Shown: positions 1 through 64,000 of the stretch, one piece after another
Layout: the number at the start of each line of letters is the position of its first letter
Position numbering within the stretch: position 1 is the first letter of the stretch
Source of the DNA: Gemmatimonadota bacterium
Lineage (GTDB): Bacteria > Gemmatimonadota > Gemmatimonadetes > Gemmatimonadales > GWC2-71-9
Assembly (NCBI GenBank): GCA_041487875.1
Contig: JBGPOE010000009.1
Span: forward strand, 3,836-67,835
Reading direction: 5' to 3'
DNA: 64,000 bases
Position numbers and translations under genes: made by a program
The notes under the pieces: generated by a model
What the model saw: the letters and a program-made list of their open reading frames with translations, nothing else
What the model was told of the DNA's origin: nothing
Databases searched by the model: none

Positions 1-827
1 CGGCCGTGGTAGTCGCCGATGTAGTCGCGCGTCGCCTGATGGCAGAGGATCAGCGCGTCGGGGCAGGAGCCGTGCAACAGGCCCAGCGTCACCCCCGAGT
101 AACCGGGGTGGATGAGGCTGCCCTGCCCCTCCACCAGCACGATGTCCGCATTCTTGGCGCCCTGGAGGACCAGTGTCTCGGCGGCGCCTGCGATGAAGTC
201 GGCCACTACCGCGTCGACCGCGATGCCCCATCCCTCGATGAAGATGCCGGTCTGCCCGGTCGCCACGAAGCTGGTGCGATGGCCGCGCCGCACCAGCGCG
301 TCGCGCAGCTCGAGCTGAGCCGTCATCTTGCCGACGTTGCAGTCGGACCCGACGGTGAGGATCACGCATGCGTCCACTTCGGCCGCGCGGCCGTCGGCGA
401 TCGGCAGATCGGCCGGCGGTTTGCGGGCGTCGAGAATGCGTACGCCCTTGACGCGCGCCAGCGGACCCAGCTCGGGGTCGTCCGCGATGAACGTGTGCAG
501 GCCGCTCCAGATTTCGAGGCCGCGCTCGATGGCCGCGCGCAGCCATGATTTCCACTCCGGCGGCAGCTGCCCACCCGCGGGCGCGATGCCGATCAAGACC
601 GCGGTGGCGTCCAGCGCCAGGCCGCGCGCGAAGTCGCCGATCACGGGGATCGCGCCGCCGAAGCCAAGCACGTCCTGCACCGTCTTGCCCGCATGGACGC
701 GATCGATCACCCCGACGATGCGCTCGGGGAAATAGCGGATGCAGGAGTTGGCGGTCTTGGAAGTGAGCGGACCGAACTGGCCGTCCGCGACGATCAGAAA
801 CTTATGGGTGGCGGCGTGGGTGGTCAT
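1..827 (-). CDS. DUF1611-family protein (DgcN-like); 3' end lies outside the window
   Basis: Not in the ORF track because it runs off the edge. My minus-strand translation from ATG at 827 gives MTTHAATHKFLIVADGQFGPLTSKTANSCIRYFPERIVGVID, and later GAKNADIVLVEGQGSLIHPGYSGVTLGLLHGSCP, a pattern I associate with DUF1611. ATGA overlap with the upstream stop at 824-827. Confidence 0.6.
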   Translation of the reverse strand, partial: MTTHAATHKFLIVADGQFGPLTSKTANSCIRYFPERIVGVIDRVHAGKTVQDVLGFGGAIPVIGDFARGLALDATAVLIGIAPAGGQLPPEWKSWLRAAIERGLEIWSGLHTFIADDPELGPLARVKGVRILDARKPPADLPIADGRAAEVDACVILTVGSDCNVGKMTAQLELRDALVRRGHRTSFVATGQTGIFIEGWGIAVDAVVADFIAGAAETLVLQGAKNADIVLVEGQGSLIHPGYSGVTLGLLHGSCPDALILCHQATRDYIGDYHG

Positions 828-1924
828 CCGTCCGGCATCTTGGTCTTGGGAACCCGGAACTGTCCGCTCTCGCGCAACACGGCCGGTTCCAGGGTGGTGG
901 CGTCCCCGTAAATCTCACCTTGCAGGACGTGCCGCACCACCACGATCGTCACCGCGAGGATCGGCACCGCCACCACGAGACCGATCACGCCGAGCAAGGT
1001 GCCCATCACCAAGACGCTCGCGATGGTCAACACCGGGGGCAGCGCCACGCGGCGTTGCATGATGAGCGGCGCGACGAGATTTGCTTCGGCCACGTGCACC
1101 ACGACCCCGAGCATCAACACTTCCACCACATGTACCCAATCTCCCGACCCCACGGCGAACAGCGCCGGCAAGGCGGTGGAGACCAGCGACCCGAAGAACG
1201 GCACGATGGCGACAAGCCCCGTGAAGATCCCAAAGGCGAGCCAGTACGGGACGTCGAGGATCCACAGGCCGAGCGCCGTGAGCGCCCCGAGGACCACCAT
1301 GGCGATGAGCTGCCCGCCGACCCAGGCGCGCAAGGTGGCGCCGGCATCGTCGATGATACGCTCAGTGACGGGACGGTAGCGTGGCGCGATCAGGCCCACG
1401 ATGCCGCCGCGATATACGGCGGGGTGGCGCGCCAGGTACAGGGCCATCACCACCACGCTCGCCGCCTCGATCAGCAGCTTGCCGCCGGCCCGGAGGTACG
1501 GCAGGAACGAGCCGCGCACGAAGTCGGTGGCGTCGTTGATCAGTCCCGCCACGAGTCCCGACTGCGGGTTCGCCAGCTCGCTGCGCCGCAACACGGGATA
1601 TTCACTCGCCCAGCGGGCGAGCACGTTTTGGATGTCGGTGAGGGTCTGCGGCAGGCCGGTCAGGAGGGCCTGCGTCTGATCGAACACCGGCGGCAGGATC
1701 AGCGCGCCGATGCCGCCGAGCAGGGCGAGCGTGCCGAGGACGGCGATCGCGAGACCGGCCCAGCGCGGGATGCGGAACCGCCGCTCCAACAGGTCGGTGA
1801 TGGCGGAGACATAGACGGCGCCGAGCGCCGCCACGAAGACGAGCAGCAGCACGTCCACCACGCGGACGGCGAACCACACGACCAGGATGGCAATGAAGAG
1901 CGCCACGAACGTGGCGCTCGACAA
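824..1924 (-). CDS. AI-2E family transporter (PerM/YhhT-like permease)
   Basis: 366-aa ORF with multiple hydrophobic helices and the typical AI-2E C-terminal half (FGIFTGLVAIVPFFGSLVSTALPALFAV). GC3-rich codons. Confidence 0.75.
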   Translation of the reverse strand: MSSATFVALFIAILVVWFAVRVVDVLLLVFVAALGAVYVSAITDLLERRFRIPRWAGLAIAVLGTLALLGGIGALILPPVFDQTQALLTGLPQTLTDIQNVLARWASEYPVLRRSELANPQSGLVAGLINDATDFVRGSFLPYLRAGGKLLIEAASVVVMALYLARHPAVYRGGIVGLIAPRYRPVTERIIDDAGATLRAWVGGQLIAMVVLGALTALGLWILDVPYWLAFGIFTGLVAIVPFFGSLVSTALPALFAVGSGDWVHVVEVLMLGVVVHVAEANLVAPLIMQRRVALPPVLTIASVLVMGTLLGVIGLVVAVPILAVTIVVVRHVLQGEIYGDATTLEPAVLRESGQFRVPKTKMPDG

Positions 1925-1947
1925 CCGTGTCGTCTGGGGTTCAGCGT

Positions 1948-2712
1948 TCAGCGGGCGTGTCCGGCGTCGTCGTCCTCGACCAGCTCGGCGTCGGCGGCAC
2001 CCTTGCCCAGCTGCTTGGTGTCGGCGGGGGCGCCCGGCGCGAGCAGACCCATCTTGCGTTTCAGGTCGAGCAGCTGCTGGTCGGCGTCGGCGCGCGTCTC
2101 GAGCGTGGCGAACTGCTTCACGAGCGAGTCGCCCGACAAATCCTCGTTCAGCTCCGCCGACGCGAGCAGCTTGCGCTCCTCGTGCTCGATCTGCTCCGCC
2201 ATCCGGTCGAACGTCTCGAACGCGCTCTTGTCGGAGATCGAGGACATCGTCTCCTGAATATGCTTGTGGGCCTCGGCCCGCTTCTGGCGCGCGATCAGGA
2301 TGTTCTTCTTGCGCTTCGCCTCTTCGATCCGGTCATTCAGCTGCCGCAAGGACAGCTTGAGCTTGTCGGTCTCCTCGCGGTGTTTGATCCACGTCTCGTG
2401 CAGCTGCACGTAGTTCTGGCCGTGCTCGTTGTGCCGCAACAGCGCCTGCTTGGCGAGATCGTCGCGACCCTCCTGGACCGCAAGCACCGCGCGCTTCTCC
2501 CAGTCCTCGGCGAACTTCTTCTCCTGCTCGGCCTGCGCGGACAGGCGTTTCTCATCCGCGATCGCGGACGCCACTTGCTGCTTGGCCTTGGCCAGCTGGC
2601 TGCGCATGTCGACGATCAGCTGGTTCAACATCTTCTCGGGATTCTCGGCACGCGAAATCAGGTCGTTGATGTTCGACCGGATTAACGTCGAGAGACGGTC
2701 AAAAATCCCCAT
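1948..2712 (-). CDS. pspA: PspA/IM30 family membrane-stress protein
   Basis: 254 aa, MGIFDRLSTLIRSNINDLISRAENPEKMLNQLIVDM. Long heptad coiled coil typical of PspA/Vipp1. GAGGA SD-like run 6 nt upstream of the ATG. Confidence 0.9.
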   Translation of the reverse strand: MGIFDRLSTLIRSNINDLISRAENPEKMLNQLIVDMRSQLAKAKQQVASAIADEKRLSAQAEQEKKFAEDWEKRAVLAVQEGRDDLAKQALLRHNEHGQNYVQLHETWIKHREETDKLKLSLRQLNDRIEEAKRKKNILIARQKRAEAHKHIQETMSSISDKSAFETFDRMAEQIEHEERKLLASAELNEDLSGDSLVKQFATLETRADADQQLLDLKRKMGLLAPGAPADTKQLGKGAADAELVEDDDAGHAR

Positions 2713-2739
2713 GGCGATCCTCGCTGTGGTGGCGGGCGA

Positions 2740-3081
2740 TCACTGCCCCGCGCCCAACTGCTGCTGCCGGTGCTGCGAAAGCAGCCGCTCGGCGAAATCC
2801 AGACGCTCGGCAAGCTCGGCAACATCGCCGCGCAGCTGCGTCAACTCCTGCTCCATTCCCGCCACCCGGCGATCCGTTCCCGGGTCCGTCCCTGTTCCCC
2901 CGAACTTCCGGCGCGTCCGTTCGCGGAACCGCTCGGCCCACGCTTCGCCCAGGGGCGAGCGCAGCGCGAACCTCAGCCCGAGGACGATACCGATCGCCGC
3001 GACGATCTGCGCGAGCAGATCGAAGACCCTCGCCGCGAGGAAGTTCATGTCCGGCAGACCGGGAGGCAGCGGCCCTTGCAT
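2740..3081 (-). CDS. Small single-TM coiled-coil protein, ERxDFxERLL-tail family, copy 4
   Basis: 113 aa. Hydrophobic helix LLAQIVAAIGIVLGL and C-terminal LRGDVAELAERLDFAERLLSQ. An alternative ATG exists at 3048. GAGGGGGG run upstream. Confidence 0.7.
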   Translation of the reverse strand: MQGPLPPGLPDMNFLAARVFDLLAQIVAAIGIVLGLRFALRSPLGEAWAERFRERTRRKFGGTGTDPGTDRRVAGMEQELTQLRGDVAELAERLDFAERLLSQHRQQQLGAGQ

Positions 3082-3100
3082 GTGCTGTCTACGCCCCCCT

Positions 3101-3116
3101 CGAAACCCGAGTTTCG
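3101..3116 (-). promoter_or_regulatory. Small perfect hairpin between copies 3 and 4 (6-bp stem, 4-nt loop)
   Basis: Plus strand cgaaac-ccga-gtttcg, located in the 45-nt gap 3082-3126. Confidence 0.3.
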
Positions 3117-3126
3117 GTCGCGATGC

Positions 3127-3384
3127 TCACGGCTTGAGCTGCTCCGCGCCCCGGACTTTGCTCAACAGCCGCTCCGTAAAATCTACTCGCTCGGCCAGTT
3201 CCGCTACCTCACGCCGCAACTCTTCAACGGCCGCGAGCACTTCCTCCTTGTCGCCCATGTCGGGCGTCGCCGCCTGCGCCTGCAGGCGCGCGTTCTGCGC
3301 CTTGGTGATGGTCACCGCGATCATCCAGCCAAAGAACCCCACGATCGCGACCATCGGAATCATCAGCGCGACGACGTCTTCCAT
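3127..3384 (-). CDS. Small single-TM coiled-coil protein, ERxDFxERLL-tail family, copy 3
   Basis: 85 aa. TM LMIPMVAIVGFFGWMIAVTI and tail LRREVAELAERVDFTERLLSK. Confidence 0.75.
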   Translation of the reverse strand: MEDVVALMIPMVAIVGFFGWMIAVTITKAQNARLQAQAATPDMGDKEEVLAAVEELRREVAELAERVDFTERLLSKVRGAEQLKP

Positions 3385-3387
3385 GTG

Positions 3388-3648
3388 TCAGTGCCCCCGG
3401 TCGAGCTTCTCGACTTCGCGCTCTCGCGCGAGCAGGCGCTCGGTGAAATCGACCCGCTCGGCCAGCTCGCCCACTTCGTGACGCAGCTCCTGCAGCTCGG
3501 TGATGATCTGCTCGCGCTCCCCGCCGTCATCGCGCGCCGGACGGTGCTCGCCGCCGATCCGCTTGGCCACCGCCGCGGCGATGGGGCGCAGCACCCAGAA
3601 GGCGCCGCCGAAGACCATGACCGCCACGACCCCTTCCTGAGGACTCAT
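3388..3648 (-). CDS. Small single-TM coiled-coil protein, ERxDFxERLL-tail family, copy 2
   Basis: 86 aa. TM VVAVMVFGGAFWVL and tail LRHEVGELAERVDFTERLLAR. ATGA overlap with copy 1. Confidence 0.75.
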   Translation of the reverse strand: MSPQEGVVAVMVFGGAFWVLRPIAAAVAKRIGGEHRPARDDGGEREQIITELQELRHEVGELAERVDFTERLLAREREVEKLDRGH

Positions 3649-3938
3649 GCGCGCCCGCTTCCACCCTTCGGCAATGCCTGCTCCCGGGTTTGCGCCAACA
3701 AGCGCTCGGCAAAGTCCATCCGCTCACCCAACTCGCCCAGCTCGCGGCGCACGCCGTCCAACTCGCCTTGCAAAGACTCGCGGTGCTCCGCCAAGGCGCC
3801 GCGCACGTCTTCCGCGTCTCCCGCGGCCTGCCCCCGGATGCGCGCCGCCACGGCGCGGCCGATGGGAGAGAACGCGATTCCCACGGAGGCGGCGCCGCCG
3901 AAGAGAAAGATGATCGCGAGAATGCCTTCGATGTCCAT
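3645..3938 (-). CDS. Small single-TM coiled-coil protein, ERxDFxERLL-tail family, copy 1
   Basis: 97 aa. TM ILAIIFLFGGAASVGIAF and tail VRRELGELGERMDFAERLLAQ. GGAGGGG SD-like run just upstream of the ATG. Confidence 0.75.
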   Translation of the reverse strand: MDIEGILAIIFLFGGAASVGIAFSPIGRAVAARIRGQAAGDAEDVRGALAEHRESLQGELDGVRRELGELGERMDFAERLLAQTREQALPKGGSGRA

Positions 3939-3964
3939 GCCCCTCCAGAGTCCAACCTGCTGTG

Positions 3965-6814
<2,850 letters not shown>

Positions 6815-6887
6815 AGCAGTGGAGCGTACCAAGTATCGGGGACCGCGGTCAACGGTGTCCCTTCGGGCGTCGCGCGGCGTGCTTGCC

Positions 6888-6916
6888 TTGCCTAAGCTTC
6901 GGTCGCACCATAGCTT
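6888..6916 (+). promoter_or_regulatory. Candidate sigma70-type promoter for the cutA operon (TTGCCT-N17-TAGCTT)
   Basis: Hexamers at 6888-6893 and 6911-6916, with the ATG at 6927. This geometry implies a near-leaderless mRNA. Confidence 0.3.
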
Positions 6917-6926
6917 AGCCCTTCTC

Positions 6927-7250
6927 ATGCTCAACGAGCCCCTGGTGGTCCTCACCACGCTCGCCTCGGCCGACGAGGCGCGGGCGTTCGTGCGCGCGCT
7001 GGTGGACGCGCGGCTCGTGGCATGCGGCACGTTGCTCCCCGGCGCGACGTCGATTTACCGCTGGGAGGGCGCTGTGACCGAGGAGCCCGAGGTCGTCGTG
7101 CTGCTGAAGACCGATGCGTCGCAGTGGGACGCGCTGGCGGCGGCCGTGCAGGAGCACCATCCCTACGAGGTGCCCGAGCTGCTCGCGGTGCCGGTGGCTC
7201 GCGGGTTGGAGGCCTACCTAGCCTGGCTCGCCGCGGAGGTGGCCGCGTGA
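6927..7250 (+). CDS. cutA: Divalent-cation tolerance protein CutA
   Basis: 107 aa from the internal [59 protein letters not shown]. This is the CutA1 fold signature. Confidence 0.85.
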
Positions 7251-7879
7251 TTCGCAAGCGCGACGCGCGCTGGGCGTCGGCCACGGAGCGGGCGCGGGTG
7301 GCGGCACAGCTGCTGGAGGAGGCGCAGGCGCTCTCCGACACGGGCGTGATCGCGTCGCCCGCCGAATTGCGGCGCGATCGGTTGCCCGCCCCGCTGCACG
7401 CACCCGCGCTCGAGCCGGCAGCGCCACCTGCGGACGTCGCGCCGCCGCAGGGTCCGCCGGCCGCACCCGCGGCGGCGGCGCCCGCCGCGCGGCTCAGAAC
7501 CAGCGACATGGTCGAGGCCTTGAACGCCTCGCGACGCGAGCTGGAGCTGCGCCTGCGGTCCGCACCCGACGACGCCGCGGCGTCGCTCGAGTTGGGCGTG
7601 CTGTTGTGCCGCAAGGGCCTGTGGAGCGCAGCGGCGGGTCACTTGCGGCGCGCCGCCGAGCTCGCCCCGGGCGAGGCCGCCGCGTGGTGCCGGTTGGGCG
7701 AGACCTTGAACAAAATGGACGACCTCGACGGGGCGCGCGCGGCATACGAGCGCGTCGTGGCGCTCGACGCGGGGCACGCGCGCGCCCTGTACGGCCTGGG
7801 CGTGGTTTTCGACCGGCTCAGCCGGCCGGCCGACGCGACCGCGATGTACCGGCGCTCCCGGGAGGCGGCTGGCCGGTGA
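7247..7879 (+). CDS. TPR-repeat protein with Pro/Ala-rich linker
   Basis: GTG start in a GTGA overlap with the cutA stop. The C-terminal half holds about 3 TPR-like units ([30 protein letters not shown].., [18 protein letters not shown]). Confidence 0.65.
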
Positions 7880-8391
7880 TTCACGTGGTGGTGGACGATC
7901 TGGCGTTCCATGCTTCCGATGCCATCGTCCGCCCGGCCACGGCACGGCTCGACGCCACGACGCCCGTCGTGCGCCGGCTGGAGCAAATCGGCGGTCCGGA
8001 GTTCCAGCGGCGGCTGCGCGTCCAGCGCGACCTCGCGGTTGGCGCAGCGGTGGTGACCGGCGCCGGTGGCGACCTCGGCGCCGAATTCATCATCCACGCC
8101 GTCATCCAGAGCGACACGGAGCCCGCCACCGCCATGAGTGTCCGGCGGGCGTGGCAGTCGGCGCTCGAGCGCGCCACGGATTGGAGTTTCGCCCGTCTCA
8201 GCACCCCGCCTCTCGGCATCGGCGCCGGCAATCTGTCCCTCGAAGACGCCTCCGACATCATGATGTCCGTCTTGCGGGCGCACTTGCTGCTCGCCGCCTA
8301 TCCGGCCGAGATCGTCGTGGTGGTAGAGACACCCGCCGAGCGTGAGGTGTTCGAGGCGGCGCTGCGCCGTTCGGTGGTCGCCGACTCGTGA
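7876..8391 (+). CDS. Macro-domain (ADP-ribose binding/hydrolase-like) protein
   Basis: 171 aa from GTG in a GTGA overlap. [59 protein letters not shown] matches the macro-domain layout. Confidence 0.75.
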   Translation: MIHVVVDDLAFHASDAIVRPATARLDATTPVVRRLEQIGGPEFQRRLRVQRDLAVGAAVVTGAGGDLGAEFIIHAVIQSDTEPATAMSVRRAWQSALERATDWSFARLSTPPLGIGAGNLSLEDASDIMMSVLRAHLLLAAYPAEIVVVVETPAEREVFEAALRRSVVADS

Positions 8392-9926
8392 CGCGGCGCC
8401 GCTGGGCCGTCGCCATCTTCGCCGCCTGGGCCATTGCGCTCGGCTGGCTCGTCAAGCGCGAGTATTTCCGTTCGACCGGCGCCAAGCTGGCGGAGGCGGC
8501 CCTCGCCGTGCCGCCCGGCGCCGTGTTCTTCCGTCTCGCCGTGGCGGGCCAGCAGGTGGGCTACGCCGGAACGACGATCGACACGACGCGCGACACGATC
8601 CGCGTCACCGACGTGTGGGTGCTGGACGTGCCGGCGCTGGGCGTCATGTACCGCACGGACGCCCGCAGCGTGGCTAACGTATCGCGCGCGCTGCGGATGC
8701 AGACGGTGGACGCCACCTACGATGGCGAGGCCGGGCGGTGGCGGGCCGCGGCCCGCATGATGGGGGACAGCGTCATGCGGCTCACGCTGGTGGCGGGCGG
8801 CGACTCCGAGACCACGATGTTGCGGATGGCGCGCGCCCCAGTCCTGCCCGACCTGTTGCCGCTGCGCGTGGCCTTCGGCGGGGAGCTGCAGGCCGGCCAT
8901 ACGGTGCGCGTGGAGGTATTCGATCCGCTGCTCTTGGCCGAGCGTAACGTGATGGTCACGGTCGCGGCGGAGTCCACCCTCGTCGTGGCCGACAGCGCCG
9001 ACTACGACTCGACGGCGATGGCGTGGGTGCCGGTCCACTTCGACACGCTGCAGGCGTTCCGGCTGGATCAGCGGTCGGGTGGCATCGCCTCGAGCGCCTG
9101 GATCGACGCCCAAGGACACGTGGTGCGGTCCTGGACGCCGGGGGGCTTCACGCTCGAGCGCACGGCGTTCGAGATCGCCTACGAGAATTTCCGCCACCGC
9201 GACACGCTGCGCCTGGCGCGGGCGAGCGCGGCGCCCGGCCCGGGCGACGTGATCCCCCTGACCCTGCTCGCCGCCGGCGCCGCGGCCGACGCGGGACCCG
9301 GCCGTGACTCGCTGCGAGTCCGCCTCACGGGCGTGGACATCGCGGGGCTCGAGCTCGCGGGTGGCGGCCAGCGACTCGCGGGCGACACGCTGATCGTGCG
9401 CCGGGCGGCGGGGGCGGCGCTCGTCGCCGCCTACCAGCGGCCGGCGCGCGATACGATGCTCCTGCCCTTCCTCCAGGTCGAGCCCCTGATCCAGCGCGGC
9501 GATGTCCGCATCCGGACGCTGGCGCGCCAGATTGCCGGTGACGCACGCGATCCGGCGGCGGTGGCGCAGCGGTTGGCGCGCTGGGTGACGCAGAACATCA
9601 AGCCCGCGCGCGCGGCCGGACTCGCGAGCGCCCTCAACGTGCTCGCGGCACGCCGCGGCGACTGCAACGAGCGCACGGTGTTGTACGTGGCGCTGGCCCG
9701 CGCCGCGGGGATCCCGGCCCGCCCGGTGGCGGGTCTCATCGCGGCGCGCGGGCGCTTCTACTACCACGCCTGGCCCGAGGTCTACCTGGGGGACTGGGTG
9801 CCCGTAGACCCGACGCTCGACCAGTTCCCGGCCGACGCGGCGCATCTGCGGTTCGCGGTGGGCGGGTTCGCGCGCCAGCTCGAGCTGGTGCGGCTCGTCG
9901 GGAAGCTCAGACTCGAGGTCCTATGA
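8388..9926 (+). CDS. Membrane-anchored transglutaminase-like (Cys-His-Asp) protein
   Basis: N-terminal TM WAVAIFAAWAIALGWLV. C-terminal core RRGDCNERTVLYVALARAAGIPARPV..YYHAWPEVYLGDWVPVDPT. GTGA overlap upstream and ATGA overlap downstream. Confidence 0.8.
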   Translation: MTRRRWAVAIFAAWAIALGWLVKREYFRSTGAKLAEAALAVPPGAVFFRLAVAGQQVGYAGTTIDTTRDTIRVTDVWVLDVPALGVMYRTDARSVANVSRALRMQTVDATYDGEAGRWRAAARMMGDSVMRLTLVAGGDSETTMLRMARAPVLPDLLPLRVAFGGELQAGHTVRVEVFDPLLLAERNVMVTVAAESTLVVADSADYDSTAMAWVPVHFDTLQAFRLDQRSGGIASSAWIDAQGHVVRSWTPGGFTLERTAFEIAYENFRHRDTLRLARASAAPGPGDVIPLTLLAAGAAADAGPGRDSLRVRLTGVDIAGLELAGGGQRLAGDTLIVRRAAGAALVAAYQRPARDTMLLPFLQVEPLIQRGDVRIRTLARQIAGDARDPAAVAQRLARWVTQNIKPARAAGLASALNVLAARRGDCNERTVLYVALARAAGIPARPVAGLIAARGRFYYHAWPEVYLGDWVPVDPTLDQFPADAAHLRFAVGGFARQLELVRLVGKLRLEVL

Positions 9927-10687
9927 TCCGGCTGGAGAACCTGACCAAGCTGTACGGCAGCTTCGTGGCGGTGGACGACATCACGCTGCAGGTCCCCAAG
10001 GGCGTATTGTACGGCTTCCTCGGACCGAACGGCGCGGGCAAGACCACCACGCTGCGCATGATCGCCGGCATCCTGCGGCCGAGCGACGGCCGGGTGCTGG
10101 TCGGCGGCGACGACATCCATCGCAACCCGCTGATCGCGAAGCAGCGGCTCGGCTTCATTCCCGACCGGCCGTTCGTTTACGAAAAGCTCACCGGCGCGGA
10201 ATTCCTGCGCTTCGTGGCGGGCTTGTACGGGCAAGAGGGCGAGATCATCGACCGGCGCATGGCGGAGCTGCTGGAGGTGTTCGAGCTGACCAGCTGGAAG
10301 GACGAGCTGATCGAGGCGTACAGTCACGGCATGCGGCAGAAGATCATCATCTCGAGCGCGCTGATTCACCGGCCGGAAGTGATCGTGGTGGACGAGCCGA
10401 TGGTGGGTCTCGACCCCAAGGCCGCGCGCCTCTTGAAGGACATCTTCCGCCAGTTCGTGAGCCGCGGCAACACGGTGCTGATGAGCACGCACACGCTCGA
10501 AGTGGCCGAGGCGATGTGCGACCGCATCGCCATCATGCAGCACGGCAAGATCGCGGCGAGCGGCACGATGGCCGAGCTGCGCCAGCAGACGGCCTCGGGC
10601 GACGTGGGACTGGAGGAGTTGTTCCTGAAGCTCACGGGCGGCGTGCATGAGCGCGAACTGGCGGCGACGCTGGGAGACCCGCGGTGA
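9923..10687 (+). CDS. ABC transporter ATP-binding protein
   Basis: Walker A GPNGAGKTT, signature YSHGMRQK, Walker B VIVVDEPMVGLD. Confidence 0.9.
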   Translation: MIRLENLTKLYGSFVAVDDITLQVPKGVLYGFLGPNGAGKTTTLRMIAGILRPSDGRVLVGGDDIHRNPLIAKQRLGFIPDRPFVYEKLTGAEFLRFVAGLYGQEGEIIDRRMAELLEVFELTSWKDELIEAYSHGMRQKIIISSALIHRPEVIVVDEPMVGLDPKAARLLKDIFRQFVSRGNTVLMSTHTLEVAEAMCDRIAIMQHGKIAASGTMAELRQQTASGDVGLEELFLKLTGGVHERELAATLGDPR

Positions 10688-12372
10688 AGCAGCCGTCGCT
10701 CACGCACGTGCTGCAGCCGAAGTGGCGCACGGCGCTGCAGCGGCTGCGCGAAGAACGCGCGGGCAGCGGCGCGAAGCTCGGGATTCTCGCGACGGTCGGC
10801 TTGGGATTCTGGGCCGCGGTGTTCGGCATCCTGTACTTCGTCCTGCGCTACTTCCGCGGCGTGGAAGAGCTGGGGCCGTTGCTCGCCGGCAAGCTGCTGG
10901 GGTTGGTGCTGCTGTCGTTCATGTCGATCCTGGTCCTCTCGAACGTCATTACGGCGCTGTCGAGTTTCTTTCTCGCGAAAGACCTGGACCTCCTCGTCTC
11001 GTCCCCGGTGGATTGGCTGCGGCTGTACTTGGCAAAGCTCGGGGAGACGCTGTTGCATTCGTCGTGGATGGTGGCGCTCATGTCCGTGCCGATTCTCGCG
11101 GCGTACGGCGTGATCTACCACGGCGGCTGGTTGTTTCCAGTGTACGCGATCCTGATGATCCTGCCGCTGTTGGTGCTGCCCGCCGTGCTCGGATCGGCCC
11201 TCACGCTCGTGCTGGTGAACATCTTTCCAGCGCGGCGCACGCGCGACCTGCTATCGCTCATCGCGCTGGGCGCCGCCGCCGGCGTCATCATGCTGTTCCG
11301 GATCATCCGGCCGGAGCGGCTCGCCCGTCCGGAAGGCTTCCGCAACCTGCTCGACTTCATCGCGGTGCTGCGGACGCCCACCTCACCGTTCCTGCCGAGC
11401 GAGTGGGCGACCAACGGCATCATGAGCTACCTGCGCCATGCCCCGGATCCGCTGCCGCTCGTCCTCCTGTGGACCACGGCTGCCGGCTGCGTGGCGCTGG
11501 GCGCGATGCTGCACGCGGCACTGTTCCCGCAGGGGTTCACGAAAGCCCAAGAGGGGGCCGAGCGGTTCATCCGCGGCACCCTGTGGCGCTGGACGATGGG
11601 CCGGCTCTTGCGCTGGTTGCCGGTGGCCAAGCGCGAGTTCGTGTTGAAAGACGTGAAGCTGTTCTTCCGCGACACCACACAGTGGAGCCAGTTGATCCTG
11701 CTCGCGGTGCTCGTGGTGGTCTATCTCTTCAACATCAAGGCGCTGCCGCTGCACCGTGGCGAACAAGTCGGGTTCTTCCAGGTGACGTTGGTGTCGTTCT
11801 TGAACCTCGGGCTCGCGGGCTTCGTGCTCGCGTCGATCGCCGCGCGGTTCATCTTCCCAGCGGTTTCGCTCGAGGGGCGCCAGATGTGGCTTCTGCGCTC
11901 GAGCCCGCTCGACCTGCGCGCCCTGCTGTGGTCCAAGTACTGGGTCGGGACCATGCCGCTGCTGGTGCTCGCCATGCTGCTCACGGGGCTCACCAACGTG
12001 GTGCTCAAAGTGTCGCCGTTCATGATGACCGTGAGCATGACGGCGATGTTCGCCCTGACGCTCGCCATCTCCGCGATGGCGCTGGGGTTCGGCGCGGTGT
12101 ATCCGCAGTTCGAAACCGAGAACGCGGCCCAAATCCCGACGTCGTTCGGCGGCCTCGTGTTCATGATGGCGACGGTGGCGCTGCTCGGCGCGGTGATTTT
12201 TGTCTTGTGGCAGGCGGTGTACGCGTACGTGCGGGCGGTGTACGACGGCCGTCCCGTGGTGGTGGACGCCTGGATGCTGTCGTGGTTCACGGTCGCCGCC
12301 GCGATCTGCGCGGCGGCGACCGTGATCCCCCTGCGCGTCGGCTTGCGCCGGATGGAGCTGTTCGAGTTCTAA
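10684..12372 (+). CDS. Multi-pass membrane protein, putative ABC-exporter permease
   Basis: 562 aa with 10 or more hydrophobic segments. Overlap-coupled to the preceding ATPase. Confidence 0.7.
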   Translation: MKQPSLTHVLQPKWRTALQRLREERAGSGAKLGILATVGLGFWAAVFGILYFVLRYFRGVEELGPLLAGKLLGLVLLSFMSILVLSNVITALSSFFLAKDLDLLVSSPVDWLRLYLAKLGETLLHSSWMVALMSVPILAAYGVIYHGGWLFPVYAILMILPLLVLPAVLGSALTLVLVNIFPARRTRDLLSLIALGAAAGVIMLFRIIRPERLARPEGFRNLLDFIAVLRTPTSPFLPSEWATNGIMSYLRHAPDPLPLVLLWTTAAGCVALGAMLHAALFPQGFTKAQEGAERFIRGTLWRWTMGRLLRWLPVAKREFVLKDVKLFFRDTTQWSQLILLAVLVVVYLFNIKALPLHRGEQVGFFQVTLVSFLNLGLAGFVLASIAARFIFPAVSLEGRQMWLLRSSPLDLRALLWSKYWVGTMPLLVLAMLLTGLTNVVLKVSPFMMTVSMTAMFALTLAISAMALGFGAVYPQFETENAAQIPTSFGGLVFMMATVALLGAVIFVLWQAVYAYVRAVYDGRPVVVDAWMLSWFTVAAAICAAATVIPLRVGLRRMELFEF

Positions 12373-12388
12373 GCGGGGGCGCGGCACC

Positions 12389-13870
12389 GTGAGCCTGCTC
12401 GAGCTGCGAGGAGTCACCAAGTATTACCCGGGCGTCACCGCGCTCGACGGCGTCGATTTCGAAGCCGCGCCCGGCGTCGTGCACGCGATCGTGGGGGAAA
12501 ACGGCGCCGGCAAGTCGACCCTGCTCCGCCTGATCGCGGGCGCGGACGCACCCGACGCCGGCGTGATCCGCTGGGACGGCGCTCCGGTCCGCTTCGCCTC
12601 GCCACGCGACGCGCTGCGCCGCGGCATCACCATCATCTATCAGGAGCTGGCGCTCGTACCGACCCTCGGCGCGGACGCGAACATCTTTCTCGGCATCGAG
12701 CCCAGGCGCCGCGGCGTCCTCGACCGCGAGCGCATGACCGCGCGCGCGGCCGAGGCGCTGCACGAGCTCGGCCTGTTCATCGATCCGCGCGAGCCGGTGG
12801 GCCGCCTGTCGGTGGCGCGCCAGCAGCTCGTCGAGCTGGCGCGCGCGCTGGTGCGTGATGCCCGGCTGGTGGCGCTGGACGAACCCACCGCGGCGCTCAC
12901 CGCCCACGAGGTGGCGCACCTCGTGGCCCAAATCGAGCGCCTGCGCGAGCGGGGCATCAGCATCATCTTCGTCTCGCATCGTCTGGACGAGGTGCGCCGC
13001 GTCGCCAACACGGTCACCGTGCTGCGCGACGGCCGTCGCGTCTGGGTGGGGCCCGCCGCAGGTCTCGACGAGGCGGCGCTGGTGCGCCGCATGGTGGGAC
13101 GCGACGTCGCCTACGAGCGGCGCCCGCCGGCGCGCCCGCCCGAGGCCGCGCCGCTCCTCGAGGTCCGTGGGCTGAGCCGGGAAGGGGCGTTTCGAGACGT
13201 GTCGCTGACGCTGCGGCGCGGGGAAATCGTGGGACTCGCAGGACTCATCGGCGCGGGCCGCACCCCCCTCGCCCGGGCGATCGCCGGACTCGAGCCGTGG
13301 GACTCGGGAACCGTGCGCCTCGCTGGCCGCGCCTATCGGCCGCGCCAGCCACGCGAAGCGATCGCGCTGGGCGTCGTTTATCTGCCGGAAGATCGCAAGC
13401 GGGACGGCCTGGTCCTGGGGATGCGGGTTCGTGAGAACGTGACGCTGCCGGTGCTGCACCGCTTCACGCGGGCGGGCCGGGTGCGCGCGCCGGCCGAGGC
13501 CGAGGCGGCGCAGCGCGCGGTCGCGGCGGTGGACCTGCGGCCGCCCGACGTGGAGCGCGCGACGCACACGTTGTCGGGAGGCAACCAGCAGAAGGTGGTG
13601 CTCGCCAAATGGCTGCTCACCGACGCCGACGTGCTGTTGTTCGACGAGCCGACGCGCGGCGTGGATGTGGGCGCCAAGACGGAGCTGCACCGCCAAATCC
13701 GCGCGCTCGCTGACGCGGGAAAGGCGGTGCTCCTGATCTCCTCCGAGCTGCCGGAGCTGCTGGCGCTGGCGGACCGCGTGCTGGTCTTGCGAGAGGGCCG
13801 CGTCGTCACCGAGCTCGGCGGTGAGGCGTTGAGCGCGGAGCAGGTGATGGCGCACGCGTTCGCCGTATGA
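12389..13870 (+). CDS. Sugar (ribose-type) ABC importer, duplicated ATPase
   Basis: Two NBDs (GENGAGKST; LSGGNQQKVVLAKWL; LLFDEPTRGVD), RbsA/MglA-like. Confidence 0.85.
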   Translation: MSLLELRGVTKYYPGVTALDGVDFEAAPGVVHAIVGENGAGKSTLLRLIAGADAPDAGVIRWDGAPVRFASPRDALRRGITIIYQELALVPTLGADANIFLGIEPRRRGVLDRERMTARAAEALHELGLFIDPREPVGRLSVARQQLVELARALVRDARLVALDEPTAALTAHEVAHLVAQIERLRERGISIIFVSHRLDEVRRVANTVTVLRDGRRVWVGPAAGLDEAALVRRMVGRDVAYERRPPARPPEAAPLLEVRGLSREGAFRDVSLTLRRGEIVGLAGLIGAGRTPLARAIAGLEPWDSGTVRLAGRAYRPRQPREAIALGVVYLPEDRKRDGLVLGMRVRENVTLPVLHRFTRAGRVRAPAEAEAAQRAVAAVDLRPPDVERATHTLSGGNQQKVVLAKWLLTDADVLLFDEPTRGVDVGAKTELHRQIRALADAGKAVLLISSELPELLALADRVLVLREGRVVTELGGEALSAEQVMAHAFAV

Positions 13871-14913
13871 GCGCGCCCACCCGGGCGCGCGACTGGTTCG
13901 CCCGCTACGGCGTGGGCGCGGCGCTGGCGGCGCTGGCGCTCGTCGCGGCCGTGTTCGTGCCGGGCTTCTTCGGCCTCGCGAACCTCGCCACCATCCTGTT
14001 GCACGTGTCGGTGAACGGTATTCTGGCGCTCGGCCTGACGTTCGTCATCGTGACGGGCGGCATCGACTTGTCGGTCGGGTCGGTGGTGGGCCTCGCCGGC
14101 GTGCTCGCCGCGTCCGCGCTCACGGGCTCGGGCGTCCTGAGCACGCTCGGCGTCGCGGGCGCCACGCTCCTCGCGCTGATGGTGGCCCTCGGCACGGGCG
14201 CCGCGGTCGGGGCGGCCAACGGTGCCGCCACGGCCGGACTCCGCATCGCGCCGTTCATCGTGACGCTCGCTACCATGACCATCGCGCGGGGCGCCGCGCG
14301 GCTGTTCACCGGCGGCGTGCCCATCGGTTTCCCCGCCGCGCACGATCCCCTGTTCGCCGCCAAGGCCGCGGCGCTCGACGCCCTGCACGCCGTCGGCGGG
14401 GGCCGCGTGCCTCTGCCCGGCCTGCCGCGGGGCTTCCCCGTGCCGGCGCTGATCATGCTCACGCTCGTGGCGGCGGGAGGGTTTGTGCTCGCGCGCACCC
14501 GCTTCGGTCGCTACCTCTACGCCGTGGGCGGCAACGAGGAAGCGGCACGACTCTCGGGGGTGCCGGTGGCGCGGGTCAAGGTCGGCGCCTACGCGATCTG
14601 CGGTTTGTGCGGCGGCGTGGCGGCGGTGCTGCTCACCGGCCAGCTGCGCTCGGCCGGGCCGGACGCCGGGCTCCTGTACGAGCTGAACGCAATCGCGGCG
14701 GCCGTGATCGGCGGCGCATCGCTGCTGGGAGGAGTCGGCACGGCCTGGGGCGCGCTCGTGGGCGCCCTGTTCATCGGCGTGCTGAACAACGCCCTCGACC
14801 TGGTGGGGGTGCAGTCCTTCTGGCAGGAGATCGCGAAAGGCGTCATCATCCTGCTGGCGGTACTGTTCGACGTCTGGACCAAGCGCGGACGCGGAGCCCG
14901 AACCCATGCGTAA
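13867..14913 (+). CDS. Sugar ABC importer permease (RbsC-like)
   Basis: 348 aa with about 9 TM segments and an FIVTLATMTIARGAA motif. ATGA overlap with the ATPase. Confidence 0.85.
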   Translation: MSAPTRARDWFARYGVGAALAALALVAAVFVPGFFGLANLATILLHVSVNGILALGLTFVIVTGGIDLSVGSVVGLAGVLAASALTGSGVLSTLGVAGATLLALMVALGTGAAVGAANGAATAGLRIAPFIVTLATMTIARGAARLFTGGVPIGFPAAHDPLFAAKAAALDALHAVGGGRVPLPGLPRGFPVPALIMLTLVAAGGFVLARTRFGRYLYAVGGNEEAARLSGVPVARVKVGAYAICGLCGGVAAVLLTGQLRSAGPDAGLLYELNAIAAAVIGGASLLGGVGTAWGALVGALFIGVLNNALDLVGVQSFWQEIAKGVIILLAVLFDVWTKRGRGARTHA

Positions 14914-15820
14914 ACACCTGCTCGTTGTGTTGTCCCTCACCGCTGCGCTCGGCGGCTGCGGCCGCAAGCGGTCGTCGCGCCCGCAGGTGGGCGTCACGCT
15001 GCTCACCGAGACGCACGTGTTCTACCAGAACCTGCGGCGCGGCATGCAGCAGGCCGCCGACAGTCTCGGCGTCGACTTGAAGATCGTCTCGGGTGAGGGT
15101 GACCTCTCGCAGCAGACGGCGCAGGTCGAGAACTTCATCACGCAGCGGATGGATGCGATCGTGATCGCGCCCGTCAACTCGAGCGGCATCGCCAGCGCCA
15201 TCGAGGAGGCGAACCGCGCCAACATCCCCGTGTTCACCGCCGACATCGCGGCCGACGGCGGGCAGGTCGTGGCACACGTCGCCAGCGACAACCGCCAGGG
15301 CGGCCGGCTGCTGGGGGAGTTCGTGGCGCGGCGCCTCGGGGGCGGCGGCAATGTGGTGATTCTCGACCAGCCCACCGTCGCCAGTGTGCGCGACCGGGTC
15401 GCGGGCTTCAAGGAAGCGCTCGCCGCCTACCCCAACATCCGCATCCTGGCGCAGCCGGTGGTGGACCTGGGCAAGCGTGACCTCGCCAAGGAGAAGATGG
15501 ACAACCTGCTCGCCACGGATCAGAAGATCGACGCCGTCTTCGGCACGAACGACGAGTGCGCCTTGGGCGCCCTCGCGGCGATCCAGGCGGCGGGCAAGAG
15601 CGGGATCTTCGTGGTGGGCTACGACGCGACGCCGGAAGCGCGCACCGCCATCGCCCGCAATACAGCGCTCGCGGCCGACGCCGTGCAGGATCCGGTCACC
15701 ATCGGGCGCCGCACGATCGAGACCGTCGTCCAACGGCTCCACGGAGAAGCCGTCCCTGCCGTCATTCACGTGCCTGTGGGGCTCGTCACCCACGATTCGC
15801 TGAGCGCCACGCCCCCCTGA
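14906..15820 (+). CDS. Periplasmic sugar-binding lipoprotein (type I PBP, RbsB-like)
   Basis: Lipobox LTAALGGCG and a Peripla_BP-like body (DAIVIAPVNSSG, VVILDQPTVASVRDRVAGF). Confidence 0.8.
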   Translation: MRKHLLVVLSLTAALGGCGRKRSSRPQVGVTLLTETHVFYQNLRRGMQQAADSLGVDLKIVSGEGDLSQQTAQVENFITQRMDAIVIAPVNSSGIASAIEEANRANIPVFTADIAADGGQVVAHVASDNRQGGRLLGEFVARRLGGGGNVVILDQPTVASVRDRVAGFKEALAAYPNIRILAQPVVDLGKRDLAKEKMDNLLATDQKIDAVFGTNDECALGALAAIQAAGKSGIFVVGYDATPEARTAIARNTALAADAVQDPVTIGRRTIETVVQRLHGEAVPAVIHVPVGLVTHDSLSATPP

Positions 15821-15824
15821 TCCG

Positions 15825-18464
15825 ATGACCACGCCCGGCACAGAAGGGGCCGCGCGCCTCGAGCGCCAAGCGAAGATCGGGTTCGCCGTGGTCGTGATCA
15901 CGCTCGCGGCCGTGGGTGCGACCTGGTACCGGGGGGAAGTCGTGTATGTGGCCGACAGCCGCGGGCTGCGTCACAGCTACGAAGTGATCGAGGCGCTCGG
16001 CAGCGTGCTGTCCGCCGCGAAGGATGCCGAGCTGGGTCAGCGCGGCTACGTCCTGGCAGGAGACTCGACCTATCTGCAGGCCTACGACAGCGCGGTGCAG
16101 GCCATGCCAGCCGCGCTAGCCCATCTGCGGACGCTCACGCTGGACGACCCGGTCCAGCAGGCCCGCCTGCCGGCGTTGCAGCACGCCCTGGCTGACCGAC
16201 TCGCGATGCTCGAGCGGGTGATCGGCGTGCGGCGTCAAGGGAATACAGCGGGCGCGATCGCGCTGGTGAAGGGCGGCGCCGGGAAGCGCGCGATGGATCA
16301 GGTGCGGCGCATCGTGGCGACGATGCACGCCGACGAAGCCCGGCTGCTGGCGGTGCGCAGCGAGCGCTTCCGTACGACCGAGCGGAACGCATTCCTGGTA
16401 TCGGCCGCGGCGCTCCTGGTCGTGTTGATCGTGCTGATGATCGTCTATTACTTCGGCCGGGTCGAGATTACCGAGCGCCTGCGGGCCGAGCGCGAAGCGC
16501 GCACCAGTACCCGCGAAGCGCTCGAGGCGCGCATGGCCGCCGAGCGCGCCGTCGAGGCGCGCTCCCAGTTCCTCGCCAACATGAGCCACGAGATCCGCAC
16601 ACCGATGAACGCCGTGATGGGGATGACGGAGCTATTGCTCGACGGCGAGGTGAGCGGCGACCAACGCCGGTCCCTCCAGTTGATCCAATCCTCCGCCGAA
16701 AGCCTGCTCGCCATCATCAACGATATCCTCGACATCTCGAAGATCGAGAGCGGCAGTCTCGAGGTGGAGTCGATCCCGTTCGATCTGCCCGGGCTGGTCG
16801 ACACGACGGCGCGGGTGCTCGCCGGCCGCGGCACGCAGCGCCAAGTAGAGCTGCTGTGCGATGTCCGGCCCGACGTCCCCCGCACCGTCCGCGGCGATCC
16901 GGGCCGGCTGCGTCAGATTCTCACCAACTTGATCGGCAACGCCCTCAAGTTCACCGAGCGCGGCGAGGTGGTGGTGACCGTGCGCCTGACGGCGACGCTC
17001 GGCGGGCTCGCCACCGTGCAATTCTCGGTCCGCGACACGGGGATCGGCATCCCCGCCGACAAGCTGGAAGTGATCTTCGAGCAATTCCGTCAGGCGGATG
17101 CATCCACCACGCGCCGCTACGGCGGCACAGGCTTGGGGCTCGCGATCGTGCGCCGGCTGGTGACGCTGATGGGCGGGGAGATGCGCGTGGAGAGCGAGGT
17201 GGGCCGCGGCAGCGACTTCACGTTCCTCCTGCATTTCCCCTTGGAGGCGGCGCTGTCCCACACGCTGCCGCCGCCCGCCGACCTGCGCGGGACGCGCGTG
17301 TTGGTGGTGGACGACAACACCACCAACCGGCGCATCGTGCGCGAGATGCTCGTGACCGCGGGCGCGACCGTGGACGAGGCGCCGACCGCCGACGCAGGAC
17401 TCGGCGCCCTGCACCGCGCCCGCCTCGCCAACGAGCCCTATCAGCTCGCGATCATCGACGGCCAGATGCCCGATCGTGACGGCTTCGAGCTGGCAGAGAC
17501 CGTGCGGCGCGATCGGCAGCACGGCAGCACGCGCCTGCTGATGCTGACCTCCATGGGACAGAAGGGCGACGCCCAGCGGTGCCGTGAGTTGGGCATTCAG
17601 GCCTACCTCACCAAGCCGATTTCGCGCGCGGAGCTGCTCACGGGCATCGGCGCCGTGCTGGGCGCCACGCTGCCCCCCGACGGGCGCGGTCCGGTGATCA
17701 CCCGGCATACGATCGAAGAAGCCCGGCGCCACCTCCGGATCCTGCTGGCCGAAGACAACCCCGTCAATCAAGAGGTGGCGGCGTCGATGCTGCGGAAGCG
17801 GGGCCACAACGTGGACATCGTGGGCGACGGCCAGGCGGCGGTGGCGGCGGTCACGCGCAACGATTACGACCTGATACTGATGGACGTGCAGATGCCGGTG
17901 CTGGACGGATTCGCGGCGACCGCGGCGATCCGCGCGCTGGCCAAGGGCCGCGGGCTGCCGATCTTCGCCCTCACGGCGCATGCGCTCGCGGGCGAGCGCG
18001 ACAAGTGCCTTGCCGCCGGGATGACGGGCTACCTCGCGAAACCGTTCAAGGCGCACGAGCTCTTCGCACTGGTGGAGAGCGGCGGCGAGCCGCGCCCCGG
18101 AGCGGGACCCGAGGAACCGGCGGCCGCGGGCCCGGTCGATCTGGCGGGCTTCCGCCGGGAGCTGCGCGACGCGGGCGCGGAGGACGCCGTCCGTGTGGTG
18201 CTCGAGACGTTCGTCACGGCTGCGCCCGGCCAGCTGGAGGCCCTGGCTCTTGCGGTGGCGGCGGGCGACGCGCCCGCGGCCGCGCGGGCGGCCCACACCT
18301 TCAAGGCGGGCGCCGGCGCCATCCGCGCCCGGCCGCTCGCCGACTTGCTGCGGCAGGCCGAGGAGGCGGGGCGTCTGGGAGACGGCGACGCGCTGCGGGG
18401 ACGGATGCCCGTCATCCGTGAGGCGCTGCGCGAAGTGCTGGAAGCGATAAGCCGGGAAACGTGA
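15825..18464 (+). CDS. Hybrid sensor histidine kinase: CHASE3-like, HisKA, HATPase, REC, REC, HPt
   Basis: H-box FLANMSHEIRTPMNAV and G-box GTGLGLAIVRRLV. Two receiver domains (VLVVDDNTTNRRI; ILLAEDNPVNQEV..LILMDVQMPVLDG). C-terminal HPt AHTFKAGAGAI. Confidence 0.9.
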   Translation: MTTPGTEGAARLERQAKIGFAVVVITLAAVGATWYRGEVVYVADSRGLRHSYEVIEALGSVLSAAKDAELGQRGYVLAGDSTYLQAYDSAVQAMPAALAHLRTLTLDDPVQQARLPALQHALADRLAMLERVIGVRRQGNTAGAIALVKGGAGKRAMDQVRRIVATMHADEARLLAVRSERFRTTERNAFLVSAAALLVVLIVLMIVYYFGRVEITERLRAEREARTSTREALEARMAAERAVEARSQFLANMSHEIRTPMNAVMGMTELLLDGEVSGDQRRSLQLIQSSAESLLAIINDILDISKIESGSLEVESIPFDLPGLVDTTARVLAGRGTQRQVELLCDVRPDVPRTVRGDPGRLRQILTNLIGNALKFTERGEVVVTVRLTATLGGLATVQFSVRDTGIGIPADKLEVIFEQFRQADASTTRRYGGTGLGLAIVRRLVTLMGGEMRVESEVGRGSDFTFLLHFPLEAALSHTLPPPADLRGTRVLVVDDNTTNRRIVREMLVTAGATVDEAPTADAGLGALHRARLANEPYQLAIIDGQMPDRDGFELAETVRRDRQHGSTRLLMLTSMGQKGDAQRCRELGIQAYLTKPISRAELLTGIGAVLGATLPPDGRGPVITRHTIEEARRHLRILLAEDNPVNQEVAASMLRKRGHNVDIVGDGQAAVAAVTRNDYDLILMDVQMPVLDGFAATAAIRALAKGRGLPIFALTAHALAGERDKCLAAGMTGYLAKPFKAHELFALVESGGEPRPGAGPEEPAAAGPVDLAGFRRELRDAGAEDAVRVVLETFVTAAPGQLEALALAVAAGDAPAAARAAHTFKAGAGAIRARPLADLLRQAEEAGRLGDGDALRGRMPVIREALREVLEAISRET

Positions 18465-18518
18465 AACGGGAAACGGGGATGCCACCACGCTTCCCGTTTC
18501 CCGCTTCCCTCTTCCCCT
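18454..18518. terminator. Heptamer-repeat hairpin E1 between convergent genes (probable bidirectional terminator)
   Basis: Left arm gggaaac-gtgaaac-gggaaac-gggga. Right arm ttcccgt-ttcccgc-ttccctc-ttcccct. 10-bp perfect core stem with an imperfect extension. Overlaps the kinase stop codon at 18462-18464. Confidence 0.6.
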
Positions 18519-18522
18519 CGAT

Positions 18523-19428
18523 CTATTCGATCCTGTACGGAATCCCCCACTCACTCGCGCGGTAATTGTCGGTGGCCGGCGCGCCGAAGACGGCGCCGTC
18601 GATCGCGTCTACCACAAAGCGGTCGAGCCCCGAGTGCCGGACGATGAACGTGCGCTGCCAGGTGCCGTCACCGTTGTCCTGCATCTTCAGCCGGTGCCAC
18701 GAGACGTTGACGGGATCGATGTGGCGCACGTGCAGGAATACCAACGTGGCCGGCGTGAACCCCGACGCCGTGGTGTTGGAGATGCCGGCCACAACCGTCA
18801 CGGTGTCACCCACCTGCAGCCGGGGAATCCGGTTGACCACGTCGAACAGTGACTCCGGGCTCGTCACGGTCAGCTTGAGCGTGTCGTTCACGTACACGGA
18901 GAGACTCTCCACGGCCACGGTGCGCCGGCTCACATCCGTCGTCTGCCAGTTCTGGATGGTCAACGCTACCGCCCGCCAGCCGTAGGTCTTCAATTGGTCC
19001 CGCACGAATACGGCCGACTGCGTGTGACCCTCGGCAAGCGGCTTCGACACCGGGGCGAACGACAGGTCCGCCGCCGTATCCTGGACGAACACACCCTGGA
19101 AGCTCACGGTCTGCGTGACGCGGGCCGTGTCCCCCTGGATCGTGACGTCGCGGTGAATGACGGGGCGCGGGCCGCCCGGGAATACGCGCATCCGGCCCCA
19201 GTATTGCGGCGGCGTCACCGAGTCCACGCTCATGACGCCGCCCACGACGTTCATCGTGGGCATCGTGCCGCTCTGGCCGAAGGCCGTGTCCATCATGCCG
19301 CCAAGCTGGGCCTGGGCGGCGGCGATCACCTGGGCCTGGTCGCTGAGCGGGGTGGTCGAGTCGTTGCACGCGCCGAGCGCGAGGGCTAGGAGCGTGGCCG
19401 GCACGACGGCAAGCAGGTTGGTACGCAT
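18523..19428 (-). CDS. Hypothetical lipoprotein
   Basis: Trimmed to the ATG at 19428. MRTNLLAVVPATLLALALGACNDS has a signal peptide plus lipobox. I recognise no domain. Confidence 0.6.
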   Translation of the reverse strand: MRTNLLAVVPATLLALALGACNDSTTPLSDQAQVIAAAQAQLGGMMDTAFGQSGTMPTMNVVGGVMSVDSVTPPQYWGRMRVFPGGPRPVIHRDVTIQGDTARVTQTVSFQGVFVQDTAADLSFAPVSKPLAEGHTQSAVFVRDQLKTYGWRAVALTIQNWQTTDVSRRTVAVESLSVYVNDTLKLTVTSPESLFDVVNRIPRLQVGDTVTVVAGISNTTASGFTPATLVFLHVRHIDPVNVSWHRLKMQDNGDGTWQRTFIVRHSGLDRFVVDAIDGAVFGAPATDNYRASEWGIPYRIE

Positions 19429-19531
19429 GGTCTCCACTCCTTGGTCGAATAGATCGTCGCGCGGCTTGGAATCCGCGTCGCTTCGACCAGAGAGACCGCG
19501 CCCTGCGGGAGTTGTTAAGGCGTGAGCTGAA

Positions 19532-20050
19532 TCAAGCGGCGACCGTGTTGCCGCAGCGATGGCAGAAGTGGGCGTCGCTCTCGAGCGACGTGCCGCAACG
19601 GGCGCAGAACCCGGTCCCCGTCGCCAACCGGCGCCCGCAGGCGGAGCAGAATTCGGCACCAGGCTCGCTGGCGGTGCCGTGGACGGGACAGGAACGGGGA
19701 ACGGGGAATGGGGAAGGGGGAAGGGGTGCGGCGGATGCCGGCTCCCGCTTCCCCTTTCCCCCTTCCCCTGTCCCCGCCGCTTGCCGCATCACCGCGACTG
19801 CTTGCGCCGTGTATTGCGTCTTGAGCGACGCGTAGTCGGCGTCGGACAGCTTGCCCGTGGCGCGATCGAACTCGATCTCTTTGAGGGCCCGGAGCGCCAC
19901 GGCCGTGGGTGAGACGTCCTCGAGGTAATTCTCGCCGTCGTCCGCCGCGGCCGCTTCCAGCGACGCCGCCCAGGCAGGCTGCAGAATGGGCCGCAGCACG
20001 AACAGCACCGCCCCCGCCGCCAGCACCACGCCCACCACGAGCTCGAGCAC
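19532..20050 (-). CDS. CcmI-like N-terminal TM/helical module fused to a C-terminal double zinc ribbon
   Basis: 172 aa. LAAGAVLFVLRPIL plus ALRALKEIEFDRATGKLSDADYASLKTQY resembles the CcmI/CycH N-terminus. The C-terminus is CPVHG..FCSACG..FCARCG..FCHRCG. Follows ccmH on the same strand. Confidence 0.6.
   Translation of the reverse strand: MLELVVGVVLAAGAVLFVLRPILQPAWAASLEAAAADDGENYLEDVSPTAVALRALKEIEFDRATGKLSDADYASLKTQYTAQAVAVMRQAAGTGEGGKGKREPASAAPLPPSPFPVPRSCPVHGTASEPGAEFCSACGRRLATGTGFCARCGTSLESDAHFCHRCGNTVAA
19691..19776. repeat. Heptamer-repeat hairpin E2 embedded in-frame in the CcmI-like CDS
   Basis: Left arm (GGAANGG)x5 at 19691-19725. Stem ggggaagggggaagggg (19710-19726) pairs with cccctttcccccttcccc (19751-19768) with a one-base bulge, plus flanking extensions. 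Confidence 0.7.
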
Positions 20051-20055
20051 GGTCG

Positions 20056-20633
20056 TTACGCCTCGAACTTATCGAGCGCGCGTTGCAGCTGCTCGAGCTC
20101 GCCGGCCGACGCGTTGGGCGCGGCTGGCATCAGGGCGGGCGCCGGCGCGGCGGTGTGCGTCCAGCGCCGCAGCGCGAAGAACAGCAGGACGCCGGCGGTG
20201 AGCACGGCGGCACCCGGCACGAAATAGCCAGCCAGGTTGAAGCCGTGCTTGGGAGGCTCCATCAGGACGGCCGGCCCGTTCGCCTGCACGAAGGCGGCGA
20301 GGATCTGCGGGCCGCTGAGACCCGTCGCCGCGAACGCCAGGACCTGCTTGTGCATCGCCGGGCTCACCGAACAGGTGAAGTCCGTCGTGCGACAGGTGTA
20401 CACGTCGAGGCCGCAGCCGCAGGTGCACTTGAGCTGTTTTTCGATCTTCTGGATCGCGAGATCGTTGTCGCCAGCTGTGACGGGCTCGACACCCTTCCCC
20501 GCCCGCTGCGGATCCCACAGCCGGCCCGCGGGGCCGGTGCCGGGGAGAGAATCCTGAGGGTTCTGGGCCAGGGGCAGCATCACCAGCGCCCCGAAGAGCG
20601 ACGCGAGAAACTCGCGGCGATCCACGCTCGCGG

Positions 20634-20637
<4 letters not shown>
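20056..20637 (-). CDS. ccmH: Cytochrome c maturation protein CcmH/CcmL-like, atypical Cys motif
   Basis: Only the C-terminal 193 aa of the 856-aa track ORF is used. Start ATG at 20637 in an ATGA overlap with the ccmF stop. LKCTCGCGLDVYTC..MHKQVLAFAATGLSGPQILAAFVQANG..PP.. followed by a TM parallels CcmH architecture. The N-terminus SVDRREFLASL looks Tat-like. Confidence 0.7.
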
Positions 20638-22652
<2,015 letters not shown>

Positions 22653-23057
22653 TCAGGCTTTCGGAACGGCTTCGTAGCGCGAGCCGCATTTCGCCAGCAC
22701 GTTGGTCGCGCGGATCACGCCGTCCTTCTGCAGACGCCCTTCCACCACGACTTCCGCCGAATCCGTGAAGGTGTCGGGCGGCAGGCCGTGGTACACGACG
22801 GGATAGTTGGCGCCGCCGTCGGTGATTTGGAATCGCATCGTCTGGGTCGCCACGTCACGCGTCACGGTGCCGGGCACCACGTGCGCCCCCACCTTCATGC
22901 CGACGTCGTAAAACGACGGATCGGTGCCGATCTTGCGGGACAGCTCGGTGGGCGTCAGGAAGAACTGTCCCGTCTCCTTGATCCCCGAGGCCATCAGGTA
23001 GCCGACCGACACCACGATCAGCCCCGCCCCAATCGCGAATTTCGTTCCGGCATTCAT
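22653..23057 (-). CDS. ccmE: Cytochrome c maturation haem chaperone CcmE, CxxxY variant
   Basis: 134 aa with an N-terminal TM and an OB-like body. The C-terminal NVLAKCGSRYEAVPKA aligns with E. coli EVLAKHDENYTPPEV. Confidence 0.9.
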   Translation of the reverse strand: MNAGTKFAIGAGLIVVSVGYLMASGIKETGQFFLTPTELSRKIGTDPSFYDVGMKVGAHVVPGTVTRDVATQTMRFQITDGGANYPVVYHGLPPDTFTDSAEVVVEGRLQKDGVIRATNVLAKCGSRYEAVPKA

Positions 23058-23064
23058 GAGTAGA

Positions 23065-23190
23065 TTATACCGCCTTTCGTCCAGCGTGCTCCACCGCCCA
23101 GCGCACCGCCTCCGCGGGCGTCGCCACCCGGGGAATATCTATCGCCTGGGTGAAGCCATCGTGAAGCCCCCCCGCGATCACCGGCTTCAT
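23065..23190 (-). CDS. Possible 41-aa ORF translationally coupled to glpK
   Basis: Its ATG at 23190 forms an ATGA overlap with the glpK stop. MKPVIAGGLHDGFTQAIDIPRVATPAEAVRWAVEHAGRKAV. Mostly GC3 codons. Confidence 0.3.
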   Translation of the reverse strand: MKPVIAGGLHDGFTQAIDIPRVATPAEAVRWAVEHAGRKAV

Positions 23191-24692
23191 TCCTTGCTCC
23201 TCTTGGGGCTCCTCTTGGCCCGGGCCCAAAACCGCGCGGTCGCCACGGCACGCCGCCACTCCGGGAGGCGGGCGCGGGCCGCGCCACCGCCCGGGCCGGG
23301 CGCGAACCGCGTGAAGTGGCGGCCCGCGAGAAACTCATCTGGTGAGCGCCACACGCCGGCGGCGAGGCCCGCCAGGCCGGCGGCGCCGAGCGCCGTCGTC
23401 TCGATCACGTCGGGCCGCGCCACGGGCACGTTCAGCACGTCAGCCTGGAACTGCATCAACCAGTCGTTGGCCGCGGCGCCACCGTCCACCTGCAGGGCGG
23501 CGAGCCGCACGCGCGCGTCGGCGGTCATGGCGGCGAGCACCTCCTGGGTGCTGAACGCCATCGCTTCGAGCGTCGCGCGCACCAGCTGCGCCCGCGAGCT
23601 GCCACGTGTCAGACCGACGATGGTGCCGCGCGCATTAGCGTCCCAGTGCGGCGCCCCCAGCCCCACGAACGCGGGCACGAAGCAAACGCCCCCCGTGTCG
23701 GGCACGCCCGCCGCGAGCGCCGCCGTGTCGGCCGCCTGGGCGATGATCCCGAGTCCGTCGCGCAGCCACTGCACCGCCGCACCCGCGATGAACACACTGC
23801 CTTCGAGGGCATACGCAGGCTCGCCCCGCGCGTCGCAGGCGATCGTGGTGAGCAGGCCGTGCCGCGACACGGCGCGCCGCTTGCCCGTGTTGAGCAGCAA
23901 GAATGCGCCCGTACCGTACGTATTCTTCGCCTGACCGGCCCGCCAGCACCCCTGGCCGAACAGCGCGGCCTGCTGGTCGCCCGCGATGCCGGTGATCGGG
24001 ATCGGATGCCCGAGCTGGGCGGCGGTCGCCACGCCGAACGGGCCGCTCGAGGCGCGGATCTCCGGCAAGGCGTGACGCGGCACGCCGAACAACCGCAACA
24101 GCGCCGGGTCCCAATCGCGGCGCGTGATGTCGTACAACATGGTGCGTGAGGCGTTGGTGTGATCGGTGGCGAAGCTCGTGCCGCCCGTCAGCCGGAACAG
24201 CAGCCACGCATCCACCGTGCCGAACACCGCCTCGCCGCGCGCGACCCGGCGCGCGAGGCCCGGGACGTGCCGCAGCAGCCATTCGATCTTGGTCGCCGAG
24301 AAATACGGATCGAGCACCAGGCCCGTGCGGCGCCGGATCGTGGCCGCGTGACGACCCCGCGCCAGCGCGGCGCAACGGGCCGCCGTGCGCCGGTCCTGCC
24401 ACACGATGGCGCGGTACAGCGGCCGTCCGGTGGCGCGCTCCCAGACGCAGACCGTCTCGCGCTGGTTGGTGATGCCCATCGCCTCCGGAATCACCCGCGC
24501 GTGCCCCAAGGCGTCGCGCGCCGCGGCGAGTGTGGCCGCGAGCAGCTCCTCCGGATCGTGCTCGACTTCGCCGGGGTGCGGGAAGTGCTGGGTGATCTCG
24601 CGATAGCCGCGGCCGAGCACGCGCCCGTCCGCCGCGATCACGAGCGCGGTGGAGCCGGTGGTGCCCTGGTCAACGGCGAGAACGGCGGGCAT
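23187..24692 (-). CDS. glpK: Glycerol kinase
   Basis: Trimmed to the ATG at 24692 (MPAVLAVDQGTTGSTALV). FGGY kinase motifs GDQQAALFGQ and VDGGAAANDWLMQFQADV. 501 aa. Confidence 0.9.
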   Translation of the reverse strand: MPAVLAVDQGTTGSTALVIAADGRVLGRGYREITQHFPHPGEVEHDPEELLAATLAAARDALGHARVIPEAMGITNQRETVCVWERATGRPLYRAIVWQDRRTAARCAALARGRHAATIRRRTGLVLDPYFSATKIEWLLRHVPGLARRVARGEAVFGTVDAWLLFRLTGGTSFATDHTNASRTMLYDITRRDWDPALLRLFGVPRHALPEIRASSGPFGVATAAQLGHPIPITGIAGDQQAALFGQGCWRAGQAKNTYGTGAFLLLNTGKRRAVSRHGLLTTIACDARGEPAYALEGSVFIAGAAVQWLRDGLGIIAQAADTAALAAGVPDTGGVCFVPAFVGLGAPHWDANARGTIVGLTRGSSRAQLVRATLEAMAFSTQEVLAAMTADARVRLAALQVDGGAAANDWLMQFQADVLNVPVARPDVIETTALGAAGLAGLAAGVWRSPDEFLAGRHFTRFAPGPGGGAARARLPEWRRAVATARFWARAKRSPKRSKE

Positions 24693-24701
24693 GAGGAAAC
24701 C

Positions 24702-24718
24702 TAACGCGTTCCGCGTTA
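24702..24718. promoter_or_regulatory. 17-bp perfect palindrome TAACGCG-TTC-CGCGTTA (candidate operator)
   Basis: Sits in the 36-bp divergent gap between glpK (start 24692) and the enoyl-CoA hydratase (start 24729). Confidence 0.45.
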
Positions 24719-24728
24719 CCTTTCTCCC

Positions 24729-25511
24729 ATGGCCTACCAAACTCTCCTCTTCGAGATCAGGGACGGCATCGCCTTCGTCACGATCAACCGTCCCGACAAG
24801 CTCAACGCGCTGAACGACCAAGTCATGGCCGAACTCGGCCAAGCCGCCGACCGCATCGCGGGCGAGGAGGCGATCCGCGGAGTCATCGTGACGGGCGCGG
24901 GGTCCAAGGCGTTCGTGGCCGGAGCCGACATCGCCGACCTCGCCAAGCAGGGCCCGTTCGACGGCAAGGCGCGCGCCCTGCGGGGCCAAGGGGTGCTGCG
25001 ACGGCTCGAGACCTGCGGCAAGCCGGTCGTGGCCGCCGTGAACGGATTCGCGTTGGGGGGCGGCTGCGAGCTCGCGCTGGCCTGCCACATCCGCATCGCC
25101 AGCGACAACGCCAAGTTCGGCCAACCGGAGGTGAGGCTCGGCATCGCCCCGGGGTACGGCGGCACGCAGCGCCTGCCGCGCCTGGTGGGCAAGGGCCGGG
25201 CGTTGCAGCTCATCCTGACGGGCGAGATGATCGACGCCGCCGAGGCCTACCGCATCGGGCTGGTCAACAAAGTGGTCCCCGCCGCGGAGCTCGGGGCCGA
25301 ATCCGAGAAGCTGCTGCGGGGTATCCTTGCGATGGGCCCGCTCGCCGTGCGCCTCGCTCTCGAGGCCGTCGAGCGCGGGATGGACATGAGCCTGGATGAG
25401 GGTCTGCTGCTCGAGGCGAACCACTTTGGCCTGCTGGCCGCCACCGCGGACACGAAGGAAGGGCTGACCGCATTCCTGGAGAAGCGCGCACCCAAGTTCA
25501 CCGGCCGCTAG
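24729..25511 (+). CDS. Enoyl-CoA hydratase/isomerase (crotonase family)
   Basis: GAGSKAFVAGADI and NGFALGGGCELALACHIRIA. Confidence 0.9.
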   Translation: MAYQTLLFEIRDGIAFVTINRPDKLNALNDQVMAELGQAADRIAGEEAIRGVIVTGAGSKAFVAGADIADLAKQGPFDGKARALRGQGVLRRLETCGKPVVAAVNGFALGGGCELALACHIRIASDNAKFGQPEVRLGIAPGYGGTQRLPRLVGKGRALQLILTGEMIDAAEAYRIGLVNKVVPAAELGAESEKLLRGILAMGPLAVRLALEAVERGMDMSLDEGLLLEANHFGLLAATADTKEGLTAFLEKRAPKFTGR

Positions 25512-25549
25512 GGCGGCCGGCGGCGATCGCGGCGGCTCTGGTCCTCGCG

Positions 25550-25888
25550 GTGGCCGGGGCATTGGGGTGTCTCAGCGAGCGCCCCCGCCCCGGACCCCCC
25601 GCGCTGGAGATCGAGCTCGACCGGACGGCGGTGCACTCACCCGACACCCTCACCGGCCATATCCAGGTGAGCGACCCCGATGGGCTGGACTCCATCTGGC
25701 TCACGGTAGACGCGTCGCAGGCGTCCGCCGATGCGTTCCTGGAGACGAGCTACGGCGCCAGCTTCGGCCTGGCCGTTCGCTCCGGCTTCGGTGACGGTCA
25801 ACGCATTCCGGTGCGGCTCGAGGCGCGCGATCTGTTGGGCTTCCGCAGCACCCTGGACACGTCTGTCGTGGTCACGAGTCAGCCCTGA
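25550..25888 (+). CDS. Hypothetical small lipoprotein-like protein; start uncertain
   Basis: The in-frame upstream reading (IAAALVLAVAGALGC) looks like a signal peptide plus lipobox. No ATG/GTG/TTG lies upstream of 25550 in this frame. Confidence 0.4.
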   Translation: MAGALGCLSERPRPGPPALEIELDRTAVHSPDTLTGHIQVSDPDGLDSIWLTVDASQASADAFLETSYGASFGLAVRSGFGDGQRIPVRLEARDLLGFRSTLDTSVVVTSQP

Positions 25889-25905
25889 AAAAACAGAGAT
25901 AAACC

Positions 25906-25995
25906 TTGCCCTGACAACAACTTCTGGGTAAGTTTGTAGGGCTTTCCAACGGCTCTCGCGAAGACGTCGCGGCGCCACGGGACGTTCCGTGGCGC
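25906..25995 (+). promoter_or_regulatory. Candidate promoter (TTGCCC-N17-TAAGTT) plus 9-bp leader hairpin upstream of DUF721-gyrB
   Basis: Hexamers at 25906-25911 and 25929-25934, in a locally AT-rich stretch. The hairpin is gcgccacgg-gacgtt-ccgtggcgc at 25972-25995. Confidence 0.35.
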
Positions 25996-26004
25996 TGTGT
26001 GTAA

Positions 26005-28257
<2,253 letters not shown>

Positions 28258-28264
28258 GCGTGGC

Positions 28265-28501
28265 ATGGCCGCCACACTCGTCGTCCTCGCGGTACTGCTC
28301 GTGATCCTCGCCTGGCTGTTCTGGGGTGGGCGCGGCGACGCCGCCGAACCCACCACACATCGTCGCGCCGACGCCACAGATGCGATCGACCGCGCAGAGC
28401 TGGAGCGGGCGGAACAGGATGTGCAGGAAGCGCCCGATGAGGACAGCGTACGGGATTGGGGGCCGGGTGCTGGACGCCCCAAACCCCCGGAGCTGTTGTG
28501 A
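28265..28501 (+). CDS. Small hypothetical membrane protein
   Basis: 78 aa, with N-terminal TM LVVLAVLLVILAWLFW followed by an acidic tail. Confidence 0.4.
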   Translation: MAATLVVLAVLLVILAWLFWGGRGDAAEPTTHRRADATDAIDRAELERAEQDVQEAPDEDSVRDWGPGAGRPKPPELL

Positions 28502-28521
28502 CGGTCGGCTGACGCGGCCCG

Positions 28522-29901
28522 CTAACCTCGAGGAGCTGCTCGAGGTGCCCGACCGGGTGGCGGGAGAATAGGGGTGAGCGCTTCGACCCCCGCTTTCGTG
28601 ACGCGATGCGAGACGAGCGGCAGGGGCTTCTGCTCCAGTTTCCCGCCGATCCCGATGGCCGCGCGCAGGGCGCCGAGGCCCAGCTCGATCCCGGCGGCGT
28701 CGCGGGCGAACACCGAGGCGATCGGCTCCCCCTCCACCACACGGTCGCCCGGCTTCACCGTGATGACGAAGCCCACGCTCGGATCGACGTCGTCTTCCAC
28801 TTGGATGCGGCCGCCGCCCAGCGCCACGATGGCGCGGCCGATGCCGCGCGGCTCGACCCGCGTGACGATGCCCGTCTCCGGCGCCGCGAACACCTCCACC
28901 GCCTGCGCCTGCGGCAGCACGGACGGGTCCTCCACGACCTTGGGATTGCCGCCCTGCGCCTCGATGATCTGCTCGAACTTCTCGGCGGCTAACCCCGAGC
29001 CGAGCGCGTTCTCGAGCCGGGCGCGCGCCTTCTTGGAGTTCTTCTCCACGCCCGCCGCGAGCAGCATCTCCACGCCCAGCGCGTAGGTCACCTCCATCAA
29101 GTCGGGAGGCCCTTCCCCGCGCAGCGCGAGGATCGCCTCCTCGGTCTCGAGCGCGTTGCCGCAGGCGCGCCCCAGGGGCCGGTCCATCGCCGTGAGCAAC
29201 GCGACGGTGGGGCAACCGCGGTCTTCGCCGATCGCGATCATCGTTTGTGCCAGCTCGAGCGCTTGGTCGAGCGGCGGCAGGAACGCGCCCGCGCCGTGCT
29301 TCACGTCCAGCACCAACGCGCTCAACCCCTCGGCGAGCTTCTTCGACATGATGCTCGCGGCGATGAGCGGAATCGCCTCCACGGTTGCCGTCACGTCGCG
29401 CAGCGCGTACAGCTTCTTGTCGGCGGGCGCGATCTCCGGCGTCTGGCCGATCATGGCGCAGCCGAGCTTCATGACCTGCGCCTTGGCGTCGGCGAGCGAC
29501 AGGCGCGTGCGGAATCCGGGGATCGCTTCGAGCTTGTCGAGCGTGCCGCCGGTGTGGCCGAGCCCGCGTCCCGACATCATCGGCACGGCGACGCCGCAGG
29601 CCGCGACCAACGGGGCGAGCACGAGGGAGACCTTGTCGCCCACGCCGCCGGTCGAATGCTTGTCCACGCGCGGCACGGTCCAGTCGTCGAAGGCGAGGCG
29701 CTGTCCGGATGCGAGCATCGCATCGGTGAGCGCGGCCAGCTCGTGGCGCGCCAGGCCGCGCAGCAGCACCGCCATGAGCAGGGCCGACATCTGATAATCG
29801 GGAATGTCGCCCACGGTATATGCGGCGATCAGCGCGGACCACTCTTCGGCGGTGAGCGTGCCGCCGTCGCGCTTGCGTTCGATCAGGGGCACGACGATCA
29901 T
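28522..29901 (-). CDS. deoA: Thymidine/pyrimidine-nucleoside phosphorylase
   Basis: HSTGGVGDK and SGRGLGHTGGTLDKLE. Confidence 0.9.
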   Translation of the reverse strand: MIVVPLIERKRDGGTLTAEEWSALIAAYTVGDIPDYQMSALLMAVLLRGLARHELAALTDAMLASGQRLAFDDWTVPRVDKHSTGGVGDKVSLVLAPLVAACGVAVPMMSGRGLGHTGGTLDKLEAIPGFRTRLSLADAKAQVMKLGCAMIGQTPEIAPADKKLYALRDVTATVEAIPLIAASIMSKKLAEGLSALVLDVKHGAGAFLPPLDQALELAQTMIAIGEDRGCPTVALLTAMDRPLGRACGNALETEEAILALRGEGPPDLMEVTYALGVEMLLAAGVEKNSKKARARLENALGSGLAAEKFEQIIEAQGGNPKVVEDPSVLPQAQAVEVFAAPETGIVTRVEPRGIGRAIVALGGGRIQVEDDVDPSVGFVITVKPGDRVVEGEPIASVFARDAAGIELGLGALRAAIGIGGKLEQKPLPLVSHRVTKAGVEALTPILPPPGRAPRAAPRG

Positions 29902-29930
29902 TCAGCGGCCCCCACCGTCCGGAGATCCTG

Positions 29931-30710
29931 ATGCGCTTCGCCCCGCTCGTCGCCCTGCTCGTCGCCGCCCCACTCGCCGCGCAGACCGCCGCCGAGCACG
30001 TCGCGATGGGGGACAGCGCCCAGCCGTTCCTGCACCCCGATGTCGCGCTGGTCCACTATCGCGAAGCCCTGGCGCTCGATTCGCTCGACTTCGCGGCCAA
30101 CTGGAAGGCGGCCCGCGCGCTCGCCGACGTCGCCAAGCAGCTCACCGGGGACGACACCAAGGCGCAGCGCGACAGTCTGTATTCGGTGGGCCGCACGTAT
30201 GCCGAACGCGCGCTGCGCATCGACTCGACGCGCGCCGAGGGCCACTACGTCGTGGCGCTGGTGCTGGGCCGGTTGTCGCGGACGCGGGGCGGCAGGGAGC
30301 GGGTGCGGTTCGCGCAGATCATCTACGACCAGGCCACGCGCGCCATCCAGATCGACTCGACCATGGACGGCGCCTGGCACATTTTGGGCGCCTGGCACGC
30401 GGAGGTGAAGCGGCTGTCCGGCTTCACGCGCTTCTTCGCCAAGGCGCTGTTCGGCGCGGGGTTCATGGACAAGGCCAACTGGGACGACGCGCAGCGCAAC
30501 CTCGAGCGCGCGGTGGCCCTGCGGCCGGAGCACGTGTATCACCGGCTGGAGCTCGCGCAGGTGTACGTGGACGTCGGCAAGTATGCGCGCGCTCGCGAGC
30601 AGTTGACCACGATCGCAACCCTCCCCATCGGCGACGTGATGGACCCGTCGTACAAGCGCGACGCCGCCAAGTTGCTCGGCGACATCCGCGACAAGAAAGA
30701 CGAGTCTTAG
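29931..30710 (+). CDS. Secreted helical-repeat (TPR-like) protein
   Basis: Signal peptide MRFAPLVALLVAAPLAAQ followed by repeated helical hairpins. Confidence 0.55.
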   Translation: MRFAPLVALLVAAPLAAQTAAEHVAMGDSAQPFLHPDVALVHYREALALDSLDFAANWKAARALADVAKQLTGDDTKAQRDSLYSVGRTYAERALRIDSTRAEGHYVVALVLGRLSRTRGGRERVRFAQIIYDQATRAIQIDSTMDGAWHILGAWHAEVKRLSGFTRFFAKALFGAGFMDKANWDDAQRNLERAVALRPEHVYHRLELAQVYVDVGKYARAREQLTTIATLPIGDVMDPSYKRDAAKLLGDIRDKKDES

Positions 30711-30787
30711 GGGTCCGAAGCTAGCGCCCGCCGGGACACGCGGCAACGGCGCTTGACGCGCATCCCGAACGCGGGACAAACTTCCCC

Positions 30788-33591
<2,804 letters not shown>

Positions 33592-33592
33592 G

Positions 33593-34147
33593 TTGGCGTC
33601 CCGGATGACCACTGCCACGTCCAACGCGCATCGGCTCGCCCTCGGGCGCGCCGGTCTCCAGCAGCTCCACCGCAGTCTGGCGGAGCATGCCGGCGATCAG
33701 GCGGTGACCGTGCTGCAAGAGGCGGGGTTTGCCGCGGGCGAAGGCCTGTTTCAGACCTACCGCGACTGGCTCCGGGCCGAGTACGGCGTGGACCACCCCG
33801 AGGAGCTCGACTCCGCGCTGTTCACCGAGGCCCTGTCCGCTTTCTTCCTGGCGCAGGGCTGGGGCGCCGTCACGATCTCGCCGTTGGCGGGTGCGCTCGC
33901 GGTGGACTCGGCGGACTGGGCCGAAGCCGAGCCCGGCACGGCGGAGGCGCCGATGTGCTTTTTTTCCACCGGCATGCTGGCGGATTTTCTGGGGCGCTTG
34001 TCGGGTGAGCCGGTGGCCGTCATGGAAGTCGAATGCCGCTCGCGCAACGACGCCCGCTGCCGCTTCCTCTCCGCCACGACGGAGACGCTGCAGCGCGTGT
34101 ACGAGGAGATGACGCAGGGCAAGACCTACGAAGAAGCGCTCGGCTAG
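33593..34147 (+). CDS. V4R (4-vinyl reductase-like) domain protein
   Basis: C-terminal half MCFFSTGMLADFLGRLSGEPVAVMEVECRSRNDARCRFL. An alternative ATG is at 33605. Confidence 0.6.
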   Translation: MASRMTTATSNAHRLALGRAGLQQLHRSLAEHAGDQAVTVLQEAGFAAGEGLFQTYRDWLRAEYGVDHPEELDSALFTEALSAFFLAQGWGAVTISPLAGALAVDSADWAEAEPGTAEAPMCFFSTGMLADFLGRLSGEPVAVMEVECRSRNDARCRFLSATTETLQRVYEEMTQGKTYEEALG

Positions 34148-35478
34148 CGCCGGGCGACCGACACTCCCTCGAGCAGCAACGATGGGCTCCACCGCGAGCC
34201 CAGCCAGCGGCCGTCGCCGCCCGCGCCCCCGATACGCTGCAGCAGGTCGTACGCGTTTCCCGCCACCGCCGCATCCTTCACCCGCCCCGTGATTTGTCCC
34301 TGTTCGATGCGGTACGCGAGCGCTACCGGATGGCTGAACGCGCCACCCGCCACGTTGCCCTGCCCGACACCGATAAGATCGTCCACCACCAGGCCATCGG
34401 CGATGCCCGCCACCAGCCCGCCGCCGAACGTCGGGTCGTCCGCGGCTGGCCCGTCGTCCGCCACGCCGATCACGAGATTCGAATAGCCGATGTGCGGCTT
34501 CCCGAAGATGCCGCGCGCGCCATGGCCGGTGCTCGTGGCACCGCCAGCGACGCGGGCCGCCGTCTCCAGGTCGTAGACGAAGTGCCGCACCACACCTCCC
34601 GCGACGAGCGGCAACGCCGCCGAACGCACGCCTTCGTCGTCCACGGGGCGCGAGCCGGGGCGGCCCGAAACCACGGGATCGTCGGTGATGGAAAACCGCA
34701 GATCGAACGCCTGTTGACCGATCTTCCCGGCGAGCGGCGAGATGCCCTGGAGCACCGACTTGCCCGATAGCGCCTGCTGCAGGGGCAGCAGGATGGCCGC
34801 GAGGCCCGACGGCGTGAACACCACCGGCAGGGCGCCCTCGGGCGGCGGCGCCACGCGCAGCGCCAGATCCAACCGCGTCGTGATCGAGGCGACGAGTGCG
34901 TCCAGGTCGGCGGCGCCCGGCAGGCCGCAGCCCGTGTAGTAGTCGTAGACCATCAGGACATCGTCGCCGGCGATGCGCGTCAGGTCGGCGGCGACGGTGA
35001 GGGCGGTCGTCACGTAAGCGCCGTGGGCGCCCGCCGTGTTGGCGACTTCGGTCTCCGCCACTTCGCGCTCGATGGTGACGTTCACCTGGACGCCGTCGCG
35101 CGTGAGGCGCTCCAGCATCTCGCGGCCGATGCCGGTGAGCGCGTCGAGCGACACGTCGGCCACGGCGTCGAAGTAGGTCACCACGGGGGGATGCGGCGCG
35201 TTCCGCGGGAACGCCAGCTCGAGCGCCTCGCCCAGTTCGGCCGACGCCGCGGCCCGGTCCGCGAGCGCCTCCAGCTCGGCGTCGCCCGTAGCGGTCGTGC
35301 CCGCGACCCCCACTCGGCCGTTCTTTACCACGCGCAAGTTGATGCCCGCCTGCTCGCTCACGGCCGCGGCCTTGAGCCGGCCCGCCTCGAAGCTGATGGA
35401 CGTGGTGTCGGCGCGGCGGCGCAGCGCGTCGCCTTGCAGCCCGCGCCGCCGCAGCAGGTCGAGCAACGCCGGAATCAC
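34144..35478 (-). CDS. pmbA: PmbA/TldE-family metalloprotease subunit
   Basis: Trimmed to a GTG in a GTGA overlap with the tldD stop. C-terminal GGAFSHPVALAYRIEQGQITGRV is typical of TldD/PmbA. Confidence 0.8.
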   Translation of the reverse strand: MIPALLDLLRRRGLQGDALRRRADTTSISFEAGRLKAAAVSEQAGINLRVVKNGRVGVAGTTATGDAELEALADRAAASAELGEALELAFPRNAPHPPVVTYFDAVADVSLDALTGIGREMLERLTRDGVQVNVTIEREVAETEVANTAGAHGAYVTTALTVAADLTRIAGDDVLMVYDYYTGCGLPGAADLDALVASITTRLDLALRVAPPPEGALPVVFTPSGLAAILLPLQQALSGKSVLQGISPLAGKIGQQAFDLRFSITDDPVVSGRPGSRPVDDEGVRSAALPLVAGGVVRHFVYDLETAARVAGGATSTGHGARGIFGKPHIGYSNLVIGVADDGPAADDPTFGGGLVAGIADGLVVDDLIGVGQGNVAGGAFSHPVALAYRIEQGQITGRVKDAAVAGNAYDLLQRIGGAGGDGRWLGSRWSPSLLLEGVSVARR

Positions 35479-36854
35479 GCCGTCACATCGCCACCGACGA
35501 GCGCCTCCTCGATCCGCACGTGAGGCGCGCCCTCGGTGACCGCGAGGGGAAACTGTCCACCCTTGCCGCAGCCGCCGCCCATCTGATTCCACCGGAAGTC
35601 GCCCGCGATGCGCTCGATCCGGTCGAGCGTCTGGAACAGGTTGCCCGCGAGCACGACGTCCTTCACGAGCTCCGCCGGCCGCCCGTCGCGAATCATCCGC
35701 CCGTAGGCCGCCGTGAAGGAGAAGTTCTCGAGCATCGTCTGGCCGCCGAACGCGCCGCACGCGTAGACGCCCAGCTTGATGTCGCCGATTAGGTCCGCGA
35801 ACGTGCCCTGGCCGTTGGCGATGTAGGTGTTGGTCATGCGCACGATCGGCGGATGGCGGAAGGACAGGGCGCGCGCGTTGCCGGTAGGACGCTCGCCCAT
35901 GCGGGCGGCGGTCTCGCGCGAGTGCAGCCGGCCGACGAGGATGCCGTCCTTGATGAGCACCGTGTCCTGCGTGGGCGTGCCTTCGTCGTCGAACGGCAGC
36001 GTGCCGCGCAGGCCCGGCGCGGCGCCGTTGTCGCCGACCGTGAGCACCGGCCGGCCGAAGCGGCGTCCCAGCGTCATCATGTCGCGCGCCTGGGGATTCT
36101 CATAGACGAAGTCGGCCTCCGACAGGTGGCCGAACGCCTCGTGGATGAACACGCCGGCGAGCTCCGGATCGAGGATCACCGGATACGTCCCCCCGGCCAC
36201 GCGCGGCGCGTCGAGCAGGGCCACGGCCCGTTCCGCCACTTCGCGGAAGCCCTTGTCGTGTCCCGCCGCGCCATTCCACCCGCGCCGCAGCCCGATGGAC
36301 TCGAGTCCCTTCTCGATCGTGCCGTCGCGCCGGGCGGTGGCCGTACCGGAGAGGGTGATCTCGGGCCGCAGCTCGTGCAGGGCGGTGCCGTCGGAGTTGA
36401 CGTACCAGTACTCGGTGACCTCGTCGCGGTAGACCGCCTGCGTGTCCACGATGCCGCCCGCAACGGCGAGCATCAGGCCGTTGTAGCCTTCGATCAACCG
36501 CTTCTTCTCCGCGAGCGCAACGCCCCGCACGTCGCCGTCCAGATCCGCCACGACCTCCGCTTCCGTGGGCGCGACGGGAGCGAGGCGGATGGGTTCGTCC
36601 ACGCGGACCGCGCGCGACAACTCGTGGGCGCGGCCCACCATCGCGGGCAGCTGCTCGAGCGAGGTGAACGCGGCGATGCCCCAGCCGCACCCCTGGTTCA
36701 GGACGCGCACAAAGCCGCCCTGGTCTTCACTCGCCGTGGCCGTCTCGAGTCTTGGTCCCCGGAAGGACACCTGGGAGGCCCAGGTGCGTTCGACGCGAAT
36801 CTCGGTGTAGTCGGCGGGGGAGCGCCGCAGAGCGCCCGCGAGCCGGTCCCTCAA
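35475..36854 (-). CDS. tldD: TldD-family metalloprotease
   Basis: HEAFGHLSEADF metal-binding motif. The start is set at a TTG overlapping the upstream stop, so it is uncertain. Confidence 0.8.
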   Translation of the reverse strand: MRDRLAGALRRSPADYTEIRVERTWASQVSFRGPRLETATASEDQGGFVRVLNQGCGWGIAAFTSLEQLPAMVGRAHELSRAVRVDEPIRLAPVAPTEAEVVADLDGDVRGVALAEKKRLIEGYNGLMLAVAGGIVDTQAVYRDEVTEYWYVNSDGTALHELRPEITLSGTATARRDGTIEKGLESIGLRRGWNGAAGHDKGFREVAERAVALLDAPRVAGGTYPVILDPELAGVFIHEAFGHLSEADFVYENPQARDMMTLGRRFGRPVLTVGDNGAAPGLRGTLPFDDEGTPTQDTVLIKDGILVGRLHSRETAARMGERPTGNARALSFRHPPIVRMTNTYIANGQGTFADLIGDIKLGVYACGAFGGQTMLENFSFTAAYGRMIRDGRPAELVKDVVLAGNLFQTLDRIERIAGDFRWNQMGGGCGKGGQFPLAVTEGAPHVRIEEALVGGDVTA

Positions 36855-37333
36855 GCTCCGGGGCCCCGGAGAATCGCCGCGTAGTCCGGCCGCATCACGA
36901 TCTCGCCGTCCACGATGACCTCGCGGTCCCAGGGGAGGATGATGAAGTTCTCGGTCTCGAGAGCATGGAAGTCCGGCTTGTAGTCGCCGGTGCGGAAGGA
37001 AACGGCCGTCTTCACGGCCTGCGGCTTGAGCTCCTTCACCGCGGCGAGCGCCAGCTTCAGCGTCTCGCCGGAATCGCAGGTTTCGTCCACGATCAGCACG
37101 CGCCGGCCCGTAACCAGGCGGGGCGGCCCGGCGATGACCACGGGGCGGGCGCCGCTTGCGCTGCGGGTGATGGCGATCGAGGCGAAGTCGCGTTGCAGGA
37201 TGCTCGCCACCACGGCGCCCGGGATCACACCCGCCTTGGCGATGCCGACCACGAGATCGGGGTCGTAGGCGTGGAACACCTTGAGCGCCAACGCGCGGCA
37301 CAGCTCCCCGAAAAACGGCCAATCGACTTCCAT
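36851..37333 (-). CDS. Type I phosphoribosyltransferase (Gpt-like)
   Basis: MEVDWPFFGELCRALALKV..VLIVDETCDSGETL..ILPWDRE. A longer alternative start is at 37405. Confidence 0.75.
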   Translation of the reverse strand: MEVDWPFFGELCRALALKVFHAYDPDLVVGIAKAGVIPGAVVASILQRDFASIAITRSASGARPVVIAGPPRLVTGRRVLIVDETCDSGETLKLALAAVKELKPQAVKTAVSFRTGDYKPDFHALETENFIILPWDREVIVDGEIVMRPDYAAILRGPGA

Positions 37334-37419
37334 GACTCCGGAAGGCGCTTGGCGGCCGACACGACCGCTCTTGCGCGGCGCCGGGAACGGCGGGACGGGG
37401 GCCATCGGCGGAAGCTACA

Positions 37420-37449
37420 TTGCGTAAGGGAAAGGCCGCAAGCTATTTT
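37420..37449 (+). promoter_or_regulatory. Candidate promoter TTGCGT-N17/18-(C)TATTT(T) directing a leaderless mRNA
   Basis: -35 at 37420-37425 and -10 at 37443-37449. The ATG is at 37456, 6-7 nt downstream. Confidence 0.35.
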
Positions 37450-37455
37450 CGGCCC

Positions 37456-37917
37456 ATGGGTTTCTGGCGCCGCCTGTTCGGCGGCACGTCCGACGACGAG
37501 CTCAAACCCCAGCGTCTCGATTACCTGAACGAGGCGCTCGCGCTCGAGCGGCAGGGCGACTATGAGGCCGCCCTGACCTCCTACCGTCTCGCGCTGCGCG
37601 ATCATCCCAATGACGCGCGCATCCTGCAGAACATGGCGATCGCGTTCACCAAGACGGGCCGTCTCGACGAAGCGATTCGCCATTACCGCCGCGCGCTGGA
37701 GCTCGACACGCTGCTGGCGGGCGCGCACTACGGCCTCGCGTTCCTGTTGCTGAAGCGCGGCGATCCCGACGGCGCAACGCAGCACTTGCGCGCCTTCCTG
37801 GCCCACCCGCCGAGAGGCGCCGACGCCCAGAAATGGGTCGAGCACGCCACACAGGCGCTGCGCGACCTCGGTTCGGGGCCCGGTCCCGCCGCCGCCGTTT
37901 CCGCGGAGGCGCCCTGA
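37456..37917 (+). CDS. TPR-repeat protein
   Basis: YLNEALALERQGDYEAALTSYRLALRDHPNDARILQNMAIAFTKTGRLDEAIRHYRRALELD. Confidence 0.7.
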   Translation: MGFWRRLFGGTSDDELKPQRLDYLNEALALERQGDYEAALTSYRLALRDHPNDARILQNMAIAFTKTGRLDEAIRHYRRALELDTLLAGAHYGLAFLLLKRGDPDGATQHLRAFLAHPPRGADAQKWVEHATQALRDLGSGPGPAAAVSAEAP

Positions 37918-37931
37918 CGGAACGCCCGCGG

Positions 37932-38624
37932 GTGGGCGGGCTCGCGCTCGCCCTCTTCGCCGGTCTCGCGTGGGCCTGCGGCAGTCTCAGCACCGACTTG
38001 AACCAGGTCGTGGCCATCGAGGTGTCGCTGCCCAACGGCGGGAATGTGGAACTGGGCGACACCTTGGTGCCGGCCGCGCGCGCGCTGGACGGGCGCGGCG
38101 ATTCGGTGGCGGCCACGATCTACTGGACGAGCCTCGACACCGCACATGTCACTGTGCTCGACAGCACCACCGGTGCCACCTTCGGCAAGGCAAACGGCGG
38201 CGGCGCGATCCAGGCCCGCGTCGGCAACCTGCGCTCCAACGCCCTGGCCATCACGGTCTTGGCGGCGGCGGATACCGTCGTCGCCGTCGGCCCGACGCGG
38301 GATTCCGTTTCGGTGGTTGGCAAGACGGACTCGCTGTCGGACACGCTCAAAGTGGAAGTGGGCGACACCACCGGCGGCGTCATCACCGGGTTGGCCAACC
38401 GCCGGGTATTGTTTCAGATCACCTATCCGACGGACACCAGCGCGTTCACATTAGTGCCGGGCGACACGGTGCTCACGAGTGTGGGAGGGATCGCCGCCCT
38501 GCGGGTGAGGCTCAAGTCCCGCGCGCTGCCGGACTCGGTCGTGGTGAGCGCCACGGCGCGGCGCCTGCGAGGCGCCGCCATTCCCGGATCCCCGATCACG
38601 TTCACGGTGATATTCGCGCCATGA
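37932..38624 (+). CDS. Lipoprotein with Ig-like (Big_2-type) repeats
   Basis: GTG start. Lipobox LFAGLAWACGS. Repeated beta-rich segments resembling bacterial Ig-like domains. Confidence 0.55.
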   Translation: MGGLALALFAGLAWACGSLSTDLNQVVAIEVSLPNGGNVELGDTLVPAARALDGRGDSVAATIYWTSLDTAHVTVLDSTTGATFGKANGGGAIQARVGNLRSNALAITVLAAADTVVAVGPTRDSVSVVGKTDSLSDTLKVEVGDTTGGVITGLANRRVLFQITYPTDTSAFTLVPGDTVLTSVGGIAALRVRLKSRALPDSVVVSATARRLRGAAIPGSPITFTVIFAP

Positions 38625-40441
38625 CGCAGGGCACGCTCACGCATCTCTTCTTCGACGCGGTGGACCGCTGGGCGGCGACGCACCCGGCGGCCTATCGCGT
38701 GAAGACGGGCGGCGCGTGGCGCTCGATCACCCACCGCGAGGCCGAGACCCGCGTGCGCGCGGCCTCGCTGGGCCTGCGCGAGCTGGGCATCAAGCCGGGT
38801 GACCGCGTGTCGATTCTTTCCGAGACGCGGCCCGAGTGGGCCATCGCGGACTTCGCCTGTCTGTGCGCGCAGGCGGCCGACGTGCCCATCTACCCCACGC
38901 TCACGGCCAAGCAAACCGAGTACATCCTGAAGGACTCGGGTGCGATCGCGGTGTTTTGCTCCACCGCCGATCAGGTCGCCAAGGTTCTCTCCATCAAGGC
39001 GAACCTGCCGCAGCTGCGGCACGTGATCGCGTTCGCCGAAGGCGCCAAGCAAGAAGGCGTGCGGACGCTGGCCGAGCTCGAGGCGTCGGGGCGCGCGGCG
39101 CAAGCCAGGTATCCGCGGTTCCGCGAGGAAGCCCTCGCGGTGAAACCCGGGGCGCTGGCCACGTTGATTTACACGTCCGGCACCACCGGCGACCCCAAGG
39201 GCGTGATCCTGACGCACAACAACATCTGGTCCAACGTGCAGGCCGCGGTGCACATCCTGCCGCTGGTGGAGGGCGACGAGTGCCTGGCGATGCTGCCGCT
39301 CAGCCACATCTACGAGCGGATGGTGGACTATACGCTGCTGCAGGCCGGCGTGGTGATCAATTACGCCGAGTCGTTCGACACGGTCGCGCAGAATCTTCAA
39401 GAGGTGAAGCCCACCATCGTCTTGTCGGTGCCGCGGCTGTATGAGAAGGTCTACGCCCGCGTGCTCGAGAGCGCGATGTCGGGCAGCGCCATCAAGCGGC
39501 AGATCTTCTTCTGGGCGCGCGGCGTGGGCGACCGTTGGGCCACGTTCAAGCTGGCGTTGCTTCCCGTGCCGTCGTTGCTGGCGCTGCAGCGCCTGGTGGC
39601 GGACCGGCTGGTGTTCGCCAAGCTCAGGGCGCGCACCGGCGGGCGGGTGAAGTATTTCATCTCGGGCAGCGCCGCACTCTCGGCCGAGATCGCGAAGTTC
39701 TTCTTCAGCGCGGGCCTGCCGATCCTCGAGGGCTACGGCCTCACCGAAACGTCGCCGGTGCTGACGCTCAACCCGCCCCAGCGGCCCAAGCCCGGCACGG
39801 TGGGTCCGCCGGTCGAGGGCGTACAGCTGAAGTTTGCGGCGGACGGCGAGATTCTCGCCAAGGGCCCGAACGTCATGCAGGGCTATTACAACAAGCCCGA
39901 GGCGACCAAGGAAGCGATCGACGCGGACGGCTGGTTCCACACCGGCGACATCGGCGAGCTCGACGCCGACGGCTACCTGAAGATCACTGACCGCAAGAAG
40001 GACCTGATCAAGACGGCGGGCGGCAAGTACATCGCGCCGCAGCCGATCGAGAACACGGTGAAGCTGAACAAGTTCATCGCCAACGCGGTGGTGCTGGGCG
40101 AGCGGCGCAAGTATCCCTGCATTCTGATCGTGCCGAACTTCGACACGCTCGAGAAATGGGCGCGGGAGCGTAGTCTCACGTTCCACTCGCACAGCGAGCT
40201 GATCGCGCTGCCCGACGTGAAGGCCAAGGTGGAGCGCGAGGTGATGGGGATGCTGCGCGATCTCGCCAAATTCGAGATGCCGAAGAAAGTCATCCTGCTG
40301 GAGAAGGACTTCACCATCGAATCGGGCGAGTTGACGCCGACGCTCAAGGTGAAGCGGCGGGCCGTGGAGCAGCATTACAAAGAGTTGATCGACAAGAGCT
40401 ACGCGGCGGACGACCCGACGACGGCGGCGATCGAAGGCTAG
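38621..40441 (+). CDS. Long-chain acyl-CoA ligase (AMP-forming)
   Basis: ATG in an ATGA overlap. YTSGTTGDPKGV, GYGLTETS and WFHTGDIGELD..ITDRKKDLIKT. Confidence 0.9.
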   Translation: MTQGTLTHLFFDAVDRWAATHPAAYRVKTGGAWRSITHREAETRVRAASLGLRELGIKPGDRVSILSETRPEWAIADFACLCAQAADVPIYPTLTAKQTEYILKDSGAIAVFCSTADQVAKVLSIKANLPQLRHVIAFAEGAKQEGVRTLAELEASGRAAQARYPRFREEALAVKPGALATLIYTSGTTGDPKGVILTHNNIWSNVQAAVHILPLVEGDECLAMLPLSHIYERMVDYTLLQAGVVINYAESFDTVAQNLQEVKPTIVLSVPRLYEKVYARVLESAMSGSAIKRQIFFWARGVGDRWATFKLALLPVPSLLALQRLVADRLVFAKLRARTGGRVKYFISGSAALSAEIAKFFFSAGLPILEGYGLTETSPVLTLNPPQRPKPGTVGPPVEGVQLKFAADGEILAKGPNVMQGYYNKPEATKEAIDADGWFHTGDIGELDADGYLKITDRKKDLIKTAGGKYIAPQPIENTVKLNKFIANAVVLGERRKYPCILIVPNFDTLEKWARERSLTFHSHSELIALPDVKAKVEREVMGMLRDLAKFEMPKKVILLEKDFTIESGELTPTLKVKRRAVEQHYKELIDKSYAADDPTTAAIEG

Positions 40442-40445
40442 GCGG

Positions 40446-41042
40446 CTAACGCTTCTCTCCGACGGAGAGGCCCTGCCCTGCAGCCAGTTTCGCAATTCCC
40501 TCCGGCAATTCCACCGCTTCACTCTCCACCACCCAGCGCCGGCCCGGCAACAACACCCGCCGGGCTTCCACGAGCCAGGGCGCGCGCGCCAGGTCCGCGC
40601 CCACCACCACGCCGCGCGCGATGGTCTGCCGCAGCGGAATCGCCTTGCCCGACCGGACCAGGGAGAGGCCCGGCAGCTCCGCCACGTCCGGCGGCGCATT
40701 GACCCCGACGAAGTGCACCCCACCCATCAGCGCGGCGAGTCCCACCGCGTGGCGCGCCGCCTCACCGACCAGCACGACGTAGCCGCCGGGGCCGGAGAGT
40801 TCGAGCAGGGCCTGAAGAGTTGCCGGGTCGGTGCGTGGTGCGTGGTGCGTGGTCGCCGACGGTTCAGGAGCCGCACCGAAATCGACCACACCGTTCTTGA
40901 TGACATACTCCCGGTGACACACCGAGCATCCCGCGATCCCCGACCGCACCATCCTGCCGACCATCTCCCCCGTCGACAGGACGATGAACCCGTCGGCGTG
41001 AGGCTCGGGGCAGCGCAACATCTCCGCGAGTTCGATATGCAC
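40446..41042 (-). CDS. Trm112-like zinc-ribbon N-terminus fused to an uncharacterised alpha/beta domain
   Basis: LRCPEPH..CSVCHREYVIKNGVVDFG, followed by about 130 aa. Confidence 0.5.
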   Translation of the reverse strand: MHIELAEMLRCPEPHADGFIVLSTGEMVGRMVRSGIAGCSVCHREYVIKNGVVDFGAAPEPSATTHHAPRTDPATLQALLELSGPGGYVVLVGEAARHAVGLAALMGGVHFVGVNAPPDVAELPGLSLVRSGKAIPLRQTIARGVVVGADLARAPWLVEARRVLLPGRRWVVESEAVELPEGIAKLAAGQGLSVGEKR

Positions 41043-41048
41043 GGAACC

Positions 41049-42845
41049 TCAGGGCCGGAATTCGACCCAGGTCACCTTACCTGCGTCGACGCGAATTCGG
41101 CGATACACCTTCTTGCCCTCGATCTCGACGCCGAGCGTGTATTCGCCCGGGGGGACGTCGCCGACCGCGAAGTGCTCCTGATACACGGGATCGGGATAGT
41201 TATGCTGGCCGTAGGTCTCCGCGTAGGAGTACGGCGTCTCCTGCGGCTCGAACTTGATCAGGCCGTAGACCCGCGCTTGCTGCACGGGCTGGCCATGCGA
41301 ATCCCACACCTGCCCCGCCACCACGCCAGTCCCCGGCAGCGGGGCGATCCACAGCTCCGGATTGGTCGTGTAGCGGGGGTAGCGCTCGTTCGGGTCCACG
41401 ATCAGCGGGACCGAGTCCACGGGCGACGCGTGCACCTCGAGGTGCAGGTGATCGTTGGTCGCGCGGCCGGTGTTGCCGACGAGCGAGATGACGTCCCCGC
41501 CTTTGACGGTGTCACCGACCTTCACCAGCAGCCGCGTGTTGTGGTAGTAGACGGAGAAGACGAACAGGCGTCGTCCGTTGGCCGTCCGCAGTCTTCTGTC
41601 GTGCCTGATCGCCACCGTGTTGGCACCCGCCTCGGCCGGCCCCGAGAATACCACCACGCCGTCGCCGATGGCATGGACGGGTGTGCCGTCGGCGTTATTG
41701 AACTCGACGCCCTGGTGCTGTTGGAAGTAGCCGCCCATGGTCGAGCCGTAGCGGTACGTCTGATCGATGTACGGCTGGTCGCTGACCGCGATGGGGCGGC
41801 GGAACCAGGTGTGGCGGAGAGCCTGGATGGAAGCCGCCCACGGCCGCCGAAAGAGGCAGTCCCGGTGGGACAGCACCATCGGCGTCACCGTCAGTCCATC
41901 GGCCCAACCGGTGAGGACCGAGTCGCCGGCCAGGGGCAAGGCGGACGTGCGGGCGCCGCAGCCGCTCGCGCCCGCGACGACGTGCAGCGAGTCCTCGGCG
42001 GTGAACAACGCCTGCACGGGCAACGAGGCCAGCGCGGGGCCCCAGCCGCCGAACTCCGGCCCGAAGCGATACACGCCCCGTTCCGTTCCCACCCAGAACC
42101 GATTCTTGGAATCCACCAGGAGCGCCCGCGCGCGGTTCACGCATCCCTGCCCCGCGCACGGCGGCGGCGCGAAATGCTCGTGCCAGCTGCGCCCGCCGTC
42201 GGGCGAGTGGCCGAGTCCCTGCAGCGTGCTGATCCAGAGATTCGGCCCGGGGAATTGGCCCGAGCCCTGGAAGGCCGTGATCGCGAGCACGTATTGGTTC
42301 TGGATCCTGCCGAGCACCGGCTCGGTCGTCGTGGTGGCCCCGGTCGAATCGGTGATCACGACCCAGGTTTGGCCGTCGTCGCCCGTGACCTTGATGCCGT
42401 CGGCGGTGGCGATGTAGGTCGTGTCGCCCAGGGTGACGACGCCGTTGGGCGCCACGTACTGCCATTCGGGGCCGAGATGGTTGAACTCCCAGTTGCGCCA
42501 CGTCTTGCCGCCGTCGGTCGAGACGCCCCAACCGTTGCCGACGGTGCCGTACCAGACCTCCCCCTTGGGCCCGAAGGCGAGCGCGTGCACGAAGTCGAAC
42601 GAGATCGAATGCGCGGCCGTATCGCGGGAGCGCGTGATGTGCTCCCACGCCGCCGCGTTTTTTCTGAGCACGTAGATCCCGTCGCCGTACGTGCCGACCC
42701 AGATCGCCGAATCGGGCGCGCGCGCGAGGGCCAACACGTGCACGCCGAACCCGGTGCTGTCGGGCAACGAGGGAATGGATTGCGCGGAGAGCGAGGCCGC
42801 CATCAGCATCGCACCGCCAACACCCACGCACCACACACGACGCAT
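41049..42845 (-). CDS. Secreted M23 peptidase with N-terminal propeller-like repeats and C-terminal beta-sandwich
   Basis: Trimmed to the ATG at 42845 (signal MRRVWCVGVGGAMLMAASLSAQ). BNR/propeller-like DGGKTW, DDGQTW and DGGRSW. M23 core HQGVEFN..GNTGRATNDHLHLEV. Confidence 0.8.
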   Translation of the reverse strand: MRRVWCVGVGGAMLMAASLSAQSIPSLPDSTGFGVHVLALARAPDSAIWVGTYGDGIYVLRKNAAAWEHITRSRDTAAHSISFDFVHALAFGPKGEVWYGTVGNGWGVSTDGGKTWRNWEFNHLGPEWQYVAPNGVVTLGDTTYIATADGIKVTGDDGQTWVVITDSTGATTTTEPVLGRIQNQYVLAITAFQGSGQFPGPNLWISTLQGLGHSPDGGRSWHEHFAPPPCAGQGCVNRARALLVDSKNRFWVGTERGVYRFGPEFGGWGPALASLPVQALFTAEDSLHVVAGASGCGARTSALPLAGDSVLTGWADGLTVTPMVLSHRDCLFRRPWAASIQALRHTWFRRPIAVSDQPYIDQTYRYGSTMGGYFQQHQGVEFNNADGTPVHAIGDGVVVFSGPAEAGANTVAIRHDRRLRTANGRRLFVFSVYYHNTRLLVKVGDTVKGGDVISLVGNTGRATNDHLHLEVHASPVDSVPLIVDPNERYPRYTTNPELWIAPLPGTGVVAGQVWDSHGQPVQQARVYGLIKFEPQETPYSYAETYGQHNYPDPVYQEHFAVGDVPPGEYTLGVEIEGKKVYRRIRVDAGKVTWVEFRP

Positions 42846-42853
42846 TCTGTCTC

Positions 42854-43573
42854 CTAGCCTCGAGGACTGTATCTCCCGGGCATCAACCGGATCTCCGTCA
42901 CATCGACGCGCGGGGCCCTCGTCACTGCCCACAGCACCGCCTCCGCCACGTCCTCGGCGCGCATCATGTCGCGCCGCTTGGTGAACCCCGGCTTCGAGTC
43001 GGGGTCGATTTCGTCCCAGATCTCCGTGTCCACGGGACCGGGTGAGATGAGCGTCGCGCGCACGCCTGTGCCCGCGAGCTCCGCCTTGATCACGTCGTGC
43101 ATGCCGCGCAATCCGTACTTGCTCGCCGCGTAGGCCGTCGAGCCCGGAAAGCCCACGTGATCGGACACCGAGCCGATGGTCACGAGGTGGCCGCTGCCCT
43201 TCTTCTTGAGGTGCGGCACGAGCGCACGGGCCAGCAGGAACGGCCCGGTGAGATTCACGGCGATGGTGTTCGCGAAATCGGCGAGTGTGGTGTCTTCGAT
43301 GGGCCGCACGAAAAAGACGCCGGCGTTGTTGACCACGATGTCCGGCACGCCCACATCGCGCAGCACGCGGGCGACGGCTCCGTCCACCGAGCCCGCGTCC
43401 GCCAAGTCGCACGGAATGTCGGTCTGCCGCTCGGCAGAGCCCTCGACCAGCGAGCGGGCCAAGCGGACGACGTGGGCGCCCGCGGCGCGCAGCTCGTCGG
43501 CCACGGCGAGCCCGATGCCGCGCGACGCGCCCGTGACGATCGCGACCTTGCCCGCGAGCGCCGGCGCACTCAC
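42854..43573 (-). CDS. Short-chain dehydrogenase/reductase (possible sepiapterin/pteridine reductase)
   Basis: GTG in a GTGA overlap with the folE stop. TGASRGIG and YAASKYG (YxxxK). Confidence 0.8.
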
Positions 43574-44208
43574 GGCAGCGAGTACCCGCCGTGCACCAAG
43601 CGGAAGAACTCGTCGCGCGTCTTGGCGTCTTCCCGGAACGCCCCGCGCAGGCCGGAGGTCACCGTCTTCGAGTTTTGCTTCTCGACCCCGCGCATCATCA
43701 TGCAGAGGTGATACGCTTCGACCACCACGCCGACGCCGTGCGGCTGCAGCACGCGCATCAGGGCGTCCGCGATCTGATCGGTGAGGCGCTCCTGCACCTG
43801 GAGGCGGCGGGCGAATACTTCGACCACGCGCGGAATCTTCGACAGACCCACGATCTTGCCGTTGGGCAGGTAGGCGACGTGGGCCCGGCCGAAGAACGGC
43901 AGCATGTGGTGCTCGCACAGCGAATAGATCTCGATGTCGCGCACGCAAATCATGTTCTCGTGCTTCTCGTGGAAGATCGCGTCGCCGATCACGTCTTCCA
44001 CCTGCATGTGATAGCCGCGCGTCAGCCACTTGAGCGACGCCTCCACCCGCGCCGGCGTCTCGCGCAGCCCCTCGCGTTTGGGGTCCTCGCCCAGCTGCTC
44101 GAGTATTTCGTGCACCAGCCGCTCGAACGGAATGCGCACCACGGTGGGCTCGGTGTGCGATTCGTGAAAGCTGTGCTGGCTGGCGGACTTCATCTGATCA
44201 CGGGCCAT
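43570..44208 (-). CDS. folE: GTP cyclohydrolase I (FolE type I)
   Basis: [30 protein letters not shown]. Confidence 0.93.
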
Positions 44209-44211
44209 GGC

Positions 44212-44625
44212 TCACTTTCCTTCGTAGTCCACGTAGTTACGCTCTGTCTCCCACAACCGGATGCGCGCCAGGCGGACCGGTTTGAGCGCGGGCTCGAGCG
44301 CGCGCCAGCAGACGACGGCGATGTTCTCGGCGGTCGGATTGAGGTCGCGGAACCAGGGCACGTCGAGATTGAGATTCCTGTGATCGAGGTGGCGCAACAA
44401 GCACTCGGTCACCACGTCCTTCAGGCGTGCGATGTCCAGCACGTAGCCCGTTTGGGGATCGATTTCGCCCTCGACCGACACGTCGAGGTTGTAGTTGTGT
44501 CCGTGGAAGTTGGGGTTATTGCACACGCCGAACACGCGCTCGTTCTGCTCGGGCGTGAACGCCGGATTCCACAGGCGGTGCGCCGCGTTGAAGTGCATGC
44601 GGCGCGTGACGGTGCAGCGGGCCAT
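44212..44625 (-). CDS. 6-pyruvoyl-tetrahydropterin synthase, Cx5HGH (PTPS-II-like) type
   Basis: Trimmed to the ATG at 44625. FNAAHRL..GVCNNPNFHGHNYNLDV..LDHRNLN. Confidence 0.85.
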   Translation of the reverse strand: MARCTVTRRMHFNAAHRLWNPAFTPEQNERVFGVCNNPNFHGHNYNLDVSVEGEIDPQTGYVLDIARLKDVVTECLLRHLDHRNLNLDVPWFRDLNPTAENIAVVCWRALEPALKPVRLARIRLWETERNYVDYEGK

Positions 44626-44628
44626 CGC

Positions 44629-44657
44629 TTGTCGCTCCTCGCAGCCGAGACTATCTT
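44629..44657 (+). promoter_or_regulatory. Candidate promoter TTGTCG-N17-TATCTT directing a leaderless mRNA
   Basis: The -10 ends at 44657 and the GTG start is at 44666. Confidence 0.35.
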
Positions 44658-44665
44658 CGGCGACC

Positions 44666-45877
44666 GTGCGTCTAAAGCTAGTCGCCTCCCTGTCGGCAGC
44701 GGGAGGCTCCGCGGCGTCCGCCCTGTGGACGTTCCCCAGCATCCTCGCGTCGGCGTTTCTCGTGGCCTGGGGGGCGGAAGCGGCGCAGTTCCTCATCTCG
44801 CAGGGCGTGGCCCTCGCCCTGCTCGCGTGGCTGCAGACGCTCCCCGAATTCGCGGTCGAGGCGGTGATCGCGTGGGAAGCGGGCAAGGACCCGAGCCGCA
44901 CGCATCTCGCCATCGCCAATCTCACCGGCGCCATCCGCCTGCTGCTGGGGCTCGGCTGGCCGATGATCTACTTCGTGTTCGCCTTCTACGGCCGCCACAA
45001 GGCCGAGCGGCGCTTTCCCGCGATCCATCTGGACAAAGAACACGCGGTCGAAGTAGTGGGCCTGGTGCCGCCGCTCATGTACTTCGTGTTCATCTTGCTC
45101 AAGGGCCGCATCAGCTGGATCGACGCCGTCGTCCTGCTCCTCCTGTACGCCGCGTACCTGTGGGTGCTCTTCAAGAATCCGCCGCACGCCGCCGAAAAGG
45201 TGCACGAAGCGCCGGCCGTCTCGCGTTGGGCGTACAACCAGCCCGGGTGGCGGCGGCCGGCGGCGATCGCCGGGCTGTTCCTGGTGGGCGGCGCGCTGCT
45301 CTATCTCACGGCGCATCCGTTCCTCGAGTCGATGCTCGCGGTGGCCGCAACGCTGGGCGTGAGTCAATTCGTGTTCGTGCAGTGGGTGGCGCCGTTCCTG
45401 TCCGAGTTTCCCGAGAAACTGTCGGCGTTCTACTGGGCGCGGCGCGTGAGCCACGCGCCGATGGCGCTGATGAACATGGTCTCGTCCAACGTAAACCAGT
45501 GGACGGTGCTCGCGGCGATGATTCCGCTGGTGTACGGCTACTCGCACTGGCGGCACAGCGGCGCGTTCATCCCGTTTCAGTTCGACGCCGGCCAGCAGCT
45601 CGAGATCGTGCTCACGCTGTTGCAGAGCGCCCTGGCCCTGGTGATTCTCGCCAAGATGCGCTTCACCTGGATCGACGCGGCGGGCATCTTCGTGTTGTGG
45701 GCAGTGCAGTTCTTCGTGCCGCACTGGCGCGTGCAGATCGCGATCTGCTATGCGGCGTGGTTCGTCGTGCTGCTCGGAGGGTACGTCGTGCGGGCGCAAT
45801 TGCCGCCGGCGCTGGTCGAGTTCGCCCGCATCGTGCGGGCGCCGAGGCCGAACGCACGATCGGCCGGCGCCGCTTGA
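44666..45877 (+). CDS. Ca2+/cation antiporter (CaCA/Na-Ca exchanger-like) membrane protein
   Basis: About 10 TM segments with AWGAEAAQFLISQGVALALLAWLQTLPEFAVE. The GTG start was chosen by position relative to the divergent gene, so it is uncertain. Confidence 0.6.
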   Translation: MRLKLVASLSAAGGSAASALWTFPSILASAFLVAWGAEAAQFLISQGVALALLAWLQTLPEFAVEAVIAWEAGKDPSRTHLAIANLTGAIRLLLGLGWPMIYFVFAFYGRHKAERRFPAIHLDKEHAVEVVGLVPPLMYFVFILLKGRISWIDAVVLLLLYAAYLWVLFKNPPHAAEKVHEAPAVSRWAYNQPGWRRPAAIAGLFLVGGALLYLTAHPFLESMLAVAATLGVSQFVFVQWVAPFLSEFPEKLSAFYWARRVSHAPMALMNMVSSNVNQWTVLAAMIPLVYGYSHWRHSGAFIPFQFDAGQQLEIVLTLLQSALALVILAKMRFTWIDAAGIFVLWAVQFFVPHWRVQIAICYAAWFVVLLGGYVVRAQLPPALVEFARIVRAPRPNARSAGAA

Positions 45878-45901
45878 CGCGGACCGGCCGACCGGCAAGA
45901 C

Positions 45902-46047
45902 TGAACGGGGAGTATTATTGAAGCCCGAAAGAAATTACTGGTCCCTCACTGCGGCGTCTGTCTTCCCCAATCGAGGGGGCCTGACATCGGCCACCGTATC
46001 TGGGTCCATATCCGAGCCTGTTGGCTCAATAATATGTTCCCCGTTCA
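45902..46047 (+). other. AT-rich 146-nt element closed by a 22-bp imperfect inverted repeat (candidate structured RNA or MITE)
   Basis: tgaacgggga-g-tattattga-a-gcc (45902-45925) pairs with ggc-tcaataata-tgt-tccccgttca (46023-46047). Composition is visibly poorer in GC than the flanks. Confidence 0.4.
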
Positions 46048-46089
46048 ACTCGTAACTTACTCGCTCACGACACGACGTCAAGGAACACC

Positions 46090-46257
46090 ATGAAGCCCAA
46101 CGTGACGTTGATCACCGCGGTGGCATGCAGCACCGCTTGGCTCATCCTGCTCGCCACGCTGCCCGAAGTTCCCGGGGCGGTCAACCTGCTGTACGCGCTC
46201 GCGATGGTGCTGTACGCGCGCCGGGCGATGGTGGGCGCGCCGAGCTTCCGGTCGTAG
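46090..46257 (+). CDS. 55-aa hydrophobic small protein (below the ORF-track cutoff)
   Basis: My translation: MKPNVTLITAVACSTAWLILLATLPEVPGAVNLLYALAMVLYARRAMVGAPSFRS. AAGGAA lies 4 nt upstream of the ATG (46081-46086). GC3-rich codons. Confidence 0.45.
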   Translation: MKPNVTLITAVACSTAWLILLATLPEVPGAVNLLYALAMVLYARRAMVGAPSFRS

Positions 46258-46295
46258 CGCTGGCGGCCCACTTCCCCCGGACATAAGTTCGCCCC

Positions 46296-46535
46296 ATGCT
46301 CGCACTCACCCGGTGGAATGCCGAAGGCGGCATTCCGCAATTGTCGGAGTTGCGCCGCCGCCTGAGTAACGAAGGCATGGTGACCGTGGGGAACGACGTC
46401 CTCGACCTCGGCCCGGGGGACCGGCTCGACGTGGCGGCCGGCGCCGAGCACTCGGTCGAGGTGGTGGGGCTCGCGCCCGCGGTGTACGTCACCGGTACCA
46501 CCGAGCGCTCGCTGGCGCCTGCCGGCACGCGGTAA
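46296..46535 (+). CDS. Small cupin-like protein
   Basis: 79 aa. VLDLGPGDRLDVAAGAEHSVEVVG resembles a cupin beta-barrel motif. Preferred over the antisense 159-aa ORF. Confidence 0.4.
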   Translation: MLALTRWNAEGGIPQLSELRRRLSNEGMVTVGNDVLDLGPGDRLDVAAGAEHSVEVVGLAPAVYVTGTTERSLAPAGTR

Positions 46536-46542
46536 TTCCCTC

Positions 46543-46821
46543 ATGCCCGACTGGATCTGGATTCAGAACGTCATCTTCCCGATCCTGGGCATGGCGATGG
46601 GGACGTTCTTCGGTTGGACCATCCTCAAGATGATCAACCGGCATTTCGAGCGGCGCGCGGAAGAGCGGCGCCTCACCTTGGGGGGCGCGGGTCCGGCCGA
46701 GGAGACGCAGGCGCAGATCGACGCGCTGCGAGAGCAAGTCGAGGCGCTCGCGGAACGCCTCGACTTCAACGAGCGCCTGCTCGCCCAGCAGAACGACCGG
46801 GCGCGCCTGCCGCGCGCCTGA
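46543..46821 (+). CDS. Small single-TM coiled-coil protein, ERxDFxERLL-tail family, copy 5 (dispersed)
   Basis: 92 aa. TM VIFPILGMAMGTFFGWTIL and tail LREQVEALAERLDFNERLLAQ. Confidence 0.7.
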   Translation: MPDWIWIQNVIFPILGMAMGTFFGWTILKMINRHFERRAEERRLTLGGAGPAEETQAQIDALREQVEALAERLDFNERLLAQQNDRARLPRA

Positions 46822-46833
46822 TCAGCGCGCTCG

Positions 46834-48060
46834 TTACAGCCAGACCAGGACCAACACACCCCACACCAACGTCAGCAACGTCACGGGCACGCCCACACGG
46901 GCGTATTCCCCGAAGCCGATCCGCACGCCCCGCCGTTCCGCCCGCTCCGCCACGATCAGATTCGCCATCGAGCCGATGAGCAGCAGGTTGCCTGCAAACG
47001 TCGAGCTCATCGCCACGATGCGCCACATCAGGTCGGGGTGCGGCAGCGTAGGCACCGTGCCGCGCCACAGCAACACCGCCGGCACGTTGGAAATCAGATT
47101 CGAGAGCACCGTCATCACGCCACTCGCGCCCGCCGCGAGACCGAGGGGCGAGGCTCCGGCCATGAGGCCGAGCGCGCGGTGGTCGAGCCACGCGACGGCG
47201 CCCGTCTGCTCGAACCCCCGCATCACCACGAACAACGACGCGAAGAACAGCAGCAGCGACCAGTCCACCCGGTCGATGGCGTAGGCAGGGTCGCGCTGGG
47301 CGATGGCCACCATGCCCGCCCCTGCCGCGATCGCCACGAGCGGCAGCGAGCCGCCCACGAGCCAGCCCACCACCGCCACGGCGAACATGGTCAGGCCCTT
47401 GGTCACGAGCGGCGCGTCCAGCGCCACGGGCACGGTTTCGAGGCGTTCGCGGAAGGGCTCCGCCAGCTCGGCGCGGAAGGCCCAGCGGAGATAGCCGTAC
47501 GTGAGCGCCAGGCCGCCCGCACCTACGGGCAGCATGCGCACCAGGAATCCACCGAATGTGGCGTGACTCCAAATGCCCACCAGCATGTTCTGGGGATTCC
47601 CCGTGACCGAAAGCACCGAGCCGACGTTGGCGCCCATGGCGAGGCCGATCAGGTACGGCGTGGGTCGCACGCGCAGCGGCCCCAGCGCGGCGAGCAGCAC
47701 CGGCGTCACCACGAGGCAGATCGTGTCGTTGACGAACAGCGCCGAGAGCAGCCCGCCGCCTACCACCACGCCGAAGAGCAGACGCTCGGGTGTGCCGGCG
47801 CGGCGGATCACCCAGTCGGCGGCCCACTCGAAGAACTTCCCCACCTCGAGGTAACCCACGATCAGCATGAGGCCGAGCAGGAAGACCAGCACGTCGAAAT
47901 CGACCGCGCGGTAGGCGTCGTCCAGAGACAGCACGCCGAACGCCACCATGGCCACCGCACCGAGCAGGCTCGCGGCGGGGCGGTTGAGCTGGATGCCGGG
48001 CAGGCGCTGCACGGCGATCAGCAGGTAGGTGATCGCGAAGATGACGAGGCCCGCGGTCAC
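46834..48060 (-). CDS. ArsB/NhaD-superfamily anion permease (YbiR-like)
   Basis: Trimmed to the GTG at 48060. Polytopic, with LSVTGNPQNMLVG and SNLISNVPAVLL repeats. Confidence 0.7.
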   Translation of the reverse strand: MTAGLVIFAITYLLIAVQRLPGIQLNRPAASLLGAVAMVAFGVLSLDDAYRAVDFDVLVFLLGLMLIVGYLEVGKFFEWAADWVIRRAGTPERLLFGVVVGGGLLSALFVNDTICLVVTPVLLAALGPLRVRPTPYLIGLAMGANVGSVLSVTGNPQNMLVGIWSHATFGGFLVRMLPVGAGGLALTYGYLRWAFRAELAEPFRERLETVPVALDAPLVTKGLTMFAVAVVGWLVGGSLPLVAIAAGAGMVAIAQRDPAYAIDRVDWSLLLFFASLFVVMRGFEQTGAVAWLDHRALGLMAGASPLGLAAGASGVMTVLSNLISNVPAVLLWRGTVPTLPHPDLMWRIVAMSSTFAGNLLLIGSMANLIVAERAERRGVRIGFGEYARVGVPVTLLTLVWGVLVLVWL

Positions 48061-48061
48061 C

Positions 48062-49030
48062 TCAGATTTCCCAGTTGGAGAACAGCACGCCCTCGGTCGG
48101 TGGGCGCTCGGCGTGACCCTCATAGTGCAGTCGCAGGTCGGTCCAGCGGACGCGGTAACCGCGGGCGATGAGCCGGCGGAAGGCATCCTCGTAGCGTGTC
48201 TGGCAGCGCAACGACACGCGCCGGATGCCGAGCTGCGCGGCCGATGCCTCGGTGGCGCTGACGGCCGCTTCGAACGCGCGTGCGTCGCGGGCGGCGAGCT
48301 TCAACACGCGCACTTCGTCGCGCGGGCGTCCTTCGGCGAGCGGCGCCGCGTGCCACAACACCATCGCCTCGATACCCGCCGGTCCGGTCACCACCGTCGT
48401 GTCGCCCAGACCCAGCTCCGCGGTCAACAGGACTTCGCGCGTGAAGTCGTACCCCGGGGCGAGCCCCGTCACCACCGCGCCCGCCGCCGCGACGAGCGCG
48501 GGCTGATCTGGAGCGGCGAGCTGCGACAGGAGCTGGGGCGCCCGGTGGCCGCGCGTGCCGATCTCGTTCGTGAGGGTCACGGTGAGGTGCCCCGGCGTGA
48601 AGCCGAGCCGCGCATAGAAGCCGATGTTCTCGACCGTGCGCGGCATGGTCTCGAGACCGAGCGTGGTGACGCCCTGGTCGAGCAGCCAGTCCACGGCCGT
48701 CCGCACCACGGTCTTGCCGACGCCCGTCCCCTGGCGGTCGGTGCGCACGGCGAGCGGGCCCATCCAGCCTTCGGTGCCGGAGCGGTGGGCCACGTTGAAT
48801 GCGGCGACGTCACCGTCCTCGTCGCGCCAGACCATGGCGCCGTCCCCCGCGCCCAGCAGCGCGTAGCGCCACACCAGCGGATTGAGATAGGGCACCCGCA
48901 CGCCGGACATCCCGTCGCGCCGGTAGCGCTCGGTGAACGCCTCCGCGAACACGCGGTTCAGCGCCTCGATGTCGCGCTCTTCGGGCCGCGTGGGGCCCGT
49001 GACCTGGCGCTCAGGCAGCCACGCCCGCAT
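48062..49030 (-). CDS. GNAT-family N-acetyltransferase with C-terminal extra domain
   Basis: PLAVRTDRQGTGVGKTVVRTAVDWL is an acetyl-CoA binding motif. The start overlaps the sbcC 3' end by 20 nt. Confidence 0.7.
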   Translation of the reverse strand: MRAWLPERQVTGPTRPEERDIEALNRVFAEAFTERYRRDGMSGVRVPYLNPLVWRYALLGAGDGAMVWRDEDGDVAAFNVAHRSGTEGWMGPLAVRTDRQGTGVGKTVVRTAVDWLLDQGVTTLGLETMPRTVENIGFYARLGFTPGHLTVTLTNEIGTRGHRAPQLLSQLAAPDQPALVAAAGAVVTGLAPGYDFTREVLLTAELGLGDTTVVTGPAGIEAMVLWHAAPLAEGRPRDEVRVLKLAARDARAFEAAVSATEASAAQLGIRRVSLRCQTRYEDAFRRLIARGYRVRWTDLRLHYEGHAERPPTEGVLFSNWEI

Positions 49031-51446
49031 CGGCCGATCCCAGGGTGGAGGTTTCGTCGCGCACCACGCTCGTGCCGCGGCCCGCGTCGTACTCTACCCG
49101 GATCACGCGGTCGAGCCCCTCGCGCACCTGTTCGATGTGCGTGATGAGGATGACCTGCGGGAACCGGTCCCCCAGCCGCCGCAGCAGGCTCACCACGTGC
49201 TGGCGGCGCGCGTCGTCCAGCGAGCCGAAGATCTCGTCCAGCACGAGCAGCGACAGCGGCTGGCCCGCCCGCTCCGCGATCATCTGCGAAATTGCGAGCC
49301 GCAGCACGAGGTTGGCGAGGTCCTCTTCGCCGCCCGAAATCACGGGCTTGGGTAGGCCGTCGTCCACAATCGACAGCTCGTAATCCTCGGTGAGATCGAG
49401 CGTGTCGTAACGGCCGTCGGTGAGATCGGCGAGGAAGCCGGAGGCGATCTCGGAGATCTCCGGACGCATCTCCGTGTTCAGGTCGGTCCGCAGGTCGCCC
49501 ATGGCGCGATCCAGCTCGTTATGCAGGCGGTGGCGCAGCCGCAGGTCGGCGATGAGCCGCTCCTTCTCCGCCCGCTCGGCCTGGCGCGCGCCCGCCCGCT
49601 CCAGATCCTCCTCGGCGCGCGTCAACTCACCACGCTGCTCCACCACGGCCAGCTGCGCTTCGCGCAGCGCGCCCTCCGCGTCGGCGAAGCGCTTGCGCGC
49701 CGCCTCGAATTCCGCCGCCGCGAATCCCTCCGCCGCCACCACCTCCGCCAGCTGCTTGGCCCGGGTCTCGCGTCCCGACAACGCGCGCTCGGCGTGCTGA
49801 ATCTCCGTGCCCAGCGCCTCGGCGCGCCGGGCCCGCTCCTCTAGGGTCGCCCCTTCGAGACGCAGCGGCTCGAGCCGCGCGAACTCGGCGCGCAGGCCCT
49901 CGTGGCGCGCCGCGTCGTAGCCCGAGGCCCGGCCCGCCAGGCGCCGCTCCAGCTCCGCCGCGCGCGCCCAGCCCCCGTCCAGCTCGGCGGCCGCGCGCCG
50001 CCGCTCCTCGGCCTGCGCCTTGAGCTGGCCGGCCCGCGCGCTCGCCTGCTGCGCGCGGGCGCGAATGCCGTCGCGCTCCGCTTCGGCTGCCGTTACCGCC
50101 TCGGGCGCACGGGCCAACTGCTCGATGCGACCGCGGAAATACTTGCCGTCGTCCACGATCTGCTGCAGCTGGCGGTCCAGCACCGCCAGCACGTCGGCGT
50201 GCTCACGGCCCAGCGGACGGTGGCACGTGGGACACTCGCCCTCCGGCCCGAGCTGCGCGATGCGGTCACGCTGCTCCTTGAATTCCTCATGCTGCTTGAG
50301 CAGCTCCGCCCGCCGCGCCGTGGCGTACTCCTGCTCGCGCACCCAGGTCGCGTGCTCCTGCTGCAACGCGTCGTCCGCCCCGCGCAGGCGCTCGTCCAGA
50401 TCCTTCGCGTCGCGCTCGGCCGCGGGCAGCGCCTCCACCGCGGGCGCGAGATCCGCCAGCCGCCGCTCCAGTCCATCGATCAGGCGCTGCAGCTCGTCCA
50501 GCTTCGCCTGCTCCTCGCGCCGTGCCGCCTCCTCACCCTGCAGCCGCTCCAGCTCGCCCAGCTCGCGCCGGATGCGCTCCACCGGCTCGAGCTGCGGCGC
50601 CAGGCGCGCCAGCTCGTCGCGGGCGTGCTTGGCTTCCGCCAGCTCGCGGTCGATGCGCTGGAACTCCTGCCGCGAGGTCTCCACCGCCTGCTCCGCCATC
50701 CGCAGCTCGCCGTCGAGCGACAGCAGGCGCTCGCGCCGCGCCACCCACTCCTGCCAGCGCGGCTGCTCCTGGTCGAACGCCGTCTGCGCCTCGCGCCGCG
50801 CCGCCTCGGCACGCCGCGCTGTGTCGCGCGCCTGCGTGATGCGCTGCTCGGCCGCGCGACGCTCCTCCTCGAGCACGGCGCGGTCGGGCAGCGCCTGCTC
50901 CAATCCCTTCAGCTCGTCGGCGATCGAATTGCGGCGCGCGCGGATCTCCTCCTGCGCCAGCTCCAGCCGCTCATAGCCGAGCACGCGCGCCAGGAAGCGG
51001 CGGCGCTCGCTGGGCCCGAACTTCGCCATCACCGTGAGATCCTTCTGTCCGGTGAAATAGGTGTTGAAGAACTCCTCGCGCGTCATCCGCAGGACGCGCT
51101 CGAGACGCTCGCTCACGTCCTTCTGCGCGTTGGCCACGAGCTGGTGGTCCTCGTACAGCTCAGCCTTGTACAGTCCGCGAATCACGCTGTATTCGTGGTG
51201 CCCCAGCTGGAACACGAGCTCGACCTCGACCGACGAGCGCGGCTTGGCGCGCAGGTTGCGCACCGAGTCCTTGTCGCCGCGCGCCGCCGGCGTGCCGTAG
51301 ATCGCCCAGGCGATCGCCTCGAGCAGCGTCGATTTGCCGGAGCCATTCGGCCCGATGATGCCCACGAGCCCGGGCGCCTCGCCGAAGTCAATCTCGGTGT
51401 CGGCGTGCTGGCGGAAGTTGTGGAGCCGCAGCTTGAGCAGCCGCAT
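49011..51446 (-). CDS. sbcC: SbcC/Rad50-type ATPase
   Basis: Trimmed to the ATG at 51446 (MRLLKLRLHNFRQH). Walker A GPNGSGKST. Long coiled coil with a CPTC zinc hook. Signature SGGEEDL and Walker B LLVLDEIFGSLD. 811 aa. Confidence 0.9.
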   Translation of the reverse strand: MRLLKLRLHNFRQHADTEIDFGEAPGLVGIIGPNGSGKSTLLEAIAWAIYGTPAARGDKDSVRNLRAKPRSSVEVELVFQLGHHEYSVIRGLYKAELYEDHQLVANAQKDVSERLERVLRMTREEFFNTYFTGQKDLTVMAKFGPSERRRFLARVLGYERLELAQEEIRARRNSIADELKGLEQALPDRAVLEEERRAAEQRITQARDTARRAEAARREAQTAFDQEQPRWQEWVARRERLLSLDGELRMAEQAVETSRQEFQRIDRELAEAKHARDELARLAPQLEPVERIRRELGELERLQGEEAARREEQAKLDELQRLIDGLERRLADLAPAVEALPAAERDAKDLDERLRGADDALQQEHATWVREQEYATARRAELLKQHEEFKEQRDRIAQLGPEGECPTCHRPLGREHADVLAVLDRQLQQIVDDGKYFRGRIEQLARAPEAVTAAEAERDGIRARAQQASARAGQLKAQAEERRRAAAELDGGWARAAELERRLAGRASGYDAARHEGLRAEFARLEPLRLEGATLEERARRAEALGTEIQHAERALSGRETRAKQLAEVVAAEGFAAAEFEAARKRFADAEGALREAQLAVVEQRGELTRAEEDLERAGARQAERAEKERLIADLRLRHRLHNELDRAMGDLRTDLNTEMRPEISEIASGFLADLTDGRYDTLDLTEDYELSIVDDGLPKPVISGGEEDLANLVLRLAISQMIAERAGQPLSLLVLDEIFGSLDDARRQHVVSLLRRLGDRFPQVILITHIEQVREGLDRVIRVEYDAGRGTSVVRDETSTLGSADAGVAA

Positions 51447-52627
51447 CAGCCGCGCTCCTCCGCGGCGGCGCCGGCGCGCTCCACGTACTCGACGCCCAGC
51501 CGCACGAATTCCTCGCGCGGCAGCTCGGCGTCGAGCAGGCGCCGCTCCAGGAAGCCGCGCACCACTTCGGGAAGCGTGTGGCGCTTCCCCGGACCGCCGA
51601 CCGCCACCGTGCGCTGCTCCGCGGGCCGGCGCAGGTCGAGCAGGAAGTTGAGCGCGCGAGCCTTGTAGCCGCGCACGGCCGCGTGGTCCAGGTCGCGGGC
51701 GGTGGCGCGGGCGACGTCCTGCACCACGAGCCGCACCACCTGATCGTCGATGGGCGGCTTGGCCGCCGCCACCCGCTCGGCGATGCGCGCGTCGATTTCC
51801 TTGGGGCCCAAGCCGCGGGCATCGAGCGCCGGCAAATCGACGAACCGCCGCGCCGGCGCCACCGGTCGGAACGACACGCGCGCCCCCGGCAGATCCACCA
51901 GCAGATAGCCCTTCCCCGGCCGTCTGGCGTGCGCTTCGTCGCGCAGCTCGCCCCAGGGGTTGGTGCTCACGTACTCGAGCGCGCCCGGATACCACACGTT
52001 GGCCGCGACCTCGTGCGCCACGTGGTAGTGGCCGAGGGCGACGTAATCCCACTGCGCGGCCCCGAGATCGGCGCGGCTCAGCACGGCCCCGCCGTATTCC
52101 GCGATGGTCGGATCGGTGCCGATCACCCCTTCCACCTCGCCGTGCAGCAACAGGATGTTGATCGCCGCGCCGCGCTCGGGCCGCAGCGCGGGCCGCTCCG
52201 GCTGGGCCAGGGCCTGGTGCGGCACCGCAAGCACCGCGCAATCGAGCTTGGGGAAGACGAGCCGCCGCGCCCCGTCCACCACCACCTCCACCCCCAACGC
52301 CTCGTACAGCCGGAGGATCGTGCCGGTCTCGCTCGAGCGCGGCGTGTCGTGGTTGCCCGCGATCATCACGACCGGTGTGTCCGGCAACCCCACGCGCACG
52401 CGCTGCAGCTGCTGGAACAGGTGGAGGATCGCGGGATTGGTGGGCCGGACGGAGTGGAACACGTCGCCCGCGATCACGATCAGATCGGGCTGCTGCGCCA
52501 GCAGGTCGTCCACGGCGCGGCGGAACGCGTCGGCCACGTCCGCCTCGCGCTGGTTGGTGCCGCGCGGCGTCAACCGGTCGAACTGCCGGAAGCCGAGGTG
52601 CAGGTCGGCGAGGTGGGCGAGCTTCAT
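51446..52627 (-). CDS. sbcD: SbcD/Mre11-type nuclease
   Basis: MKLAHLADLHLG, IAGDVFH, GNHD, LLLHG and GHYH phosphoesterase motifs. Confidence 0.92.
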   Translation of the reverse strand: MKLAHLADLHLGFRQFDRLTPRGTNQREADVADAFRRAVDDLLAQQPDLIVIAGDVFHSVRPTNPAILHLFQQLQRVRVGLPDTPVVMIAGNHDTPRSSETGTILRLYEALGVEVVVDGARRLVFPKLDCAVLAVPHQALAQPERPALRPERGAAINILLLHGEVEGVIGTDPTIAEYGGAVLSRADLGAAQWDYVALGHYHVAHEVAANVWYPGALEYVSTNPWGELRDEAHARRPGKGYLLVDLPGARVSFRPVAPARRFVDLPALDARGLGPKEIDARIAERVAAAKPPIDDQVVRLVVQDVARATARDLDHAAVRGYKARALNFLLDLRRPAEQRTVAVGGPGKRHTLPEVVRGFLERRLLDAELPREEFVRLGVEYVERAGAAAEERG

Positions 52628-52631
52628 CCGG

Positions 52632-61999: not shown

Positions 62000-62103
62000 C
62001 CAGACGGCAAGTTGCAAGCGGTTGTCAGTGCCCCAGTTGCCGGAGCGCGCCGGCACCCACGGGCCGCTCCGTTTCTTGCGACCGCTGATAACTTGCCGTC
62101 TGG
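62000..62103 (+). promoter_or_regulatory. 14-bp perfect inverted repeat (76-nt spacer) in the tdk 5' region
   Basis: ccagacggcaagtt (62000-62013) and aacttgccgtctgg (62090-62103). There is an imperfect extension and an internal gccgg/ccggc palindrome. Confidence 0.45.
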
Positions 62104-62750
62104 CAACTCCACTGGCGCCTGACCACTTCCGACTGGAGTCTCCTCTGTTTCACGGTACCCGCCCCGGCTGGATCGAGGTCATCTCCGGCGTGATGTTCTC
62201 CGGCAAGAGCGAGGAACTGATCCGGCGCGTCCGCCGCGCGGTGATCGCGCGGAAGACCGTCCAGGTCTTCAAGTCCCATCTCGACGCCCGCTACGCGGGG
62301 CTGTACAGCGTGACGTCTCATGATGGCATCTCGGTGGAAGCCGCTCCCATCGATTCGTCGGGCGAGATCATGCGCCAGATCCGGCCCGGCACCGAGGTCG
62401 TCGCGGTGGATGAAGCGCAGTTTCTGGACGACGCGATCGTGGACGTCGCCAACGCCCTCGCCGACGGCGGCGTGCGCGTGATTCTCGCCGGCACCGATGT
62501 CGACTTCCGCGGCCTGCCATTCGGCGCCATGCCCACGCTGATGTGCGTGGCCGAGGTAGTCGACAAGTTCCAGGCGATCTGCGTGGTGTGCGGCGGACCC
62601 GCGACCCGCAACCAGCGCCTCGTCAACGGCAAACCCGCGCCGTGGGACAGCCCCACGATCATGGTGGGCGGGCGCGAGTCCTACGAAGCGCGCTGCCGGC
62701 ACTGTCATAAAGTCCCCAAGGCGGATGCTGATCAGACGGCACTGCTGTAA
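62022..62750 (+). CDS. tdk: Thymidine kinase (type II); true start uncertain
   Basis: [28 protein letters not shown] and CVVCG..CRHCH zinc site. Homology begins near 62150, with no ATG/GTG/TTG between 62079 and that point. Confidence 0.85.
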
Positions 62751-62758
62751 CAGCGTTC

Positions 62759-62806
62759 TCCGTTATCCGTTGTCCGTGGCGTACGGCTCGGAAAACGGAA
62801 AACGGA
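62759..62806. terminator. Heptamer-repeat hairpin E3 downstream of tdk
   Basis: tccgtta-tccgttg-tccg (62759-62776) pairs with cggaaaa-cggaaaa-cgga (62789-62806), 16 of 18 positions. Confidence 0.55.
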
Positions 62807-62821
62807 CGACTGAGAGCGCCT

Positions 62822-63820
62822 TTGCTTAACGTCGCCCTCACCGGCAACATCGCCGCCGGCAAGTCCACCGTGTCGGGATTGTTCCGGCGCTGGGGAGCCA
62901 CGATCGTCGACGCCGACGCGCTGGCGCGCGAGGCCGAGGCGCCCGGGTCCGCCGTCCTGACGGCGATCGTGCGGCGTTTCGGCAAGGACGTGCTGGCGCC
63001 GGACGGCGCACTCGATCGCGCCGCCCTGCGCGGCAAGGTCATGGGCGACGACGCCGCGCTCTCAGGCCTCAACGCGATCGTCCATCCGGCGGTGCGTGCC
63101 CGCCGTGACGAGCTGCAGCAGGAAGCCCGGCGTCGTGGCGACCTGATGCTCGTCAACGACATTCCGCTGCTGTTCGAGGCGCTCGATCCCGCACAGTTCG
63201 ACGTTGTGGTGCTGGTGGACGCGCCGCTCGCGGTGCGGCGCACGCGCCTGCGCGCACTGCGCGGGCTCGGCAACGATGAAGCGGACCGCATGCTCGCGGC
63301 GCAGATGCCGGCCGAGCGCAAGCGCGAGCGCAGCCACCACGTGATCGAAAACGACGGCGACCTGGCGCGGCTGGAAACGCGCGCGCGTGATGTGTTCGAC
63401 GCGTTGCGCCGGCGCGCGGCGTCACAGGCCGCGGGCCGCCCGGGACGCGTCCTGCTGCTCGCGGCAGCCGATGCCACGGACGAAGCCGCGCCGCTCGACG
63501 CCATCGCGGCGCGCTACGCCGACGCGGACGCCGTGGTGCGGCGGGTCACGGGCAAGGCACCTGCGATTCGTAAGGCGCTGCAAGCCGAGGCGCCCGAGGT
63601 CCTGATCGCCACCGCCGCCGCGGCGGAAGGCGCGCGGGAAGGGTGGCTCGCCGCCGGCCGTCCCGGCGAGCTGTTGACGCTCGGCGGCGACCCCGACCCG
63701 CTCGCCGTGCGGCTCGACCTCCGGCCGTGGGGCCGCGAGCGCGCGTTGCTCGGCGCCGACGGCGCGAGCGGCCACGCGCCGCGCGACGACGTGTTCCCCA
63801 TCGTCAACCCTTTGGCTTGA
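62822..63820 (+). CDS. coaE: Dephospho-CoA kinase with about 130-aa C-terminal extension
   Basis: TTG start. [12 protein letters not shown]-loop. The CoaE body spans about 195 aa, followed by an Ala/Arg-rich region of unknown affinity. Confidence 0.8.
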
Positions 63821-63845
63821 CAGGGGTTGAGCGCGCCGGTAACCT
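63817..63845 (+). promoter_or_regulatory. Candidate gcvH promoter TTGACA-N17-TAACCT
   Basis: The -35 at 63817-63822 overlaps the coaE stop. The -10 is at 63840-63845. Confidence 0.4.
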
Positions 63846-63879
63846 TCGCCCCGACTTTCACAATCTCCGGCGCCCCGCC

Positions 63880-64000
63880 ATGGCGAATATCCCGCAGGAC
63901 CTGCGCTACACCAAGGAACACGAGTACGTCAAGCCGACCGGCGACAAGTCCGTCGTGATCGTCGGCATCACCGACTACGCCCAGGGCGAGCTCGGCGACG
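63880..64000 (+). CDS. gcvH: Glycine cleavage system H protein (5' part only)
   Basis: My translation: [40 protein letters not shown]. Runs off the window. Confidence 0.85.

Follow-up and report, generated by a model that had tools for sequence, protein, structure and literature searches.

An old array of small predicted membrane proteins upstream of pspA in Gemmatimonadota, with weak similarity to PspB

Four tandem genes for small, predicted single-span membrane proteins stand immediately upstream of pspA in a Gemmatimonadota contig, and arrays of the same family occupy this position in all of the related genomes whose sequence reaches far enough to tell. By its features, the family resembles PspB as a very distant relative that has multiplied. 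On balance, similarity and gene order favor the view that the array proteins are PspB-like membrane partners of PspA, either anchors or sensors, which would work without PspC. The recruitment of ESCRT-III proteins of the PspA/IM30/Vipp1 type to damaged membranes is understood in only a few groups, namely Proteobacteria with PspBC, Bacillus with LiaI, and mycobacteria with PspM. According to two broad surveys of Psp systems, PspB is rare outside Proteobacteria, and we found no mention of Gemmatimonadota in the text of either (PMC11237479, PMC9239133). A sequence-only reading of this DNA had proposed an uncharacterised, locally amplified family of membrane-anchored PspA partners that does not match PspB. 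The family is indeed uncharacterised, predicted to be membrane-anchored, and linked to pspA in 70 of 70 related genomes, but to call it locally amplified is misleading, and to deny any PspB match is too strong.

The window, by which we mean the whole 64,000-nucleotide stretch that was analysed, carries the array on its minus strand (Table 1). The four open reading frames of one shared architecture described earlier are present at 2740-3938, with C-terminal blocks identical to those quoted, and the pspA and AI-2E permease genes said to follow them are borne out by PF04012 and PF01594 matches. The pspA product exceeds the Pfam gathering threshold for PspA/IM30 (158.8 bits, cut-off 33.9) with a near full-length domain, residues 2-219 covering profile positions 1-216 of 220. 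The array and pspA show operon-like packing. The TGA stop of copy 1 overlaps the ATG of copy 2 as ATGA (3645-3648), copies 2 and 3 are separated by 3 nt (3385-3387), and the 27-nt spacer between copy 4 and pspA contains no terminator-like site on the minus strand in a terminator scan. The overlap, the gap, and the purine-rich runs 5' of copy 1 (GGAGGGG), copy 4 (GAGGGGGG), and pspA (GAGGA) were all found as claimed. A scan from uvrA to the AI-2E gene gave no notable sigma-70-like promoter or terminator. Neighbors of the array in the window are CutA1, TPR, Macro, transglutaminase, uvrA, and AI-2E genes.

Table 1. Positions of the array genes, pspA, and associated features in the window
Feature	Position	Strand	Description
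AI-2E family transporter	824..1924	minus	PF01594 E 1e-50
pspA (PspA/IM30, bacterial ESCRT-III-like)	1948..2712	minus	254 aa, PF04012 E 2e-46
Spacer copy 4/pspA	2713..2739	minus	27 nt, Shine-Dalgarno-like GAGGA
Copy 4 (type D)	2740..3081	minus	113 aa, motif ERLDFAERLL
Copy 3 (type C)	3127..3384	minus	85 aa, motif ERVDFTERLL
Copy 2 (type B)	3388..3648	minus	86 aa, motif ERVDFTERLL
Copy 1 (type A)	3645..3938	minus	97 aa, motif ERMDFAERLL at end of C-terminal helix
Type E family member	46543..46821	plus	92 aa, motif ERLDFNERLL, 64 bits to family HMM

The array genes are genuine, and purifying selection maintains them. Compared with their orthologues in the related locus L001, copies 1 to 4 have dN/dS values of 0.14, 0.20, 0.18, and 0.25 (copy 1 is 80% identical to its orthologue), and their GC3 of 0.84-0.88 is the same as that of pspA. 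The four copies have 19 invariant alignment columns in common, a shared pattern far beyond chance. Across 497 distinct family sequences, the E-R-x-D-F-x-E-R-x-L positions are 96-99% conserved, yet the motif codons of the four paralogues differ synonymously; the motif has therefore been kept by selection rather than by gene conversion. These synonymous differences, together with the positional orthologues, rule out a recent amplification or gene conversion. The array is a set of old paralogues, 35-48% identical to one another, whose A-B-C-D order is kept across genomes, and the earlier description of them as locally amplified is misleading, as only the copy number (2-10) varies between lineages. 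Type A is found in nearly every array, and type D, to which copy 4 belongs, is the final gene before pspA in most related arrays.

The family is large, with 1,854 clusters at 50% identity, and all of its named members come from Gemmatimonadota. That it is uncharacterised was confirmed on three counts: no match to a Pfam or NCBIfam model passes the threshold, the source records name the members "hypothetical" throughout, and the motif strings were not found in the literature searched. The fifth copy implied by the sequence-only reading was located at 46543-46821 on the plus strand, away from pspA and flanked by genes for a Na/Ca exchanger and a CitMHS/ArsB transporter. This context recurs in three other contigs, while type E copies also occur within the pspA array of locus L060. 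Members unlinked to pspA comprise this copy in the window and one in another genome.

What kind of protein do these genes encode? A strong TM segment (19-residue hydropathy of at least 1.6) is present in 130 of 132 members. In 131 of 132, more K+R residues follow the TM segment than precede it, and the positive-inside rule accordingly predicts an N-out/C-in topology. PspB likewise consists of an N-terminal TM helix and a cytoplasmic helical domain (PMC11237479), and the array proteins are predicted to have this small bitopic layout. Given the predicted topology, the motif helix would lie in the cytoplasm, the same compartment as PspA. In copy 1 the TM helix spans approximately residues 5-23 and is followed by a basic juxtamembrane segment, SPIGRAVAARIRG; copy 4 has an additional N-terminal segment of about 20 aa with PPGLPDMNF, predicted to be periplasmic. 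The AlphaFold2 model of copy 2 (pLDDT 89.4) places helices at residues 3-31 and 41-84, with the motif at pLDDT 97-99. Hydropathy and modeled helices thus both predict the membrane anchoring proposed earlier. Foldseek found no matches to this model in the PDB, and a profile search of PDB sequences returned generic TM-plus-helix proteins only (for example ion-channel tails and ATP synthase b; E 7e-5 or worse).

The similarity to PspB is weak but appears to be sequence-specific. Of the 132 members, 42 matched the NCBIfam PspB model TIGR02976 at E<=0.1 (best E 3e-6), with the next family at 13 of 132; among 132 segment-shuffled decoys that preserve the architecture, none matched the PspB model. 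The matches are colinear from the TM helix through to the motif; copy 3, for instance, aligns residues 6-75 with profile positions 5-66 of 75 (E 0.015). PspB was the top match in eight of ten members scanned, mostly of type C, which is also the type that most often matches PspB end to end. With a purpose-built HMM of 20 diverse PspBs, 36 members scored at least 12 bits, as did no reversed or shuffled decoy. With hhalign against the diverse PspB alignment, the whole family gave P 6e-4, type A P 3.8e-4 over 59 columns, and type D P 3.5e-5 at a probability of 72%, and the ERxDFxERLL block was always aligned on the PspB ERxxxLExIL. Against a narrow enterobacterial PspB alignment P was only 0.02, improving once diverse PspBs were added; a search for further PspBs in plasmids gave nearly all enterobacterial matches, with an Aeromonas PspB as its single gain. 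No member reaches the curated TIGR02976 cut-off of 51.7 bits, as scores lie at 15-24 bits (best shown 24.4) and the window copies attain 12.9 and 15.5 bits at best against the PspB model. At E<=0.1, only three of the 132 members matched Pfam PspB (PF06667), and pairwise BLASTP against a real PspB was not significant (E 7). The earlier statement that the motif does not match PspB thus stands with respect to curated thresholds but is too strong in view of the decoy comparison and the hhalign P values.

Further likenesses extend from sequence to gene order. The array proteins are similar to PspB in size (75-115 aa), share its single N-terminal TM helix with the predicted N-out/C-in orientation, carry a Pro right after this helix that aligns with the Pro of PspB, and end in a zipper-like, predicted cytoplasmic helix whose core, ER-h-x-x-h-E-x-h-L in PspB, is in register with ERxDFxERLL. 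Moreover, their genes and pspA form one string in all 70 loci. The differences are substantial, however. PspB lacks the D-F and the second R of the motif, and the array proteins lack the PIWLxLHYR and DAExPxWR blocks of PspB. Unlike the one PspB gene downstream of pspA, the array consists of 2-10 paralogues upstream of it, lacks an adjacent PspC and any PspF or sigma-54 signature, and belongs to a family seen only in Gemmatimonadota. An alternative that we consider less probable is that the family is an independent, phylum-specific invention and not a PspB derivative. The paralogues would then form a hetero-oligomeric platform on which the ERxDFxERLL helix serves as a PspC-independent docking or nucleation site for ESCRT-III-like PspA polymers, while copy number (2-10) and N-terminal type set the place and time of assembly.

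The array proteins could also be signal transducers rather than anchors, such that stress leads to the capture of PspA or another factor and the release of a transcription regulator. In Proteobacteria, PspB and PspC play such a capture role towards PspA-PspF. The PspB similarity of the family speaks for such a role, as does the variety of N-terminal types, which could sense different cues. The C-terminal leucine zipper of E. coli PspB, which self-associates, is needed for signalling (PMC3068692), again in favor of transduction. The neighborhood argues the other way. No gene for a PspF-like activator or other regulator was found near the array, and no sigma-54 -24/-12 match with two or fewer mismatches occurs there, in a scan that does not cover promoters of the host phylum; the whole window has 7 sigma-54 matches, with 14 expected by chance. 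The array also lies in pspA's own gene string, closer to the arrangement of liaI-liaH than to that of a separate sensor. We consider signal transduction unlikely. As for PspC, no gene with its domain is present among the neighbors of the window array or the called genes of loci L081, L082, L086, and L088.

The link to pspA is the most constant feature of the array. Every one of the 70 related genomes whose sequence reaches far enough has an array of 2-10 copies that immediately precedes pspA in the same orientation, the median distance being 28 nt. The conserved synteny with pspA called for by the sequence-only reading is thus found within Gemmatimonadota. All of these loci come from one phylum, Gemmatimonadota, and part of the linkage could therefore be inherited synteny. 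Taken to its end, this would mean that there is no functional link and that generic small coiled-coil membrane proteins, similar to FtsB/FtsL, ATP synthase b, or GspM, happen to lie between uvrA and pspA. The weak matches to GspM (13/132), ATP synthase b, and FtsL and the existence of orphan copies would fit such an account. However, the array still precedes pspA where its flanks have changed: in L081 and L086 a peptidase S9 gene replaces uvrA upstream and DUF1611 replaces AI-2E downstream, L063-L070 lack AI-2E, and in L065-L070 uvrA is about 2.6 kb away. The array-pspA link thus outlasts the replacement or loss of uvrA and AI-2E, whereas the array-uvrA link does not. In addition, shuffled decoys yield GspM-type matches too but no PspB matches, and the predicted C-in topology is opposite to that of FtsB and FtsL. 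Synteny without function is accordingly quite improbable. Membership of the AI-2E transporter in the system is uncertain; its gene follows pspA in most Gemmatimonadales loci and is absent in L061, L063, L065-L070, and L081.

The junction with pspA is itself conserved. In a motif search, the spacer measured 27 nt in 35 of 59 junctions and GAGG was conserved about 7 nt before the pspA ATG, which explains the constraint on spacer length. Spacer length is mostly divisible by three (27, 24, 21, or 18 nt), and the final array gene is in the same reading frame as pspA in 53 of 71 loci. We nonetheless rejected a read-through that would fuse copy 4 to PspA, since the spacers of several loci contain extra in-frame stops, the stop codon varies (TGA 41, TAA 10, TAG 8), and some spacers measure 26, 25, or 2 nt.

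Hardly any credence can be given to the idea that the array proteins are membrane-perturbing clients or toxin-like peptides buffered by co-expressed PspA, for which there are the precedent of a proposed PspC toxin and PspB antitoxin in E. coli, where an excess of PspC reduces the proton-motive force, an effect that PspB opposes (PMC3068692), and the small size, hydrophobicity, and many copies of proteins encoded beside a membrane-repair gene, since purifying selection acts strongly on the charged cytoplasmic helix and not on the TM segment and the positional orthologues are stable and old, unlike toxin cassettes.

Other PspA partner systems offer instructive parallels. In the Bacillus liaIH operon, as at the array loci, a gene for a small membrane protein lies directly upstream of the gene for a PspA homologue; LiaI anchors LiaH, and the shared gene order makes an anchor role plausible for the array proteins. 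LiaI is a member of the multi-TM LiaI-LiaF-TM family (PMC11237479), whereas AlphaFold2 and hydropathy give the array proteins one TM helix followed by a long soluble helix, and no similarity to LiaI-LiaF-TM appeared among the families listed. Like the array proteins, the actinobacterial PspA partner PspM (Rv2743c) is a lineage-specific integral membrane protein whose gene adjoins pspA and which is unrelated to PspC, and it sets a precedent for phylum-specific PspA partners. It is, however, encoded by a single gene in a clgR-pspA-pspM-pspN operon, and within the families listed the NCBIfam PspM model matched 0 of 132 real members and one shuffled decoy. A third parallel is the CesT/Tir-PspA dyad, a known system in which CesT/Tir is a PspA partner (PMC11237479). 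Eleven loci (L061, L063, L065-L070, L078, L081, L086) have an additional gene at the junction of array and pspA. It encodes CesT_Tir_1 (PF22550) in the two loci scanned, L081 (E 5e-24) and L069 (E 6.5e-28), and the remaining loci have a conserved homologous ORF at this junction. In these divergent Gemmatimonadota lineages, the pair of CesT_Tir_1 and pspA (scanned in L081 and L069) is the described dyad itself, of which the TM-helix array ahead is no part. The window has no CesT/Tir gene upstream of pspA, its 27-nt spacer joining copy 4 to pspA directly.

How might PspB-like partners of this kind operate? We propose that the array proteins are small bitopic inner-membrane proteins with a short N-terminus outside. 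A single TM helix would lead into a basic juxtamembrane segment, and a flexible linker would join this to a cytoplasmic helix of about 45 residues bearing the E-R-x-D-F-x-E-R-L-L patch. The array proteins and PspA would be expressed jointly from a single, closely packed run of genes. The paralogues may associate through their TM and juxtamembrane segments and their coiled-coil helices and so display the conserved patch on the inner side of the membrane. There, under envelope stress, the patch could anchor PspA polymers or govern how they assemble. Types A-E differ in their N-terminal and TM parts, which would provide different inputs or locations, and the invariant patch would provide a common output. 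An adjacent PspC would not be required, and in some lineages a CesT/Tir-like chaperone gene stands between the array and pspA. Gene neighborhood and topology are what suggest the partnership with PspA and the sensor or recruiter role; oligomerisation, PspA binding, and a part in the stress response would be expected of such proteins.

Gemmatimonadota thereby gain a concrete candidate set of PspA partners. This set offers a large unnamed family whose nearly invariant 10-residue motif lends itself to mutation, arrays that naturally range from 2 to 10 paralogues, and a built-in CesT/Tir chaperone variant, and a Pfam-style definition of the family is warranted whether or not the PspB relationship holds. 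If that relationship is true, the range of PspB would be far extended and PspB could work without PspC. If it is false, the array would be a new PspA-binding module.

A family of small single-transmembrane (TM) coiled-coil proteins bearing the motif ERxDFxERLL precedes pspA, on the same strand and at a median distance of 28 nt, in all 70 surveyed loci that reach far enough. This count comes from searching the six-frame ORFs of 80 genome loci with a family HMM and the PspA, AI-2E and UvrA proteins of the window, and it extends across Gemmatimonadota the adjacency that a sequence-only reading had seen in one genome. That reading was also accurate in its details. The ORF listing and the sequence both give four consecutive minus-strand genes of the lengths it reported, its quoted C-terminal blocks match exactly, and the ATGA overlap (3645-3648), the 3-nt gap (3385-3387) and the purine-rich runs ahead of copy 1, copy 4 and pspA are all present. 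Domain matches confirm that pspA and an AI-2E permease gene follow, and the fifth copy it implied was located on the plus strand. Copies 1-4 are 35-48% identical to one another and have 19 invariant columns in common, E-R-x-D-F-x-E-R-L-L among them.

Features of the array, its surroundings and the CesT/Tir insertion (window coordinates unless a locus from a related genome is named)
Feature	Coordinates	Strand	Length	Basis or remark
copy 1	3645-3938	-	97 aa	ORF listing and sequence
copy 2	3388-3648	-	86 aa	ORF listing and sequence
copy 3	3127-3384	-	85 aa	ORF listing and sequence
copy 4	2740-3081	-	113 aa	ORF listing and sequence
pspA (PspA/IM30)	1948-2712	-		next gene downstream of array; PF04012, E 2e-46
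AI-2E transporter	824-1924	-		downstream of pspA; PF01594, E 1e-50
uvrA	3965-7030	-		ORF upstream of array, ending at 3965; GTG start at 7030
CutA1 gene	6681-7250	+		PF03091, E 1e-33; overlapped by the mechanically called uvrA ORF
fifth member, type E	46543-46821	+	92 aa	motif ERLDFNERLL; apart from pspA
CesT_Tir_1 gene, L081	9942-10337			PF22550, E 5e-24
CesT_Tir_1 gene, L069	7956-8348			PF22550, E 6.5e-28

The number of copies in complete arrays runs from 2 to 10: 2 in two arrays, 3 in 13, 4 in 19, 5 in 14, 6 in five, 7 in five, 8 in four and 10 in one (locus L061). Closer relatives have the genes arranged as uvrA-(x)-A-B-C-D-pspA-AI2E, A to D being positional orthologues of copies 1 to 4. 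This makes the array an old set of paralogues with lineage-specific gain and loss; the earlier description of it as locally amplified is misleading, since no recent amplification is involved. The link between array and pspA survives changes of the flanking genes. The AI-2E gene, 23 nt past pspA in the window, also follows pspA in the majority of Gemmatimonadales loci, the divergent lineages excepted; it is absent from L063-L070, and uvrA lies about 2.6 kb off in L065-L070, with the link kept. In L081 and L086, found via a divergent family member, a peptidase S9 gene lies upstream and DUF1611 downstream, and seven family genes still precede pspA. Members apart from pspA are the type E gene, flanked by Na/Ca-exchanger and CitMHS/ArsB transporter genes in the window and in the same context in three other contigs, and a second orphan, P0169 in L087. 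In L060, type E copies sit within a pspA array.

One rival explanation of this linkage is synteny inherited without function. The array genes are real: their proteins are 80-89% identical to the orthologues in L001, a related locus, with dN/dS of 0.14-0.25, and GC at third codon positions is 0.84-0.88 as against 0.91 in pspA. Synonymous codons in the motif differ among the four paralogues (cgg/cgg/cga/cgt, gac/gat, ttt/ttc, ttg/ctg/ctc/ctt), so the motif is maintained by selection on the protein, and gene conversion as its keeper is ruled out.

From spacing alone, we infer that the array and pspA are co-transcribed. From uvrA to the AI-2E gene the minus strand has no terminator-like site, and the sole sigma-70-like match in that interval lies inside the start of copy 1 (hexamers 3937-3910); no sigma-54 -24/-12 match was found near the array. 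The ATGA overlap and 3-nt gap, as arrangements for translational coupling, are consistent with the paralogues being made at a constant ratio. Neighbouring genes encode CutA1, TPR, Macro-domain and transglutaminase-like proteins, with no PspC or PspF-like activator gene among them. Translation of uvrA probably begins in reality near 6820 (MADSLIVRG...); with that start, uvrA and cutA would be adjacent and divergently oriented. pspA is in frame with the last gene of the array in 53 of 71 loci, and at the window junction (2713-2742) and its equivalents in 59 loci there is one stop, with a separation usually of 27 nt (variants 24, 21 and 18 nt). Read-through that would fuse copy 4 to PspA is nevertheless rejected, given extra in-frame stops, a variable stop codon and spacers of 26, 25 and 2 nt; the shared frame and spacing are better explained as a conserved Shine-Dalgarno spacer.

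The proteins are predicted to be membrane-anchored, as the sequence-only reading proposed: by hydropathy, 130 of 132 aligned members have a 19-residue segment with a Kyte-Doolittle mean of at least 1.6, beginning at about residue 5. K+R counts average 0.15 ahead of the TM helix and 3.4 behind it (higher behind in 131 of 132), and together these features predict an N-out/C-in topology. The consensus of 497 distinct sequences (..ila.i..fgG...l..sPvGrAlAeRIRgr ... eeL..Ele.LR.eVAELaERLDFAERLLAkqRea.RLgpg) has a conserved block, P-x-G-x-A-x-A-x-R-I, just after the TM helix, and motif positions E, R, D, F, E, R and L are conserved at 96-99%. An AlphaFold2 model of copy 2 from the 132-sequence alignment (mean pLDDT 89.4) has a TM and juxtamembrane helix (3-31), a low-confidence linker and a second helix (41-84), with pLDDT of 97-99 across the motif; a Foldseek search of the PDB with this model gave no match. 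On our own helical wheel (100 degrees per residue), motif residues D, R, E, F, L and R all fall on one face, F and L central and charges flanking both sides, a predicted pattern that coiled-coil helices with a protein-binding patch typically show. Type D (copy 4) adds a conserved predicted periplasmic extension of about 20 residues, PPGxDPNF. In P0258, a 120-aa family member (L086, 7001-7363), the ERLDFAERLL block occurs two times, perhaps through fusion of two array genes or as a frameshift artefact; the protein comes from a long-read assembly in which adjoining genes are visibly fragmented.

How is this family related to known proteins? A profile of the four window copies retrieved at least 3,787 clusters at 90% identity; 1,854 clusters at 50% identity had E<=1e-3, and 198 of them E<=1e-10. 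The claim that the family is uncharacterised stands, since no Pfam or NCBIfam model exceeded its own threshold for the members scanned, source names in the 90%-identity clusters are all "hypothetical" or plainly arbitrary, and a literature text search with motif strings found no paper containing them. The accompanying claim of no match to PspB, the proteobacterial partner of PspA (PF06667/TIGR02976), holds at curated thresholds but not below them, where TIGR02976 is the top match for copies 2 and 3. Among NCBIfam models, TIGR02976 matched 42 of the 132 members at E<=0.1 (best 3e-6), with GspM next at 13; it was the top match in eight of ten separately scanned members, mostly type C, and several matches were colinear from about residue 5 to about 72. 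Decoys in which the residues of every member were shuffled separately inside five segments (N-terminus, TM helix, linker, C-terminal helix, tail), so that architecture and composition are kept, gave 0 of 132.

Real PspBs were gathered from Enterobacteriaceae, Aeromonas and more distant gammaproteobacterial and metagenomic sources, plasmid searches adding hardly any diversity, and 20 sequences at <80% identity were made into an HMM. At >=12 bits it matched 36 family members and no reversed or shuffled decoys; at >=8 bits, 154 members, eight reversed decoys and one shuffled. Against the diverse PspB alignment, hhalign gave P 6e-4 for the whole family (probability 28%, 33 columns), 3.8e-4 for type A (36%, 59 columns, TM Pro through motif) and 3.5e-5 for type D (72%, 40 columns), each time setting the ERxDFxERLL block on PspB (E/D)R-h-x-x-L-E-x-I-L. 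A narrow, enterobacterial-only alignment gave P 0.02, and pairwise BLASTP against real PspB returned nothing significant; neither comparison was informative. On balance, we judge distant homology with PspB to be modestly favoured. The likeness in bitopic architecture, predicted topology and operon context with pspA is clear.

Every taxon-named member comes from Gemmatimonadota or Gemmatimonadales, and the best 80 genome loci are all Gemmatimonadota MAGs, one of them labelled otherwise. That record (L037, CAVORO010000003.1, a 1.52-Mb contig) is assigned to Miltoncostaeaceae (Actinomycetota). Over its 12-kb locus the DNA matches the Gemmatimonadaceae/Gemmatimonadales MAG loci L034 and L014 at 86-89% identity and in gene order, so the label is probably wrong.

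In 11 divergent loci (L061, L063, L065-L070, L078, L081 and L086) a gene of about 131 aa lies between array and pspA. Domain scans in L081 and L069 identify it as CesT_Tir_1, and the other loci have a conserved homologous ORF in that position; the window lineage is without it. A CesT/Tir-PspA partnership is on record (PMC11237479), and the gene scanned in L081 and L069 belongs to that dyad, which places the array in a bona fide Psp module.

PspB is bitopic with a cytoplasmic helical domain (PMC11237479). Its leucine zipper is required for passing on the inducing signal, it self-associates, its TM region binds PspC, and contact with PspA was observed only when PspC was present (PMC3068692). The array paralogues may form homo- or hetero-oligomers, as suggested by a conserved Gly/Pro/Ala pattern where the TM helix ends and by L and V residues placed in heptad-like fashion along the C-terminal helix. 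They would offer a single invariant patch to a shared partner in the cytoplasm, for which PspA is the obvious candidate, and the diverged N-terminal parts, such as the type D extension, may set differences in the cue sensed or in location. A pure signalling role is one rival to this mechanism; another would make the array proteins toxin-like clients. Two lineage-specific membrane proteins, LiaI and PspM, are already known as partners of PspA homologues (PMC11237479).

Two systematic Psp surveys (PMC11237479, PMC9239133), searched by keyword, portray PspB as rare beyond Proteobacteria, or as occurring in 26% of phyla, and mention both the occasional duplication of PspB and the CesT/Tir-PspA dyad; the keyword search found neither Gemmatimonadota nor such arrays in them. 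We classify the array as a PspB-like candidate partner of PspA that is set apart by four features: its distinct invariant motif, its multiplication to 2-10 genes ahead of pspA, the lack of an adjacent PspC, and a range that so far, among taxon-named members and the best 80 loci, is a single phylum.
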